Positions 1 to 64,000 are shown, counted from the first letter of the stretch. The stretch is 64,000 nt of DNA from Promethearchaeota archaeon (GCA_016840165.1 JAEOSU010000009.1:16331-80330); one strand, 5' to 3'. Notes: generated by a model not told the origin, from the letters alone. Numbers and translations are program-made.

Positions 1-482
1 CTTTTGTTTTGAATTTCAAAACAGTAAATAAAATTTAATTCATTAGTTTTCTTTATTAAATTCAATCGGCTGATTCTAAAATATTCAGATGGAACTCCTT
101 TCTCAATGTAATAAGAATCTACACCAACAAATACAGTCAATACTTGGAAGTTATATTGTTGTGTGAATTGGTTTAATGAGTGAGGTGTATATTGATTAAT
201 AGATTGGGTATTATAGATGTTAATACAGATTATCAGGGCATCCAAATTTTTCAGCTTAGAAGTTTCTTTAATCAACTGATCGAGGCTTTCTACTACAATT
301 AACCTAATTTTGAACGGGATTTCTTGATGAATCACCAAGTACTCATGAATATCATTGTTTTGACAATAATCAAGAGCAATTTGATAAAAATGTTGTTGAA
401 AAAGCTCTTTACAAGAATCTTCCATTCCCATAATCGCTAAATTGACGCTAAATCTAACTTTTTTCAAGCCCAATCTTTCCAA
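1..482 (-). CDS. Rab-like pseudo-GTPase, partial (runs off the left edge; not in the ORF track)
   Basis: Manual translation is open from TTG 482 (or 473/467) to the window edge: KKVRFSVNLAIMGMEDSCKELF...IPFKIRLIVVE...LDALIICINIYNTQS...LTVFVGVDS...RISRLNLIKKTNELNFIYCFEIQNK. The spacing follows the small-GTPase fold, but G1, G3 and G4 are degenerate. Confidence 0.6.
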   Translation of the reverse strand, partial: MERLGLKKVRFSVNLAIMGMEDSCKELFQQHFYQIALDYCQNNDIHEYLVIHQEIPFKIRLIVVESLDQLIKETSKLKNLDALIICINIYNTQSINQYTPHSLNQFTQQYNFQVLTVFVGVDSYYIEKGVPSEYFRISRLNLIKKTNELNFIYCFEIQNK

Positions 483-563
483 AAGAAATAATTAATCTTC
501 GTAATTTAACAATATAAATAAATAATATTTGTTTATTTATTAAAACCGGAAATTGTTGATTTC

Positions 564-1535
564 ATGCTGAAAATATATGGAAGCTTAACTTTTATGATAA
601 TCATGTGGAGCTTCTCTTTCATAATAGTTGATATCGGAATAGAATTTATCACACCTTTAACTTTAGCTCTATACAGGTTTATAATAGCATCAATGGCTTT
701 TGCAGTTATAGACATTATTCAAGTTTTTAAAAATAGAAAACCCAATGGGGCTCCAATCAACAAAAACGATAGAATAGTTTCTATAAGAAAAACACTCCTA
801 TTATTATTTTTTGCAAGCCTATCTGGAGTATCTCTTTTTTTTCTCAGTCAATATTTAGCTATTCAACTAATAGGGCCCTCTCTCCCTGCTCTATTTGTTT
901 GTTTATTAGCCCCGATTATTATTAGTGTTTTTGCTCTAATCTTTTTTAATGAAAAGTTAACAAAATTAAAGATACTAGGAATAATCATAGCTACATTTGG
1001 GAGTTTCCTTTTAATAACAGGCGGGGATATCTCAAATATTCTACCAAATTCTCCGAATTTCATAGGATATGTTCTAGCGCTTCTAACTCCAATATTATGG
1101 GCAATCTATTCAACTATTTCAAAACAATTAATTAAGAAATCGTCGAGTATAAAGATCAACAAATATATTTCATATTTGGGTCTACTTGAACTTTTCATAT
1201 TTGTTATAATATCTAATGAGTTTGGCATTTTCCTTTTAAATTTTACAAATGCAATTGTATTTTTATGTGCATTATATCTTGGATTAGGAAGCTATGTAAT
1301 TGGTTATTATATTTGGCAATACTCACAAACCAAGTTGAATTCATTAAAAGTTGCTTCATTTCTTTATATTGAACCATTTCTAACTCTAATTTTTTCACTC
1401 TTATTGGCAAGAAACGAGCTAATCGTATTGGGAAACATTGTAGGAGGAATTATAGTATTGCTGGCAGTTTTTATTATTAATTATGATAAAACAAGAAAAA
1501 AAGATTTGAATCCAAAAATTAGTGTCTCTTTATAA
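564..1535 (+). CDS. EamA/DMT family transporter
   Basis: About 10 TM helices in two repeats; motifs PLTLALYRF, FFNEKL, WAIYSTISK, FLYIEP. Confidence 0.9.
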   Translation: MLKIYGSLTFMIIMWSFSFIIVDIGIEFITPLTLALYRFIIASMAFAVIDIIQVFKNRKPNGAPINKNDRIVSIRKTLLLLFFASLSGVSLFFLSQYLAIQLIGPSLPALFVCLLAPIIISVFALIFFNEKLTKLKILGIIIATFGSFLLITGGDISNILPNSPNFIGYVLALLTPILWAIYSTISKQLIKKSSSIKINKYISYLGLLELFIFVIISNEFGIFLLNFTNAIVFLCALYLGLGSYVIGYYIWQYSQTKLNSLKVASFLYIEPFLTLIFSLLLARNELIVLGNIVGGIIVLLAVFIINYDKTRKKDLNPKISVSL

Positions 1536-1564
1536 CCACTTGGGGGATTAGAGACTGATTTTCG

Positions 1565-3010
1565 TTATAAATTGGACTTCTCAATTCTATTTAATTCCCT
1601 CAAGAGATCCTCTTCAATGGGTATTAATGGTGCTTTTTTCTCTAATTTTAAGGCCTCCACTCTTGCGCGACTTCTCGCAGAATTCGACCCTAACATTCTC
1701 CACGAATCTCTTGTGGCTCGATCAACTATTGGACCAGTAAAAAGCAACTCTTCTCTAAATAACTTTAAAGTACTGGGATGTGATAGTAATTCTTGCTTAT
1801 CATCATAATCCTTTAGTATCTCTGAAGCAAATGGAGAACCATAATCTGTAATTCCTTTTAAGAATCTTTTTACCATACCACATATCTCATTATCTATTAG
1901 TAGTTTTTCTATGCTTTGAGTTGATTCAAAATCAAGCATTCCGGGACCAGATATCATATTTATCCCAGCGATACCTGCAAGTAAAGCACCCATTCCAGCT
2001 TCAAATCCCGCTTGGGCATCGGGAACTTTTGAATCACTTAAGCTCATATAGGCATGTGTTGGTAAGTTGAGGAATTTTCCCATTTCAACATCTCCTAAGT
2101 TAATCATCATAGTCTCAATTGCACCCATTGGAGTAGTTCCTGTTTTCATGTCTAGTATCGCTGGTGAACCTCCCCATATTATTGGAGCTCCTTTTCTTGA
2201 TAATTGAGCAATAACAACTCCAGCTAAACTTTCAGCACAATGTTGAGTTATCGAACCTAAAAGAGTTACAGGGGCACTCGCACCAGCTAAGGGCATCGAA
2301 ACAAACTCGGATGGTATCATGCTTTTTGCAGCATCAATAACCGATTGAGTAGTTAAATCGGACCATTTGAGAGGGGGGCTCGGACATGCATCGAATATAG
2401 CTAATGGCTTTTCAGCAAGGGCTTTTTCTGAGTTTCGACAAGTTAGTAATAATTCCCGCATAATCGAGAAGCTTTCCACGCGAAATGTACCAGTAATTAC
2501 GGGCTTATAACAATATGTTAGCGCTAAATAGAGTCTATGCCAATCCTGAGCGTTCTTGGGAACATCTTGGTAGATTAAGGCGGTACTTTGAGCATCGATA
2601 TACGGCAAATGCTCTACAATTTTTGAAAATCGAATAAAATCCGCAGACTGGGCATTTCGAATCTCTCCAGTTTGCTCATCTAAGATCAATATTGCAGCAG
2701 AACCGGGATCATAATTAACCTGATCTCCACTTAGTGTGAGATGATTTTGTCCCTCTCTATCATATAGTTTAACCTCATCTGGTACACTTTTTAAACACCG
2801 ATCAATAAGATCTGGTGGAATAAAAAATCGTGAATTTTTCTCTGGTAGTCCTTCTCGTTGGAAAAGTTCGGCGGCATCTCGATTTTCGACAAAAATTCCT
2901 TGAGTTTTTAATATGCTTTTAGCTTCTTCTAAAATTTTAGTTCTATACTCATCATTTAATATACTAATTTTAGGCCTAATTATGGTCATAGTTATTTTTT
3001 CATTCCTCAA
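1565..3010 (-). CDS. Trimethylamine methyltransferase (MttB) superfamily protein, non-pyrrolysine
   Basis: MPLAGASAPVTLLGSITQHCAESLAG, GAPIIWGG, DSKVPDAQAGFE, GMLDF...SIEKLLIDNEI; no in-frame TAG. Likely start is the ATG near 2989. Confidence 0.88.
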   Translation of the reverse strand: MRNEKITMTIIRPKISILNDEYRTKILEEAKSILKTQGIFVENRDAAELFQREGLPEKNSRFFIPPDLIDRCLKSVPDEVKLYDREGQNHLTLSGDQVNYDPGSAAILILDEQTGEIRNAQSADFIRFSKIVEHLPYIDAQSTALIYQDVPKNAQDWHRLYLALTYCYKPVITGTFRVESFSIMRELLLTCRNSEKALAEKPLAIFDACPSPPLKWSDLTTQSVIDAAKSMIPSEFVSMPLAGASAPVTLLGSITQHCAESLAGVVIAQLSRKGAPIIWGGSPAILDMKTGTTPMGAIETMMINLGDVEMGKFLNLPTHAYMSLSDSKVPDAQAGFEAGMGALLAGIAGINMISGPGMLDFESTQSIEKLLIDNEICGMVKRFLKGITDYGSPFASEILKDYDDKQELLSHPSTLKLFREELLFTGPIVDRATRDSWRMLGSNSARSRARVEALKLEKKAPLIPIEEDLLRELNRIEKSNL

Positions 3011-3016
3011 TCTTAA

Positions 3017-3889
3017 TTAGATTAACTTTTTAATTTGATTAATTGTTTTGGGAGATGTACCACAACAACCTCCCACAATCTTTACTCCTATTTCAATCAT
3101 CTTATAAATATGGTTTACAAACTCTTCCACAGGCTGATCATAATATATTTGCCCATTAGACTCCACTCTTGGTTGTCCGGCATTTGGTTTTATTGAGATT
3201 GGTAATTCAGTACACTTTTTCATTTCCTTTAGCAAATCTATCATATCGAGTGATCCTAAGGTGCAATTTGAACCAATTACATCCACTTTGCTCTCTTCTT
3301 GAGTTTTAATACATTTCTCAAGACTATCTCCCATAATGGTGAAAAAGCCTCTCTTTGTTCGTTTATAAGTCATTGAGCTGATGATTGGTTTTGAAGAAAC
3401 TTTCTTGATAGCATCTATTGCCGCTTTCATTTCATCGATATCAGAAATAGTCTCAATATGCCATAAATCAACTCCCATTTCTAATATTTCTGCTTGTTTT
3501 AAGAAACTTTCATACCACTCCTCAGGGGTAACTTTTCCAACCGGGGATTTAAAATATCCTGACGGACCAACATCACCCACAATAAGTTTACCATTAGGAC
3601 GAACCGCATTGATATTTTTAATCGCACTTTGATTTATTTCTTTAATTCTCTCTTCAAGTCTGTATTTCTTTAGATTAAGGTAACTCGAACCAAATGTGTT
3701 AGTTTGAACCATATCTGACCCTGCATCGAAATATGCTTTATGAATTTCTGAAATAACCTCTGGTTTTTCGATATTCAAGAGATCTGGCAACATTCCTGGT
3801 TTGATACCCCGTTTAAAAATCTCAGTACCCATACCCCCATCAAAAAGAATCACCTTAGAGTTATCCTCCAATAATTTATTAAATAGCAT
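3017..3889 (-). CDS. Homocysteine S-methyltransferase domain protein (MetH N-terminal module, stand-alone)
   Basis: LFDGGMGT, AGSDMVQTNTFG, GDVGPSG, IETISD, Zn ligands in GSNC and GGCCGT, KPNAGQP. Confidence 0.92.
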   Translation of the reverse strand: MLFNKLLEDNSKVILFDGGMGTEIFKRGIKPGMLPDLLNIEKPEVISEIHKAYFDAGSDMVQTNTFGSSYLNLKKYRLEERIKEINQSAIKNINAVRPNGKLIVGDVGPSGYFKSPVGKVTPEEWYESFLKQAEILEMGVDLWHIETISDIDEMKAAIDAIKKVSSKPIISSMTYKRTKRGFFTIMGDSLEKCIKTQEESKVDVIGSNCTLGSLDMIDLLKEMKKCTELPISIKPNAGQPRVESNGQIYYDQPVEEFVNHIYKMIEIGVKIVGGCCGTSPKTINQIKKLI

Positions 3890-3917
3890 TTTCTATTTCA
3901 CCATTTTCCCAATAATT

Positions 3918-4568
3918 CTAAGTATGACTCATCAAATGCTTAACTAACTTTACTGCTTCAACCGCATTATCTGCATAACCATCCGCTCCACTCTCTTCAA
4001 CCCAAGATGGAGTAACTGGAGCACCACCTAAAATTACCTTAAAATTACCTCTAATTCCTCTGGATTCCAACAAATCAATAACTTTTTTCTGCCCGAACAT
4101 TGTTGTAGATAATAACGCCGATACTCCGATTATGTGTGCTTTTTTTTCAATGGCGGTTTCTACGATAGTTTCTGCGGAGATATCTGCTCCTAAATCGTAG
4201 ACTTCGAATCCATTTGCACTCAACATCGTGCCTACTATCGTTTTTCCAATTGAATGAATATCTCCTTCGATCGTTGCAATCACAATCCGTCCTAAAATAA
4301 TACCCTTATCTGATGATTTTAGGGAAGGTAAAAGAATTTTCATACATTCTTGCATAATAGTTCCACCAAGCATCAATTCAGGTAAGAAAAATTCACCATC
4401 TTCCCATAAATCACCAATACGACGTATTCCTTCTCCAAATCCTCTCTCGATTGTCTTAATTAAATCCATATCCTCATTAATAGCCTTAGTGGCTAATTCA
4501 ATCGCTTTTTCTTTATCTAAACTTACTATAGCATCAGAAATTTCTTTATAAAATTCTTCTTGAGACAA
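3918..4568 (-). CDS. Corrinoid (B12-binding) protein, MttC/MtbC type
   Basis: Cap domain (GEFFLPELML), DxHxxG motif (EGDIHSIGK), SALLSTT, GGAPVT, GADGY. Confidence 0.93.
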   Translation of the reverse strand: MSQEEFYKEISDAIVSLDKEKAIELATKAINEDMDLIKTIERGFGEGIRRIGDLWEDGEFFLPELMLGGTIMQECMKILLPSLKSSDKGIILGRIVIATIEGDIHSIGKTIVGTMLSANGFEVYDLGADISAETIVETAIEKKAHIIGVSALLSTTMFGQKKVIDLLESRGIRGNFKVILGGAPVTPSWVEESGADGYADNAVEAVKLVKHLMSHT

Positions 4569-4660
4569 AAATATTTCTCTCGATACTTAATTAATTATAA
4601 GTTTAACAATATTTAGGTTAATTAATTAAAATTTCGAAAATGAAAAAAACCACTAACCAT

Positions 4661-7600
4661 TCATCTTAAAATTTCATGATGTAAACTTTCAATAAATTCA
4701 TTAAAATTATCTCGATTAAATTTGACATATAACATTGGCATTAATAAAATTGGAATAAACTTATCATTTTCACAGACAGGAATAATTTTTATTAATCCTT
4801 TTTTGCTAATTTGATAAGCTGACTGCCATTCACCCTTTACAGCTTCAGATTTCATAGAGTTCTCAGAGCAAAAAAGAATAAAGGTATTACTCTTCCTAAG
4901 TGTTTTTTCCATGAAATCTACAATATTCTCCCCACTATCAGCTTCCCAAAAAGAAATTTCTTCAATTTCAGAATATACTTTTAAGTTTTCTACAATAATT
5001 GGAATTTGAAAATAATCCGAATCTTTTGTAGCATAGCTAATAAATATTCTTTTTTTTGGGATTTCTTTAGAAATACGCAGCAGCTCTTTAAAATTTAGCT
5101 TTGGTTTACTTACTGTCGCCTTAGATGCCAGTACTCTATTAGATTCTTCTGCAATTTCACGAATTTCACTTAATCTAGGAGATTGACTGATTTCCACGGG
5201 GCAAGCAGGAGCGAATATGCCCACCGTACTTCTTGAAATCGAAGGTTCTTCAATCGTACTAAGAGCAGAAATTAATATTAATTCTTCTTTTTGCACTCTT
5301 TCCAATTTGGTTAGAACTTCAATCTCTTTATCTTTATGGCCTGCTTTGCTGAACAATTCTGCAGCAGATTTTAAATACCCCGATCCAATCCTTAAAAGCT
5401 TTTTTCTTTTATCAAGATCTAACTCCTCATCGACTCTGATTAAATGCCATGCCGCATCAAAATAAGTTGAAGTAGCTAAAGCCCAATCAGCTGCATTATT
5501 GAAATTCCCTTTTTCATATAAAGAAGCCGCTTTCCTAAGCTTAGATTTAATTTTCGAGTAATGCTCTGTTTTTGTTTCTTTTTCAAGGGATTCATCAAAT
5601 TTACATCCAAATTCTAGTGCTTGACAAAATGCAGAATTTCCCGAAGCAAGTAATTTAAATTTAGTATCAGTAAAACTATTGCTAGCTCTTTTGAATAAAT
5701 TTCCTGCTTCTGCAAACCGTTCAGGATCTCCATACTTTTCAGCAAGCGTCATATTCTCCCAAGCTCGGCAAAGATAGTATATTGATTCAAGTTCTCTTCG
5801 CTCTCGCTCTACTTTAAATACAGTACAAATTATTCTAAATTGCGAAGCAGCAGTCGCAAATTTTTCAGCAGCTTCAAGTAAATTACCACGTTTACTTAAG
5901 ACTCTTCCTTTTTCAAGTTTAATTCTAGAAGAACAATAATCTTTCCTGATTTTAGCTACTTTCTCAAGTTTTTCAATTGTTTTCCTTTCTTCTTTAGAAT
6001 ATTTAGATGTATCTCCTAGTTTTTTTATTGTATTTTTGAAAGCGATTTTAGTCATCTTATAAATTCTAATGGCTTCTTCTTGTTTCCCTTGTTTACTAAA
6101 ATCTTCTGCTTCTTCTAATAAAGCCCATGCTGTGTAATAAGGTGCTTCATAATTGTATTTACGCACTTTTTTTAGAATTATAACTGCTTGCTCATAACTT
6201 TCTTTCGCTTTTATATGTTTCTCTCTTTTATGATAACTTTTAGCGCTTTCTATTAAACTCCAAGCATGAGCGTATCTTATTTTTTCTTGAACTCTCTTTT
6301 TAAGCGGTTTATATTCAACATTTTTTAGTGATTCTCTATGAATTTCTTGAGCCCTTTTATAATTTTCTGCCGATTCATCGTGATTACCCATTCTATCTTC
6401 GATACGTGCAATATATTCATGAGTAGCGGCAGCAAGGGAATTGTGTCCTCTTTTTAGACATTCATCAATGGTTTTAAGAAACAATTTTTTAGCTTCAATT
6501 AATGGATTAATATCTACTTTAGTGATACCTAATTCTTCAAGAAGAAGTCCTAATCTAACTTGTCCTACTATATTACCAGTACGAGACTCAACAGCATGTT
6601 TTATATATTTTTTAGAAGCATCTATGGCAGCTTCTAACATTTTTATCTTTTTTTGCTTGTTTTTTGCAATATCTGCCATAGTTTTATATGCTCTATATTG
6701 AGACGAATTAAATGATGCTGCTGCATTACCTCCTCTGTATGTTTCCCCAATATCTTTAGCTTGTTTAGCATAATAAAGCATTTTTCGAGCGTATCTATCT
6801 TGTTGTTCTTTTTCTGTAGTGAGAATTGCCATTTGTGAGTAAGACCAAGTAAGCAGTTGGAAAGCCCATACACAAAAAGGACCGAAAGCGAGATTTTTTA
6901 GTGAATTTTTGGTATAACTAATCCCTTTTTTAGCGTAAATTTCCCTCTCGTTTAGTGAAATAAAACTTCTCTGAGCAAAATTTCCATAATAAAATCCTGG
7001 TAAGAAATTGGAATAAAAATACCAGAGACTATTTTCATCTTCATATATTTTTCCTAAATCTATAATTTCATTTATATCATTAATAATCCTCTTTTGGAGA
7101 TAATTAAATCTACCACTAACTATTGCCCATAAATTTAACCAAAATAATGAAAGAATCGTAATTTTTTTTTCATTTGAATCCATGGCATAACTTAATCCCT
7201 TTTCATGGTATTCTAATCCTTTAAGAAAGTCTAATCTTTGGTCCCGTTCATCTTCAATAAAGTGAAATGCATAAGCAGAATATATAAAACCTGTTGCAAA
7301 ATTAATCATAGCAAGGATGGAATTATCAACGCAACCCTCAACTCTCTGTATACTTTCATCACATTTTAATAGGAATTCTCTTGTATATTGCTTATAAAAA
7401 TGCTCTCGTTTAAACGGCATTATAAAAAATATGATATGTAGATTAATAAAAAATTCAGCAAACAAGGATTCTGCCAGAATTTGAATATTTTCTTTTTCTT
7501 TTAAAATCTTCCAGATTTTATCCAAAATCTCCCTAGCTTTTTGAAAAATCTCTTCAATTTCTTTATTATCACTACAATATGAGGTTATTAATCCTAAAGT

Positions 7601-8056
7601 AATTGCAGCTCGACTAAAAACTCGTGCTCTACCCATTTGATTATCGTCTTTAGAATAACTTTCACTTGCCCTAATAAATAGATCATATGCTTTACTAAAT
7701 GATTCCTTTGCTTTAGCTACAGATTCGGTTATAAAACCGATATAATAACAAACTTCAGCCTTATTTTCTAATTCATCAGATTGCATCTCAACTTCTTTAA
7801 AAAGATTTGCTGCTTCAGTATAAGCTTTAATGGCATTACTGTACATCTCTCTATGATCTTCTACCGTTTCTACGGTATCAGCGGCTCTAGCATTTGCATA
7901 TCCGGACTTCCTATAAAATTCTGCAGCCTTTTCCATCTCATTTTCAATTAGGAAAGAATTAGCGGCTTTTTCATATAATGATGCTGCTTTTACCCAGTTG
8001 TAATTTCTTTCTTCTATAAGAGCTTGCTCTAAAGATCCATTTTCAACTTCTAACAT
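4661..8056 (-). CDS. Large TPR/SNAP-like helical-repeat protein with C-terminal TIR domain
   Basis: Repeated AAxxYEKAA-type helices over about 950 aa. The C-terminus has TIR box 1 (IFISYATKD), FWEAD..GE, FILFCSENS, SEAVKGEW and IIPV. Confidence 0.85.
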   Translation of the reverse strand: MLEVENGSLEQALIEERNYNWVKAASLYEKAANSFLIENEMEKAAEFYRKSGYANARAADTVETVEDHREMYSNAIKAYTEAANLFKEVEMQSDELENKAEVCYYIGFITESVAKAKESFSKAYDLFIRASESYSKDDNQMGRARVFSRAAITLGLITSYCSDNKEIEEIFQKAREILDKIWKILKEKENIQILAESLFAEFFINLHIIFFIMPFKREHFYKQYTREFLLKCDESIQRVEGCVDNSILAMINFATGFIYSAYAFHFIEDERDQRLDFLKGLEYHEKGLSYAMDSNEKKITILSLFWLNLWAIVSGRFNYLQKRIINDINEIIDLGKIYEDENSLWYFYSNFLPGFYYGNFAQRSFISLNEREIYAKKGISYTKNSLKNLAFGPFCVWAFQLLTWSYSQMAILTTEKEQQDRYARKMLYYAKQAKDIGETYRGGNAAASFNSSQYRAYKTMADIAKNKQKKIKMLEAAIDASKKYIKHAVESRTGNIVGQVRLGLLLEELGITKVDINPLIEAKKLFLKTIDECLKRGHNSLAAATHEYIARIEDRMGNHDESAENYKRAQEIHRESLKNVEYKPLKKRVQEKIRYAHAWSLIESAKSYHKREKHIKAKESYEQAVIILKKVRKYNYEAPYYTAWALLEEAEDFSKQGKQEEAIRIYKMTKIAFKNTIKKLGDTSKYSKEERKTIEKLEKVAKIRKDYCSSRIKLEKGRVLSKRGNLLEAAEKFATAASQFRIICTVFKVERERRELESIYYLCRAWENMTLAEKYGDPERFAEAGNLFKRASNSFTDTKFKLLASGNSAFCQALEFGCKFDESLEKETKTEHYSKIKSKLRKAASLYEKGNFNNAADWALATSTYFDAAWHLIRVDEELDLDKRKKLLRIGSGYLKSAAELFSKAGHKDKEIEVLTKLERVQKEELILISALSTIEEPSISRSTVGIFAPACPVEISQSPRLSEIREIAEESNRVLASKATVSKPKLNFKELLRISKEIPKKRIFISYATKDSDYFQIPIIVENLKVYSEIEEISFWEADSGENIVDFMEKTLRKSNTFILFCSENSMKSEAVKGEWQSAYQISKKGLIKIIPVCENDKFIPILLMPMLYVKFNRDNFNEFIESLHHEILR

Positions 8057-8306
8057 TATTAATCATACTTCTTTCGGGGCGAAACCAAACAAAAAAATAT
8101 TATAATTAATAATTTGCATAATGAATTAATATGTCTTATTACATTAATGTAAATTTAATTTTAGGAAGTTATTAGAGAAAGTCTGGTTCTATTTGGGATA
8201 ATCTTATTATTCCATTGTTAGCAGATTATTTAACTGAATAAATTATATTATCTCACACTATACTAAACTAAAAAATTGTAAATAATAATCAAATGGTGAT
8301 GTTAAA

Positions 8307-8798
8307 ATTCCCCGACGATATTATGCTAAAGCTAAAAAAACCTATGCCAAAGATCAATCTTTCGAGCAGGATCAAGTTGGAGAGGAAAAAGAACGCTATC
8401 TAGTGAGCATAGAGTTAATGAGCTTAAAGACTACAAAGGATTATGACATATTCGGCTGGCGTGGTGAGTTCTATTTCAAAATCGATTCCGAGGATAAATT
8501 ATTTAAGGCTCGTTGGCCCAATAAAGGAGAGATCAAATTACAAAGGAATCAAGAATTTACTTCAAAAGCAGATATGTCTCTCTGGAGCCAATTTATTACG
8601 GTGAGGGCAGATGAAAGTATTATACTTCCAATAAAAGTGATATTAAGAGAGAGAGACCCAATTCAGAAAGACAAGACTGTCGCAAAACAAGTGTTTGAGA
8701 TTAGATTACCCCAAAAAACAGAGTATGTAATTCTTCAGGATGACGATGAAGATACTAAAGCTAAACTCCGTATCCAAGCAACTAGAACGAGATATTAA
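8307..8798 (+). CDS. C2-domain-like beta-sandwich protein (ORF-track start 8403; frame open from 8289, probable ATT start 8307)
   Basis: VSIELMSLKTTKDYDIFGWRGEFYFKI and IKVILRERDPIQKDKTVAKQVFEI resemble C2 strands and loops. SD-like GGTGAT at 8295-8300. Confidence 0.55.
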   Translation: MPRRYYAKAKKTYAKDQSFEQDQVGEEKERYLVSIELMSLKTTKDYDIFGWRGEFYFKIDSEDKLFKARWPNKGEIKLQRNQEFTSKADMSLWSQFITVRADESIILPIKVILRERDPIQKDKTVAKQVFEIRLPQKTEYVILQDDDEDTKAKLRIQATRTRY

Positions 8799-8830
8799 CT
8801 TTATCTTTTTTCTTAATTAATTTTTATTTT

Positions 8831-9982
8831 TTATTTTAGGGTAAATTTCTCATACTTAGATTCGCACGGATGGTTATCAGTAACCCAAAATTCCTTCTTT
8901 TGAGGTAAAACGATTATTGAACCTAAAGTTCCTGCAGCAGGACCATGCGTGCAAACTGTAAAATCATCTGGTTCCCTATTATCATGATCTCTTAAAATTT
9001 CTTTAATAATTTCAATGCTAATTTGTCCATGATACTTGTTCAGAAGTTCAATTTCTCTATTGTACCGCCTTATAGGGGATTCTATAGGACTTATATCCAT
9101 ATCATCCATTTTAAATCGAACATACTCTGGCAAATTAGCGTCTTTAAGCTCTTCTGACTGGTAATGGTTTGTGTGGGCTAGAATTCCGTTGTTAGGTCTA
9201 CGAATCGCATAACGAGTGCTTGTAGTCTCAATAACACAAGTGTCGCCTGAATTGTCCATTAAACCACAATGGAAGCCATTTGCTCGAGCAGGAAAATTAG
9301 ATATAAAATCAATGGCTTCTTGAGTTGTTGCGCAAGTTTCTAATGCTTCCTGTATGATGAATGTAGCGGGAACACCTTTTAATCTGAAATCTAGTGGTTG
9401 CTTTTTCCACGACCGACCAAAATTATACCCTATAGCTAAACCTTTCTCATTTAACCCCATATGACAACCAACTAGTGGATATTGTGTAAAATTCAAATTT
9501 TTATATCCATTATCTGGTCTTTCTTTACGGACTACCTGAAAAGGTTGGAGAACGTTAGGAAAATCATAATTTCTTCCAAAAATCATCGAATTATCAATCG
9601 TTGCCTCCGAATAGGCAAAAATCATTGAACAAGCGGGAACTGGGGGGTTTTTATATATTGATTTGGGATCACCAGACATAACCTCTATAAAATGACCACC
9701 ATAAATCAATCCTTTGCTTATACCAGCTGCTTTGCTCAGAGCATTCATCTTCTCATGCTGGTTGGGAAGGAGATGTGATAATGATTTTTTAATATTTCTT
9801 TTTCCCATTACACCTAGAGCAAATTTAATAATGGAAAGTGGTATCCATTTAGAAGTCACTTCAGAAAACATTTTTGAGTGTAAGACTGTATCAAATGTAG
9901 TATAAATTTTTTCTTTTAACTGTTCTCCTTGTTGAAAACCACGCTCAGCGGGATTTCCTTCTATCTTTATATAATCCACCAT
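8831..9982 (-). CDS. C45 family Ntn-hydrolase/acyltransferase (acyl-CoA:6-APA acyltransferase-like)
   Basis: Autoproteolytic Cys in ACSMIF, GRNYDF, GLNEKGLAI, HTNHY. Confidence 0.88.
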   Translation of the reverse strand: MVDYIKIEGNPAERGFQQGEQLKEKIYTTFDTVLHSKMFSEVTSKWIPLSIIKFALGVMGKRNIKKSLSHLLPNQHEKMNALSKAAGISKGLIYGGHFIEVMSGDPKSIYKNPPVPACSMIFAYSEATIDNSMIFGRNYDFPNVLQPFQVVRKERPDNGYKNLNFTQYPLVGCHMGLNEKGLAIGYNFGRSWKKQPLDFRLKGVPATFIIQEALETCATTQEAIDFISNFPARANGFHCGLMDNSGDTCVIETTSTRYAIRRPNNGILAHTNHYQSEELKDANLPEYVRFKMDDMDISPIESPIRRYNREIELLNKYHGQISIEIIKEILRDHDNREPDDFTVCTHGPAAGTLGSIIVLPQKKEFWVTDNHPCESKYEKFTLK

Positions 9983-10036
9983 AAATAATTCATCTCATTA
10001 TAACTAATATATAATTTATAATATAATCGAAAATCA

Positions 10037-11434
10037 CTATAATCTTTTTTCCTGCATACGATATAGTAGGAATGCAAATACTACGATTAAAACTGCAATT
10101 ATTATTTGAATAGTCCCACTCAATGCTCCACCAACGACATCTTCTAAAGCTAAAGAGGCAACTAATACTCCAAGTTCGAATAATGCAAGATAATTAAGAA
10201 TTGCGAGAAACTTATTCTCTATTGATGATGATTTGGTATTTAGTGTATTTCTTTCACGATTTAAAGATTTTCTTATACGAGTAATTACCTCATCAGTTTT
10301 TTCTGAGAAGGTAAATCCATCGAGTTTATCAATCATTTCATTGAACATACTTGTTTTAAAGGTACTTGTAAAAAGTAAGCGTGTTATTTTCGATAAAATA
10401 ACATCTTTATTTAATTCCAGAATAATTCGATTTAATTCCGTCTCTAACTCTTCTAAACGCTCGATTTTATCCTTTAACTTAAGATTTTCTGCTTGAGCTC
10501 GCGTATCAGAAATGATACTATCAAATCTTTCGGCTACGGTCAAAATATTTTCCATATGCATCAAAATCAAGAATCTCTGAACATTACCGACTTCTGGCGC
10601 AAAAATGGTATCAATCAACATATTTTTCATCGAATCAGGGTCTAGCAACCCAGGACCGGGAATTATAACATTTCCAGCATGCGTTATCATTACAAATTCA
10701 TTTTTGTAGGGAGAGAGATTTTGAAGATTAATTTGATCTCGATAAGCTATTGGGTCCAATTCACGATATTTATCTGTCCTTAATGTTAATCCAATAGAAT
10801 AGTGCGCATCTTTTCCTAATTTTTTTCCGATAAAATTATAATCTTCTCTATTAAATGTAGGTTTTGCGTCCCAGATAACCCACGTGTGATGCCATGGTTC
10901 TAAGACGGATTCCAATTTTGCTTTTCTTGGGTAATTTGCTTTTTTTAACAATTCTATAGTATTATCTCTTATTTCAATAAATTTTTCTGTAATTGGTCTG
11001 CCTGTACTTTCGAGAATTATATTTGCTGGTTGAGAAATCTCGATAAACTCTTCAATTTTATGGTAATTATCAAAAATTAACTCACAATGAATCACTAATA
11101 CTGAACCATAGTGAATGTGTCCTTCAAGCCGGATCTTTCCCACTACGGACGGGACTGTTGAACAGGAAAACCTATCTGACTTTCCTATCTTAAAACATAC
11201 CGGTGCATACAAATGGGATTGACTCGAGATCCATTTTAATGGTTGGTGACATTTAAATCCCGTAGCTTTATTTTTAACAGTACAATGATATCTTTTATAA
11301 ATCTTTAATGAGGTTTCCGTCTCTAAAAACTCTCTTACTTCGGGAAGCGTAAAATAAAGACCTAGTTCATAAAATTTCCAAAACACTAAAGTGACTTTAA
11401 ACTCTTTTTCAGGTTCTATTTCAGTAATCTCCAT
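10037..11434 (-). CDS. Hypothetical membrane protein with CorA-like layout (alpha/beta domain, long helices, two C-terminal TMs)
   Basis: 465-aa ORF with a coiled-coil stretch followed by two hydrophobic segments; no GMN motif. Confidence 0.55.
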   Translation of the reverse strand: MEITEIEPEKEFKVTLVFWKFYELGLYFTLPEVREFLETETSLKIYKRYHCTVKNKATGFKCHQPLKWISSQSHLYAPVCFKIGKSDRFSCSTVPSVVGKIRLEGHIHYGSVLVIHCELIFDNYHKIEEFIEISQPANIILESTGRPITEKFIEIRDNTIELLKKANYPRKAKLESVLEPWHHTWVIWDAKPTFNREDYNFIGKKLGKDAHYSIGLTLRTDKYRELDPIAYRDQINLQNLSPYKNEFVMITHAGNVIIPGPGLLDPDSMKNMLIDTIFAPEVGNVQRFLILMHMENILTVAERFDSIISDTRAQAENLKLKDKIERLEELETELNRIILELNKDVILSKITRLLFTSTFKTSMFNEMIDKLDGFTFSEKTDEVITRIRKSLNRERNTLNTKSSSIENKFLAILNYLALFELGVLVASLALEDVVGGALSGTIQIIIAVLIVVFAFLLYRMQEKRL

Positions 11435-11623
11435 ATACCTTATACCATAATTATTTAATATTATAATTAAATTTAGGATAAATAAAACTTTATAAAATGA
11501 TATATAAAAATCTGTTAATAAGGCTCCTTAATTTACAAAAATGGTCAAATTTTATTTATCCTATTAAATTAATAATATAGAAGATAATATAATTTGAATA
11601 AAACTGGATAAGCTGAGAGTTTT

Positions 11624-12271
11624 TTGAATACAAATAAAAAGAATATTCCAAAAGTAGATTATGAAATCATTATTGCAGATATCTCGGATGCAGAAGGAAT
11701 TCATACTGCTTTAAAGGCGAATTTAATCGAAATAGAAGATCTTGATTTGATTTCTGAAAATCAGAGGAAAAAGTTAGAGCAAAATGGCTTTTTAAGGAAA
11801 GAAGTTGATGTTGGATATTATCAAAATCTAATTCAAAACCAAAAAACCGAAATTTATGTTGCCAAAACTAAAGATGACCAAATTCTAGGGTTTGCAAGTA
11901 TTCATAAAGAGCAGACTGATATCAAAAAATTGCGAAGTACTTTAAAGAATCTTTATCTTGATAACCAGAAAATAGAAGATCTTCTTTTAAAGGAGGAGTA
12001 CAAATTTATTTATCTAGATCAAATTAGTATAATAAATAAATACAAACGGAGAGGGATCGCAACTAAACTCATGAAAGCTATCTTAGAGAATAGTCAAAAC
12101 CCGATTGTTGCGTTTATCGTGAAATATCCACTTCATAATAAAGCCTCTGCATTATGGCATGAGTTTAATGATTTTGAATTAGTCGGGTCTGCCGATGGTT
12201 ATTATAAAGATAAGCAATTTCAGTGGTATATCTACATTCATTGGAATAATAGTAAATTAATTAAAAAATGA
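11624..12271 (+). CDS. GNAT family N-acetyltransferase
   Basis: YLDQISI..KYKRRGIATKLM (motif A) and NKASALWH..NDF. Confidence 0.85.
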   Translation: MNTNKKNIPKVDYEIIIADISDAEGIHTALKANLIEIEDLDLISENQRKKLEQNGFLRKEVDVGYYQNLIQNQKTEIYVAKTKDDQILGFASIHKEQTDIKKLRSTLKNLYLDNQKIEDLLLKEEYKFIYLDQISIINKYKRRGIATKLMKAILENSQNPIVAFIVKYPLHNKASALWHEFNDFELVGSADGYYKDKQFQWYIYIHWNNSKLIKK

Positions 12272-12322
12272 GTCTTAATAAACTATTTTATCGATCTAAC
12301 AAACGAACGATAAGTGTTTAAA

Positions 12323-12505
12323 TTACTCTTCTTCTTTTGAAGCTAAATCTTTTGCAAGCTCAACGCCTAAATCAAGAAAGTCTTTCATAGAGTTATAAAA
12401 TATATCTCCGATAAGTTCTCCATCTTCGTCAACCGACTCGAACTCATTTATTAACTCTTCTTTCCGTCGTTCTAACTCGAAATTTAGTTCTATTTCACTT
12501 CCCAT
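12323..12505 (-). CDS. Small acidic helical protein (last gene of the lipid cluster)
   Basis: 60 aa; GGAGG ribosome-binding site upstream; 17 bp after the preceding gene. Confidence 0.7.
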   Translation of the reverse strand: MGSEIELNFELERRKEELINEFESVDEDGELIGDIFYNSMKDFLDLGVELAKDLASKEEE

Positions 12506-12522
12506 TTATATCGTCCTCCCTT

Positions 12523-13218
12523 TTATTCTTCCATAGGTTGGATTTTGAGAGATTCAATAATATTGACAATATCTTCAGCAAGTTCATATCTTTGATCTCG
12601 ATATTTCTCTCGATTTAATCGTCTCTCTATTGGTAAAGGTGTTCCCACTTTAACTCTGATCCCTTGTGCATCAAACATATTTAATATCTTGGTCTTTTCG
12701 GTGTATATTGCAAGTGGAATAATTGGTGCTTCTCCCGCAACGGCAAACTTAATAATGCCTGCCATTGCTTTTATTTGGACATCTCTTTCCAATTTAGATT
12801 CTGGAGTCATTGCAACAAGATCCCCCACTTCATTTAAGTAATGGAATACCTTATCGATTGGTTCCGTATCTTCCTTATCTAATGTGCTTCGAAACATACC
12901 TAAAGATTTAAGAATCGGACCGTACATTTGATTTTTCATGAGTTTATGGTGAACCATGAAATGAATCCTTCTACCAGAAACTTGACTGATGATAAGCATA
13001 TCTCTTAATGCATTATCGCTTATAGTTGTTAAAATCGCTTTGCCCATTAATGGAACATTTTCTTTACCTTCAATTTTTAGGTCTGCTAAAGCAGAGAGCC
13101 CAAATGCACCAATACCCTTCACTGCCCCATAAAAAATATCTTCCATTAAATCCTTACTTATAAGCTTGTCTTTCCCCTTAGTTTCTTCTTCTACTGGCGT
13201 TTCTACATTTTCTTCCAT
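12523..13218 (-). CDS. PlsC/LPLAT-fold protein with degenerate catalytic motifs
   Basis: IEGKENVP..G.AIL, RIHFM, GDLVAMTPES, APIIPLAI, VKVGTP. HxxxxD is replaced by ISDNALRD and PEGTR by PESKL. Confidence 0.8.
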   Translation of the reverse strand: MEENVETPVEEETKGKDKLISKDLMEDIFYGAVKGIGAFGLSALADLKIEGKENVPLMGKAILTTISDNALRDMLIISQVSGRRIHFMVHHKLMKNQMYGPILKSLGMFRSTLDKEDTEPIDKVFHYLNEVGDLVAMTPESKLERDVQIKAMAGIIKFAVAGEAPIIPLAIYTEKTKILNMFDAQGIRVKVGTPLPIERRLNREKYRDQRYELAEDIVNIIESLKIQPMEE

Positions 13219-13232
13219 TTTTTTTACCTCAA

Positions 13233-13427
13233 TTATAATTTGTCTATAAATAAATTTACTTCCTCCATTCGCCTCTCATAATATTCCTTCAAATCTTTTT
13301 CAGAAACGAATGTTGGTATTACTTTTTCGGTGTATAAATCAAAAATCGTTGATAATTTCATTTTATGCTTGATATTATCAAAAAAATCTTCACCCATTTC
13401 TCTTAATTGTTTGATGAATTCTGCCAT
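13233..13427 (-). CDS. Small amphipathic-helix protein in the lipid cluster
   Basis: 64 aa; GAGGTG ribosome-binding site upstream; tight operon spacing. Confidence 0.7.
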   Translation of the reverse strand: MAEFIKQLREMGEDFFDNIKHKMKLSTIFDLYTEKVIPTFVSEKDLKEYYERRMEEVNLFIDKL

Positions 13428-13453
13428 TTCATATACACCTCTTAATTATTTAA

Positions 13454-14479
13454 TTATGTTAATTGATCCCACTTTCCACATCTTGAACCCCAGCGAGCAA
13501 TAATCTTATTGTCTTGTTCGGGCATTCTTACTTGTACAATCTCACAATTATTAGGACAGTCACCACAATGGAAAGTAGATGTTTTGAATTCGATATCCGA
13601 GACTTCCAATCCACGGAATACGGTTTCACTTCCGTGCTCTGTATAGTAATCTCTGACTAAAATTGCCATTCCTAGAGCACCCATCAAAACGTTATATTTT
13701 GGTACGATTACCTTGCATCCTAAGTGGCGCTCAAATGCTTGAATTATCCCTTTATTATATGAAACGCCACCTTGAAATACCACAGGTTCATCTAATTCCT
13801 TTCCCTTTCCTACATTATTCATATAGTTTCTTACTAAAGAATCGCACAATCCTGCAATGATATCTTCTTTTGAATAACCTGCGTTTTGTTTATGAATCAT
13901 ATCCGATTCTGCAAAGACTGTGCATCTCCCCGCAATACTCACGGGGTTTTTAGACTGTATAGCATAATCTCCAAAATCCTCGATAGGAATACCTAATCGT
14001 GCTGCTTGATGATCAAGAAAAGAACCCGTGCCTGCAGCACAAACCGAATTCATAGCAAAATCAACTATTATGCCATCCCGGAGGATAATAATTTTTGAAT
14101 CTTGTCCTCCAATTTCTAATATAGTCCTTACATCAGGATACATTGACTGGGTAGCAACCGCATGAGCAATTATTTCAGTTTTAGCTAAATCTCCACCTAC
14201 CACTGCTTTCGTTAAATAACGGGCTGAGCCCGTGGTTCCACAACATTTTATCGCATAATCATGGAGATTTGGATCCTCTTCTATTTTATCACGTAATTCT
14301 GACATTCCTGCTTTCGCAGAATCAATAGGAGAACCGCGATTACGCAAAAATACACTAGTAAGAACTTCTCCATTAATATCCATTAAAACGAATTTACAAG
14401 ATACGGATCCGATATCAATTCCTAAAAAAGCCTCTTTCTTTCCCTCTTCACTTTTTACTTTATTAGATACTTCAACCAT
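13454..14479 (-). CDS. ATP-dependent [4Fe-4S] activator, HgdC/BadF/BadG/BcrA/BcrD (ASKHA) family, with C-terminal Cys cluster
   Basis: GIDIGSVSCK, EIGGQDSK, MNSVCAAGTGSFLD, AGRCTVFAESD, FQGGV; tail FHCGDCPNNC...GSRC. Confidence 0.92.
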   Translation of the reverse strand: MVEVSNKVKSEEGKKEAFLGIDIGSVSCKFVLMDINGEVLTSVFLRNRGSPIDSAKAGMSELRDKIEEDPNLHDYAIKCCGTTGSARYLTKAVVGGDLAKTEIIAHAVATQSMYPDVRTILEIGGQDSKIIILRDGIIVDFAMNSVCAAGTGSFLDHQAARLGIPIEDFGDYAIQSKNPVSIAGRCTVFAESDMIHKQNAGYSKEDIIAGLCDSLVRNYMNNVGKGKELDEPVVFQGGVSYNKGIIQAFERHLGCKVIVPKYNVLMGALGMAILVRDYYTEHGSETVFRGLEVSDIEFKTSTFHCGDCPNNCEIVQVRMPEQDNKIIARWGSRCGKWDQLT

Positions 14480-14486
14480 TTCTTTT

Positions 14487-15674
14487 TCACTCCGCTTGAA
14501 TTAACTGAGCTATTTCGTTATAAAATTCCCCACCATATTGTGGATATATTTTCTTTTGGCCGTTTGCCATAAATTCTGGTGTACTTTTAATCTCTCTATC
14601 ACGTCTCGCTTCCAATAAATCATAAAATGCCTCTAATCTAGTTCGAAATCCTTCTTGACCGCTCTGCTCATCAAAAGAAAAATAAATTACTGGAAGGTCG
14701 TAAATTTTCTTGAGTTTATTGGTAATTATTGTTCGGGCTGTAACCTCAGGCATACAAGTGAAAGGGTACGAATGAATGAATCCATCGAATCCCGCATTTG
14801 CCTTATCAATATATTCGCCTAATACCCATACACATTCTCCGCCAATATCCATAGGCATATATGGTTTAGCCAAATGTTCAAGCCATTTGCGGTGATAATT
14901 CAAATGAAATTTATGGACAACCCAGTCATATAAACTCAAACTCTGGTGGACCTCGACTCCCATCTCACCTAATTTTCTTCGAATGTCAAGATTCACATAA
15001 GGTTCCAAGCTTATATGTATCTCACCAGAAAGACCAACTCTTAATGGGGTTCTCGATCTATCAATATCGATTGAATTGAAATCATCTTTAATAATTTTTT
15101 TAAAACTACGCAATTCCACTAAAGTGTTAGCCTTATCAAGTTTTTGTAATAATTCATTCACAACTCGTGTTGTGTCGCCTAAATTACGCTCATACGCACG
15201 AAATAAGCCTTCGGCGGTCTGAATATCATTTAATAACTTTGCTTTTTTCAAAAAGTAAATAACTGCTTTTATATATTTCGAATAGATAAATAAATCTTTT
15301 CGACCACTTACTTCTTGTAAGGTCTTAATCCAGTGAAATTCCAATAGATCTGCTTGATCTAATGGAATTACGCGAATATTTTTATATCCCATATCTCGTA
15401 AAATGCGTTCTTGGACACTTGCATAAAAACCGAAACGACATGGTCCGCAATCAATTGCCATTACAAGAGTATCAGCACCCTTTTTAATTGCACTAACAAA
15501 ATCACCAAGAGTAGCTTTAAACGGAAAACATACGAATTCAGGACTGTATTTTACTCCGATTTTAATCGCTTCACGATTTGTGGGATCGGGAAGGACAACA
15601 TCTAAATCTAATGCTGTGAATAATGTCTTGAAGGCGACCCAGTTAGGTCCCATGTTTGGAAAGGAAATTAGCAT
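14487..15674 (-). CDS. 2-hydroxyacyl-CoA dehydratase-family Fe-S subunit (PlsR-like)
   Basis: GVKYSPEFVCFPFK, GPCRFGFY, GLSGEI, GGE, PFTCMPE, FDEQSG..GFRTRLEAF. Confidence 0.85.
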   Translation of the reverse strand: MLISFPNMGPNWVAFKTLFTALDLDVVLPDPTNREAIKIGVKYSPEFVCFPFKATLGDFVSAIKKGADTLVMAIDCGPCRFGFYASVQERILRDMGYKNIRVIPLDQADLLEFHWIKTLQEVSGRKDLFIYSKYIKAVIYFLKKAKLLNDIQTAEGLFRAYERNLGDTTRVVNELLQKLDKANTLVELRSFKKIIKDDFNSIDIDRSRTPLRVGLSGEIHISLEPYVNLDIRRKLGEMGVEVHQSLSLYDWVVHKFHLNYHRKWLEHLAKPYMPMDIGGECVWVLGEYIDKANAGFDGFIHSYPFTCMPEVTARTIITNKLKKIYDLPVIYFSFDEQSGQEGFRTRLEAFYDLLEARRDREIKSTPEFMANGQKKIYPQYGGEFYNEIAQLIQAE

Positions 15675-15737
15675 TATTTATTCGTTTTTTGCGGGTGTCT
15701 TGCTTTTTACTTAACTATGTATTTTAATAAAAACAGT

Positions 15738-15750
15738 CTTATATAAAAAA
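15738..15750 (-). promoter_or_regulatory. Candidate internal TATA box for the second half of the lipid cluster
   Basis: Minus strand reads TTTTTTATATAAG about 65 bp upstream of the 15674 start, in a 180-bp gap. Confidence 0.35.
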
Positions 15751-15854
15751 TTACCCATTAACTTCAGAATCTCAAAAGTATGATAGCTTCTATTAAAATG
15801 TTATAATTTTTTTATTAAATTTAAGAATAAATCCAAGTCTTTTGAGGATAGTAA

Positions 15855-16928
15855 TTAAGTCGCTTCATAGAAATTAATTTTTGATTTCCATCTCGGTTCC
15901 AACCCAAGTTTTTTTCTCTTTCTACGAACCATTTCAACAAAACTTTCAATTCGGGTCATCATTCCTGCCTCTCCAGAATGTTCGTCCATAATTATTTCTA
16001 GAAATGGTAATCCAACCACTTTCATATCGCGCATTATTAGTTCGGAGATAAGACTGTCAGGACCGCATGCAAAACTTATTAGAAAGATTACCCCATCAAT
16101 CTCGTTTCGACCTTTAGTGAGAAAAAAGCGTATCGCCTGCATAATCTCTTCCTCATGTCGCCAATAATTTCTTAGAATTCCTCCTCTAGGATTGACAATA
16201 ACAGGTTTTTTAAACAAATATTCTGGGAGATTTTCGATAGTAAGTACTTCCACACCTTGGTTATGCAACTTTTTAATAAAATCCAAATTGATGAAGGTAT
16301 CAAATATATTATAGGCATGTCCAAGTAATAAAAAGCGGATATCCCCTTGTACTTTCTTTTTTGGTAATTTAAAGGGTAAACTACGTTGAACGAGACGTAA
16401 GGCATGATTCACAGAGCCCCCCTCTCGTAAAAACCTGTGATAATCATCAAAATAGGTTTGCGCTTTATTATATGCGTCGAGAGATGCATTTTGTCCCTTT
16501 CCCAATTGTTTTCCAAGTTCTATTGCAGATGTAGAAATGGGAAAATCTTTTACATTTACTTCAAAATTCAAAATTTTTGGTATAGGCAAGATTTTGATTA
16601 CATCGGGTAATGATAAAAACTTAGGACAAAAGTAGGATTCTGGAACTTCAGAAACATATCGTGGGACAAAAATAAAATCTAAATCAGGATTTGCTTCAAC
16701 TAATTTGAGAACTTGACCATAATAAATTTTTACGGGAATACACAATTCTCCAAATCCATGTGTAACTCCTTCCTCAACAATTTTTTTGTTTGTAGGAGGA
16801 CTGAGTACGATCTCTGCATCTAATTCTTCCAATAATTTTTTCCAAAAAGGATAGTAACGATAATAATGAAGAGCTCTTGGAATTCCGACTTTATATCGCT
16901 TTTTAACACCAATATTACTTAAAGCCAT
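15855..16928 (-). CDS. DUF2229-type CoA-activase-associated Fe-S subunit (like the PlsA/Ger reductase domain)
   Basis: VGIPRALHYYRYYPFW, VLSPPTNKK, ELCIPVK, FCPKF, LLGHAYN, SFACGPDS, DEHSGEAG..TRIESF. Confidence 0.85.
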   Translation of the reverse strand: MALSNIGVKKRYKVGIPRALHYYRYYPFWKKLLEELDAEIVLSPPTNKKIVEEGVTHGFGELCIPVKIYYGQVLKLVEANPDLDFIFVPRYVSEVPESYFCPKFLSLPDVIKILPIPKILNFEVNVKDFPISTSAIELGKQLGKGQNASLDAYNKAQTYFDDYHRFLREGGSVNHALRLVQRSLPFKLPKKKVQGDIRFLLLGHAYNIFDTFINLDFIKKLHNQGVEVLTIENLPEYLFKKPVIVNPRGGILRNYWRHEEEIMQAIRFFLTKGRNEIDGVIFLISFACGPDSLISELIMRDMKVVGLPFLEIIMDEHSGEAGMMTRIESFVEMVRRKRKKLGLEPRWKSKINFYEAT

Positions 16929-16948
16929 CGCAAGAGTCCTTTTGCTAA

Positions 16949-18619
16949 TTATGCGTCCGGAGTATCATAGAGCATTAAGTCTTTAATTTGAGCCATCATA
17001 TTATCCGTTAACCGTTTCAGTTCTTCGTAATCAGGCATAGGTTTACCCCAATATTTTTTATGTTCTAAGAAAACTGGTCCGGCTTTGAATATATTACCTT
17101 TGTAGAAATTTATGTTCTTTGCATGTTTCGGATAAGTATTTTCAGTACCAGTGACACCAACTAACACGATCGGTACTTGAGCTTCAATTGCCAACCGTAT
17201 TGCCCCCGTATGAGCATCCAATAACTCGCCATTACCAGGATTTGTTGTTCCCTCTGGATAGATGGTTACTATTTGCCCTTTACTAAGTAAATATCTAGCA
17301 TAATTAAATGAATCCACATCGTGGGCTCCTCTTCTTAATGGAAAGGCAAAATGGGTTCTTACCCATGCATTTACTACAGGGATTTGAAATAAGGACTGCT
17401 TAGACATTTGCCAAATTGGTCTTTTCTTATGAATTCCAAAAGCAGTTGCGAGCATAATTACATCCCATTCAGAATTGTGATTCGTACAGAGTATAAATGC
17501 CCCTTCATCAGGGATGTTTTTCTCCCAATCTATGACACGGTAGGGAGCCATAATATCACACCACCTATTCACTACCTGAGCCGAAAACATATATATAGTC
17601 TCTTTAAATTTCCAATCAATCTTCAATTCCTCTAAACTTCTAATTAATGCATACCATGAATCATCAATCAATTGTAGTGTTCCTTTCAATAAATCCTTTC
17701 CATATGTTTTCAGATTAAATTTTGACTTCTGTTCAACATCTTCTGGTGATCCAATCGAAAGCTCCTCCTGTGGTTTTCCATAAATCCCTTGCCTTAATTC
17801 ATATATTACTGTTCTTAATTCATTGGTCAATCTCCTTATGTCATCATATGACATCTTATCAACATCGTATTTGTCATAGTATATAGGTTCTCCTACTCGC
17901 GCGATTACTTGAGTTGGTTTCATCACTAATTTTCCTTTTGGTAATGCATTCTGCGAACCAATTATTGCCATTGGGACAATAGGGCAATCCATCTCTAAAG
18001 CTAAACGCACTGCTCCTGTCTTGAATTCACCGATATTCTCATCGTGGGCGCGAGTTCCTTCTGGAAAAATACCGACTACTTCACCTTCACTTAATAAATC
18101 CTTTGCATATTGCCAACCAAGTGTTGGATTCTCTCGATCTAATTTAAATGCACTTAAATTAGTAAATAAAGTTCTAACTATAGGGGTCTTGAAATTATCT
18201 AATTTACTCATCCAATGAATATGGCGATGCATGGCTGCTCCACAGAAAAACGGGTCCAAATGACTGTTATGAGTACTTACGAGAATAACGGGGCCCCATT
18301 CTGGAAAGAGGTTCTTCTTTGGATATTCGGCTTTGAAGTTCCAAAACATCCTAGCTGCAAGTTTAACATATATATATGCCGCCCACCATTGAAATCTCTT
18401 TTCTAAGTGAGTGAGATTCAACCGCTCGATAATATCCCGGTAGATATTATTGATTGAGTCGATTGGATTGTATTTTAAAAGCTTATAGAGAACATTTTCA
18501 TGCGTTTTATCCAGCTTCAAATCTCCTTTAAGTTTTTCCTCTATTATTCTTTCTGGCTCGTAGTCATAGTCCTTTGAGACGACTTGCTTTGGTTTTTGCG
18601 TTTGTTTTTCGAGTTCCAT
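16949..18619 (-). CDS. Tandem double PlsC-type (lysophospholipid/glycerol-phosphate) acyltransferase
   Basis: Domain 1 has THNSHLD and IFPEGTR; domain 2 has NHNSEWD and IYPEGTT. Both keep HxxxxD. Confidence 0.92.
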   Translation of the reverse strand: MELEKQTQKPKQVVSKDYDYEPERIIEEKLKGDLKLDKTHENVLYKLLKYNPIDSINNIYRDIIERLNLTHLEKRFQWWAAYIYVKLAARMFWNFKAEYPKKNLFPEWGPVILVSTHNSHLDPFFCGAAMHRHIHWMSKLDNFKTPIVRTLFTNLSAFKLDRENPTLGWQYAKDLLSEGEVVGIFPEGTRAHDENIGEFKTGAVRLALEMDCPIVPMAIIGSQNALPKGKLVMKPTQVIARVGEPIYYDKYDVDKMSYDDIRRLTNELRTVIYELRQGIYGKPQEELSIGSPEDVEQKSKFNLKTYGKDLLKGTLQLIDDSWYALIRSLEELKIDWKFKETIYMFSAQVVNRWCDIMAPYRVIDWEKNIPDEGAFILCTNHNSEWDVIMLATAFGIHKKRPIWQMSKQSLFQIPVVNAWVRTHFAFPLRRGAHDVDSFNYARYLLSKGQIVTIYPEGTTNPGNGELLDAHTGAIRLAIEAQVPIVLVGVTGTENTYPKHAKNINFYKGNIFKAGPVFLEHKKYWGKPMPDYEELKRLTDNMMAQIKDLMLYDTPDA

Positions 18620-18915
18620 AATTTCTCAACTCTACGAATTATTAAAAAAAGGGCTAAAATTTAATAAAGTCCCTTTTCAAGTGTAATTATCTTTACTTAA
18701 AGATCCTTTTGTTTTTATATTTATTCATTTAATTAATATGCAATTAAGTATGATACCTAGATTGCTAAAATGGAAGGTCTAAGGCTATTTTTTAGTATTA
18801 TTTCTTTAATTTCAAAAAAGGAAGAATGTCTATTCCACTTGAAGATCTCATTCTTTAATTTATATATTTCAGATAAAATTATTTTCCATCAGGAATTAAT
18901 TTTAAGAATTTGATT

Positions 18916-19671
18916 TTATTTAGAATTAGATGGCTTTTTTTGTTCTACCAATCCTAAAAGTTCATCCAATGATTCAACCAAAACTTCTGGGCTGGATTCA
19001 GCTAATGTTTGTTTACTACTTACACCACTTGCTATGCCAACCGTCCATACTCCTGCTTCTTTGCCCGATATGATATCAGAAGGCATGTCTCCGATCATGA
19101 TGAATTCTTTTAATTTAGTTGATTTATAACTTTCAAGAACCGGAGTTAAAGCATTAGGATCGGGTTTTAGTGCAGGTAATAGATCTGCCCCATATACTCC
19201 TTTAAATAAATGTTCGATATTTTCCTTCTCGAGATGTTCCAATACATTTCTGGTTTGATTATGTGAAACGATAAATAAATCGAAAGATTTCTTAAGTTTT
19301 TTCAATATTTCTATGCAATTTGGATAAAATGGAGCCTCTTTCGCATAAGTCAAATATTTGGTGAAAATTCTAACAGCTATTTCTAATTTCTTAAAAAATG
19401 TAAGTGATTTTAAGGATGTTATGTACTCAAACATATCATACGATTCAAGCAGGATTTTAGGAAGAGGATATCCTTGAATAGTTTCCATTAAAGCTCCTAT
19501 TTCTTCTATTGTATTGCTGATATCAGCATTAATATTTTTTTTTTGATATACTTCCTCTATTGATTTTTGCAGCGGTTCTCTAATATCTAGAAGTGTACCA
19601 TCAAAATCAAAAATAATACCTTTAATCGCTCCTGTTTGGAGCCGTTTTAATAGTTGGTTGTCAGCGGACAT
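18916..19671 (-). CDS. HAD-superfamily phosphatase (Gph-like, C1 cap)
   Basis: FDFDGTL, IVSHN, KPDP, MIGDMPSDI. Confidence 0.9.
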   Translation of the reverse strand: MSADNQLLKRLQTGAIKGIIFDFDGTLLDIREPLQKSIEEVYQKKNINADISNTIEEIGALMETIQGYPLPKILLESYDMFEYITSLKSLTFFKKLEIAVRIFTKYLTYAKEAPFYPNCIEILKKLKKSFDLFIVSHNQTRNVLEHLEKENIEHLFKGVYGADLLPALKPDPNALTPVLESYKSTKLKEFIMIGDMPSDIISGKEAGVWTVGIASGVSSKQTLAESSPEVLVESLDELLGLVEQKKPSNSK

Positions 19672-19971
19672 GAATTTAAATTTGTAGGTTGTTGAATATC
19701 TTTATGAAAAGAATTATTTGTTTTTATATTTAATCGATTGAATAATATGCTATTAAGTATGAAAATAATAAATCTGTAGACTATCTTTTTTAAGCAGAAA
19801 AAGCAATAATTTTTCTTTTTCAAAAACAACTCTCTAAGATTATAATTTAGCTTTTTTAGATATTTTAACAGTATTAATTTTATTGTTTCATATAAATTCT
19901 CTGCCAAAATTATTTATACTGATTTTGTTATTAAGAATTTAAAACTTTAACTTATCTAATAATTAAAAAGG

Positions 19972-22263
19972 GTGTCTAAGGTGGAAAGGAAATGTAAGCT
20001 TTCTATAATAATTATATTTTTTTTGACGCTTAATTGTACTCTAATGATGAGATTTTTCAATTCTTTAACAACTTCACCAAGTGGTGAAAGTTTTGGGTTA
20101 AAGAGTAGTCAAATTTATGCTGGAAATTATTCTGGTGATATTTCAATAATGTATTTTGATCAAGACTCTATCTCATCATCAGAATTTAGTACTTCCTCTT
20201 TAACACAAATTATTCCTCATAATATATCAAGACCTGGGGCAGAATATAAAGTGAACAATTTAGATATTTATGCAGAGATAGCCTTCGGTCATAAAATTGC
20301 GGGAAATATATCGGAACAGATTAGCTATGCTCCATCATTAGCTTTTGGACAAGAATTTATCTATCCAGATATAGAATATCTTGAAGGTTTTCTCCTTTAT
20401 TTAAATTATAGTCTGCTTTTAGAGCCAATTTCATATTATTATTGGGATGTGTCTATCTATGATGAATTTTTTACCACCGAAATTGATTGGTTTTATAACT
20501 ATGAAGAAAGAAAAGAAGTAGATGAGTGGATGCGTTTTGAACCGTATGTGCATAAATATAATGTGTCCCAGAAATACAATATTGTTTTGAGGTTTTATCA
20601 CTCCAATTTAGGATATGTCCGACCATTTGATTTTTGGAAGGCAGAAAACTATACTAGTCCTATCTATAATCAAGGAGCAACTACTTACTTCAATGGCACT
20701 GACTTTGTCCCGGTTAAAAATGATACAACATCAGATTTGCTCTGCTATTTATTATATTCTGAAAAGTTAAATCCATCAACTATTGATATTCAATTTATCA
20801 TCAATGATGTATCCTATACTCCTATTTATGCTGATACTTATGTATATTATTCCCACTCCTTTGGTGCCCCACTATTTCAAGCTATCAATCTTACTATAAT
20901 AAGTGATAAAGTAATCCCAGTATTACGCGTCACCACAGATGTATATTATATTAATTTAATCCAAGCGGAGGGAATTTATAAGGTTTATAATAATCACATT
21001 GAATGGGTTATAAATTATCCATATAGAGAAATTCACTATGGATGGCCTCCCCCCCTCTTCTTGTTCGAAAAAGACTGGGTTCTGGACTCTTTAAATGACT
21101 CACGTGGTTTTGAGATGAGTGATATTTATTTTGGTCCAGTTACCTTATATAATACGTCATATTATGGTATTGTCACATTTTTTGGGCCCCCTTTAGAACA
21201 AGGGAATTATACTGGTACTTTTTTCTCACCGAATTATTGTCAATCAATCAATCCTCAATTAAAAACAGTAAACGGATTTATTTCTCAAGTTTCATTTGAA
21301 CTTGGACAGACTTTTCGCATCGAGGCACCTTTGATCAGCACTTTATACCCAAATGTAACTGATGGAATAGGCCAAATTAATTTACGAAATCCCTCGGGTC
21401 AAATAATCCATGATGAATCAAATATATCTCCTACTGATGGCAAACTTATTAGTTCAGAAATCGAAATTACTAATGAAATGGAAGAAGGTATATATGAAGT
21501 TGAGATTTTTTGGTCAAATGGTAAAGAGGTAGCATATTATACCTTTCAATTTGAAGTAAGAGCACCCCTCAATTTACTTTTAATCATTGGCTTATCTTTA
21601 TCTATTGGAGTAATTTCTATTGCAGCTGCGTTAGTAGTAAGAAGGCAAATTCGCATGAGAAATTGGGAAAAATCATTACGAAATTTATTTGTATTAACAA
21701 AAGACGGATTAAGTCTCTACGAATATTCATTTGGGATCGAGATTCAAGATCCTGCTCTTATTTCTGGAATGATAGCCGCTCTCACTCAATTTGTACGGGA
21801 AGCTACAGGAAGTAAGAAGGCGCTTCGCACTGTTGACCAAGAAGATAAAAAAGTTCTTCTTTATCATGGGAGCTATACAACCACAGCTTTATTAGCAGAA
21901 AAAGATTTGCCAATTATCCATAAAAGGATTAAAGGTTTTGCTGAGGAATTTGAAGGAACCTTTAATAAGAATATTAAGCATTTTAGTGGCGAAGTATCTG
22001 CTTTTAAAAATGCAAATGTAATAGTAAACAAATATTTTCCCTTAGATGTAGAAGAACAAGTTATACGGGGAGTTCGTGAAAAATTAATAGAATTTCGAGA
22101 ACGTTTAAATGTATTAACTGACCCAAGACATATTATATCCTTAATGAGAGAAATAACTGAATTTATCTCTCGGTATCATGCGATAGTTAACGAGCATTAT
22201 CTCAATTATTACAATGAGATTATCAAAGTAGCAGAGCAAAAAATCTCTGGGCAATCTAATTAA
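19972..22263 (+). CDS. Membrane protein: N-terminal signal/TM, large extracellular beta-rich region, TM, cytoplasmic longin domain
   Basis: Many N-x-S/T sequons; TM LLLIIGLSLSIGVISIAAALVV; longin LFVLTKDGLSLY...DPALISGMIAALTQFVRE...FSGEVSAF. Confidence 0.8.
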   Translation: MSKVERKCKLSIIIIFFLTLNCTLMMRFFNSLTTSPSGESFGLKSSQIYAGNYSGDISIMYFDQDSISSSEFSTSSLTQIIPHNISRPGAEYKVNNLDIYAEIAFGHKIAGNISEQISYAPSLAFGQEFIYPDIEYLEGFLLYLNYSLLLEPISYYYWDVSIYDEFFTTEIDWFYNYEERKEVDEWMRFEPYVHKYNVSQKYNIVLRFYHSNLGYVRPFDFWKAENYTSPIYNQGATTYFNGTDFVPVKNDTTSDLLCYLLYSEKLNPSTIDIQFIINDVSYTPIYADTYVYYSHSFGAPLFQAINLTIISDKVIPVLRVTTDVYYINLIQAEGIYKVYNNHIEWVINYPYREIHYGWPPPLFLFEKDWVLDSLNDSRGFEMSDIYFGPVTLYNTSYYGIVTFFGPPLEQGNYTGTFFSPNYCQSINPQLKTVNGFISQVSFELGQTFRIEAPLISTLYPNVTDGIGQINLRNPSGQIIHDESNISPTDGKLISSEIEITNEMEEGIYEVEIFWSNGKEVAYYTFQFEVRAPLNLLLIIGLSLSIGVISIAAALVVRRQIRMRNWEKSLRNLFVLTKDGLSLYEYSFGIEIQDPALISGMIAALTQFVREATGSKKALRTVDQEDKKVLLYHGSYTTTALLAEKDLPIIHKRIKGFAEEFEGTFNKNIKHFSGEVSAFKNANVIVNKYFPLDVEEQVIRGVREKLIEFRERLNVLTDPRHIISLMREITEFISRYHAIVNEHYLNYYNEIIKVAEQKISGQSN

Positions 22264-22374
22264 ACTTTTTTTCTTTTCCTTTCATTTATCTAATACGTCT
22301 AATAGGACTCATAAGCTTTAATAGAATTTCATTATTTATTTTCTCTATAGAAAGGAGCATATTGGATTCGTTAT

Positions 22375-23571
22375 ATGGATGAAAAAAAATATAAAATATT
22401 TCCTATCTTGTTTTTAGCCTTTTTTAGGGTTGCATTAGGGGTAGCTATTGGTTTAGCAGTTCCAATATACTTAATTAGTATAAATCTTGAACCTGAATTT
22501 ATTGGAATCATTACTTCTGGAACAGCGATGGCATATTTATTCTCCCCCTTACTATTTCGTAACATTCATAAAAAATTAGGTTTAAAAATGACCTTAATTC
22601 TCTCAAGCTCGGGATTTTTATTAATTCAAATAATAATTCAATTTACATTAGATCCTTGGGTTATCTATATTCTTTTAATCGCGGATGGAATCTTTTTAGG
22701 CTTCTTTTGGCCTGATTTAATGAATATTATCTCTATTATATCAAATCAAAAACAATATTATAAGAATGAACAAGAGAAAAACAAATTAATGAAATCATAT
22801 AGTCTGGCTTGGAATTTAGGAGGAGTATTTAGTTTTATAATGGGGACCATACTTCTTTTCTTGATAGATAATAATTTAATTATGTTTAATTTCGCACTGA
22901 TTTTTGCTATAATTGGGGTTATCTTTGCATTTTTAATTCAAAATCCAGATAATGATGTCAAATCGGAGATTGTCATCCCTCCTGATAATGGTTTAAAGTG
23001 TATCCCTATTGAAGATGAAGTTTCCTTTCCTTTATATATCCCTCTTATGATAATTGGAATCTATGGCTTCTTAATCGGAGGAGTAGGATTAGCTTATCCG
23101 CTTAAGTCTGATTTATTAAGTTATGCGGTGTTCACAAATTATCTTTTTTATGCCATACGTTTGGCATCTCAAACAACAACTATCGCTAAATCAATGGATT
23201 TTAAACTCAATCGTATTAAAAAGGTGCTTCCTTATTCTACGGCGATCATCATCTTCACTCTTGTATTAATGGCTTTCAATCAAAATCTTATAATGTTTGG
23301 TGTTTTATTTTTTATTTTTGGGACATTCTTATCATTTCATTACGTACTCTCATTCAAATTGATTGTATTTAAAAATATTGCTGAGAATACTTCGAAATAT
23401 AGCGCCTACTTCGAGACTATGGTAGGATTTGGCTTTTTTTTTGCCCCTATTGTTTTAGGATTTGTGGTAAATTTAGGTATCGACATAGGTTTTCTGTTTT
23501 TAGCCAGCTTATGTATATTAAGCTTAATTTTTTATTTATTGAAGAGAAAGAAAATAACGATACAGACATAA
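22375..23571 (+). CDS. MFS transporter
   Basis: About 12 TMs; KKLGLK loop, WNLGG, GFFFAPIVLG. Confidence 0.8.
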   Translation: MDEKKYKIFPILFLAFFRVALGVAIGLAVPIYLISINLEPEFIGIITSGTAMAYLFSPLLFRNIHKKLGLKMTLILSSSGFLLIQIIIQFTLDPWVIYILLIADGIFLGFFWPDLMNIISIISNQKQYYKNEQEKNKLMKSYSLAWNLGGVFSFIMGTILLFLIDNNLIMFNFALIFAIIGVIFAFLIQNPDNDVKSEIVIPPDNGLKCIPIEDEVSFPLYIPLMIIGIYGFLIGGVGLAYPLKSDLLSYAVFTNYLFYAIRLASQTTTIAKSMDFKLNRIKKVLPYSTAIIIFTLVLMAFNQNLIMFGVLFFIFGTFLSFHYVLSFKLIVFKNIAENTSKYSAYFETMVGFGFFFAPIVLGFVVNLGIDIGFLFLASLCILSLIFYLLKRKKITIQT

Positions 23572-23647
23572 ATTTTGAACATAATAGTCTATCTTTTCAA
23601 TAGATTCAAATTTCAAAAACCATTTTAAGGTAGCATACCAAGGCAAC

Positions 23648-25060
23648 TTGAAACTGAGTCTCATGCCTCAAGAACATCGATATAATTCTCTTCTCTGGCC
23701 AATTTATTTTTTAAATGGATTTCAAAGTATCGCGTGGGGAGGGATTATCTTCCTTATCGTTCCGATATCGCGAATAATTTGGCCAGGAGATCCGAGTCAT
23801 GCCTTAGAAATGGGAATAATGATCACAACTTTATCTTGGTCTGCATCTATTTCAGGGCTGTTATTGGGATTTTATATCGATAAATATTCTCGAAAGAAAA
23901 TTCTATTTATAATATCCATATTTAGGGGTATTGCCATTATACTACTAGGTTTTGGGATTCAAGGCGGAGAAGACTTTACTTATCTTTATTTCTTAATCTT
24001 TATATCGATTTTTGGAATTTTTGCAGGGTTAAGTTGGCCGACAGTCATTTCTCTCTCTAATGATATTGTACCTAAGGAGCATAGGTCTAGATTTTTTGGG
24101 AATTATGAGATTGTTCGTTCTTTAACGATGACACTGGGGTTTGTTTTTGGAGCTTTATTAATGCAAACAGGTTATTGGCGTTTCTTTTTTTGGATAGCTG
24201 GCAGTGGAATAATTATATTCGGAATTGTTTATGATATCCAAAGCGAGGAACCGAAACGCGGTGCTCAAGAAGAAGAATTGATTCATATTTTAAAAAAGGA
24301 TAATCTAACTTATAATTATAAAATTAATCGAGAAATGATGAAGAAAACAATGTTTAGTAAAACCAATATTGTTGCCTTAATCGAAGGTATTTTTACATGG
24401 ATTCTAATGGGTTCTATTAATTTCTTGATACTTAATCTGATCCAAAACGAGCCACACAATATCTCAGAATTTTCAACTAGTATATTTATGGTAATTTTTG
24501 GATTAACGGGGGGCATCTCAGGTCAGCTAATTTTGGCTCGATTAAGTGATAAACTCGCTCGGAAATATATGAATGCACGAGTACTAATGATTATTTTTGC
24601 TTTAATAGGCGGTATCATAACATTTGCGCTCTTTTTCTTTATTCCTTGGCCAAATTTAACAGTGGAACAGGGAAAAGATATTATATATTTAATGTCATTC
24701 CCAGCAATTTGGTTAATGGGAGCTTTATTCTTCTTTTCCAGATCCATTTTTTCTCTCTATATTGTAAATCAAAGCCCCGTGTTACAACATATCAATTTGC
24801 CTGAAGCGCAAGCTCAAATTGTCTCTTGGAATCAATTTTTAGAAAACCTTGGCAGAGGAATAGGACCCGCAATAAGTGGACTTTTATTGGTCCTTACACA
24901 ATATAATTATCAGCAGACTATTCTCTATGTAATTTTATGTATTTTACCAGGAGTAATCCTCTGGACATTTGCGATAAAATGGTATCCGAGTAATGTTATT
25001 CAAATTAAAGCCATCTTAAAAGAAAGAGCAGAATCTATTAAATCAAATTCTAAATCCTAA
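23648..25060 (+). CDS. MFS transporter
   Basis: Motif A GFYIDKYSRK, PKEHRSRFFG, WRFFF, EPKRG, LSDKL, GRGIGP. Confidence 0.88.
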   Translation: MKLSLMPQEHRYNSLLWPIYFLNGFQSIAWGGIIFLIVPISRIIWPGDPSHALEMGIMITTLSWSASISGLLLGFYIDKYSRKKILFIISIFRGIAIILLGFGIQGGEDFTYLYFLIFISIFGIFAGLSWPTVISLSNDIVPKEHRSRFFGNYEIVRSLTMTLGFVFGALLMQTGYWRFFFWIAGSGIIIFGIVYDIQSEEPKRGAQEEELIHILKKDNLTYNYKINREMMKKTMFSKTNIVALIEGIFTWILMGSINFLILNLIQNEPHNISEFSTSIFMVIFGLTGGISGQLILARLSDKLARKYMNARVLMIIFALIGGIITFALFFFIPWPNLTVEQGKDIIYLMSFPAIWLMGALFFFSRSIFSLYIVNQSPVLQHINLPEAQAQIVSWNQFLENLGRGIGPAISGLLLVLTQYNYQQTILYVILCILPGVILWTFAIKWYPSNVIQIKAILKERAESIKSNSKS

Positions 25061-25118
25061 ATAAATGATTTTGATTAATAATAAAAAAATTTAATAATAA
25101 AACAAGAAGTAAGAAATT

Positions 25119-25610
25119 ATGGTAAAAGTATTAGTGGTATATTATTCGTTGACTGGTAATACCAAATTTATTGCAAATCATATAGGCAATGAACTAAATG
25201 CAGATTTCGAAGAAGTAAAACCCGTCAAAGATTTGGATCCGGAAAGTGGTTCGAAATACTTCTGGGGTGGAATGAAAGCTACGATGAAGATTAAACCTAA
25301 ACTAGAAAAGTTAATACATAATCCAATGGATTATGATTTAATTATTATCGGTAGTCCTGTATGGGCGTGGACATTATCTCCGCCAATTCGGTCTTATTGC
25401 TCGCAATTTGATTTAAAGGATAAAAATGTGGCGTTAATCACCAGCAGTAGCGGTGATGGAGTAAAGGCAATGAATAGATTTAAGGATTTTCTGATAGATA
25501 GTAATATTATTGGTGAATACCGCTTTCAAGATCCCTTGACTAACAATCCAGAACAAGCTAGAGAAAAGGCAACTGAATGGGTAAAAGAATTAATGAGGAT
25601 CATCCAATAA
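25119..25610 (+). CDS. Flavodoxin family protein
   Basis: VVYYSLTGNT and YDLIIIGSPVWA. Confidence 0.9.
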   Translation: MVKVLVVYYSLTGNTKFIANHIGNELNADFEEVKPVKDLDPESGSKYFWGGMKATMKIKPKLEKLIHNPMDYDLIIIGSPVWAWTLSPPIRSYCSQFDLKDKNVALITSSSGDGVKAMNRFKDFLIDSNIIGEYRFQDPLTNNPEQAREKATEWVKELMRIIQ

Positions 25611-25728
25611 GAAGTGATTAAGTAATTTTTAAAATTTAAAATTATATTTTTTTACTCTATTCCTTTTTTAAATATTTATTGAATCATAAACATTTAAATT
25701 GATAATTAAGTATTAAACAAAGTAGATT

Positions 25729-26274
25729 ATGAGTGATTTTAAGTTCAAGCTCCCAATAATCGGCGACGGCGGTGTGGGTAAAACTACATTAACACATCGT
25801 TATTTAGAGGGCATTTTTGATGAGAAATATGCCCTTACAATCGGAATGGAGTTTTATATTAAGAAACTTGAGGTTGATGAGAAAATGACTAGCCTTCATA
25901 TCTGGGACTTCGCTGGAGAAGAAAAATTCCGATTTCTTTTGCCAGGAGTTATAAATGAAGCAAATGGTACTTTATTTATGTTCGATATCACTCGCTACAA
26001 GACATTTAGCAATCTGATAGATTGGTTAGCTGTTTTTAACGAAACAAATAGAAATTATGGTCAACAAGTTGAAACTATCTTGATAGGAAGCAAGTTAGAT
26101 CTTGAACAAGCGCGCACGGTTTCCAAAACTGATGCTGCTGAATTCGCTAAAGAACATAATTTTTCAGAATATATAGAATGTTCTTCTAAAACTGGAGAGA
26201 ATGTACAGTTAATCTTTGAAAGAATCGCACGATTAATGCTAAAGAACGAAATTTCGCTGCTGAAAAAAAAGTAA
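25729..26274 (+). CDS. Rab-like small GTPase
   Basis: GDGGVGKT, TIGMEF, WDFAGE, GSKLD, ECSSK. Confidence 0.93.
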   Translation: MSDFKFKLPIIGDGGVGKTTLTHRYLEGIFDEKYALTIGMEFYIKKLEVDEKMTSLHIWDFAGEEKFRFLLPGVINEANGTLFMFDITRYKTFSNLIDWLAVFNETNRNYGQQVETILIGSKLDLEQARTVSKTDAAEFAKEHNFSEYIECSSKTGENVQLIFERIARLMLKNEISLLKKK

Positions 26275-26417
26275 GAGATCGAGATAAAATCCATTTACTT
26301 GCTACAGGATGCTTTTTGCTTTTTCAATAACTTTTATTATCATTTCTAAATTAATTAAAGATATTGAATATGGAATTTAGACTTAAATTTTAAAATTCTA
26401 ATCCAAATTTAGGAGCA

Positions 26418-28040
26418 TTGAATGAAAGAATGAAATCGATGTATGATTTAGATGTCCCTATTCCTTCTAAAAAGGCCCATATAGTACGAAATATAAAAGA
26501 AGTTTCTCAAGCCCAGAGAGAAACTTTACTTAAGGAGACCGAATATAGTATGTTCTCTTTTCCGGCAGATATGCTCATTTTAGATTTTTTATCTGATAGT
26601 GGTACCTCAACAATGACAGATTTACAATGGGCAGCAATACTTCTCGGTGATGAGTCATATGGACGCAATCGTGGATATTATATTCTCCTTGATGCAATTA
26701 GGGATACTTTCGAACGTGGTGATCAGCAAAAAAAAGTTATCAATCTAATTCTTTCAGGCGAAACTAATGTTGATAGACTCATGAATGAACTTTATCTTAC
26801 CTCATTTGAAGGTGGGTTTGTTAATGGAGGAGTTCATCAATTAAAACGACCGAATGCTTTTCTTGTCCCACAAGGACGTTGTGCTGAATATCTACTCTTT
26901 TCCACCATTGCACCATTATTAAAACGAAATAATCCGAAAGATGTGTTCTATATTCCCAATAATGGGCACTTTGACACCACTGAAGCCAATATAAGAGCCA
27001 ACGGATTTCAGCCTGTAAACTTTTTTTCGAACAATCTTCTTGAAGATTTTCCTGTTGAAAAGATAAGTCTTAAAAATCCATTTAAAGGTAATATGGATGT
27101 AGATGGTTTAAAAAAATTTATAGAAAGTAAGGGAGTGGGTACCATTCCTTTAATCTATTTAACTATTACTAATAATACTGCTGCAGGTCAACCAGTTTCT
27201 ATGAAAAATATAAAAGAAGTTAGAGATGTCGCGAATAAATTTGATATTCCTCTTTTCTTAGATGCCTGCCGATATGCGGAAAACGCTTACTTCATAAAAG
27301 AGTTCGAGCAAGGATATAAAAATAAATCCATCCCTACTATAATAATGGAGTTATTTTCTTATGTTGATGGATTTACAATAAGTTTCAAGAAAGACGGTTT
27401 AGCGAACATGGGAGGAGGATTATTTTTCAGAGATCAGGGAGTTTTTCATAGGAAATTTTCTGAAGATGGTGATATTGGGATTAAATTAAAAGAAAGACAA
27501 ATTTTAATTTTTGGAAACGATTCCTATGGAGGATTGAGTGGCCGTGATATTATGGCTTTAGCTGCTGGATTATATGAAGTTGTTAAGGAAAGCTATCTTA
27601 AAGAAAGGATTACTCAGGTACGAGACTTTGCTACAAAACTCTCACATAATGGCGTTCCTGTTGTTCTTCCTCCTGGTGGTCATGCCATCTATATCAACGT
27701 TGATAAGTTCTTTGCTGGTACAGATATGAAAATAAATGATTTTGGAGGCGTCGGGTTTGCTATCGAATTATTAAGGTATTACGGTATTAGAGCATGTGAG
27801 CTAGGTCCATTTGCCTTTGAATGGGATAATAAAACTCCTAAGGAACGTGAGGGGATTTTAAATTTAATCCGTTTTGCGATCCCTCGAAATGTATATAACA
27901 CTGATCATATCGATTATGCAGTAGCTGCAGTTACTGAATTATATAATAATAAAGAGAAAATCCCAAAAGTTAAGATCTCGCGAGGAGCTAAATTACGCCT
28001 TCGACATTTTCAATCCGGTCTTCAACCTATTTATAAATGA
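26418..28040 (+). CDS. tnaA: Tryptophanase (beta-eliminating lyase family)
   Basis: DFLSDSGT, GDESY, QGRCAE, FDTT, TITNNTAAGQPVS, DACRYAEN, SFKKD (PLP Lys), GGHAIY, RFAIPR. GIRACELG lacks the Arg that tyrosine phenol-lyase has in RSMERG. Confidence 0.8.
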   Translation: MNERMKSMYDLDVPIPSKKAHIVRNIKEVSQAQRETLLKETEYSMFSFPADMLILDFLSDSGTSTMTDLQWAAILLGDESYGRNRGYYILLDAIRDTFERGDQQKKVINLILSGETNVDRLMNELYLTSFEGGFVNGGVHQLKRPNAFLVPQGRCAEYLLFSTIAPLLKRNNPKDVFYIPNNGHFDTTEANIRANGFQPVNFFSNNLLEDFPVEKISLKNPFKGNMDVDGLKKFIESKGVGTIPLIYLTITNNTAAGQPVSMKNIKEVRDVANKFDIPLFLDACRYAENAYFIKEFEQGYKNKSIPTIIMELFSYVDGFTISFKKDGLANMGGGLFFRDQGVFHRKFSEDGDIGIKLKERQILIFGNDSYGGLSGRDIMALAAGLYEVVKESYLKERITQVRDFATKLSHNGVPVVLPPGGHAIYINVDKFFAGTDMKINDFGGVGFAIELLRYYGIRACELGPFAFEWDNKTPKEREGILNLIRFAIPRNVYNTDHIDYAVAAVTELYNNKEKIPKVKISRGAKLRLRHFQSGLQPIYK

Positions 28041-28163
28041 TGGAAAAAAAGAGATTACATTACTTTTTAGTTAATACTAAAGTAAGAACGTAACCTAAAT
28101 GGCGAAAATTAAACAAAACTTTGAGTAAAGCAAAAAGAATGACGACTTAATATGAAAATACCT

Positions 28164-28484
28164 TTAGATTTCCAAAGTTCTTAATCGTTTGGACATGTTT
28201 TTTCTCTTCAGGATCTTCATAAAGTCATCTTCTTCTTGCTTTAATCTACTAAGAAACGTATCGAGTTTATCAAAGTTATTAAACCAATGTTCCTCACCAT
28301 TAACAATAATCTTGACACCCTTTTTATCAATATTATTGATAATTGCATAGATACCACCTATTTCCGAATCATGTTTGATAAATACCTTTTCCCCATTCGA
28401 ATTAACCCCTTTTTCATTCCCTTTTTTAGCCCAAAATTGATTTTTAAGAAGGTAACTTCTATACATACTCATTTTCACACACAC
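28164..28484 (-). CDS. Hypothetical protein
   Basis: 106-aa ORF filling an intergenic gap; no recognisable motif. Confidence 0.55.
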   Translation of the reverse strand: MCVKMSMYRSYLLKNQFWAKKGNEKGVNSNGEKVFIKHDSEIGGIYAIINNIDKKGVKIIVNGEEHWFNNFDKLDTFLSRLKQEEDDFMKILKRKNMSKRLRTLEI

Positions 28485-28841
28485 AACCTATATTTTTAAT
28501 TTTTAATCATGGGTCATCGTGATATAGTAGATAATGGCCCATAGAGTAGTATCTAAGTAATATAATATTGAGCTATATTATAGAACCGTGTATTATCCAA
28601 ATGTAATCTAGATAATACGCGACTTTTAATTTCTATTAACCCAACTATTTTACTCAGATCCATTATTATCAAAAATCTCAAAATTCCTATTTAAATGGGC
28701 AACTAAAGAAAATTATAGCATTTCATACAAAATTTTTTCTTATGGTAGATTTCGACTGCAAGTTTGTAATATGGTAACGATAATATAGAAAAAAAATGGC
28801 TTTTAAAAAGTCATATATATTATTATTTTTGGGAGCTCAAA

Positions 28842-29135
28842 ATGTTGATGAATGAAGAATTCGAATTCTTAGTATCGATATATGAAGGATTTCTAAAGAC
28901 GAAAAATGATCAGATCCATAAATTTATGTGGAAATTGAATTCTATCACTAAAACCATGAAATTTTCAAACGATCAAAGTGATGATGGCTTCTGTGAGAAT
29001 GCCCTTCGAATGATCATGAGTTTGTTCCATAATTACATCATTGATGATTCAGAAATCGAAGAAACTGTTGATAATGGATCACTTTTTAATGATAGGGATG
29101 TAATTTTGCCTATCTTAATTGAAGAATTCGTTTAA
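28842..29135 (+). CDS. Hypothetical acidic helical protein
   Basis: 97-aa ORF with GGGAG upstream and a TATA-like element; no recognisable motif. Confidence 0.6.
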   Translation: MLMNEEFEFLVSIYEGFLKTKNDQIHKFMWKLNSITKTMKFSNDQSDDGFCENALRMIMSLFHNYIIDDSEIEETVDNGSLFNDRDVILPILIEEFV

Positions 29136-29186
29136 CTTTCATTATTAGCAATATTAATCATTATCTATTAATTTAGAATTAAATTA

Positions 29187-29693
29187 TTACTTAAACTGTT
29201 TTTCAAATTCCCATACTGAATCTTGAATGGTGTGTAGGTTTTTTATGACCTTCCCAGATTCCTTTCTCTTCATCTCATCTGCGTCGTACATTGCTTTCCC
29301 CACAGCCAATGAACGGTCATGAGTTTCATCAGCTATTTCAATAATATCTCCTTTTTTAATCGAGGAATCTATTTTGGTGATTCCCGGTCTCATAATATCT
29401 GCACCGTTTGCAACAAATTTAATAGCTCCCATATCCACGACAACCTTCTTTAAATTAACTTGATTGTTTAAAAGAAGGGTCAAAACCGGGATATATCCCT
29501 CTTTAGATTTCCAAAGCTTTAAAACATCATTAATTGCAAACAAGGTGTCTCCAGCATCAGTTTGAATGAGTTCTATCTTAGCTTTTTTAGGGAAGATTTG
29601 CGAGAGAAATTTCTCATCATATTGCTTTAAAATATCCTCTTTTAATTCCCTAATTTGTGATTTCTGAATAAAATGTCTTTGTTTGATGTTCAT
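29187..29693 (-). CDS. DUF1947 + PUA domain RNA-binding protein (MCT-1/Tma20-like)
   Basis: VVVDMGAIKFVANGADIMRPGI, LAVG, GKVIKNLH..D..W. Confidence 0.92.
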   Translation of the reverse strand: MNIKQRHFIQKSQIRELKEDILKQYDEKFLSQIFPKKAKIELIQTDAGDTLFAINDVLKLWKSKEGYIPVLTLLLNNQVNLKKVVVDMGAIKFVANGADIMRPGITKIDSSIKKGDIIEIADETHDRSLAVGKAMYDADEMKRKESGKVIKNLHTIQDSVWEFEKQFK

Positions 29694-29763
29694 GATTTAC
29701 TAACTAAATAATAATGATTCCATAAAAACCTTTTAATTTCATATTCCCATATCTTCAAGTGTC

Positions 29764-30309
29764 ATGTCTAAGGTATATTCCTCGGCCGTAGTATTCATCC
29801 CTCCCGAAAAACTATGGAATCCAATTCAAGCAATACGAGAAAAATATGACAGAAATTTCCGCCGTTGGATGCCTCACATCACTCTATTATATCCCTTTCG
29901 ACCAGAAAGCGAATTTGATTCATTAGAATTAGACTTTAAAAAAGTATGTAAGGATTTGGCACCTTTTGAACTAAAGCTAGAATCTTTCAATTTTTTCCAG
30001 CATGGAAAGCAACGTTTTACTATATGGCTCGAGCCAAAACCGCAAGACATAATTATTAATCTCCAGAGAAAAATTCAAATCGTTGCCCCCAATTGTAATG
30101 ACGTTGTTTTATTCAAGGGAGGTTTTACTCCCCATCTAAGCTTAGGGCAGATAACGGGAAGAGATGTATTAGAGAGAACTTTACTAGATTTTAAATCTCA
30201 TTGGAAATCTCTTCAGTTCATAATTGACAAATTGTTTATTATTGCTCGAGAAGCGAGCAAGAATTCCATTTTTCAAATTAAAAAAATCATTCCCTTCTCA
30301 AAACAATAA
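29764..30309 (+). CDS. 2H phosphoesterase (2'-5' RNA ligase family)
   Basis: Two HxT/S motifs: PHITLLYPF and PHLSLGQ. Confidence 0.88.
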   Translation: MSKVYSSAVVFIPPEKLWNPIQAIREKYDRNFRRWMPHITLLYPFRPESEFDSLELDFKKVCKDLAPFELKLESFNFFQHGKQRFTIWLEPKPQDIIINLQRKIQIVAPNCNDVVLFKGGFTPHLSLGQITGRDVLERTLLDFKSHWKSLQFIIDKLFIIAREASKNSIFQIKKIIPFSKQ

Positions 30310-30359
30310 AAAAGTCAAATTCCAAAAAAGATAAAGAAGTAAGTCTAGGTAAAAAATAA

Positions 30360-30923
30360 TTAATCTAAAGTCTGTTTTGCTTTATAGACTAATTCTGCGA
30401 TTTTTTGAAACACCATTTTAACATTCTCCCCCGTTAATGCTGAAGTTTCAAAATAAGGAGCATTCAATTTTTCACTTAAATGTTCTGCCATAGGTAAAAT
30501 AATCTTACGCTCATCTTTTAAGTCAATTTTGTTGCCTATCAATATGCGTGGTACACCACTTAAGCCATACTTTATAGCAGAATTCCACCAGTTATTTACA
30601 TTCGAAAAAGTGCTTGAGCGGGTAACATCAAAAACTAAAATGACACCATCCGCACCATTGAAGTAAGGTCGATGGAGCATATAAAACTGAGGCTGACCTG
30701 CTACATCCCAAAACATTAGATTTACAACAGTATTTTCATCCAGATTAATTGGTTCCTTTAATATATTTACACCCACTGTTGGAAGATACTTTTCTTCGAA
30801 TTGATTTTTCGCAAACTTAGTAAGAAGACTTGTTTTACCAACTGCGGGATCCCCGATCACGATAACTTTATAGATAGACTCTGTTTTCCCCTGAAATATA
30901 ATATCGCTTTTATCTTTACTCAT
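30360..30923 (-). CDS. Rab-like small GTPase
   Basis: GDPAVGKT, PTVG, WDVAGQ, GNKID, ETSAL. Confidence 0.95.
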   Translation of the reverse strand: MSKDKSDIIFQGKTESIYKVIVIGDPAVGKTSLLTKFAKNQFEEKYLPTVGVNILKEPINLDENTVVNLMFWDVAGQPQFYMLHRPYFNGADGVILVFDVTRSSTFSNVNNWWNSAIKYGLSGVPRILIGNKIDLKDERKIILPMAEHLSEKLNAPYFETSALTGENVKMVFQKIAELVYKAKQTLD

Positions 30924-31086
30924 AATTCATTCCTTTTATAAAAATAAAATATCGTTCAAATATGAATATGATTATTATTAATATGGAGTATATATTTTAA
31001 AATCTTTAGTGAATTTTTCTTAAAAAATGCTCTTTACTATTTCTTAATATCCATATATTTAACTTGATAAACTTTTTAATGCCATA

Positions 31087-31716
31087 TTAAAATTTTTTTT
31101 TCCAAAAAGCTATTTTTTCTTTTAGAAAATTACTAATTGTTGGAGAATTTGGTTTTTCTTTATGATATTCCTCTGTTAATGAACTTGCATTTTCCAGGCG
31201 ATTGATCGATTGAGAAATTTCATATAGTATTCGATGTCCTCCAGTAAATTCAAATATTTCTTCTTTAATTTTTTCTAGTGTATCTTTAATAGCTATAGGA
31301 TCGTCATTAGTCTTTAAATCACCTTTTAAATCTTCAAACTGCTTTATAATCGACTCTTTCTTATCAGTAGCACTTTCATCTCTTTCTATAGCTTGACCAA
31401 TAGTTTCTTCTTTAGAAGAGACTGATTTCAAATTTACTAGAAGTGATTTTATTAAATCTAATTCTTCTTGAATTTTACTCTGGTTATCGATTACGCTTTT
31501 TAACTGTGGATTTAAACTTTTGATATCAATAGTTGCCTTATGAAGATCTTCTATTTTATCAGTAAGCATGTTAATTTTAAGGTTAGTTTGCCCCATTTTG
31601 GTTATAATATCTAACCCAAATTTTTCAAGCACCGAAGAGAATTGTCCTATCTTTTCATCAAGGCTATTTACTCGGGTTAAAAAATCCTCTTTATTAATGT
31701 TTTCCTTCTCGTTCAT
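31087..31716 (-). CDS. Coiled-coil hypothetical protein
   Basis: Heptad-rich N-terminal half and a helical C-terminal domain; upstream of the Rab-like GTPase on the same strand. Confidence 0.65.
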   Translation of the reverse strand: MNEKENINKEDFLTRVNSLDEKIGQFSSVLEKFGLDIITKMGQTNLKINMLTDKIEDLHKATIDIKSLNPQLKSVIDNQSKIQEELDLIKSLLVNLKSVSSKEETIGQAIERDESATDKKESIIKQFEDLKGDLKTNDDPIAIKDTLEKIKEEIFEFTGGHRILYEISQSINRLENASSLTEEYHKEKPNSPTISNFLKEKIAFWKKKF

Positions 31717-31949
31717 CAGATTATTACCACATACAATTGAATATTCTACTTAAGATGAATAATTCAAATTAATAATAAAGAATTGTGTAAATGATCAATT
31801 TTTAATTGTTTTTAATTATTTAGTAATATAATAAGTAATTTATAAATCAAATTTGTAAATTGTGTAGTTCTAAGATTTAATATTACAGAATATTAGAATT
31901 AAAATAATCTATTAGGAAAATATGAATAAATTTTTTGATGTGATGTGTT

Positions 31950-32852
31950 CTGGGAATACTTTATTTAAACATCCTTACTAAAGATGGTAAATCACTGGTT
32001 TTTCGAAACTATAGTAATACTGATGTCGATCGTGATCTTTTAGCAGGATTTTTAAGCGCATTCTCGGGATTTATGAAGGAAATCAGTCAAAGTGAGATTA
32101 GATCGACAGCTACTGATGAATTTAAATATTTCTACACCATTATTGATGAGATAATTATTGTGGTTTGTAGCGATTTAGAAGATGATGATGCAACAGTTAA
32201 TTCAAAGATATCCACGATTAGAGCAAAATTTATCAAAAGATATGGAGAAATCTTGGAAAGTGGGACATGGACAGGCAATAGAGCAATCTTTAACGAATTT
32301 GAGCGCGAGATTGATGAAACTATACTTGGAGCAATTAAAGTCTCTATAATTGGGACGGGTGGAGTAGGAAAAACCACTCTCCTGCAACTAATTTGCGGGA
32401 AAGATATTGATTTAGAATACATCCCAACAATCAATGTAGATATTACTTCTTTTGATGGAGAAGCACTCGAAGTTAATCGTTCTATTGTTTTTTGGGATTT
32501 TGCTGGTCAAGCAAATTTTAGATCGCTTTGGAAAAGTTTACTTGATAGTACTGATGTTGCATTGCTGGTTCTAGATTCAAGTTTCGAAAATGTAAATCAA
32601 TGTAAAGAGATAATTCGTGATGTTTTAGACAAATTTTACAAAGATACACTTGTAATTGGAATTGCTAATAAACAAGATCTTCCTCATCGACTAACTCCTG
32701 AATTCTGTGAACGAATTTTATCTGAGGCAGATCGACATCCCCCAATTAAAGTTCATGGCATGATAGCAATCAATTCTGTCTATCGTGAGAAAATTCATGC
32801 AATATTACGAGAAGCGATTAAGAGAGTTTATCCTGATATAAAGAAGAAGTAA
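31950..32852 (+). CDS. Longin domain-small GTPase (Arf/Rab-like) fusion; probable CTG start at 31950 (ORF-track start 32073)
   Basis: The in-frame upstream sequence LGILYLNILTKDGKSLVFRNY...DRDLLAGFLSAFSGF completes the longin domain. GTPase motifs GTGGVGKT, PTI, WDFAGQ, ANKQD. Confidence 0.85.
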   Translation: MGILYLNILTKDGKSLVFRNYSNTDVDRDLLAGFLSAFSGFMKEISQSEIRSTATDEFKYFYTIIDEIIIVVCSDLEDDDATVNSKISTIRAKFIKRYGEILESGTWTGNRAIFNEFEREIDETILGAIKVSIIGTGGVGKTTLLQLICGKDIDLEYIPTINVDITSFDGEALEVNRSIVFWDFAGQANFRSLWKSLLDSTDVALLVLDSSFENVNQCKEIIRDVLDKFYKDTLVIGIANKQDLPHRLTPEFCERILSEADRHPPIKVHGMIAINSVYREKIHAILREAIKRVYPDIKKK

Positions 32853-32966
32853 GATCCTTCTCAAAATATTTTGCTATTTTCAAAAAAAACTAAATCAAGG
32901 AAAAATAATTTATAACTTTCGTAATTAATGCTTATTATCTACTAAACACATTCGATAATTTATTTT

Positions 32967-34715
32967 ATGATTAAATACAAATTAGATGATATTCCTCTAG
33001 AAGATGATGGCGATTATAAAGTATTAAATTTACCGCCCTTATCAAAGAATGAGATAGATATTATTGATCCAATTGTTGCTCCCACCTCAGGTCTTAGAAT
33101 TCAGATTTTAGAGAGCGCTGGTGAGGAGGGATCGAAAGAATACATTTTACCTAAACAGAATCTTTATCTTTTTTTAAGGGTTTTTAAAGCGATTTGCCAT
33201 AAATATAAAGAACTAAAAGGAAAAGATAATTTACGAGTTTTAATAGTTACTGATGATCGACCAACTAAAGATATCTTACTTAATTATTGTTCCCAAATTT
33301 TTTCATATGAAGGATTTGAAATCTATTTTCAAACCGATGAGGAAACAAAGTCGCGAATTTCCTCTCCATATGGAGCTGCTTCCGTTGCCTTGATTGAGAA
33401 TATCAAATTAGTTATAGTTCTAACTGCTTCCCATAATGATTTATCTTGGAATGGGATAAAATTTTATATTGATTATCCTATACCGATCTCGGGAGATTTA
33501 TTTAAAGATATTTCTCAAATGGCATTGAGTTATAATGAAATTAAATTGAATCCTTCTTTCAAACCAACCTTAATCGATGCGGAGCAAATGAATAATGAAT
33601 ACGTAATCAATTTACTAACTAATGTATTAGAAATTAAAAGCCTTATTAATAAAGACATTGTAATTTGGCCATATTTAGGAAAAGCGAGAGGAATTGTAAA
33701 CCTTTTCACTCAGCTAGGAGCAAATGTACATTTAATTGAGGAAGAAATAAATCCTCCAAATCCCATTAAGGAGATTCGTGAAGACAGGCTCCAAAAAGAA
33801 ATGAAGGATACAAACTCTGACATAGCTCTATTATTAGATGCAGATAGGGACAGAATTGCACTTTATGTTAATCAAGACGGGAAATATTTTACTTACATTC
33901 CAAATGAAATATATTCTGCGATGCACAATATCTTAGCAAAAGAATTTAATAAGAAAGTAATAAATGTAAGAACTATACCAAGTGATTTAAGAGGTGATAG
34001 CTCAAGCTTCTTAAACATTCTGACCGGAGTAGGTTATAAACACCTAGGGATAATTTTATATTTTCTTTTTGATATAGAGGTTGATCAATCTAAAATTGAT
34101 GGTGCAATTCTTTATATTGAAGGAGAGCATAAAGAACTGATAAAAATTAACAATGCTATTCCTTTAAAGGAACGTATAATAAAATTAATGGAAAAGAATC
34201 AATTAATTGATCAACAGTTTCTGATTGTAATGTGGGAAGAATCAGGAGGCCATACATTAAATATTTTAAACGTATCCAAGCAAAAAGGCACCAACAATTA
34301 TTCGTTCAGAACCAACTTCCCTCTTATAGCAGATAAATATCCTGTACCTGCTTTAGTACTTGCTACAGAGTTATTTGCAAGAGGATATCGTATCTCAGAA
34401 TCGATCGACTGGTCAATAGTAGGAATCAATAAAACAATGCATGCAGATGACAAGGAAAAAGTAAAAATCATGAAGAATTTTGAAAAAAATGATGGAAACC
34501 AAGTTTCTATTGGAAATATCAAATATTCAGTAGAAGCCTTATCAGATAATATTAATAATATTGATATATACCGCTTAAAGAGTCAAGATTCACTGCTTTA
34601 CTTTCGTCCTTCAGGAACGGGTCCCGACGTTAGATTTTACATTTTCGCGAACCGGGAGAAATATCAAGAAGAGATTAATAAGGTTATGCATTTTGTAAAA
34701 AATTATTATGTTTAA
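32967..34715 (+). CDS. Divergent alpha-D-phosphohexomutase (PGM/PMM family)
   Basis: TASHN..WNGIK, DADRDR, TGVGYK, EESGG, RPSGT. Confidence 0.85.
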   Translation: MIKYKLDDIPLEDDGDYKVLNLPPLSKNEIDIIDPIVAPTSGLRIQILESAGEEGSKEYILPKQNLYLFLRVFKAICHKYKELKGKDNLRVLIVTDDRPTKDILLNYCSQIFSYEGFEIYFQTDEETKSRISSPYGAASVALIENIKLVIVLTASHNDLSWNGIKFYIDYPIPISGDLFKDISQMALSYNEIKLNPSFKPTLIDAEQMNNEYVINLLTNVLEIKSLINKDIVIWPYLGKARGIVNLFTQLGANVHLIEEEINPPNPIKEIREDRLQKEMKDTNSDIALLLDADRDRIALYVNQDGKYFTYIPNEIYSAMHNILAKEFNKKVINVRTIPSDLRGDSSSFLNILTGVGYKHLGIILYFLFDIEVDQSKIDGAILYIEGEHKELIKINNAIPLKERIIKLMEKNQLIDQQFLIVMWEESGGHTLNILNVSKQKGTNNYSFRTNFPLIADKYPVPALVLATELFARGYRISESIDWSIVGINKTMHADDKEKVKIMKNFEKNDGNQVSIGNIKYSVEALSDNINNIDIYRLKSQDSLLYFRPSGTGPDVRFYIFANREKYQEEINKVMHFVKNYYV

Positions 34716-34748
34716 AATAAATGTCTTTAAATCATTAAACTCCAACTT

Positions 34749-36395
34749 TTATTCTTTTTGGATAATACCAGGAATTATAATATTATTTCTTTCAATACGT
34801 AGAATTCCCTTACTTTGAAGATCTTTCATGATAGAAAGTACTTTTTCTTCATCCCAGCCTAAACCCTTGATGAAATCTTCCTTATTCATTGGTTTTTTGT
34901 CCAATGCAAAAGTAATAAAGTCCTTTTCGGATTTCTCCAATTTGATTTCTTTAAATGTAATAAATTGGTGGTCCATTAATTTAAATGTATTGTGAATCAT
35001 CTTTAACTTATTCAATTTTACAATCGTTTCTTGAATGAGATCTTCTGAGGCATCTTCAATGTCTCCTTTAATAAAATTTGAGATTTTTTCATATTGAACA
35101 AGCCCGCCATTCAATAAGGAGTATTTTTCATGAAAGCTTAAAATGGTTTGAGAGATAAGTTTTTTCAAATCGCTTTCAGAGATTTCTTCTGGAGATTCTT
35201 CATAGATTGCTCTAATCTTTTTTAATTCTGCGATGTTTTTTACTTGAGGTTTACTTTTAAATTTAATCTGGGGTGATTCTTCAACATCAGGTTTTAGATC
35301 TTTTTCACTTTCTATAATGTAATCTTTTTTTTCCTCTTTTTCTTCTTTGATGCTGGGCTCTTCTCCCACATCCTTTAGCTTATCATGTAGACGGAGCTCA
35401 AAAGCTTCTTTTTTCTTCTTTTTTTCTTCTTTTCTTAATCGGTTTTTTTCATCAAATTTTGAAATACTCATGTTCCACTTAATTCGTTCTTCCTCCGAAC
35501 CAAAACCTTCTACAATTATTCTGTCATCTGTAATCGAGGCAATATCCTTGCTAAATAACTCATTTAAGACCTTACTAGCATAACTAAAATCCCATTCTGT
35601 TTTCTTTAATAAATCTTCAATAGTAAGAGTCTCTTCATCATAGGCAAAAGTAAGAATTACCTTTTCAGGATTTGAAAAATCGTATTTCTCATTAGTTAGT
35701 ATGATTATATATAATTTTGGATTTATTTCAATAAAATCTGTGATAAGCTCAGTTTCTTTCATAAGATTTAAAATCGGTAAAAAATCATCATCTTTAATAT
35801 TTTTAATCTCTTTTATAGCATGATATTTAAGTCGTTGAATCGGAATAATTTTATAATTTAATAATTGCTGCTCTTCAATAATCTGCTGAAATTTCCTCGT
35901 AATTTTATCATAAAACATGCCTATCCCCACATCTGCTTTTTTTGGCTCTGATAGATAATATTCCTTGTCCAATGATTCGAGAGTGTCTATGGATTCTTTA
36001 AGGTTTTCCATATCTACGTGTAATTCCTCTTCTGTCTTTGGCATTGCGGAGCCAAACTCAGCAGAATGAATAAGATATTCTTTTTCCGCTTGTTCGATAA
36101 TAAGAGATTCATCGACTACTAAACTATCTTGACTTTTAGCAGCTTTAACCTTTTTCTCAATTTCCCGTTCTAAAGATTTTTCAGTTTCTCGGATAATGTT
36201 AGAAATTTGGTCTAATTTTTCCCTCATTTCACTTCTTTTCTCCTCAGGTATATATTTATCGATCTGGATGTCCAACTTAGTTTGCTCTTTTACCATTTCA
36301 ATTTTACTGAGATATAATCTATACCAAAAGGTTAAAAGAATATAAAATACCAGAAATAAAATAGATATGGTGATTGCGAAAAAGATCTGACTCAT
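34749..36395 (-). CDS. N-terminally membrane-anchored protein with a coiled coil and two EAP30 (Vps22/Vps36-like, ESCRT-II) winged-helix modules
   Basis: TM at about aa 4-27. Module 1: VGIGMFYDKI...DDDFLPILNLM...LTIEDLLKKTEWDFSYASKVLNELFSKDI. Module 2: NGGLVQYEKI...SEDLIQETIVKL...LGWDEEKVLSIMKDLQSKGILRIE. Confidence 0.72.
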   Translation of the reverse strand: MSQIFFAITISILFLVFYILLTFWYRLYLSKIEMVKEQTKLDIQIDKYIPEEKRSEMREKLDQISNIIRETEKSLEREIEKKVKAAKSQDSLVVDESLIIEQAEKEYLIHSAEFGSAMPKTEEELHVDMENLKESIDTLESLDKEYYLSEPKKADVGIGMFYDKITRKFQQIIEEQQLLNYKIIPIQRLKYHAIKEIKNIKDDDFLPILNLMKETELITDFIEINPKLYIIILTNEKYDFSNPEKVILTFAYDEETLTIEDLLKKTEWDFSYASKVLNELFSKDIASITDDRIIVEGFGSEEERIKWNMSISKFDEKNRLRKEEKKKKKEAFELRLHDKLKDVGEEPSIKEEKEEKKDYIIESEKDLKPDVEESPQIKFKSKPQVKNIAELKKIRAIYEESPEEISESDLKKLISQTILSFHEKYSLLNGGLVQYEKISNFIKGDIEDASEDLIQETIVKLNKLKMIHNTFKLMDHQFITFKEIKLEKSEKDFITFALDKKPMNKEDFIKGLGWDEEKVLSIMKDLQSKGILRIERNNIIIPGIIQKE

Positions 36396-36566
36396 AATCC
36401 ATCGATTTAGATTAGCTTAAATGGTTATTCTTAAGTAAATTATGAATCTTCACATTAAAATAATTTTACGATTTTTTCAATGGTAGATGATATTAAAGAT
36501 TTAATTGCAATAAATAATTTGACTACATATAATTATTCTTTCACTTAAGTTAATTGTAAAACTAAG

Positions 36567-37847
36567 TTGACTAAAATGAAAATGCAAGAGAAAATAATTG
36601 ATGATGAAATCCTTCAGAAAATGACATTGGAAAATGTCTTCAAAATTTTTAATGATAATGTCTTTCCAATGCTCAATGAGGAGGATAAAGACTATTGTAA
36701 GGAGCTTCAAGAATTTTGCTTAGAATTACATCCTAAAATCGATAAATCTCAAGATGTTTATATCCTATTCCCTGAACTGGGTAAGCATGGTTATTTACAA
36801 CGTATTAATAAATGGAGAGATTTTGAACCATTCGGAATGAAAAAGGAAATTTTACTTGGAACCCATCTCTCATTACTAGATCCTCAACTTGAACTTGCAA
36901 GATTAGCAAGTGGAATCTTATGTGGGAATCCTACCTTTCATTACTACACTCATGGAGGTACTGGAGGTACAATTCAAAAAGTTCAAGATGAATTGATGTC
37001 GGGACAAAAGATTGGATGTATCGGAATCACTGAACCTAATCGCGGTTCTGATGCGGTAAATTTAACTACAATTGCCACTAAAACTGAGGAGGGAGTCATT
37101 TATAATGGTGAGAAAGTATATACAACAAATGGACCAAAAGCAGACTATTTCTGTGCTTATGCGGTCTATGATGAAGCACAACCACGAGATACCATGGTAC
37201 AGGCAATGATTAAACGCGAATTTGGAGTGAAAACTGAACGCTTGAAAATTAATTCCGTACCTCGTGTGCATATTGCGCATACCTTGTTCGATAACGTTAG
37301 AATTCCAAAAGAATATATTATAGCGGATGATGGACTTGGATATGTACGGCTGTTTGAGGGTTTAGTCCCTGAGAGACTTTCAATTATGGGGAGTGGAGTC
37401 GGAATTTGTTGGTCAGGTTTAATATATGGTATGATTTATACCAATCTCAGAAAGCAATTTGGTAAACCTGTTATTAGATATCAAGGAGTAGGTTATGGTT
37501 TAGCAGATTTACTGACTAAAACAAATGCTGCTACTGCGTTAGCTCTCCAAGCAGCGTCGGTTTATGATGAAAGAATCTTATTTGCAGATAAATCCTCTGA
37601 AGGAAGATCAGCTGCCGAGAAGTGGGTGGCCTCTATCTCTTCCCAAGGAAAGTATTTTCTTTCTAAATTAACTCATGATGTCTGCTATGAAGTCCAGCAG
37701 CATATGGGTGGAGTCAGTGTGACTGATAATACTCCTTTAGATGAATTAACGGATATAAGCAAAATCGAAGAGGTTATTGGCGGAGCTAGAAATATACAAC
37801 TACTTTTAATTCAATCCCAGATTCAAAGATTTATGAGACTATTATAA
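36567..37847 (+). CDS. Acyl-CoA dehydrogenase
   Basis: GCIGITEPNRGSD, NGEKVYTTNG, FDNVRIP, RKQFGKP, QHMGG, IGGARNIQ. Confidence 0.92.
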   Translation: MTKMKMQEKIIDDEILQKMTLENVFKIFNDNVFPMLNEEDKDYCKELQEFCLELHPKIDKSQDVYILFPELGKHGYLQRINKWRDFEPFGMKKEILLGTHLSLLDPQLELARLASGILCGNPTFHYYTHGGTGGTIQKVQDELMSGQKIGCIGITEPNRGSDAVNLTTIATKTEEGVIYNGEKVYTTNGPKADYFCAYAVYDEAQPRDTMVQAMIKREFGVKTERLKINSVPRVHIAHTLFDNVRIPKEYIIADDGLGYVRLFEGLVPERLSIMGSGVGICWSGLIYGMIYTNLRKQFGKPVIRYQGVGYGLADLLTKTNAATALALQAASVYDERILFADKSSEGRSAAEKWVASISSQGKYFLSKLTHDVCYEVQQHMGGVSVTDNTPLDELTDISKIEEVIGGARNIQLLLIQSQIQRFMRLL

Positions 37848-38008
37848 ATCTTTTTTATTTTCTTTTTAGTATTATCTTTAAGACTTTAATATACTTTTTT
37901 ATAATAATCTTTTTCATTAAAAGAATCTTTTAATATATCTCAACTTTTGATATTATTAGAGAGGAATGATTTGAAATAATGAAGAATATCATATCTAAAT
38001 ATTAAATC

Positions 38009-38136
38009 TTAGGATTATGGTTATTTTCCAGAACTCTGAGATAAAAAATCAAAAGCTATATAAAATTAAAATTATCCTAATTAAGTATAACTAAAAGGTT
38101 TAAATATAACTTTTAACAATAATATATTAGGATAAA
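38009..38136 (+). promoter_or_regulatory. feoAB promoter with candidate DtxR/MntR-type operator half-sites
   Basis: TATA box TTTAAATA at 38099-38106 preceded by purine-rich AAAAGG. TTAGGAT/ATCCTAA half-sites at 38009, 38074 and 38127; quasi-palindrome TTAAGTATAACTAA at 38081-38094. Confidence 0.4.
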
Positions 38137-38171
38137 ATATTTTTTTTTAACTATTAACATGAAAAAATCTT

Positions 38172-38474
38172 ATGAGTGTTATGAAAGTTAATCATGAAAA
38201 ACGCTCAAACTCTGAACCTGTAAGTCTAATTAAATGCTTAACAGAATGTGGTAGAGGAGAGGAAGTAGAGGTAGTAAGCGTTAATGCGGGCATTAATGCA
38301 AGAAGAAGATTATACAATCTAGGCATTTATCCAGGTTCAATTATTATTAAAAAGCAGGGTGCTCCTTTTAGAGGGCCATTACAGGTTATTGTTAAAGGGA
38401 CAAATATAGTTTTAGGGCGGGGATTGGCGGCGAAAATCTTTGTTAGATGCGGAACCTCGTGCACATTTGATTAA
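38172..38474 (+). CDS. feoA: Ferrous iron transport protein A
   Basis: RRLYNLGIYPGS, APFRGPL, VLGRGLAAKI; upstream of feoB. Confidence 0.93.
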   Translation: MSVMKVNHEKRSNSEPVSLIKCLTECGRGEEVEVVSVNAGINARRRLYNLGIYPGSIIIKKQGAPFRGPLQVIVKGTNIVLGRGLAAKIFVRCGTSCTFD

Positions 38475-38545
38475 GCTCTCAAAATTTTATTTACTTATTT
38501 ATGAATTTTTAAATCTAATAGCAAGTTTATACCAGAGGAATAAAT

Positions 38546-40609
38546 GTGAGTTTTCATAGACCTAGAAAAAATAATTATAAAAAAGATGATTGTGAATCTA
38601 AAACAACAATAAATATTGCTTTAGCTGGCAATCCGAATGTAGGAAAATCTGTAATTTTTAATCAATTAACGGGATTAAGCCAGACGATAGGGAACTGGCC
38701 CGGAAAAACCGTAGAGAAATTAGAAGGACACTTAAACTTTCTGGGATATCACTTTAATATTGTAGATTTACCTGGGATCTATTCCTTGTCCACCTATTCT
38801 TTGGAAGAAATAGTAAGTCGGGAATATATTGTTTCTAATGATGTCGATCTCATTATAAATGTGATTGATGCCACTAATTTGGAAAGAAATCTCTTTCTCA
38901 CATTTCAACTACTTGAGTTAAAAGTTCCAATAATTTTAGCAATGAATCAAATGGATATCTTACGTAAAAGAAATATAGAACTTGATTTCGAGAAATTAGA
39001 GAAAATATTTAAAGCTCCAGTACTTCCAGTCGTGGCAGTACACGGTATAGGGGTACATGAGTTATTAGAGCAGACTATTGATATTATTGAAACTAATCCA
39101 AATTTTAAAATCAACTTCCCCGATTTAACAGAGATCTCTTCTTTTGGGAAAGAAATCGAAACAAAAATTCAAATATTGATTTCTGAATTCAAAAATAATT
39201 ACCCTCGCATTATGGCTTACAATTATCCAGCACGTTTCCTAGCGATAAAAATGCTTGAAAAAGACGAGGAGATCTTAAAAATAATTAATGATATTGAAAA
39301 AGTTAAACCACTACTTGATATTACAAACCAGTTCATTGAAGAATTAGAAGATTATCATGGTGAGGATATAAATTCAATAATTTCCTCGGAAATTTACAAC
39401 AATATCCATCAAATAATAGACAAAGTAATGAAATTCAAAACTAAAAAACAGATGATGCGCAGAAATCTAACAGATAAGATTGATCATCTTACAACCCATT
39501 CGTTTTGGGGCTATATTGTTCTGATATTAGTGGTAATTGGAATTTATGCCTTTACTTTTTCAATCGGAGGCTTTTTAGGAACAATAATAGATGATTTTTT
39601 TTCATTGTGGACGGAAAATATCTATCTATTATTTGGTGAGGAAAATTTTCTAGTGAAGTTATTGTGGGATGGGGGAGTTGGAGGTTTTATGGGTGCAGTC
39701 GCAGGGGTACTGGTTTATGTGATTCCATTTTTTTTTACTATTGAAATCCTACAAGATTCTGGCTATTTACCCCGAGCGGCATTTCTAATGGACAAAGTTA
39801 TGCATGTATTAGGAGTTCACGGAAAAACGGTAATTACGATGATTCTTGGATTTGGATGTAATGTGCCAGCATGTGCTGGATGTCGAATCATGGAAACTGA
39901 ACGAGAAAAAAAGATTTCTATCGCACTTACATCATTAATTCCATGCGCTGCAGTCATGGCGGTAGTTTTAGGGTTAGTAGGACGTTATTTAGGAGTAGGT
40001 TGGGTAATAGTGTTGTTTATAATAAATTTTATGGTAATTCTCATCGTAGGGAGAATCTTAAATAAAACTTTGCCCGGAACTTGTACAGAATTAATTATGG
40101 AAATGCATGAATATCGGAAACCTAATTATAAAGTAATTCTGAAACAAACTTGGTTAAGAAGCAGGGAATTTATATTTAAAGCACTTCCAATCATCATTAT
40201 ATTCGGGATATCCTTGGAGATTGTCCTTATCCTTAATGTTTTAGAACCAATTAACTTTATATTATCGCCTATCACTGTTTTCTGGTTAGGTTTACCTTCG
40301 ATAACGGGCGTATTTTTAATATATGGTATAATAAGAAAGGAACTAACGTTAGTCCTTTTGGTGCTATTTGCTGAGAGTATTGGGAAAACTTTAGATCCTT
40401 TATTAAATCCTTTATTATCTCCAGCGCAAATGATCATTTTTAGCTTAGTAACTATGCTTTACATTCCTTGTTTTGCGACTATTATTGTTATAGCGAAGCA
40501 AACAAGTTGGAAATATGCAATTCAAATCGCTCTACTAGAAATATCGCTCGCTTTGCTAATTGGAGGGGTGTTAAACTTTAGTTTAGGGTTTATCACTGGC
40601 ATTTTATAA
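38546..40609 (+). CDS. feoB: Ferrous iron transporter FeoB
   Basis: GNPNVGKS, GNWPGKTVE, DLPGIYSL, DATNLERN, DSGYLPRAAF, GFGCNVPA, YIPC. Confidence 0.96.
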   Translation: MSFHRPRKNNYKKDDCESKTTINIALAGNPNVGKSVIFNQLTGLSQTIGNWPGKTVEKLEGHLNFLGYHFNIVDLPGIYSLSTYSLEEIVSREYIVSNDVDLIINVIDATNLERNLFLTFQLLELKVPIILAMNQMDILRKRNIELDFEKLEKIFKAPVLPVVAVHGIGVHELLEQTIDIIETNPNFKINFPDLTEISSFGKEIETKIQILISEFKNNYPRIMAYNYPARFLAIKMLEKDEEILKIINDIEKVKPLLDITNQFIEELEDYHGEDINSIISSEIYNNIHQIIDKVMKFKTKKQMMRRNLTDKIDHLTTHSFWGYIVLILVVIGIYAFTFSIGGFLGTIIDDFFSLWTENIYLLFGEENFLVKLLWDGGVGGFMGAVAGVLVYVIPFFFTIEILQDSGYLPRAAFLMDKVMHVLGVHGKTVITMILGFGCNVPACAGCRIMETEREKKISIALTSLIPCAAVMAVVLGLVGRYLGVGWVIVLFIINFMVILIVGRILNKTLPGTCTELIMEMHEYRKPNYKVILKQTWLRSREFIFKALPIIIIFGISLEIVLILNVLEPINFILSPITVFWLGLPSITGVFLIYGIIRKELTLVLLVLFAESIGKTLDPLLNPLLSPAQMIIFSLVTMLYIPCFATIIVIAKQTSWKYAIQIALLEISLALLIGGVLNFSLGFITGIL

Positions 40610-40665
40610 TGCCGCATTAAAGAGGAGTAGAAAATCTTTTTAAATTAAATATTTTTGTAAATTCT

Positions 40666-41040
40666 TTAAAACCACATAGTTGCATCTGCTTCTAAGGCAA
40701 GATCATTAAGGGTTGCTGCTCCAACGATTTTCATACCCGGGATTAATTCTACTTGTTCCCACCCTAACATCCTTTTTGAAGCTTCACACACTAATATCTT
40801 CACACCTGCTTTAAGCGTCTTATCAATCATTTCCCTTACTGAAGGAAAATTTCCTAATTTAATTTTCTCAGCTTCTCCTGGTTTTAGCATTTTTAAGCCC
40901 ATACCTAAATAATAGACAATTGCATCTAAATCCATTGCTTTTGCCGTTTGAGCTAATACAAGGGGCGAGTATTGTCTTGCAGGATCATCGCTCGTTTGAA
41001 CATATAAAATTGTTTTTTTTTCATTTGCCATTTTATTCAA
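40666..41040 (-). CDS. DsrE/DsrF-like family protein
   Basis: PLVLAQTAKAM, AGVKILVCEAS, VGAATL. Confidence 0.8.
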   Translation of the reverse strand: MNKMANEKKTILYVQTSDDPARQYSPLVLAQTAKAMDLDAIVYYLGMGLKMLKPGEAEKIKLGNFPSVREMIDKTLKAGVKILVCEASKRMLGWEQVELIPGMKIVGAATLNDLALEADATMWF

Positions 41041-41324
41041 CTTTATCTATTAATTTCTTAAATTTTCTTATTTATTTTTTTTTAGTAAATATTCATTAGA
41101 ATAAATCAATAAGGTTGTGTATAAATATTTGGCTTACTATTTATCTACTCAAAATTAGATTTTAATTATTATAATTGCCCTAATTCACTAATAAATTTAT
41201 ATATTATAAATTCACGAAGAAAAACATAAATCAAATAACACTAAACCGCGGGGCTCATGATATTAAATTGGGACAAAAATCTTTTTAATAATTAATCATA
41301 TAAAAAGAGCGAATAGCGGTTTAT

Positions 41325-42638
41325 ATGCCATCAATTGTTGAGAAAATACGAGTTCTGGGGGCTGCTGGTAAATATGACATATGTGCTTCAAGTAGCTGCT
41401 ATACTCATTCAAACAACTGGTCAAACAATCTTCAATGTTATTCTAAATCACAAAATTCTAGTAAAGATCAATCTAAAAAGGATAATTTATATTTTGGTTC
41501 AATGCTTTCGGGTGGAATATGTCATAGTTTTACACCAGATGGTAGATGCGTTTCATTATTTAAAGTTTTATTTTCAAACGCATGCTCATTTAATTGTAAA
41601 TATTGTTTCAATAAAATTAGCAAGAAAAAAATGAGTCTTACACCAGATGAATATGTAAAAGCCTTTATGCATTTATATTTAGGCAATTATGTAGAGGGGA
41701 TGTTTCTATCATCCGGGATTACAAAAAACTCAGATGATACGATGGAAAAGATGCTTGAAGCAGTAAAAATATTACGTAATCAATATAATTATCGAGGATA
41801 TATTCATTTTAAATGCCTACCTGGTGCTTCCAAAGATGTAATTAAAGAAGCAGCTCATTATGTTGATCGTATGAGCGTAAATGTTGAATCTCCAACTGAA
41901 GGACACTTATCTGAAATTGCAGATCAAAAATCATATAAAACCGATATTTTAAAACGACAGGAATGGATAAGGGATCTTTCTGGAAAGAAATTTGATGATT
42001 GGGAGCAGGTGGATAAAATAAATACTTTTAATGATAATATAATTGACCAAGAATCTCCCATAGATGATGAAGAGAAGTATCGAAATGCAAAGTATATCCC
42101 ATCTGGACAAACTACTCAATTTGTTGTTGGAGCTGCTGATGAAACCGATTGGGATATATTAAAAAGATTATACTGGGAATATAAAACTATTAAATTAAAA
42201 AGAGGATACTTTTCCGCATTTTCACCAATTCAAGGTACCGAATTAGGAAAAAAAGAAGCAACCCCCCTATTAAGAGAACATAGATTATATCAAACAGATT
42301 GGTTAATGCGATTATACAAAATTCCGATTAGTGATATTAAGGACATATTAACCGAATCTTCTAATTTACCTCGTCAGGATCCTAAAATATTTCTTGCCCG
42401 TAATTATTTCGATAAAAGAGGACCACTCGATATAAATAACCTTTCCTATAGTGAGATTCTGAAAATTCCAGGTATTGGGTTAACATCAGCACATAGGATT
42501 ATGAAATTACGAAAAGAAGGCATAAAAATTACCAAAAGAACCCAATTAAAAAATATTGGCGTGGTATTGAAGAGAGCAGAGCCTTTTCTTAGAATTGGAA
42601 ACTCCTATCAAGCGAATATGATAAATTATTTACATTAA
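41325..42638 (+). CDS. Putative DNA modification/repair radical SAM protein (TIGR03916 type) with HhH
   Basis: KYDICASS, GICHSFTPDGRCVSLFK, CSFNCKYC, GQTTQFVVGA, REHRLYQTDWL, IPGIG. Confidence 0.9.
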   Translation: MPSIVEKIRVLGAAGKYDICASSSCYTHSNNWSNNLQCYSKSQNSSKDQSKKDNLYFGSMLSGGICHSFTPDGRCVSLFKVLFSNACSFNCKYCFNKISKKKMSLTPDEYVKAFMHLYLGNYVEGMFLSSGITKNSDDTMEKMLEAVKILRNQYNYRGYIHFKCLPGASKDVIKEAAHYVDRMSVNVESPTEGHLSEIADQKSYKTDILKRQEWIRDLSGKKFDDWEQVDKINTFNDNIIDQESPIDDEEKYRNAKYIPSGQTTQFVVGAADETDWDILKRLYWEYKTIKLKRGYFSAFSPIQGTELGKKEATPLLREHRLYQTDWLMRLYKIPISDIKDILTESSNLPRQDPKIFLARNYFDKRGPLDINNLSYSEILKIPGIGLTSAHRIMKLRKEGIKITKRTQLKNIGVVLKRAEPFLRIGNSYQANMINYLH

Positions 42639-42644
42639 AAGAAA

Positions 42645-43364
42645 TTGGAGAAAAAAAGTGGTATTATGTTTAATATGAGAAAAAGTAAGATTTGTTTTAT
42701 GGTACCACGAAATCATGAATATCTTAATTATTCTTTGAAGGACCAGAAAAAAATTTTAAATGAAATAGAGGACCTTCCACAGGCAGTTTTAGAAAGTAAT
42801 GTTACCTCAAATGCAAAGCGATATTATCGTATGGCACGAGCAGTCTCTAGGGAAATTCATTATCATAAAATGTTTACACGTCTTAAAATTGAAGGAAATG
42901 CAGTATTATCAGGGACAATTCAACCAGAACATGAAATAGAAGATATTATCCTAAAGTTTTTTTATCACCGCTTTCCTAAGTTTATTATCATTTTAAAATC
43001 AACAAGAAAAAAAAGAAATTATTTTATTGCTCCAAAAGAGTTAAAAGAATCTGTAAATAAAAAAGAAATTTCGGTTAAAATTGAACGTGATTATATTGTT
43101 GGTAACACTACAATTAATTTAGAAACTCTTCTTTCAATTTTTTTACCATTAGTAGAAAGCAATTTACTTTTTAAGGAGATATTAGACACTGACTTAGATC
43201 TAAATAGATTATTCAAGGAGTTTTATGATTCTCAATACATCGATTCGAGGGAAAATTACACTCTTTTTTTCCAGAACATGCCAAAAAAATATCAAAAAAA
43301 AAAAGATATGGTAGTAGAGAAAACATTTCGCACCAAAACACTTGATAAATTTCTGAATGAGTGA
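42645..43364 (+). CDS. DUF4130/TIGR03915-like partner of the radical SAM protein
   Basis: AVSREIH....FTRL, IQPEHEI...FFYHRFP, FYDSQYIDSREN...NMPKKY; PIP-like tail TLDKFL. Confidence 0.8.
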   Translation: MEKKSGIMFNMRKSKICFMVPRNHEYLNYSLKDQKKILNEIEDLPQAVLESNVTSNAKRYYRMARAVSREIHYHKMFTRLKIEGNAVLSGTIQPEHEIEDIILKFFYHRFPKFIIILKSTRKKRNYFIAPKELKESVNKKEISVKIERDYIVGNTTINLETLLSIFLPLVESNLLFKEILDTDLDLNRLFKEFYDSQYIDSRENYTLFFQNMPKKYQKKKDMVVEKTFRTKTLDKFLNE

Positions 43365-43365
43365 T

Positions 43366-43821
43366 TTATTCATTCCTAAAAAAATCTTTAAATGGAATAA
43401 AGAGTCCTACTATAAGCAAAGCTGCTCCTACGATAAAGGTAATCATACTACCACCAAAATAGCCTATTAAGATTTTATAACCAATAAATGTTCCCCAGAC
43501 TAATGCACCCGCAATTAAAATAAAATACCAAGCCCATTTATCACCCTTGCTATAATTCATTTTCGCAATAAATAGTACAAGAACTCCGACACTGCTTAAG
43601 ATAAATCCCATGACTTTCTTTTGTAATATAAAAATCTCAGCAAAGATACGTGTGGAAGGATTTGCATAATATTCACTATATTCTATCCCTGTGTGCCAAC
43701 CAAAATCGCTGATAAACATAATTTCTGTCACAAAGATCATTAAAATGCCCATTAAAAGGATATAGCATCCCATAAAATTTATGAAAAATGTTCCGAGTTT
43801 TAATTTTTCCATTAATTTCAC
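43366..43821 (-). CDS. Four-TM membrane protein
   Basis: Hydrophobic segments and KGDKWAW. Confidence 0.7.
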   Translation of the reverse strand: MKLMEKLKLGTFFINFMGCYILLMGILMIFVTEIMFISDFGWHTGIEYSEYYANPSTRIFAEIFILQKKVMGFILSSVGVLVLFIAKMNYSKGDKWAWYFILIAGALVWGTFIGYKILIGYFGGSMITFIVGAALLIVGLFIPFKDFFRNE

Positions 43822-43965
43822 TTGAATTTCTTAAATTAAAGTTAATTTGCAAATTTGTAAAAAAATTATATAAAGTTTTAGATTCTTATTATAGTCTACT
43901 TAAAAAGTTTGTAGATTAGAGAAATAAGTTTAAATTTTTACTTTGAATTTTAAATCATGAATTAA

Positions 43966-44859
43966 ATGCGGAAATTCATTGAGAAAAGAAGTTTTAAATC
44001 TTCCATTATAATAGCTTTATTTATATTATCCAATTTCATCAATAGCGTTCCTAAAATGGTTGCGCCCATCCCACCTCCATTGTATTCATATCAATTAATA
44101 AGTGAAATTCTTCCTAATCGAACATTGTCTCTAAATCTATTGAACAGAAATGTCGTAATTAAGATAAATGCATCAAATTACCCAGATAACGTTCAAATTG
44201 ATTTTAATGCCAATTATACTATTTTTAACGCAGAAAATGATTCCAATCTAACGCTAGGACTTCCTTTTTTTTTAAGAATTAATGTTAGTAAGTCCAATTT
44301 CAGTGTAAAATTAAATAATGTTCCTATTGATTTTGTATTAGAAAACTATACGCAAGGTGCTACTAATAGTTCTGAATTTGATTTAGATTTTTTTTCACAT
44401 TTCATCAACGAGAAGCCAGTTATTGTAATTAAATGCAATATAACGATTTTAAAATATGAATCAATCAAAATTGAGTACGATTTTAATGGTATAGTTGATT
44501 TTTGGGATGACATTTATTTTGGGTATTATTTAAATGCAAGTAAAACGTGGAATGGCAATACTACAGGAAGAGTAGAATTTAGGGTATTTGGAAAAGTTCC
44601 TTCCTTTTTTACTTCAGGAGATTATCATGGGAACAAGCAAGTTTCAGACATTATTGAAGGAATATCTTGTATCTGGGAATGGTATAATTTAAAAGTAAAC
44701 ACTTTAGTTTTTGGAATTGAGTATTATAGTTATAATTTTTACCCTAATCTTACGATTTATGATATTTTTATTATAATTATAAATATTACTGCTTATATAT
44801 TAATAATATCAGCGATAATTTACTTCATAGTAAAGAGAAAATCAAGGAAAAAAACTTAA
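43966..44859 (+). CDS. Secreted, C-terminally anchored surface glycoprotein
   Basis: Signal peptide, many sequons, C-terminal TM followed by a basic tail (KRKSRKKT). Confidence 0.7.
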   Translation: MRKFIEKRSFKSSIIIALFILSNFINSVPKMVAPIPPPLYSYQLISEILPNRTLSLNLLNRNVVIKINASNYPDNVQIDFNANYTIFNAENDSNLTLGLPFFLRINVSKSNFSVKLNNVPIDFVLENYTQGATNSSEFDLDFFSHFINEKPVIVIKCNITILKYESIKIEYDFNGIVDFWDDIYFGYYLNASKTWNGNTTGRVEFRVFGKVPSFFTSGDYHGNKQVSDIIEGISCIWEWYNLKVNTLVFGIEYYSYNFYPNLTIYDIFIIIINITAYILIISAIIYFIVKRKSRKKT

Positions 44860-44889
44860 GGGGCACTAATTTAACTCATTTTAGTTTTT

Positions 44890-45651
44890 CTAACCAATTA
44901 ACGCAATAATGGATGTTATAACGGATTTTGCACCGATAATAATTAAAAAACAAAAGACTAGAATTTGAAAAAGTTTTACTGGAATTTTGGGAGTGAATTT
45001 CTGCCCAATTTTGGTACCTATAAAAATAATCGGAAAGGCAAAAATAAATAATAGAAGTAAATCAAACGGAAAAATATTTCCAATGAAATAGAAAGGAATT
45101 CTTGAAACCGAAAGCACCAGACCAATAGCAGCAAAATTTCCGATAAATACCTCGCGATAATGACCTGTTTTTTCCAAAAGAGCAACATTAATCGGACCCG
45201 CAGCACTAATTAATCCCGTTAATAAGCCATAAGTAAACCCTCCAAAGAAGATTAGAGGCGATGTAGTCTCAATATGCTTTCTTAATTCTATTCTATCGGT
45301 TCTTTTATAATATTGATATAATCTTAAAGAAGAGTAACCCAATATAAACAACCCAAGAATCAGTTCAATCCATTCAAATTCAATAGTAATTACCATGAAA
45401 GTGCCTAAAATTGTAGCGGGAACGGCAATTGGAATAAATCGAAAAAAGTAACCTTTATCTAAATACTTTCGATACTTAATGAAGTTTAGTAATGCGGGAA
45501 ATGTGCCCCAGATATTTACAAGAACGATCGCATTTCGGACTCCAATAAATGGTGTTATTATAGGAATAAGAACGAGAGCATCACCGAAACCGATGATACC
45601 ATAAACCATACTTGAAAAGAAAATTGCAATAAGCGAAAGATAAATTATCAT
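44890..45651 (-). CDS. TauE/SafE (sulfite exporter, TSUP) family protein
   Basis: GIIGFGDALVLIP, GLLTGLISAAGP, GTKIG; about 8 TMs. Confidence 0.88.
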   Translation of the reverse strand: MIIYLSLIAIFFSSMVYGIIGFGDALVLIPIITPFIGVRNAIVLVNIWGTFPALLNFIKYRKYLDKGYFFRFIPIAVPATILGTFMVITIEFEWIELILGLFILGYSSLRLYQYYKRTDRIELRKHIETTSPLIFFGGFTYGLLTGLISAAGPINVALLEKTGHYREVFIGNFAAIGLVLSVSRIPFYFIGNIFPFDLLLLFIFAFPIIFIGTKIGQKFTPKIPVKLFQILVFCFLIIIGAKSVITSIIALIG

Positions 45652-45711
45652 CTAATAAGTACATCCCTAATTTAAACAATAAATCGTAAATAAAAAAAAG
45701 TAGCTTGCTTT

Positions 45712-47730
45712 TTACCTTTTTCTAATCAGAATCTTACTAAGACTTGTTCTCACGATTATCAAACTGAGAATGAAAACACTCATCAACAATAAAGGTAAGA
45801 TAAATCCTGGAATTTCTTCTATCGTTTGGGGCTGTTTATTAAAATTGACCTCTGCAAATCCGACTTTTCCTGTCTTATCTATAGCGTAAAACTTTAAATT
45901 AACTAAACCATACGATAATGAATTCCAAGCATTTTGGTCTATCGTACCATTTTCAGTAAATGTGAAATTATTCAGTCCTCCATCAAGCGTGTACCACATC
46001 GCATCCAAATATTTTTCATCAACCCAGATATTAAAACTAGGATTACTTGCAAAATTAATATTGGAGCTTGGTGAGTATATTGTGATATTTGGCGCGAGAT
46101 TATCTACAATTGGTAGATAATCATATATTAACGAAGAATAATCAATAAGGTGGGGGGAGTCACCGATTCCGTCGTCATTATTATCAAAACCCGTGTAATT
46201 ATCCCAATAATTGCCTATATCTGTAGTATTCCATGTGTTTGTTATCGGACTATTAATCACGTGGTTTTCTTCGTTGTCTATAAAGAAATTTAGGTAAAAC
46301 TTATTGTTTACACATGACGGATCAAAGTAAACTCCTATTTGATTGCTCTTAAATACATTTTCTTTAATTCTATTATTTGTACTATACAGTGCTAATGATA
46401 AACCTTCAAGATAATTATCTTTAAACCTATTATCAGAAATTAAATTATCTGAACAGTATCCGAACATCCTTATTCCAGCTCTAAATCCATTTGAATTTAT
46501 GCTATTCTTTGAAATTGTATTATTATTAAATGAACTCATGTAGATACCTTCCAATAAATTATGGTTAATTTCATTTTCTGATATGATTGAGTTATTTACA
46601 TTATGGATTTCGATCCCTTCGCGATTGTTATTTATTTCATTCCTAAATATAGAAATCTTAGAGCAATTTCGTAAGTCCATACCAAAAGCATAATTGCTTG
46701 AAAGGTTATTATCGCTAATTTCAATATTATTGCACTCAATTAAAGAAATCGGGAGGGTACTATCAGAAAGATCCTGACCTGTGATATTCGTGTTATTACA
46801 GTTTACGAGGTAAATTTGCCCTGCATTTGAAAAATCTACTTCACCTAAATCATCCCTATCTTTATAAAAGTAGAACGGACCATTGTTAACCAAATTAGAA
46901 TCATCAATTTTATTAATAGAGAATATATAATAATCCGAATAAAATCCACTTGACTCCATTTTATTCCCTTTAATTGTATTATTTTCACATGGACCTTCTA
47001 GGAACATACCCACTTCTTCATTATTGATTAAATAATTATCTATAACAGTATTATTAATACAAAATGCATAGAAATAAATTCCCCAACGATTGTTGTTGAT
47101 AATATTTCCTTTGAAAACATTATCTTCCAATTCTCCTGGAGGACCAGCAGCGAAACCACGACAGTAAATTCCAAAATCTTCGTTGAAATTTATGGTATTG
47201 TTAGAAACAGTGTTATTCATACAATAACATTGTGCAACAATTTCTGGAGTAGGATGGGGGATATCTATCCAACTATCTAAATAAATTCCATTCTCATTAA
47301 ACGAGCAATTATTATTTACAAGCGTACCATTACACGATATACCTAAACGAATACCGTAAGTGCAATTAAAAACAGTACAGTTTTCAATTCTGAAAAAAAC
47401 ATTTTTTGAATTCCCAATTGAAATGCCTGTTCCTGTACCATTCCCATCAATAATAAAATCTTGGATAATATAGGGATCTGAGAATGTTCCTGATCCTGAA
47501 CAAATACCAGAATCTACAGCTTCAGTCCAATTACTTATACTAATCCTTTCAGAATTTGCAGCAATTTTTAGATACTTCAGTTCTGAAACTGGCTTATTCC
47601 CAATACGCATACCAAGGTTAGTATCTATAAACAAATCATAACTCATCGGAAATGAAAATAAAATCAATAGAAGTATCACAAGGAGTAAAATATGGTTCTT
47701 ATTATTATATTTATTATGATGAAATATCAT
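45712..47730 (-). CDS. NosD/pectin-lyase-like beta-helix surface protein with an Ig-like domain and Loki-CTERM-like anchor
   Basis: GSGTFSDPYII, repeated NNTI..N.I..N...GI, GNYWDNY, WYTLDGG, IPGF followed by a TM and a basic tail. Confidence 0.88.
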   Translation of the reverse strand: MIFHHNKYNNKNHILLLVILLLILFSFPMSYDLFIDTNLGMRIGNKPVSELKYLKIAANSERISISNWTEAVDSGICSGSGTFSDPYIIQDFIIDGNGTGTGISIGNSKNVFFRIENCTVFNCTYGIRLGISCNGTLVNNNCSFNENGIYLDSWIDIPHPTPEIVAQCYCMNNTVSNNTINFNEDFGIYCRGFAAGPPGELEDNVFKGNIINNNRWGIYFYAFCINNTVIDNYLINNEEVGMFLEGPCENNTIKGNKMESSGFYSDYYIFSINKIDDSNLVNNGPFYFYKDRDDLGEVDFSNAGQIYLVNCNNTNITGQDLSDSTLPISLIECNNIEISDNNLSSNYAFGMDLRNCSKISIFRNEINNNREGIEIHNVNNSIISENEINHNLLEGIYMSSFNNNTISKNSINSNGFRAGIRMFGYCSDNLISDNRFKDNYLEGLSLALYSTNNRIKENVFKSNQIGVYFDPSCVNNKFYLNFFIDNEENHVINSPITNTWNTTDIGNYWDNYTGFDNNDDGIGDSPHLIDYSSLIYDYLPIVDNLAPNITIYSPSSNINFASNPSFNIWVDEKYLDAMWYTLDGGLNNFTFTENGTIDQNAWNSLSYGLVNLKFYAIDKTGKVGFAEVNFNKQPQTIEEIPGFILPLLLMSVFILSLIIVRTSLSKILIRKR

Positions 47731-47842
47731 TAGTGGTCTCGACTAAACTTGAATTGAGAATTTTTTGTCTATTGAAGTAATTATTTTTTTAATATCATAT
47801 AAACATTTCTACATGATGAGTTATCGCACTTCGAGGAATAAT

Positions 47843-48002
47843 TTAACTTGGTAATATATCATCAATTTTTTTCTGAACTGGTCCCTTCGGTTTAATTTTA
47901 CCAAACTGCATTTCTTTGTTTTTTTTCACGAATTTCCAGCTAAAACCAGAGAGTTCTTTTAAAGGACCTTTTATTTTTTCTTCTTTTTCTTGTACGGGTA
48001 TA
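47843..48002 (-). pseudogene. Decayed duplicate of the xpf 3' end
   Basis: Translates YTRTRKRRK(+1 nt)IKGPLKELSGFSWKFVKKNKEMQFGKIKPKGPVQKKIDDILPS*, versus the xpf C-terminus YTKTGNPKGIRGPLANLSGFGWKFVEKNQKILFGDIKSPQKKINEI*. No start codon. Confidence 0.8.
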
Positions 48003-48193
48003 TGTTGTTTAATTAAATTAGTTGGTAAACGAACTCTATAATTATATAAACATCAAGCCATATTTAGGTATTAGCCAAATGATTATTAGAATTGTTTATA
48101 CTACTATCAGGTTTTTTTTATAAAAAAGAAAATAACTATAGTATTGATAAGGGAAAAATAGACAATCATAATATTTGGATTACCATATTACCG

Positions 48194-48478
48194 TTATCTA
48201 TTTGCTAAAATGAAAAATAATACAAAGAAAAATACCAGAAATGCCATTGGTAAAATAAATATAAAAGCAAACATCTTCTTATTGTTAAAACCTCGATCAT
48301 TCTCATTAACTGTAGTATTGCTGACCGTCTGTTCTAATTCTGTAATCTTCTCTTGTAATTCTTGAATTTTAAGATCTTTTTGAGTAAGCTCGTTATCACC
48401 TTCATTGGAGAATCCACAAAAAGGGCAAATATTTACACTATCCTCTATTTTTGCACCACAATTTTGGCAATACATCAT
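48194..48478 (-). CDS. Zinc-ribbon, coiled-coil, C-terminal TM protein
   Basis: YCQNCG...CPFCG, then LKIQELQEKITELEQ, then a hydrophobic tail. Confidence 0.85.
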   Translation of the reverse strand: MMYCQNCGAKIEDSVNICPFCGFSNEGDNELTQKDLKIQELQEKITELEQTVSNTTVNENDRGFNNKKMFAFIFILPMAFLVFFFVLFFILANR

Positions 48479-48600
48479 AATCTCTTACAACTTCCATGAA
48501 TAATTTAATTTGATTGAAATTATTTTTCCTAATCTAAATTCAACATTATAAATTAAATAAATAATTTAAAGCTATTTTAAAGGTATAAATTTTTTACTTT

Positions 48601-49335
48601 CTAAATCTCATTAATCTTTTTTTGAGGACTTTTTATATCACCAAATAGAATTTTTTGGTTCTTTTCGACAAACTTCCAACCAAATCCAGAAAGATTTGCA
48701 AGAGGCCCTCTAATTCCTTTGGGATTACCAGTTTTCGTATATAATATTTCCGTTTGTTTTAGAGCCCTCAAAACCTTATATGGAGTTCTAAATGCTTCTA
48801 TTAACTGTTTTGCTTTTTTTGAGCCAATATCAATTAATCCTTCGATGATATAGATTCTTCGATCTTCCTCACTCATATTTTTGGGAGCTTTTCGAGAAAA
48901 AACAACTTCCCCATGTTTAATTTGCTCACGATATGCTAACCGCTCAATTGCTACAGCTGTATGTTCTAAGTTTTGGGTTGGTATGACTGATATACCCATT
49001 TTATATGAAATTTTAACCAATGCTCCATATACCGATGAAATCCTCATACCGATATTCTCAAATACTTCTGCATTTAAACCTTCAATAATTAGAATCGGGT
49101 TTTCATAAGTATCTTTTAAACGAATAAGTTGTTCAAATAATCGATTATCGATAATTGAAGCTATGAGATCATAACCCTCCTTTCTTTCTACAGCAAGATC
49201 TTTTGTTATCACCACATCAGCAATATCTAATTGTTTTGCTTTATAAACAATATTTTCAAATCGCTCATCAAATAGTTTCATTAACTTTCGTTCCCGATTG
49301 TCAATTATCAAGAATATCTTGTTGTTTTCCGGCAT
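48601..49335 (-). CDS. xpf: Short archaeal XPF/ERCC4 structure-specific endonuclease
   Basis: IDNRE, LDIADV, VERKE..DL..SIIDNRLFEQ, LIIEG, HhH (IDIGSKKAK), PIP-like QKKI. Confidence 0.9.
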   Translation of the reverse strand: MPENNKIFLIIDNRERKLMKLFDERFENIVYKAKQLDIADVVITKDLAVERKEGYDLIASIIDNRLFEQLIRLKDTYENPILIIEGLNAEVFENIGMRISSVYGALVKISYKMGISVIPTQNLEHTAVAIERLAYREQIKHGEVVFSRKAPKNMSEEDRRIYIIEGLIDIGSKKAKQLIEAFRTPYKVLRALKQTEILYTKTGNPKGIRGPLANLSGFGWKFVEKNQKILFGDIKSPQKKINEI

Positions 49336-49641
49336 TTCAATCAGTATTTATTTATAATGGCATTTATTTTTTGTATGAATTTACTTAGATAGTTATATTA
49401 ATCATTTAAATATAAAAAAATAAAGGGAGGAATAAATTAAATTAATTGAATTTAATCAGGTAAGTTTAATTATTCAAAATGAGAACTAGTCATATGACTA
49501 CTAATTCTCCCATAAAGATTTCCACTCAATCACTTTTCTGGTGATTTCTTCTCCATTTTTCCATACGTTTTTGATCTTTCTTTTCATACCATTTTTCAAG
49601 CTTTTTCTTCTTTTTTTTTCTTTTTTTTCTAATTTATTTTG

Positions 49642-50121
49642 TTATTTTATTAAATCTTTTTGTGATAACTCTTCACTATAGATTATAGTCGCAATTATTG
49701 TGATTATACCACTTCCTATCCATAAAGTTAAGATTAGTAAATATAAAGTCAGATTTAACTCTTCAAATGGTATATAATTTATATCATCATAAAGAAATAC
49801 AAAAGAAAATAAAAGAGAAAGTAGAAATATAAAAATAGTATACATAAGATTAAGGTACACGCTAATGGGTCCTAAATCATGAACAATTTTAGTACCATAC
49901 TTTCCTTTAATAAACATTTTTCTCGTTTTAATATGTCTTTTTAAAAAAGATGCAAGTGCAGCTGATATTACTATTAATGACATTATAGAAGAAATTGTTA
50001 AGAATACTATGCGATAAAGTAAAGGAAAAAAGAGTGCTAATATCAATTGGGTAATACTTAATAAGACAAGGCTAATTAGATCAAACCATCCAGATATTTT
50101 AGACCGTTTCATAAAAAACAA
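49642..50121 (-). CDS. Four-TM hypothetical membrane protein
   Basis: Four hydrophobic segments; the 3' end may be truncated. Confidence 0.6.
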   Translation of the reverse strand: MFFMKRSKISGWFDLISLVLLSITQLILALFFPLLYRIVFLTISSIMSLIVISAALASFLKRHIKTRKMFIKGKYGTKIVHDLGPISVYLNLMYTIFIFLLSLLFSFVFLYDDINYIPFEELNLTLYLLILTLWIGSGIITIIATIIYSEELSQKDLIK

Positions 50122-50201
50122 CTATACTTAACTTGGGATTTCTCTTATTAAATTAGCACTCTATGTTAAAAAATACCTACTTATAAGATTCCGATTAACT
50201 T

Positions 50202-50729
50202 TCATTTTCTCTCTATTGGGTTATTCTGAAGAAAATTTATGATTTTTTTAACGCTGTATAATTGATTATTTATCAAAATGAAGATTAAGATGAATAAACC
50301 TGAGATCTCGGTAAAAAATACTACTGGATCATTAAATAAGCTATATAACCAGCTATTGAGGGGATCATCGACATAAATAAATTCATACATAACGAAGGGA
50401 AAGAAAATTGGAACCTCTGGTAAATCTAAAAGTAAATGAGATAGAGATCCAATGAAAAAAGGAATTGAAACTAAGAAATTTCTCTTTGCAAAAAAATGGA
50501 TTATTAAAAAACTAACAACAACAAATAACAATGTGTGAGAAATTCCTCGTCCAGAACCTAAATTTAAGAACATAAGAGATTTATCAATAATATCCGGCAG
50601 TAAAGCTCCAATTATCAGAGCAATCCGATTAAATCGAAAATTTTTCTTGATATATGGTATTTCAAGAAGAATTAATGGGAGAGCAACGTGAAAGATAGGA
50701 AAAACGAGACTCCACCTCTTAAAAGCCAT
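50202..50729 (-). CDS. Membrane-bound metal-dependent hydrolase (YdjM/DUF457-like)
   Basis: FH, GALLPDIID, RGISHT, SHLLLD. Confidence 0.85.
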   Translation of the reverse strand: MAFKRWSLVFPIFHVALPLILLEIPYIKKNFRFNRIALIIGALLPDIIDKSLMFLNLGSGRGISHTLLFVVVSFLIIHFFAKRNFLVSIPFFIGSLSHLLLDLPEVPIFFPFVMYEFIYVDDPLNSWLYSLFNDPVVFFTEISGLFILIFILINNQLYSVKKIINFLQNNPIERK

Positions 50730-50892
50730 ACAGAAATCGAATTAAAGCAATAATTTCTGGTAGAAAATATAAGATAAGTAAAATAATTACAAATTCTAAC
50801 GAAATCTTTAGAGCTCGTTTGATTAAATAGGGATACGATATCTCTTTTTGTTCTGTCATGCAATATAAAATTAAATATTTATTTTTATAGAT

Positions 50893-51693
50893 TTATATGA
50901 AATGAAATTCTTTTTGAATCTCTTGTAGTGTATAATCTTGATGGATTATTTTTGAAAGAGCATTTACTAATTTAATAGGATTTTTTGCTTGAAACACATT
51001 ACGTCCAAAAGCAACTCCTGCTCCTCCTGCTTGAATTGAATCATAAACCACTTGCAACAATTCAGGAATAGTATCCATTTTCGGACCACCAGCGATGATA
51101 ACAGGAATCGAGACGCTATTGACAATATATTTAAAACTATCAATATCTCCAGTGTAATTAGTTTTTACGATGTCTGCTCCCAGTTCTGCTCCAGCTCTAA
51201 CGGCAATATTCACTACCTCAGGGTCATTTTCATTTTGAATTTTTTTTCCTCGCGGGTACATCATGGCGATTAATGGAACCCCCCATTCTCTCGATGCCTC
51301 AACTACTTTGCGGGCATCCTCAAGCATCTCTGGTTCTTCTTCTGCACCAATATTGATATGGATTGAGATCGCATCAGCTCCCATTTTAAGAGCACGCTCC
51401 ACTGTACATACTAAAACTTTTCTATTTGGGTGAGGTGCAAGGTTGGTTGCTCCGGATAAATGAATGATCAAACCAACATCTCTCCCATATCTTCTGTGTC
51501 CAGCTCCTACCATTCCAGAATGCATAAGTACAGCGTTTGCGCCACCTTGTGAGACCTTATCTACCATTTCAGCCATATTTTCTAGACCTTGGATTGATCC
51601 CATTGTTAAACCATGATCCATTGGAACGATTATTGTTCTTCGACTTTTACGATCAATAATCCGTTCCAATCGAATACTCTTTCCTAAATTCAT
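50893..51693 (-). CDS. DhnA-type class I aldolase (ADH synthase AroA'/fructose-bisphosphate aldolase)
   Basis: [23 protein letters not shown] (Schiff-base Lys), AGGPK, GRNVFQ. Confidence 0.9.
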
Positions 51694-51786
51694 TTTTTCT
51701 TTTTTGAAATAATATACTTATTAAATTAATCATATTAAATGAGAGTCTCCATATAAAATTAATTCGTGAAGGTAAAAGGAGAATCT

Positions 51787-53370
51787 TTACCACGGTCTTC
51801 GAAGAGTGGTGGGTCTACTCATCTTAGATTTTTCTGGATAATCAACATTATAGTGAATTCCACGGCTCTCCTTCCTTGAGATCGCGCTTACAATAATTAA
51901 TTTAGCAACTGTAGCAAGATTTCTTAATTCAACTAGATTTTTCTCAATCTTAAAATCCCAGTAATATTGATTAATTTCGTCAAGTAATAAATTAATCCTT
52001 TTTTTAGCTCTCTGCAATCTTAAATCTGTGCGAACAATTCCTACGTAATTCCACATAAATCTCCTTATTTCATCCCAGTTCTGGGTAATTACTACAGCTT
52101 CTGTCGATGGTACCGCATGTCCTGGTTCCCATTCTTTGAATTCATATATTTTAAGATCTTTAACCCTTTTAGAAAGAGTTTTAGCGCATTCATGTGCACA
52201 GACTAAACCTTCTAATAGAGAATTGGAAGCTAATCGATTAGCTCCATGTAATCCTGTACAAGAAGACTCTCCAATAACATAGAGATTTTTAACTTTTGTT
52301 GATCCGTCTAGCTTCACTAATACTCCTCCACAGCTATAGTGAGCTGCAGGTACAACGGGTATAGGTTCTTGAGTAATATCAATATTAAACTGCTTACATT
52401 GCTCATATACGTTTGGGAAATGTTTTTTGATATAATCTGAACTTTGATATGATGCAATATCTAATAAAACATGATCATCTCCAGTACGTTTTAGTTCGGA
52501 ATCTATAGCACGTGATACGATATCGCGTGGTGCTAGTTCTTTGAGAGGGTGATATTTTTCCATGAATTCATTACCTTTAATATCTTTTAGAATAGCACCT
52601 TCTCCTCTCATGGCTTCTGTTATTAAAAAGGATTTCGCAAAAGGGTGATATAAACAAGTTGGGTGAAATTGATAAAACTCCATATTGGCAATTATCGCAC
52701 CAGCACGATATGCCATTGCAATTCCATCCCCAGATGCAATATCGGGATTTGTTGTATATAAGTATATCTTTCCTGCTCCACCAGTAGCCAAAATAGTCGC
52801 TTTAGCAGAAATATTATAAATTTCTTCACTTTCTTGATCTAATACATAAGCACCATCACACCTAAAATTATTACAGAATAGATTAATAGCGCAAAAATTT
52901 TCTCTAATTTGAATATTTGAAAATTGTTTGATTTTTTCAATTAGTGTAAGTTCAACACTTTGCCCCGTTAAATCATTTACATGGAGAATTCTTCTTTGCG
53001 AATGCCCTCCCTCTTTACCAAGATCATAATCTCCATCATCCTTCCTTGTAAATTGAATTCCCATCTCAATTAATTTATGAATCCTTTCAGGGGCTTTTGT
53101 TATAATCGTCCTCACAACCTCTTCATTACAAAGCCCATCACCCGAGATAATTGTATCTTGCACATGCTTCTCAAAACTATCATTTTCATCCCATACACAT
53201 GCAATACCACCTTGAGCGTAGTATGTATTACATTCTTTCAAATTCTCCTTTGTAATCAATAGAATTTCTTCTTCAGGAAGTAATTCTGCTAGCTCGATTG
53301 CTAAGGATAATCCCGATACCCCGCCTCCAATAATTAAAAAATCAGTTTTAAGCTTGAGAGAAATGGTTAT
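51787..53370 (-). CDS. nadB: L-aspartate oxidase; N-terminus extends to ATA 53370 (ORF-track start 53259)
   Basis: The in-frame upstream sequence TDFLIIGGGVSGLSLA contains the FAD-binding motif. Also YAQGGIA, EGGHS, QFHPT, TEAMRGEG, HGANRLASNSLLE, ESRG. Confidence 0.93.
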   Translation of the reverse strand: MTISLKLKTDFLIIGGGVSGLSLAIELAELLPEEEILLITKENLKECNTYYAQGGIACVWDENDSFEKHVQDTIISGDGLCNEEVVRTIITKAPERIHKLIEMGIQFTRKDDGDYDLGKEGGHSQRRILHVNDLTGQSVELTLIEKIKQFSNIQIRENFCAINLFCNNFRCDGAYVLDQESEEIYNISAKATILATGGAGKIYLYTTNPDIASGDGIAMAYRAGAIIANMEFYQFHPTCLYHPFAKSFLITEAMRGEGAILKDIKGNEFMEKYHPLKELAPRDIVSRAIDSELKRTGDDHVLLDIASYQSSDYIKKHFPNVYEQCKQFNIDITQEPIPVVPAAHYSCGGVLVKLDGSTKVKNLYVIGESSCTGLHGANRLASNSLLEGLVCAHECAKTLSKRVKDLKIYEFKEWEPGHAVPSTEAVVITQNWDEIRRFMWNYVGIVRTDLRLQRAKKRINLLLDEINQYYWDFKIEKNLVELRNLATVAKLIIVSAISRKESRGIHYNVDYPEKSKMSRPTTLRRPW

Positions 53371-53487
53371 TCAAACCCCATACTTTTACAAAAATATCTT
53401 AAAATAGCAAAATGAAATTATTATTTTATATCTTGTTGAATAAAGTCAAAATTCTTTTTTTGAATTGATCCTTTAAAAATTTAAAAT

Positions 53488-53982
53488 ATGTCGAAAATTA
53501 GAAAAGTGTTATTTTTATGTAGTGGAAATACGTGCAGATCTCCTTTCGCAGAATGTTATGCTAAATTTTTAAAACAAACTAAATATAAATATGATTTGAA
53601 AGATGTAGAGTTTGATTCTGCTGGATTATATCACTACTATGAGCAACCACAGCAAGGAACAATTGAATATTTGAAATCAAAGGGAATAGAAGTAAATAAT
53701 TTTGAAGCTAAAGAAGTAGATGAAGAGCTTATTAAAAAACAAGATATAATTTTAGGTTTTGAGAAAAAATGGCATGTAAACAAATTAAAAAGAAGATTTA
53801 AATCCATAAAAAATCTTGGAAGTAAAACATATCTTCTTAGGGAATATGCAGGATTTAAGAATGATTTAGAAATCCCTGATCCCTTCTATTTAAAGGAGGA
53901 AGAGTATAACACAATTCTTAAAAAAATCGAAGAGTCAGTGGAAGAAATATTAAAAAAGATTATTAGTTTAAATAAAAGATAA
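53488..53982 (+). CDS. Low-molecular-weight protein phosphatase (LMW-PTP/ArsC family)
   Basis: FLCSGNTCRS, DSAG, IPDPF. Confidence 0.92.
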   Translation: MSKIRKVLFLCSGNTCRSPFAECYAKFLKQTKYKYDLKDVEFDSAGLYHYYEQPQQGTIEYLKSKGIEVNNFEAKEVDEELIKKQDIILGFEKKWHVNKLKRRFKSIKNLGSKTYLLREYAGFKNDLEIPDPFYLKEEEYNTILKKIEESVEEILKKIISLNKR

Positions 53983-53985
53983 CCT

Positions 53986-55620
53986 TTACCTCTCAAATAC
54001 GGCAGCATATTTCTGATTAAAATATTTTTCAACTAAATACTTAGTATCTTCATAAGGTGAGACATTTCCAGTAAAATCTTTAAGGACTTTTTCAAATTGT
54101 GTTCCAAATTCCTTTGAAAAGGCATCAAGCTTTTTTATTAAAACTGGTAGGTCCATTGAGGCTATTAATGTAGCTACATGATATTTTCCATATGAAAAGT
54201 ATAAGTATACTCCTTCTTTATCAATTTTTCTTAACCATTTTTTACTCTGGGTAATTTCAGATATAATTTTCAATACTCCAGTTAAGGCCCCTGAGATAAC
54301 ATTTTCATCTAATTTTGAAGGTAAACATTGATCCTGTATCTTAAATTTGTGATCATATAAACATACACTACCTTTATGGAACACTAAAAGAGAAATAACA
54401 TTTGAAGCCCAATCTTTTTCTTTAGAAATTAAAATCTCTTTCATTGCCATCATCCAAATCAATAATAACACTAATAAGAATGAATTTAGTCTATTTGGAA
54501 AATCGGGAATGATAATATTCAATTCTGGATATATTAAATAGAGATAATTTAACGTTCGACTAAAAATAAATCCTAATATCACACCAAAGAAAACCAAAGA
54601 AATGAAAACAGCGTTAATTCGTCCCCTATACTGTATATTTTCTCTTTCTGTTGAAAAATCCCCTGAAATTGTAAATATAGCTAGTAAAAGTGGCGCTAAT
54701 GAAAAAGCATAGTGAATTGACAGGAAGATTTCACGAGGTAATCCAAAAATGGTGAGCTCATCAATATAGGAGCCATAACTGATGAGAAAAAAAGATAATA
54801 CGAGTATTCCTAGTACAATCGATATCTTTCTACCGATATTATCTAAAAAACAACCAGCAGCTATAAGATACAATAAAGTGGCTATAGAAAAAACTATTAG
54901 ATTTATATAAAGAGTAAATCTGGCAACTAAATCACCCAGTATAAAGCTTAAAACGAAAAACGAAGAAGAATACCTAAAGAAATGTTTTTCAAATATAATA
55001 TCAAAAAATCTTGTTTTTGACTCTTCTGGAGTCTTGGCTTCAATATAAGGATTTAACTTTGAAATCCTATGAATAAGATATAAAATTAGAATCATAAAAA
55101 TAAAAAATATATTATAAAGAATCTCAATATATGCGAATAATAAACTAATCACACTAGAACCTATACAAATTATTAATAAATAAGCAGTTATCCGTCCTCG
55201 ATTTAAAATAGTTGTATAATGAATTAATAGGGAAAACCATAATGAAGTTAGTTGCGTTAAACCAAGGAGGACAATCAAAATTCCAAAATGGTCAAAGAAT
55301 GTGTTTTTAAATATACTCAAAAACAAGCCAGCTATACATATAATGAATGTAATTTTGAAATTTCTAGTTTTATTCGCTATTCGATCCACTAAATACCCTG
55401 AAATTAGAAACCCAAAAGCTACTATAAACAGAGCTAAGATTATTTCAAATTCTAACATACCTGTCATTTCATTAAGTATAACATACCTCAATACAGTTAC
55501 TTCTACCATTAAAATTAAAGCAAATAAAGTTATAAACAAGTATAATAAAGATCTTTTAGAGATGTCTATATCCCTAATAAAAGTATTAATGAATCGAGCT
55601 TTAATTGTTCTTTTTTTCAT
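53986..55620 (-). CDS. MFS-fold multipass membrane protein fused to a C-terminal longin domain
   Basis: About 12 TMs with GYLVDRI and FLDNIGRK motif-A loops. Longin: SLLVFHKGSVCLY...DENVISGALTGV...FTGNVSPY. Confidence 0.78.
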   Translation of the reverse strand: MKKRTIKARFINTFIRDIDISKRSLLYLFITLFALILMVEVTVLRYVILNEMTGMLEFEIILALFIVAFGFLISGYLVDRIANKTRNFKITFIICIAGLFLSIFKNTFFDHFGILIVLLGLTQLTSLWFSLLIHYTTILNRGRITAYLLIICIGSSVISLLFAYIEILYNIFFIFMILILYLIHRISKLNPYIEAKTPEESKTRFFDIIFEKHFFRYSSSFFVLSFILGDLVARFTLYINLIVFSIATLLYLIAAGCFLDNIGRKISIVLGILVLSFFLISYGSYIDELTIFGLPREIFLSIHYAFSLAPLLLAIFTISGDFSTERENIQYRGRINAVFISLVFFGVILGFIFSRTLNYLYLIYPELNIIIPDFPNRLNSFLLVLLLIWMMAMKEILISKEKDWASNVISLLVFHKGSVCLYDHKFKIQDQCLPSKLDENVISGALTGVLKIISEITQSKKWLRKIDKEGVYLYFSYGKYHVATLIASMDLPVLIKKLDAFSKEFGTQFEKVLKDFTGNVSPYEDTKYLVEKYFNQKYAAVFER

Positions 55621-55769
55621 TATAGACCACCATTAGGATTTCAACAAATAGATCTGTATTTGTATAAATTTAATTATATGCTATGAACATTTACATTTCT
55701 GTAAATGCAAATCCAACATTAATTCTTTTATATAATATCTCATAAATAATTCGCGATATTTTTAATAAA

Positions 55770-56264
55770 ATGTTTACATTATTAAGTCCACTGATGAATA
55801 TTAAGAAGATTCTTTTTGTTTGTTTAGGGAATACAGCAAGAAGTCCCGCAGCAGAATATTTAGCTCGATATTATACTACAAAATATGACCTTAATATGGA
55901 GTTCAAAAGTGCAGGATTCATGAATGCCTTCTCCTATATGCAATCTGAATCACGAGAATATTTAGATTCAAAGGGCATTTCTCATGATGATTTTAGACCG
56001 CAATTGATAACTCGTGAATTGCTTAAAAAGCAAGATTTAATCCTTACCATGGAAAATGCACATAAACAAGATATTTTGGCTAATTATGATAATATTCCTG
56101 ATATTCAAAACAAAGTTTTTACTCTTAAAGAATTTAATGAGGAAAAAAATGATATTGATATTATAGATCCCTATTATACGTCAAAAAAGACATATCAAAA
56201 GGTTCTTGAAACCATCGATGAGAATATTGAAAAAGCATTAAAAAAAATAGCGAAAATTGATTAA
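55770..56264 (+). CDS. Low-molecular-weight protein phosphatase (LMW-PTP family)
   Basis: FVCLGNTARS, SAG, DLILTME, IIDPYY. Confidence 0.92.
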   Translation: MFTLLSPLMNIKKILFVCLGNTARSPAAEYLARYYTTKYDLNMEFKSAGFMNAFSYMQSESREYLDSKGISHDDFRPQLITRELLKKQDLILTMENAHKQDILANYDNIPDIQNKVFTLKEFNEEKNDIDIIDPYYTSKKTYQKVLETIDENIEKALKKIAKID

Positions 56265-56326
56265 TTAAGGAGATTAAATTATTTTAAAGTAAAAATATAA
56301 ATACTATTTCATTGAGTAGATAGGTA

Positions 56327-56851
56327 ATGAATGAGATAACAATTAAACATACTGTTATCGAACTTTTTATAGGGGATTTAACCCAAACGGATCATGATGC
56401 TATTGTAATTCCGAGTAACTCACGTCTTCTTCCAAGTGGAGAATTAAGATGCAAAGTTATAAGAGAAGCTGGCCCAAAAGTTCAAGTAGAATGCAACGTT
56501 ATTGCCCAGAAGATTTCTAATGTTCCAGTTGGAAGTGCGGTGATTACTTCAGGAGGAAATCTAAATACTCGTTATATTATACATACACGAGCAGGTTATG
56601 ATGGAAAAAAACTAGTATTTGCTACTTGGAATAGCTTAAAAACCGCCGATAAACATAATGTTAAATCTTTAGTATTTCCTCCCCTTTTGAAAGATGTAAT
56701 TGGATTTTCAGCTGAAAAGAGTAGCCAGTTTATGCTTCCTACCATTAAAAAATATCTTATTGAAAAGAATAGCAATATTAAAAATATCTCCGTTTGTTTA
56801 GAAACATTACCTGATTATAAAGCATTTGAGAAAGTATTAGACACTCTTTAA
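56327..56851 (+). CDS. Macro domain protein, divergent
   Basis: GDLT...DAIV, AVITSGGNL...YIIH, SLVFP; the NAAN/GGG motifs are replaced by PSNSRLLPSGE. Confidence 0.82.
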   Translation: MNEITIKHTVIELFIGDLTQTDHDAIVIPSNSRLLPSGELRCKVIREAGPKVQVECNVIAQKISNVPVGSAVITSGGNLNTRYIIHTRAGYDGKKLVFATWNSLKTADKHNVKSLVFPPLLKDVIGFSAEKSSQFMLPTIKKYLIEKNSNIKNISVCLETLPDYKAFEKVLDTL

Positions 56852-56972
56852 TTACAATTATTGAACATTTCTTATATCCTTTTTTTTGAATATTAAATTA
56901 TTTAAGCTTTCTGTTCATTATTTATTCATTATAACAGATTGTATTTTCACGACTGGGAATGTGGATTAAACT

Positions 56973-57494
56973 GTGGGTATTGAAGAAATAAATGAAATGA
57001 TTAAAAATGATCCTTCACAAATCAACTCTTTAAAGGGTTTTGAGATTATTTGTGAGTCAATGGTCTATAAGATATTGGATTTATTCGGTAAAAATGCATT
57101 ACTTTCTATGCTTTTTCAGATTGGAGCGGGTCCGGGGGAAATGATTGCGAAAAGGATCAAGGAAGATTATCAAAGAGAAGATTTTGAAATTCTTGAAGCT
57201 CTTATTGTTCTGATGAGGGAACTCAAAGAATATTACTCCCTGAAAATAAGGAGCGCAGAAGAAGATGATGAAAAAGTAGTATTGATTCTTGAAAATCAAT
57301 GTTTTCTAAGAGAACCCATCAAACATCGAAATAAATTGCAGTACGGAAAGGCGTTTTGTAGGGTCAATAAAGGTTATTTTGAAACCGCGTTAAAGATTTT
57401 AATCGGACATAAAATACGCAAAATTGATATTAAGTTTCTTCATAATGATGAAGAGAAGGATGTTTGTGTTGAAGAACTGATTTTTTATAAATAA
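56973..57494 (+). CDS. V4R/Bet3(TRAPP)-fold-like protein
   Basis: LFQIGAGPGE, LENQCFLR, FCRVNKGYFE, C-terminal CVEEL. Confidence 0.65.
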   Translation: MGIEEINEMIKNDPSQINSLKGFEIICESMVYKILDLFGKNALLSMLFQIGAGPGEMIAKRIKEDYQREDFEILEALIVLMRELKEYYSLKIRSAEEDDEKVVLILENQCFLREPIKHRNKLQYGKAFCRVNKGYFETALKILIGHKIRKIDIKFLHNDEEKDVCVEELIFYK

Positions 57495-57551
57495 CTAAAA
57501 ACATTTATAGAAAGGAAAGAAATTAATTTAAATAAAAAAACTTAGAAAAAG

Positions 57552-58676
57552 TTAGCATTTCTCTGGATTTAATCGGCAAAAACGCAATGAAGAAATTAAT
57601 TCACCCTTTCCGATAAAACCAAGAACATAATCGTCTGATTCATCTCTTACAACAACCAAGTTAGGCTCATTTTGAAGTCTCAATAGGTTTTTAAGCGCAT
57701 CTTTTCCACTATCTTTATCTGAGATTGAAGGAAATTCGTTTATCGATCGCATTAGATATCCAACTATAAACTTATTTCTCCTTTCAACCGGTATATTCTT
57801 GATATCATCAATATGGAGCACTCCTTCAATTTGCCCATTTCTTACTACAGGAAAGAAATCCTTTTTATAGACCATAAAATAATGTTTTAATGCTTCTTCA
57901 ACTGTGAGGTTAAAGGGAATTTCTAATCGAGGCATATTTATTATATCTTTAACATTAAGTTTCGCTAAAGTCAATTCATTAACAGTTTGAATATAGGCTT
58001 GTTTGGTTTGATTATTTAAAAATGAACCAATAATTATCAACCAAAATCCGTTTAAAAAACCAAATAAGAATATCTCTAGAAGACCATAAGCCATCAATCC
58101 ATAAGCAAAGAAACTACCAATTCGAGATGCAGTTCTTGTGGCAGAAACTATATCTTTTCTTCTATACCACAGATATGCTCGTAATATTCTTCCTCCATCA
58201 ACAGGGAATGCTGGCAGTAAATTGAATAAACCTAATCCAATGTTTGAAATACCTGAATAAAGTAATGTTACCGTTAATATTACAGGTAATGGAATTGGAA
58301 TTCCAAAAACAATTAATAAAAAGATACCCCCGAGCAGTAGACTAGATAATGGTCCGACAATTGTAATAAGAATTTCACTCTTAGGCGTTTTTGGTTCTTC
58401 CTCTATTTTTGAGGCTCCACCAAATAAATATAACTCAATTTCGGATACTTTTAAGCCATATTTTTGAGCAACAGCAGAGTGCGCGATTTCATGGACTAAG
58501 ATCGACCCTAGAATAACTAGACCATTAATCAACCCAACTACGATTAAGTCAAGAATTGTTGCTCCCAAAACTATAGTGGCATAAAAGTTTGCTGCATAAA
58601 AACCGACTAAACCAACGATTAAAAATGTACTCAAGCTAATCTTTATATCAAAACCATAAATTTTTGCAATTTTCAT
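57552..58676 (-). CDS. Site-2 protease (M50) with a CBS pair
   Basis: HEIAH, LFGG, GP, NLLPAFPVDGGR; C-terminal CBS repeats. Confidence 0.93.
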   Translation of the reverse strand: MKIAKIYGFDIKISLSTFLIVGLVGFYAANFYATIVLGATILDLIVVGLINGLVILGSILVHEIAHSAVAQKYGLKVSEIELYLFGGASKIEEEPKTPKSEILITIVGPLSSLLLGGIFLLIVFGIPIPLPVILTVTLLYSGISNIGLGLFNLLPAFPVDGGRILRAYLWYRRKDIVSATRTASRIGSFFAYGLMAYGLLEIFLFGFLNGFWLIIIGSFLNNQTKQAYIQTVNELTLAKLNVKDIINMPRLEIPFNLTVEEALKHYFMVYKKDFFPVVRNGQIEGVLHIDDIKNIPVERRNKFIVGYLMRSINEFPSISDKDSGKDALKNLLRLQNEPNLVVVRDESDDYVLGFIGKGELISSLRFCRLNPEKC

Positions 58677-59026
58677 ACTTTTTACCTCATAATTATTGAA
58701 TTCTATTTACTCATACTAATATGAAATCAACCCCCTCAATTGACTTCTACGTATATGATACCAATTTAGGTTTAAATTTGTTTAGATTAATAATTCAAAT
58801 CGATTGAGGCATTCATATTATATTTTTTAAGAGATTTGGGAGATTAGGTTTTATTTAAAAACTTAGATCAGAGCCTATTTTTAGTAAATTTCTTACTTTT
58901 CTTATGGAATTAGTTCATTAATGTATTGCTTTTAGAAAATGAAATGTTAAAATTAAAAAAAAAGATATGATTTACTTATTTGTTACTAAAAATCTTAATA
59001 AAAATTCAATGAGGATGAAAATAAAA

Positions 59027-60214
59027 ATGGTAGACGTTAAAAATATATTAGTTCTTGGTGCGGGATTAATGGGCAGTGGAATTGCTCAAGTTTCGCTTAT
59101 GGCAGGTTATAATGTGAAACTCGTTGATGTTAAAGATGAATTTGTAGATAGTGGTTATGCAAAAATCGAAGAAGGATTGAAAAAACTCGAATCAAAAAAT
59201 GCTCTAGGTGAAGGAGTAACTGCTGCTGATCTTTTAGCAAGATGTGGAAAATCGATTGATTTAGCTTCAGCTGTAAAAGATGCTGATTTTGTCATTGAAG
59301 CCGTAATAGAAAAAATGGATGTTAAAAAGCAAGTTTGCAAAACTGTTATGGATAATGGACCTTCTCACGTGATCTTTGCGTCAAATACGTCAACAATGAG
59401 TATAACGGAAATTGGAAAAGATTCTGGTGCACCAGAACGAGTATGCGGTATGCATTTTTTTAATCCTGTGCCGTTAATGAGATGTATAGAAGTAATCAAA
59501 GGCGAGTCTACTTCCGATGATACATTCAATATTGCTATGGATGTAGCAGGAAAATTACCGTGTTTGAGAGGAGACAGATATATTGCTCCTGTATTAAAAG
59601 ATCGACCTGGATTCATTGTAAATCGAATGAACGCTCCAGTAATAATTTATCTCCACTGGGCATTTGATGAAGCAAAAAAACGTGGTATCCCTTGGGAACG
59701 TTTAGATGCGGATGCTGGTGGTAAAATGCCAATGCCCCCTTGTGTTTTGACAGATTTTACCGGTATTGACACAAACTATCATATTATGAATTATTATAAA
59801 GAAACCCTCTCTCCTGATTTTGAACCCGGAGAAGTCATAACAGAATTAAATGAAAAAGGAGATTTAGGGCAAAAAACTGGAAAGGGATTCTACGATTGGA
59901 GTCAAGGAAGAGATGCAATAATGGTGAAAATCAAACAAGCAGAAGCTGCAGGTATATTCAATTTGAATACACTTTTTGCCATCATGCTAAACGAAGGTTG
60001 TCGCATCTTGGATGAGGGTATTGCTAGTGGTTTTAAAGTGATTGATGATGCAAATATGGCAGGTATGAATGCTCCTGGTCCTTTTGGTGCTGGAAAAAAG
60101 AACTATGAAGCATGGGCCAAAGTATTAGAAGAAGTAGCAGACAAAACAGGTAAAGAATATCTCAGACCAATTGAATTAATGAGGTCAGGCGCATTTACAA
60201 AAATGCGAAAATAA
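59027..60214 (+). CDS. 3-hydroxyacyl-CoA dehydrogenase (ORF-track start 58967; likely ATG 59027)
   Basis: GAGLMGSGIA, IEAVIE, ASNTST, GMHFFNP, PGFIVNR, GQKTGKGFY. Confidence 0.93.
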   Translation: MVDVKNILVLGAGLMGSGIAQVSLMAGYNVKLVDVKDEFVDSGYAKIEEGLKKLESKNALGEGVTAADLLARCGKSIDLASAVKDADFVIEAVIEKMDVKKQVCKTVMDNGPSHVIFASNTSTMSITEIGKDSGAPERVCGMHFFNPVPLMRCIEVIKGESTSDDTFNIAMDVAGKLPCLRGDRYIAPVLKDRPGFIVNRMNAPVIIYLHWAFDEAKKRGIPWERLDADAGGKMPMPPCVLTDFTGIDTNYHIMNYYKETLSPDFEPGEVITELNEKGDLGQKTGKGFYDWSQGRDAIMVKIKQAEAAGIFNLNTLFAIMLNEGCRILDEGIASGFKVIDDANMAGMNAPGPFGAGKKNYEAWAKVLEEVADKTGKEYLRPIELMRSGAFTKMRK

Positions 60215-60419
60215 TTAGTAAATTACCCCTATTAATTTTTCTTTTTTTTATTCATGATTTTAATTTTTAAAAAATTGATGATCTAATTTTTAAATACTAC
60301 ATGATAGAAATTTTTAAAACTTTTTAATTTCTAAAAAACTATTACTAATTAATCTAAATTAGCTTAATTAAAAGGCAAATTTAATTAAAAAATAGCAAAT
60401 TTTTGAAGGATGTATTAAA

Positions 60420-61373
60420 ATGTCTGAAGTACCAAAATTTGAACATATAAAAATTGAATGGCCAACTGTAAAAGATGACGATGGAAATGTTATACGAGAG
60501 GGTACTATTGATGGTAATTATGCAGTAATATCAATCAATAGACCAGATAGACTAAACGCATTGACAGAGCAAACAGTCCATGAGATCTCTGAAGCACTTA
60601 AAATGATGGAACTTGATAGCTCTGTTCGAGCAGCGGTTTTAAGAGGAACAAAAGATTTTACTAAAAAACCTGCGTTTTCTGCTGGAGCGGACCTCGCAGC
60701 TATGGTGGATCCTCGACTCAAAATGAATGTTCCAATGCATATGAGTATCGCAATGAGAACTCGACATAGAGACTATGATAATATAGAACAATTTCATAAA
60801 CCACTTATCGCTGCCGTTGATGGTTTTGCCTTAGGAGGAGGATTTGAGTTAGTTTTAGCTTGTGATATTGTGATTGCTAGCGATAGAGCTATCTTTGGCA
60901 CACCTGAAATTCATCGTGGAATATTCTCTGCAAATGGAGGCGTCACCAGATTGGCTGAAAGAATTGGAGTCAATAGATCCTTACGTGTTGGTTATTTTGG
61001 AGAGAATTTTGACGCAAAAACTATGATGGATTGGGGTTTAGTGACCTGGATGGCTCCCGCGGGTGAGGAATTTGAAAAATTGGTTCATGAAAAGGCAAAA
61101 TGGTTAGGAGATGCACCAACAACTGCCCTCTTTATTATTAAAAAATGTGTGAAATTTGGCACCCGTTATCCCGAATTAGGAATCCTCATGGAACAACTTG
61201 GCTTTGGAGTCAATAGTGCAAGTTTTGACTCAAAGGAAGGAGTTGCGGCATTTAACAGAAAAGTTCGTTGTCCAGTTTGTGGTGGTAAAGGAAAGATGGA
61301 AGATGGAAGCGAATGTCCCAATTGTAAAGGACGTAAACGAATTAAAGATACCCCTCATTTCAAAGGAATTTAG
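60420..61373 (+). CDS. Enoyl-CoA hydratase/isomerase with an inserted DnaJ-type zinc finger
   Basis: NRPDRLNAL, FSAGADL, KPLIAAVDGFALGGGFE, PEI; CPVCGGKG...CPNCKG. Confidence 0.9.
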   Translation: MSEVPKFEHIKIEWPTVKDDDGNVIREGTIDGNYAVISINRPDRLNALTEQTVHEISEALKMMELDSSVRAAVLRGTKDFTKKPAFSAGADLAAMVDPRLKMNVPMHMSIAMRTRHRDYDNIEQFHKPLIAAVDGFALGGGFELVLACDIVIASDRAIFGTPEIHRGIFSANGGVTRLAERIGVNRSLRVGYFGENFDAKTMMDWGLVTWMAPAGEEFEKLVHEKAKWLGDAPTTALFIIKKCVKFGTRYPELGILMEQLGFGVNSASFDSKEGVAAFNRKVRCPVCGGKGKMEDGSECPNCKGRKRIKDTPHFKGI

Positions 61374-61466
61374 ATGAATATCTATACCTAAATATCTTTT
61401 TTTCTTTTTATTAGTACTAAACCTATAGTTTTAAAATAGAAGTATTACTTTTGCAAATTACAAAAA

Positions 61467-62021
61467 ATGTTTCGAAACGTTGACATAGTTGAAGAAATAA
61501 ACGACAAAAATCTTTATCTTCGAAAAATCTCCAAAGATGATTCCTTCTTTCTATTTGAAAGTCTAAAAGATAAAAGAACCACACATTTTTTATCTTTAGG
61601 TCCCTTAAAAACATTAGAGACTTCTAAAAAGTTGATAAAAGGCTATTTAAAATCATGGGTTAAATACCTTCAGTTTAACTATATAATTGAGCTCCGAGAG
61701 AGTAAAATTACTAAAAAAATTGGTTCGATAAGTATCTGGAATATAAGTTGGTATCATCGGAGAGCAGATATCGGCATATGGATATTGCCTGATTTTTGGA
61801 ATAAAGGGATTGGAAAAAGAGCTCTCATACTAATAAAAAATATTTCATTTTTTCATTTGAATCTTCACAGAATTGAAGCACATATCGCAATCGATAATAT
61901 ACGTTCGATTAATCTCTTTAAAACTTTACAGTTTGTAGAAGAAGGTATTTTGAATGAATATTTATATTTAGATGGAAGATATTCCAATGCAGTATTACTG
62001 GCTTGCCTGAATGGGTCGTGA
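61467..62021 (+). CDS. RimJ/RimL-type GNAT acetyltransferase
   Basis: RADIGIWI.PDFWNKGIG, NIRSINLFKTLQF.EEG. Confidence 0.9.
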   Translation: MFRNVDIVEEINDKNLYLRKISKDDSFFLFESLKDKRTTHFLSLGPLKTLETSKKLIKGYLKSWVKYLQFNYIIELRESKITKKIGSISIWNISWYHRRADIGIWILPDFWNKGIGKRALILIKNISFFHLNLHRIEAHIAIDNIRSINLFKTLQFVEEGILNEYLYLDGRYSNAVLLACLNGS

Positions 62022-62441
62022 TATCATACTTTTTGGAATAATTCTCTCAATATCTTTTGAAAATTTCTTAAAGGGGGTAATATTTCCTTTAAAATTTAGA
62101 AGTTCCTTTTCAAAACGAGTAAAAAATTTAGTAAATATCTGATGCACTAATAAGTCTACTGTTTTTTTCCGACTTCGCTTCTCATCTATTTTTCTGTCAC
62201 ATTTTAGGATTATTTGATATTTAGAAAGTGCATGCGTATAAAAATAAAACACACATTTGTCCATTTTTAATGTATTTATATTTTCTTTAAATCCATATTG
62301 AGCAAATTGACTAATTTGATAGAAATAACTAGAAATTAGTTGATAATTATGTCTCTCATCAATTTCTTCACAGAAATTATGACAAAAGATTGGAACTCCC
62401 GTATTAGATAATATGGTTATTTCTTTAATCAAAGTTACCAA
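61995..62441 (-). CDS. Stand-alone longin domain protein
   Basis: ITILSNTGVPIF, LISSYFYQISQFA, FKGNITPFKKF. Confidence 0.75.
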   Translation of the reverse strand: MVTLIKEITILSNTGVPIFCHNFCEEIDERHNYQLISSYFYQISQFAQYGFKENINTLKMDKCVFYFYTHALSKYQIILKCDRKIDEKRSRKKTVDLLVHQIFTKFFTRFEKELLNFKGNITPFKKFSKDIERIIPKSMISRPIQASQ

Positions 62442-62553
62442 AAGGTATATTGATCAATTCTCTATATAAATCTTGTTTATAAAAAACATTACCTTCAAGA
62501 TCTTTATTAATTTCCATATTAATGAGCTAATATTTAATTGAAAAAAGAGATGC

Positions 62554-63705
62554 TTACTCCTTAAGATATTCTTGGAAAGAATGGAAAATTTCTCTATATT
62601 TCTTAAAAGCTTCAAGAAAATTTTCTTGATTTAATTGATTAATCGCCATTTTTGATTCTTCTATGATATTCTTTTTAAAAGATAAAAAATGTTGATGTTG
62701 TATAATTCTATCATCTATTACTTCTTTTTCTTTTTTAAATTTATTGAGAAGCTCTTTTTTTCCAATAAAACGAGCGATCTTAATAATTTGATCACAATTT
62801 TCTTTCGCAGAATCATATCGATCTTTTTCGATGTTTTTTTGATACTTTTTTTCTAATTCATCAATATCATCTAAAAGTTTCTTGTATTTCGCTTCAGTGT
62901 CTTCAATGTTTCGCTTTTTAATAGCGAGTTTATCCTTATATTCAGAAAACCCCTTATCTTCTGTTAATTTAATTAGTTTTGCTAATAGGGAATGGGCCTC
63001 ATCGAACTTATATTCTTCGGTAAAATTTGCGATTATCTCTAAATTTTTATTAAAATCTTCTTTCAGTTCATAATCTTTATTAAGCTCTAAAAATTCGTTC
63101 TCGAAGTGCTCCCATTTATCGAGGATGTAATCTAAATTAATTTTTTTGAGTAATTCTTTTGCCTTTTTTAAAGTCTCTCTTGCTAAGAGTATATTATTTG
63201 TGTGAATATAACTGCTGAACTGGATTTCCAGTGGTTCAAGTAATCTAATTATACTTTCTTCTTCTCGGAAGAAATTCCATCGTTTTGTTTCCTTCTGAAG
63301 AAATTGTTTGATAGATTTTATCATTCTTAAGTCGTAAAATTCATCATATTTTTCCTTGAATGCTATTATTAGATTATGTGCTTCTTCAAATTTGTGTCTA
63401 TTTAAGAGTACCTCATATTTCAACCTATTCTGTTCAAAATCATCTAAAATAATAGATGCTAATTTGTCAGTTTCAACTATTTTATATATTCCTGTGATGA
63501 ATTCTTCCTGTTCCCTAATTATAGAATCCATTTTTACATCCAAAGCTAAATTTATGATCTTTTCCGCAGCCTTAATTGCCTCGGAGTATTTTTTCATAAT
63601 CAGATGATTATTAGCAATTACTTTCAGCTCATCCATTTCTGAAATAATTGTGAGTTTATCTTTTTTTGTCTGTGATAACTTTTTTTCATCCTTCATAGGT
63701 GTCAT
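62554..63705 (-). CDS. All-helical repeat/coiled-coil protein
   Basis: Repeated KYSEA/KFEEA/KFDEA/RYDSA/NFLEA helix-hairpin motifs. Confidence 0.65.
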   Translation of the reverse strand: MTPMKDEKKLSQTKKDKLTIISEMDELKVIANNHLIMKKYSEAIKAAEKIINLALDVKMDSIIREQEEFITGIYKIVETDKLASIILDDFEQNRLKYEVLLNRHKFEEAHNLIIAFKEKYDEFYDLRMIKSIKQFLQKETKRWNFFREEESIIRLLEPLEIQFSSYIHTNNILLARETLKKAKELLKKINLDYILDKWEHFENEFLELNKDYELKEDFNKNLEIIANFTEEYKFDEAHSLLAKLIKLTEDKGFSEYKDKLAIKKRNIEDTEAKYKKLLDDIDELEKKYQKNIEKDRYDSAKENCDQIIKIARFIGKKELLNKFKKEKEVIDDRIIQHQHFLSFKKNIIEESKMAINQLNQENFLEAFKKYREIFHSFQEYLKE

Positions 63706-63723
63706 ATTTTTTCTATTTAATAT

Positions 63724-64000
63724 TTACTGATTATAATTATTTCCTCCAAAAGCATTTTCCAATCTGTTCATAACACTTTCATAAATCTTCATCGCATCAG
63801 AAATATGTTTTTCCTCTAATTCTACATTTGCCTTCTGAGTCATTTCAATAATTTTGGCCTTGAACGTTTCCTTCTTCTTTTGAAATTGATTTTTAATTAG
63901 TTGCCATGTATCCTTAATTTTCGTTTCGTTGGTTTGTTTTATTAATTCATTGATTTGATTGAATATAGAAAAGACCATACCCATGTTTTCATTAGAGAGA
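63724..64000 (-). CDS. Helical protein, partial (5' end outside the window)
   Basis: Frame open to the right edge; same helical pattern as the neighbouring gene. Confidence 0.55.
   Translation of the reverse strand, partial: LSNENMGMVFSIFNQINELIKQTNETKIKDTWQLIKNQFQKKKETFKAKIIEMTQKANVELEEKHISDAMKIYESVMNRLENAFGGNNYNQ

Follow-up and report, generated by a model that had tools for sequence, protein, structure and literature searches.

Gene content and organization of the cluster

The window, a 64,000-nt stretch of DNA from a Promethearchaeota archaeon (GCA_016840165.1 JAEOSU010000009.1:16331-80330), carries eight ORFs between positions 12323 and 19671, all on the minus strand. Near-identical homologs bear the labels Promethearchaeota archaeon or Lokiarchaeota archaeon, in line with a Lokiarchaeia-type Asgard source. 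Eight co-oriented genes had been proposed in the initial annotation, and ORF calling recovered them at exactly the coordinates it gave; its domain assignments were likewise borne out by Pfam and NCBIfam profile searches of the cluster proteins. In transcription order, a HAD-IA family phosphatase of 251 aa (18916..19671; Pfam HAD_2, E 1.6e-27) is separated by an AT-rich spacer (18620..18915, read from the sequence) from a 556-aa tandem PlsC/LPLAT acyltransferase (16949..18619) with two PF01553 stretches (E 3.9e-53). The DUF2229 subunit Red1 follows (357 aa; 15855..16928; DUF2229 E 1.9e-44, plus a C-terminal HGD-D piece), and beyond a second AT-rich spacer (15675..15854, also read from the sequence) lies the PlsR-like reductase subunit Red2 (395 aa; 14487..15674), which combines an N-terminal DUF2229 piece with a C-terminal HGD-D piece. 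The remaining genes encode ACT, an ATP-dependent electron-transfer activase of the Act2 type (341 aa; 13454..14479; BcrAD_BadFG, E 8e-47), a 64-aa protein (13233..13427), a 231-aa PlsC-fold protein lacking the catalytic histidine (12523..13218; weak PF01553 match, E 7.4e-8) and a very acidic 60-aa protein (12323..12505).

Five intergenic gaps are short (20, 7, 26, 14 and 17 bp), in agreement with the several gaps of 7-26 bp described initially, and the other two are larger and AT-rich (296 and 180 bp). The cluster may therefore consist of up to three transcription units. The 296-bp spacer contains no ORF of at least 50 aa and is possibly a promoter region. At the Red1-Red2 position, relatives carry insertions of 0.2-4 kb or more, or whole paralogous modules, and assemblies tend to break there: most MAG contigs stop 150-1350 nt downstream of Red1, and in two genomes (G179 and G200) the cluster halves are on separate contigs. 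The immediate flanks encode a GNAT protein, a DUF2207-like protein, an Ntn hydrolase and MFS transporters. A hydrophobicity check found no clear membrane-spanning segment in any of the eight cluster proteins. In an RNA library, the PlsC and Red2 genes are covered only by short, low-depth contigs.

The reductase module

A kinship of Red1, Red2 and ACT to the domain types of PlsA, PlsR and Ger had been suggested, and it holds over the full length of all three proteins. ACT, Red1 and Red2 are colinear from end to end with the Act2, Red1 and Red2 regions of at least 44 bacterial fused proteins of ~1400 aa, with typical E values of 1e-75 to 1e-84, 1e-30 to 1e-42 and 1e-20 to 1e-34, respectively. 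Residues 13-340 of Red1 are ~30% identical to the corresponding region of the fused proteins, residues 2-361 of Red2 align with their C-terminal Red2 region, and ACT is 40-43% identical to their Act2, tail included. The putative cluster ligands are also retained. Across 37 orthologs, Red1 shows no change at C63, C101 and C288; Red2 C49, C79 and C307 are likewise invariant, and both sets are kept in the Listeria and Collinsella proteins. In ACT, the cluster-bridging C147 and C186 are invariant and align with the Act domains of the same proteins. The CxxCxxxC...RC tail noted initially is present as C305-x2-C308-x3-C312...R-C334 and is invariant across 32 orthologs; among the fused proteins these four cysteines occur in Act2 and not in Act1. 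By alignment, Red1-Red2-ACT is thus homologous, colinearly and over its full length, to the Act, Red1 and Red2 parts of PlsA/PlsR/Ger-type proteins and retains every cluster cysteine.

ACT scores 191 bits against TIGR00241 and matches the activators HadI (4EHT, 1.7e-37) and HgdC (1HUX, 1.5e-33) in the PDB. The reductase subunits are far more distant from the partners of these activators. Their HGD-D scores of 27.1 and 23.3 bits lie below the Pfam cut-off of 28.4 and cover profile positions 282-341 only, the HadB match reaches E 9.6e-4 over about 60 residues, and likeness to HadB and to the double-cubane cluster protein DCCP (7YYL, marginal) is confined to ~60 C-terminal residues at E 1e-3 to 1e-2. 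Red2 has no PDB match. Genes for a CoA-transferase or a 2-hydroxy-acid dehydrogenase are found neither among the eight genes nor in the immediate flanks. An identity as an amino-acid-fermentation dehydratase (HadBC or HgdAB) was rejected on the partial, sub-cut-off HGD-D match, the marginal HadB match and the lack of a CoA-transferase.

The grouping with such dehydratases that would have spoken against a lipid role was therefore not seen, and by similarity the subunits stand apart from them; the Red1 tree, however, does not place the window protein with the PlsA/Ger architecture. In this tree, where fused proteins such as those of Listeria, Collinsella and Fusobacterium stood in for the experimentally verified PlsA/Ger sequences, the clade of fused Act1-Act2-Red1[-Red2] proteins (at least 40 members; support 98-99) excludes window Red1, which belongs to a clade of Lokiarchaeial sequences (support 99) surrounded by split three-gene forms. 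On this placement, it is assigned to an uncharacterised "split" subfamily. Ger homologs have been reported from Lokiarchaeota (PMC13159169); these are probably separate fused genes of ~1480 aa, exemplified by a 1482-aa protein in a closed f3 genome (L162:4081-8529), and not the split module. No separate fused Ger-like gene was found in the window's own genome.

Acyltransferases, phosphatase and small proteins

The 556-aa protein scores 160 bits against TIGR00530, a curated 1-acylglycerol-3-phosphate acyltransferase domain model with a cut-off of 103, and its top match among solved structures is Thermotoga maritima PlsC (5KYM, E 5.8e-13). Each domain retains HX4D (HNSHLD in domain 1, HNSEWD in domain 2) and motif III (FPEGTR and YPEGTT, respectively), suggesting that both are active. 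A hydrophobic stretch typical of a membrane-spanning helix was not found in this protein. In the 231-aa protein, the HX4D histidine is replaced by serine (ISDNALRD) and EGTR by PESK. The same loss of the histidine is shared by the orthologs checked and by the third domain of the two triple fusions examined. In families f5 and f7 the His-less unit is the last of three domains in triple-PlsC fusions of 872-876 aa, and in f3 it is the second PlsC gene. The 231-aa protein is therefore probably non-catalytic, judging from its motifs.

The HAD protein falls under every NCBIfam equivalog cut-off and is a candidate lipid-phosphate or glycerol-phosphate phosphatase. A homolog adjoins the cluster in f1 and f2 and, in a longer form of 488-502 aa, in f5-f7, and is absent beside it in f3. 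Neither small protein matches a Pfam or NCBIfam family. The 64-aa protein is nonetheless kept with the cluster: f1 genera and f2 carry orthologs of 49-93% identity in the equivalent place. Homologs of the 60-aa protein (net charge -14) occur at same-genus loci only, at 38-83% identity.

Conservation of the gene linkage

In each of the seven families sampled from the class, PlsC genes adjoin the reductase module. The link is kept through gene fissions and fusion: f2 and f3 encode the tandem PlsC as two separate genes, and f5-f7 have it joined to the His-less domain in proteins of 872-876 aa. The window genome, 99.7% complete, contains three PF01553 domains, all of them in the cluster. Within the class, the Red1 tree mirrors the division into families, as expected under long vertical retention. 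In one relative, a 3-hydroxyacyl-CoA dehydrogenase gene stands beside Red1, which we count in favour of the ester-to-ether reading proposed below. The f7 cluster contains a gene of the LarA family, a 2-hydroxy-acid racemase family, and f6 has a matching gap; this gene would also fit a 2-hydroxy-acid substrate.

Linkage to acyltransferases thus extends throughout the class, so that two of the three refuting conditions set initially, grouping with fermentation dehydratases and loss of synteny, did not materialise. In other Asgard classes, split modules occur without PlsC (f13, f18) and PlsC without the module (f14-f17). The f18 module sits in an MttB/corrinoid operon. Split versions of the module in bacteria, raised as a caveat at the outset, are indeed common in anaerobic Bacillota, with the order Red1-Red2-ACT. 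Among 80 bacterial split loci, PlsC is nearby in one and no lipid context was seen; the commonest neighbours are sporulation genes, often sigF, spoVA or gerA.

Lipid background of the host

GGGP synthase is kept in the window genome, where acyl or ether lipids would consequently supplement the archaeal ones and not replace them; across the family to which this genome belongs, 129 of 134 genomes have the enzyme. In three f3 genera (g18, g20 and g21), the enzyme is present in none of eight genomes, two of them closed, matching the published gap in MK-D1. Among cultured relatives, lipids have been analysed only for the MK-D1 co-culture, in which isoprenoid chains alone were reported (PMC11316595), although ester lipids may escape the method used (PMC13400652).

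Proposed function

Taken together, these results suggest that the cluster is a self-contained module converting acyl lipids to ether lipids, a plausible but tentative reading to which we assign a probability of about 0.45. The steps below are proposals, including the substrate, the ester-to-ether chemistry and the roles of the HAD and His-less PlsC-fold proteins, and any membrane role is likewise putative. The tandem PlsC would esterify acyl chains onto a glycerol-phosphate-type acceptor (candidates are G3P or G1P, a lyso-lipid and GGGP), with acyl-CoA as the likely donor because the genome encodes 15 AMP-binding ligases. The HAD phosphatase may then remove a phosphate. ACT, which probably forms a homodimer around a bridging [4Fe-4S] cluster, would spend ATP to push a low-potential electron into a Red1/Red2 heterodimer, each subunit of which would hold a three-cysteine Fe-S site. 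As in PlsA/PlsR and Ger, the heterodimer would reduce the ester carbonyl through a ketyl-radical-type step, yielding an alkyl ether or a plasmalogen-like vinyl ether. For the conserved His-less PlsC-fold protein, the probable role is to hold the acyl-lipid or pass it on.

The ether-lipid interpretation offered initially is thus upheld in its domains, homology and linkage, and weakened by the clade placement of Red1 and by bacterial split members without lipid context; on these grounds the ester-to-ether conversion is plausible but putative. The points weighed against it were the Red1 placement, the single PlsC among 80 bacterial loci, the other Asgard classes, the missing membrane segments, GGGP synthase, the isoprenoids of MK-D1 and LarA. 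Its novelty is narrower than claimed, because Ger homologs and PlsC genes in Asgards have each been published (PMC13159169, PMC6737245); physical coupling of PlsC and the reductase module in Asgards was not found in the literature searched.

The module could instead act upstream, on the acyl donor: Red1/Red2/ACT would dehydrate or reduce a (2-hydroxy)acyl-CoA, and PlsC would then transfer the unusual acyl group. The superfamily's founders are 2-hydroxyacyl-CoA dehydratases and benzoyl-CoA reductases, whose activators ACT strongly matches, and the LarA-family gene in f7 with its f6 gap, the 15 ligases, the soluble appearance of every cluster protein and a split subfamily with no demonstrated lipid substrate are all consistent with such a role. 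We nevertheless consider it unlikely, as lipid ester reductases are by far the nearest characterised relatives, the cluster has no CoA-transferase gene, and likeness to HadB, DCCP and HGD-D is limited to the short, weak matches described above. A substrate outside lipids altogether, such as a small molecule on which an ATP-driven Fe-S enzyme akin to DCCP would act as reductase, with the PlsC-fold proteins serving a non-glycerolipid role in a conserved neighbourhood, would agree with the marginal likeness to 7YYL, the lack of a membrane protein in the cluster and the unrelated contexts of split modules in Bacillota and Asgard f18 (sporulation genes and the MttB/corrinoid operon). It is quite improbable given that in none of seven families does a fusion or fission part the PlsC domains from the module, that every PlsC-family domain of the genome sits in the cluster, and that the tandem protein passes the curated TIGR00530 model.

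Lipid remodelling or salvage, with PlsC re-acylating lyso-lipids or acylating head groups or GGGP-type intermediates and the reductase producing minor or conditional ether species (stress, signalling, storage) in a canonical archaeal membrane, differs from the ester-to-ether reading in quantity and not in chemistry, and the two overlap. Retention of GGGP synthase, the isoprenoid chains of MK-D1 (PMC11316595), the often minor share of plasmalogens in bacteria (PMC13400652, discussion) and the low RNA coverage all point in this direction, but conservation throughout a class whose members have diverged deeply (40-50% identity) speaks for an important role, and we regard such a restricted function as improbable. 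Least expected is that in the Lokiarchaeia without GGGP synthase (f3 g18, g20 and g21) the cluster supplies the missing first ether bond of membrane lipids, by PlsC acylation and ATP-driven ester-to-ether reduction instead of prenyl transfer; this we judge very improbable. If true, archaea closest to eukaryotes would make ether lipids via an acyl-ester intermediate, and the lipid divide would have a working bridge. The window genome keeps GGGP synthase, and there the same machinery would yield an additional (chimeric or alkyl) ether lipid. The ester-to-ether reading itself points to a testable, as yet unproven way in which the closest archaeal relatives of eukaryotes could make non-canonical lipids.

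Comparison with known systems

Conversion of esters to vinyl ethers by the PlsA architecture is known from Clostridium perfringens, Enterococcus faecalis, L. cremoris and Bifidobacterium longum (PMC12838417). PlsA/PlsR (CPE1194-CPE1195 in C. perfringens; single-gene PlsA in the other three) shares its building blocks with the cluster: a BcrAD_BadFG activase, a DUF2229 Red1, a PlsR-like Red2 and the four-cysteine tail of Act2. The cluster differs in having one activase rather than two and three separate genes in the order Red1-Red2-ACT, with about 30% (Red1) and 25% (Red2) identity to PlsA-type proteins; it is linked to PlsC, which was not seen beside the PlsA-type genes of Listeria, Collinsella and Paraclostridium. 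Conversion to alkyl ethers is known for the Ger architecture of T. maritima (Tmari_0479) and D. alkenivorans (SHJ90043), which acts on sn-1 esters, anaerobically only, and is described as BBDHDDH, or Act1-Act2-Red1-Red2 (PMC13159169). The domain types are the same, but the 'BBD' core of two tandem activases fused to Red1, common to all known alkyl-ether producers (PMC13159169), is absent in the cluster, where a single 341-aa activase gene lies apart from Red1, downstream of Red2.

What HadBC/HadI, HgdAB/HgdC and DCCP with its activase have in common with the cluster is a homologous ASKHA activator (E 1e-33 to 1e-37) that injects electrons at the expense of ATP, and all belong to one superfamily of ketyl-radical Fe-S enzymes. 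The tandem acyltransferase has the HX4D and EGTR motifs of bacterial PlsC (5KYM) and, like the monotopic T. maritima enzyme, no classical membrane-spanning helix; unlike bacterial PlsC, it joins two putatively active domains in one chain and is accompanied by a conserved His-less third domain or protein. Closest in layout are the bacterial split modules of Monoglobus pectinilyticus (WP_102365312, WP_102365311 and WP_102365310), Pelotomaculum, Moorella and Syntrophomonas, which have the same gene order and sizes, are 35-40% identical to the window proteins and occupy the same broad region of the tree; what sets the cluster apart from them is its linkage to PlsC.

Results

Eight co-oriented genes had been placed at 12323-19671 by the initial annotation; their coordinates were reproduced exactly, all on the minus strand, and the domain content claimed for them was borne out by Pfam and NCBIfam. 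The cluster begins with an HAD-IA phosphatase, followed by a 556-aa protein with two PF01553 acyltransferase domains (TIGR00530, 160 bits against a 103-bit cut-off). Next come Red1 (15855-16928, minus strand; 357 aa), which has a DUF2229 domain and a short HGD-D piece at its C-terminus, Red2 (14487-15674, minus strand; 395 aa), which has only an N-terminal DUF2229 piece and a C-terminal HGD-D piece, and ACT (13454-14479, minus strand; 341 aa), a BcrAD_BadFG activase; these names follow the Act/Red naming of PMC12838417. The last three genes encode a 64-aa protein, a 231-aa His-less PlsC with a weak PF01553 match, and a 60-aa protein. The 64- and 60-aa proteins match no Pfam or NCBIfam family, and a clear membrane-spanning segment is absent from all eight proteins. 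Five intergenic gaps measure 7-26 bp and two, both AT-rich, measure 296 and 180 bp. The cluster may thus comprise as many as three transcription units.

The genome that holds the window (3.6 Mb, 99.7% complete) has just this one DUF2229 module, and its three PF01553 domains all lie inside the cluster. A word-index search for close homologs of similar length returned close Asgard relatives only, and NCBI labels near-identical homologs as, for example, Promethearchaeota archaeon or Lokiarchaeota archaeon. In one sediment metatranscriptome, contigs of 125-260 nt (93-100% identical) map to the PlsC and Red2 genes; as DNA carry-over is possible, they point to expression weakly at best, and stretches without coverage carry no information. 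When the His-less PlsC was modelled in complex with Red1 and Red2, without control runs, the score was 0.00, which weighs neither way. About 2.3 kb from the cluster lies a 383-aa Ntn-hydrolase of the AAT/choloylglycine-hydrolase family (8831-9982, minus strand; PF03417, 7.1e-31), a family of linear amide hydrolases, which is also found near the cluster in a same-genus locus (L034).

ACT, Red1 and Red2 match, full-length and in order, the Act2-Red1-Red2 segments of ~1400-aa bacterial proteins. These proteins contain two BcrAD_BadFG domains, one DUF2229 domain and HGD-D pieces, which is the published architecture of Ger (BBDHDDH) and of single-gene PlsA (PMC13159169, PMC12838417). Red1 has invariant cysteines at C63, C101 and C288, Red2 at C49, C79 and C307, and ACT retains the two cluster-bridging cysteines plus a CxxCxxxC...C tail. 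Every conserved cysteine of the three has an aligned counterpart in fused Listeria and Collinsella proteins, where the tail is specific to Act2. In contrast, the solved structures of 2-hydroxyacyl-CoA dehydratases and of the double-cubane cluster protein match Red1 over only ~60 C-terminal residues (E 1e-3 to 1e-2), Red2 matches nothing in the PDB, and strong resemblance to the activators of these systems is confined to ACT. With the Red1 match marginal and Red2 without one, the subunits do not group with the dehydratases of amino-acid fermentation.

Red1-unit trees were rooted on Red2 paralogs and built with FastTree (258 rows) and, for an 85-row random subsample, with IQ-TREE under LG+C20; near-identical relatives (P0061-P0180) and fragments below 250 aa were left out. 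Same-architecture fused proteins of Listeria monocytogenes, Collinsella, Fusobacterium and Paraclostridium (plasmid-collection records) served as anchors, standing in for experimentally verified PlsA/Ger; for Listeria, active orthologs are on record (PMC9702350). All four fall in a clade of BB-fused (Act1-Act2-Red1[-Red2]) proteins with support of 98-99. All PlsC-linked Lokiarchaeial Red1 proteins form a separate clade (support 99) among stand-alone split forms. Branching within it tracks genome families, which fits vertical inheritance. In an exhaustive representative search, the nearest non-Asgard relatives were split proteins of 300-350 aa and Red1-Red2 fusions of ~700 aa rather than fused forms of 1400 aa.

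Linkage to acyltransferases was assessed in ~19 kb fetched around Red1 orthologs of 40 genomes, spread over the phylum sample. The order HAD, PlsC, Red1, Red2, ACT, 64-aa protein, His-less PlsC holds in the window's family (f1; genera g1, g2, g10 and g11) and in f2, where the tandem PlsC is two separate genes. Family f3, including closed genomes of 4.3-6.0 Mb, has two PlsC genes, one active-type and one His-less by motif reading, then Red1, Red2 and ACT. Families f5-f7, from other orders of the class, have an 872-876-aa triple-PlsC fusion with a His-less third domain; a 488-502-aa HAD protein comes next, ahead of Red1, Red2 and ACT. In a 400-genome sample of the phylum, PF01553 is present in f1-f7 and f14-f17, strong Red1 orthologs are seen in f1-f7, and f12, f13 and f18 have weaker split paralogs without PlsC. 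These distributions make PlsC-reductase coupling a trait of the class, not of the phylum: the synteny is conserved throughout f1-f7 but is not phylum-wide.

The 180-bp Red1-Red2 spacer (15675-15854) is a hotspot of insertions and assembly breaks in relatives (loci L037, L038, L069, L072, L045 and L046; contigs G179:C82 and G200:C59). Insertions range from an entire paralog module or an Act-Act-Red1 fusion gene to unrelated genes (a metallo-beta-lactamase-fold protein, unknowns). In most MAGs the contig stops 150-1350 nt past Red1, which puts the cluster halves on different contigs. In a closed genome of the window's family, a divergent 3-hydroxyacyl-CoA dehydrogenase gene (L040:7729-8922, plus strand) directly adjoins Red1, and the Red2/ACT/His-less-PlsC half was not found in that genome.

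Fused genes also occur in some Lokiarchaeia. A closed f3 genome has a 1482-aa Act-Act-Red1-Red2 gene (L162:4081-8529, G135:C1) separate from its split cluster, and some relatives have 865-985-aa Act-Act-Red1 genes (L038:9402-12335, L039:10419-13376, L040:4341-6938), whose products fall within the bacterial fused clade of the Red1 tree. About 2 kb from the 1482-aa gene lies a gene for a 458-aa BAR-domain protein (L162:10682-12058, minus strand; PF03114, E 1.1e-14). A second Lokiarchaeial module, absent from the window's genome, consists of an 803-837-aa FAD_binding_4 (VAO-type)-Red1 fusion (L067:8951-11371, L069:8963-11401 and L038:5128-7641, all on the minus strand; protein P0001), its own 343-aa activase and a 441-450-aa Red2 paralog. 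The FAD-fused Red1 nests within the PlsC-linked clade. An alkyl-DHAP-synthase-like role for the FAD domain was considered and found to have no specific link, the best PDB matches being cytokinin dehydrogenase and DprE1 and AGPS reaching only 3.8e-5.

In bacteria, split three-gene versions without known function, a caveat of the initial annotation, were found at 80 loci (L082-L161), mostly of Bacillota anaerobes, likewise in the order Red1-Red2-ACT. PlsC was nearby in one of them, and sporulation genes were the most frequent neighbours. In spore-forming Bacillota the module often lies just downstream of spoIIA/sigF, spoVAD/AE or gerA genes and is followed by PLP-enzyme or DAP-pathway genes, which hints at a sporulation-linked role there for this uncharacterised subfamily. 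No lipid clue was seen in split-module neighbourhoods of three metagenomic contigs, the 80 named bacterial loci or Asgard f18.

Replacement of GGGP synthase by the cluster was rejected for the window's genome, where PcrB is present (E 2.7e-50). The 400-genome phylum sample gave no PcrB match in f3 genera g18, g20 and g21 (0/8, two closed), f18 (0/12) or f25 (0/5); it occurs in 4 of 31 f13 genomes, mostly as weak matches, and f14-f17 have weak matches only. The f3 gap agrees with that published for MK-D1 (PMC11316595). Split Red modules are present in some lineages with missing or weak GGGP synthase. With low probability, the cluster could supply ether bonds via ester reduction in the f3 lineages lacking the enzyme. 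The single PlsY of the window's genome lies outside the window (G000:C86:6431-7639, plus strand; G3P_acyltransf, E 2.6e-36) and has a fused C-terminal membrane domain, whose GDxxGKxxG...SxEG motif resembles, by eye, the CdsA, dolichol-kinase or phytol-kinase family.

Discussion

From the parts, homology and gene linkage observed here, we infer a substrate and an ester-to-ether chemistry. In the best-supported reading, to which we give a probability of roughly 45%, a PlsC enzyme would form an O-acyl ester on a glycerol-phosphate-type backbone, and ATP-driven ACT/Red1/Red2 would reduce this ester, in the manner of PlsA and Ger, to a vinyl ether or an alkyl ether. The role of a lipid-holding partner may fall to the conserved His-less protein of PlsC fold, and that of pathway phosphatase to HAD. 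Thus, the observation in the initial annotation is confirmed and its interpretation partly supported, with ester-to-ether conversion the putative function.

Several results count against ester-to-ether reduction: Red1 falls outside the characterised clade, the split subfamily is uncharacterised, the eight proteins are without a clear membrane-spanning segment, and the window's genome retains GGGP synthase. So does the report of isoprenoid chains only in cultured MK-D1 (PMC11316595), although the method may miss esters (PMC13400652). A LarA-family gene in an f7 cluster, matched in f6 by a gap, also weighs against it; this gene might reflect 2-hydroxy-acid chemistry or, as a speculation, a step that interconverts the enantiomers of glycerol phosphate. 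This gene (Lar_N plus LarA_C; nickel-pincer 2-hydroxy-acid racemase family; L057:6111-7487, plus strand) lies between the triple-PlsC and HAD genes, and f6 clusters (L058, L059) have a same-size gap there. The window's genome has two LarA-like genes outside the cluster (C27, C74).

Whether Asgards can make glycerolipids of fatty-acid or chimeric type bears centrally on how the bacterial-type membranes of eukaryotes could have arisen in an archaeal host. The present results replace an argument from gene presence with a single defined operon of six to eight genes, open to anaerobic expression and to lipidomes and transcriptomes of cultured Lokiarchaeia. For the large split DUF2229 subfamily of anaerobic bacteria, the Lokiarchaeial cluster is a first functional lead.

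Earlier work listed PlsC, PlsY (PMC6737245) and Ger homologs as scattered Asgard genes. The Ger homologs, reported in Lokiarchaeota and Heimdallarchaeota, came from DIAMOND searches in which hits had to cover 30% or more of the T. maritima Ger of ~1400 aa (PMC13159169). A 357-aa subunit would fail this filter and separate fused genes exist, so the published homologs are probably the fused genes and the split module is probably distinct from them. A full-text literature search on DUF2229, PlsA/PlsR, plasmalogen and PlsC returned no description of PlsC-reductase linkage in Asgards. What is new is that PlsC-family domains, including all of those in the window's genome, are physically tied to a PlsA/Ger-like Fe-S reductase in a whole class, and that a PlsC-fold partner, catalytically dead as judged from its motifs, is conserved with the module. 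The kinship with PlsA/PlsR and Ger proposed by the initial annotation holds for the domain types and for full-length, colinear homology, but not for membership of the BB-fused clade. The trees thus suggest a reductase that shares the parts of PlsA/PlsR/Ger but stands outside their clade.
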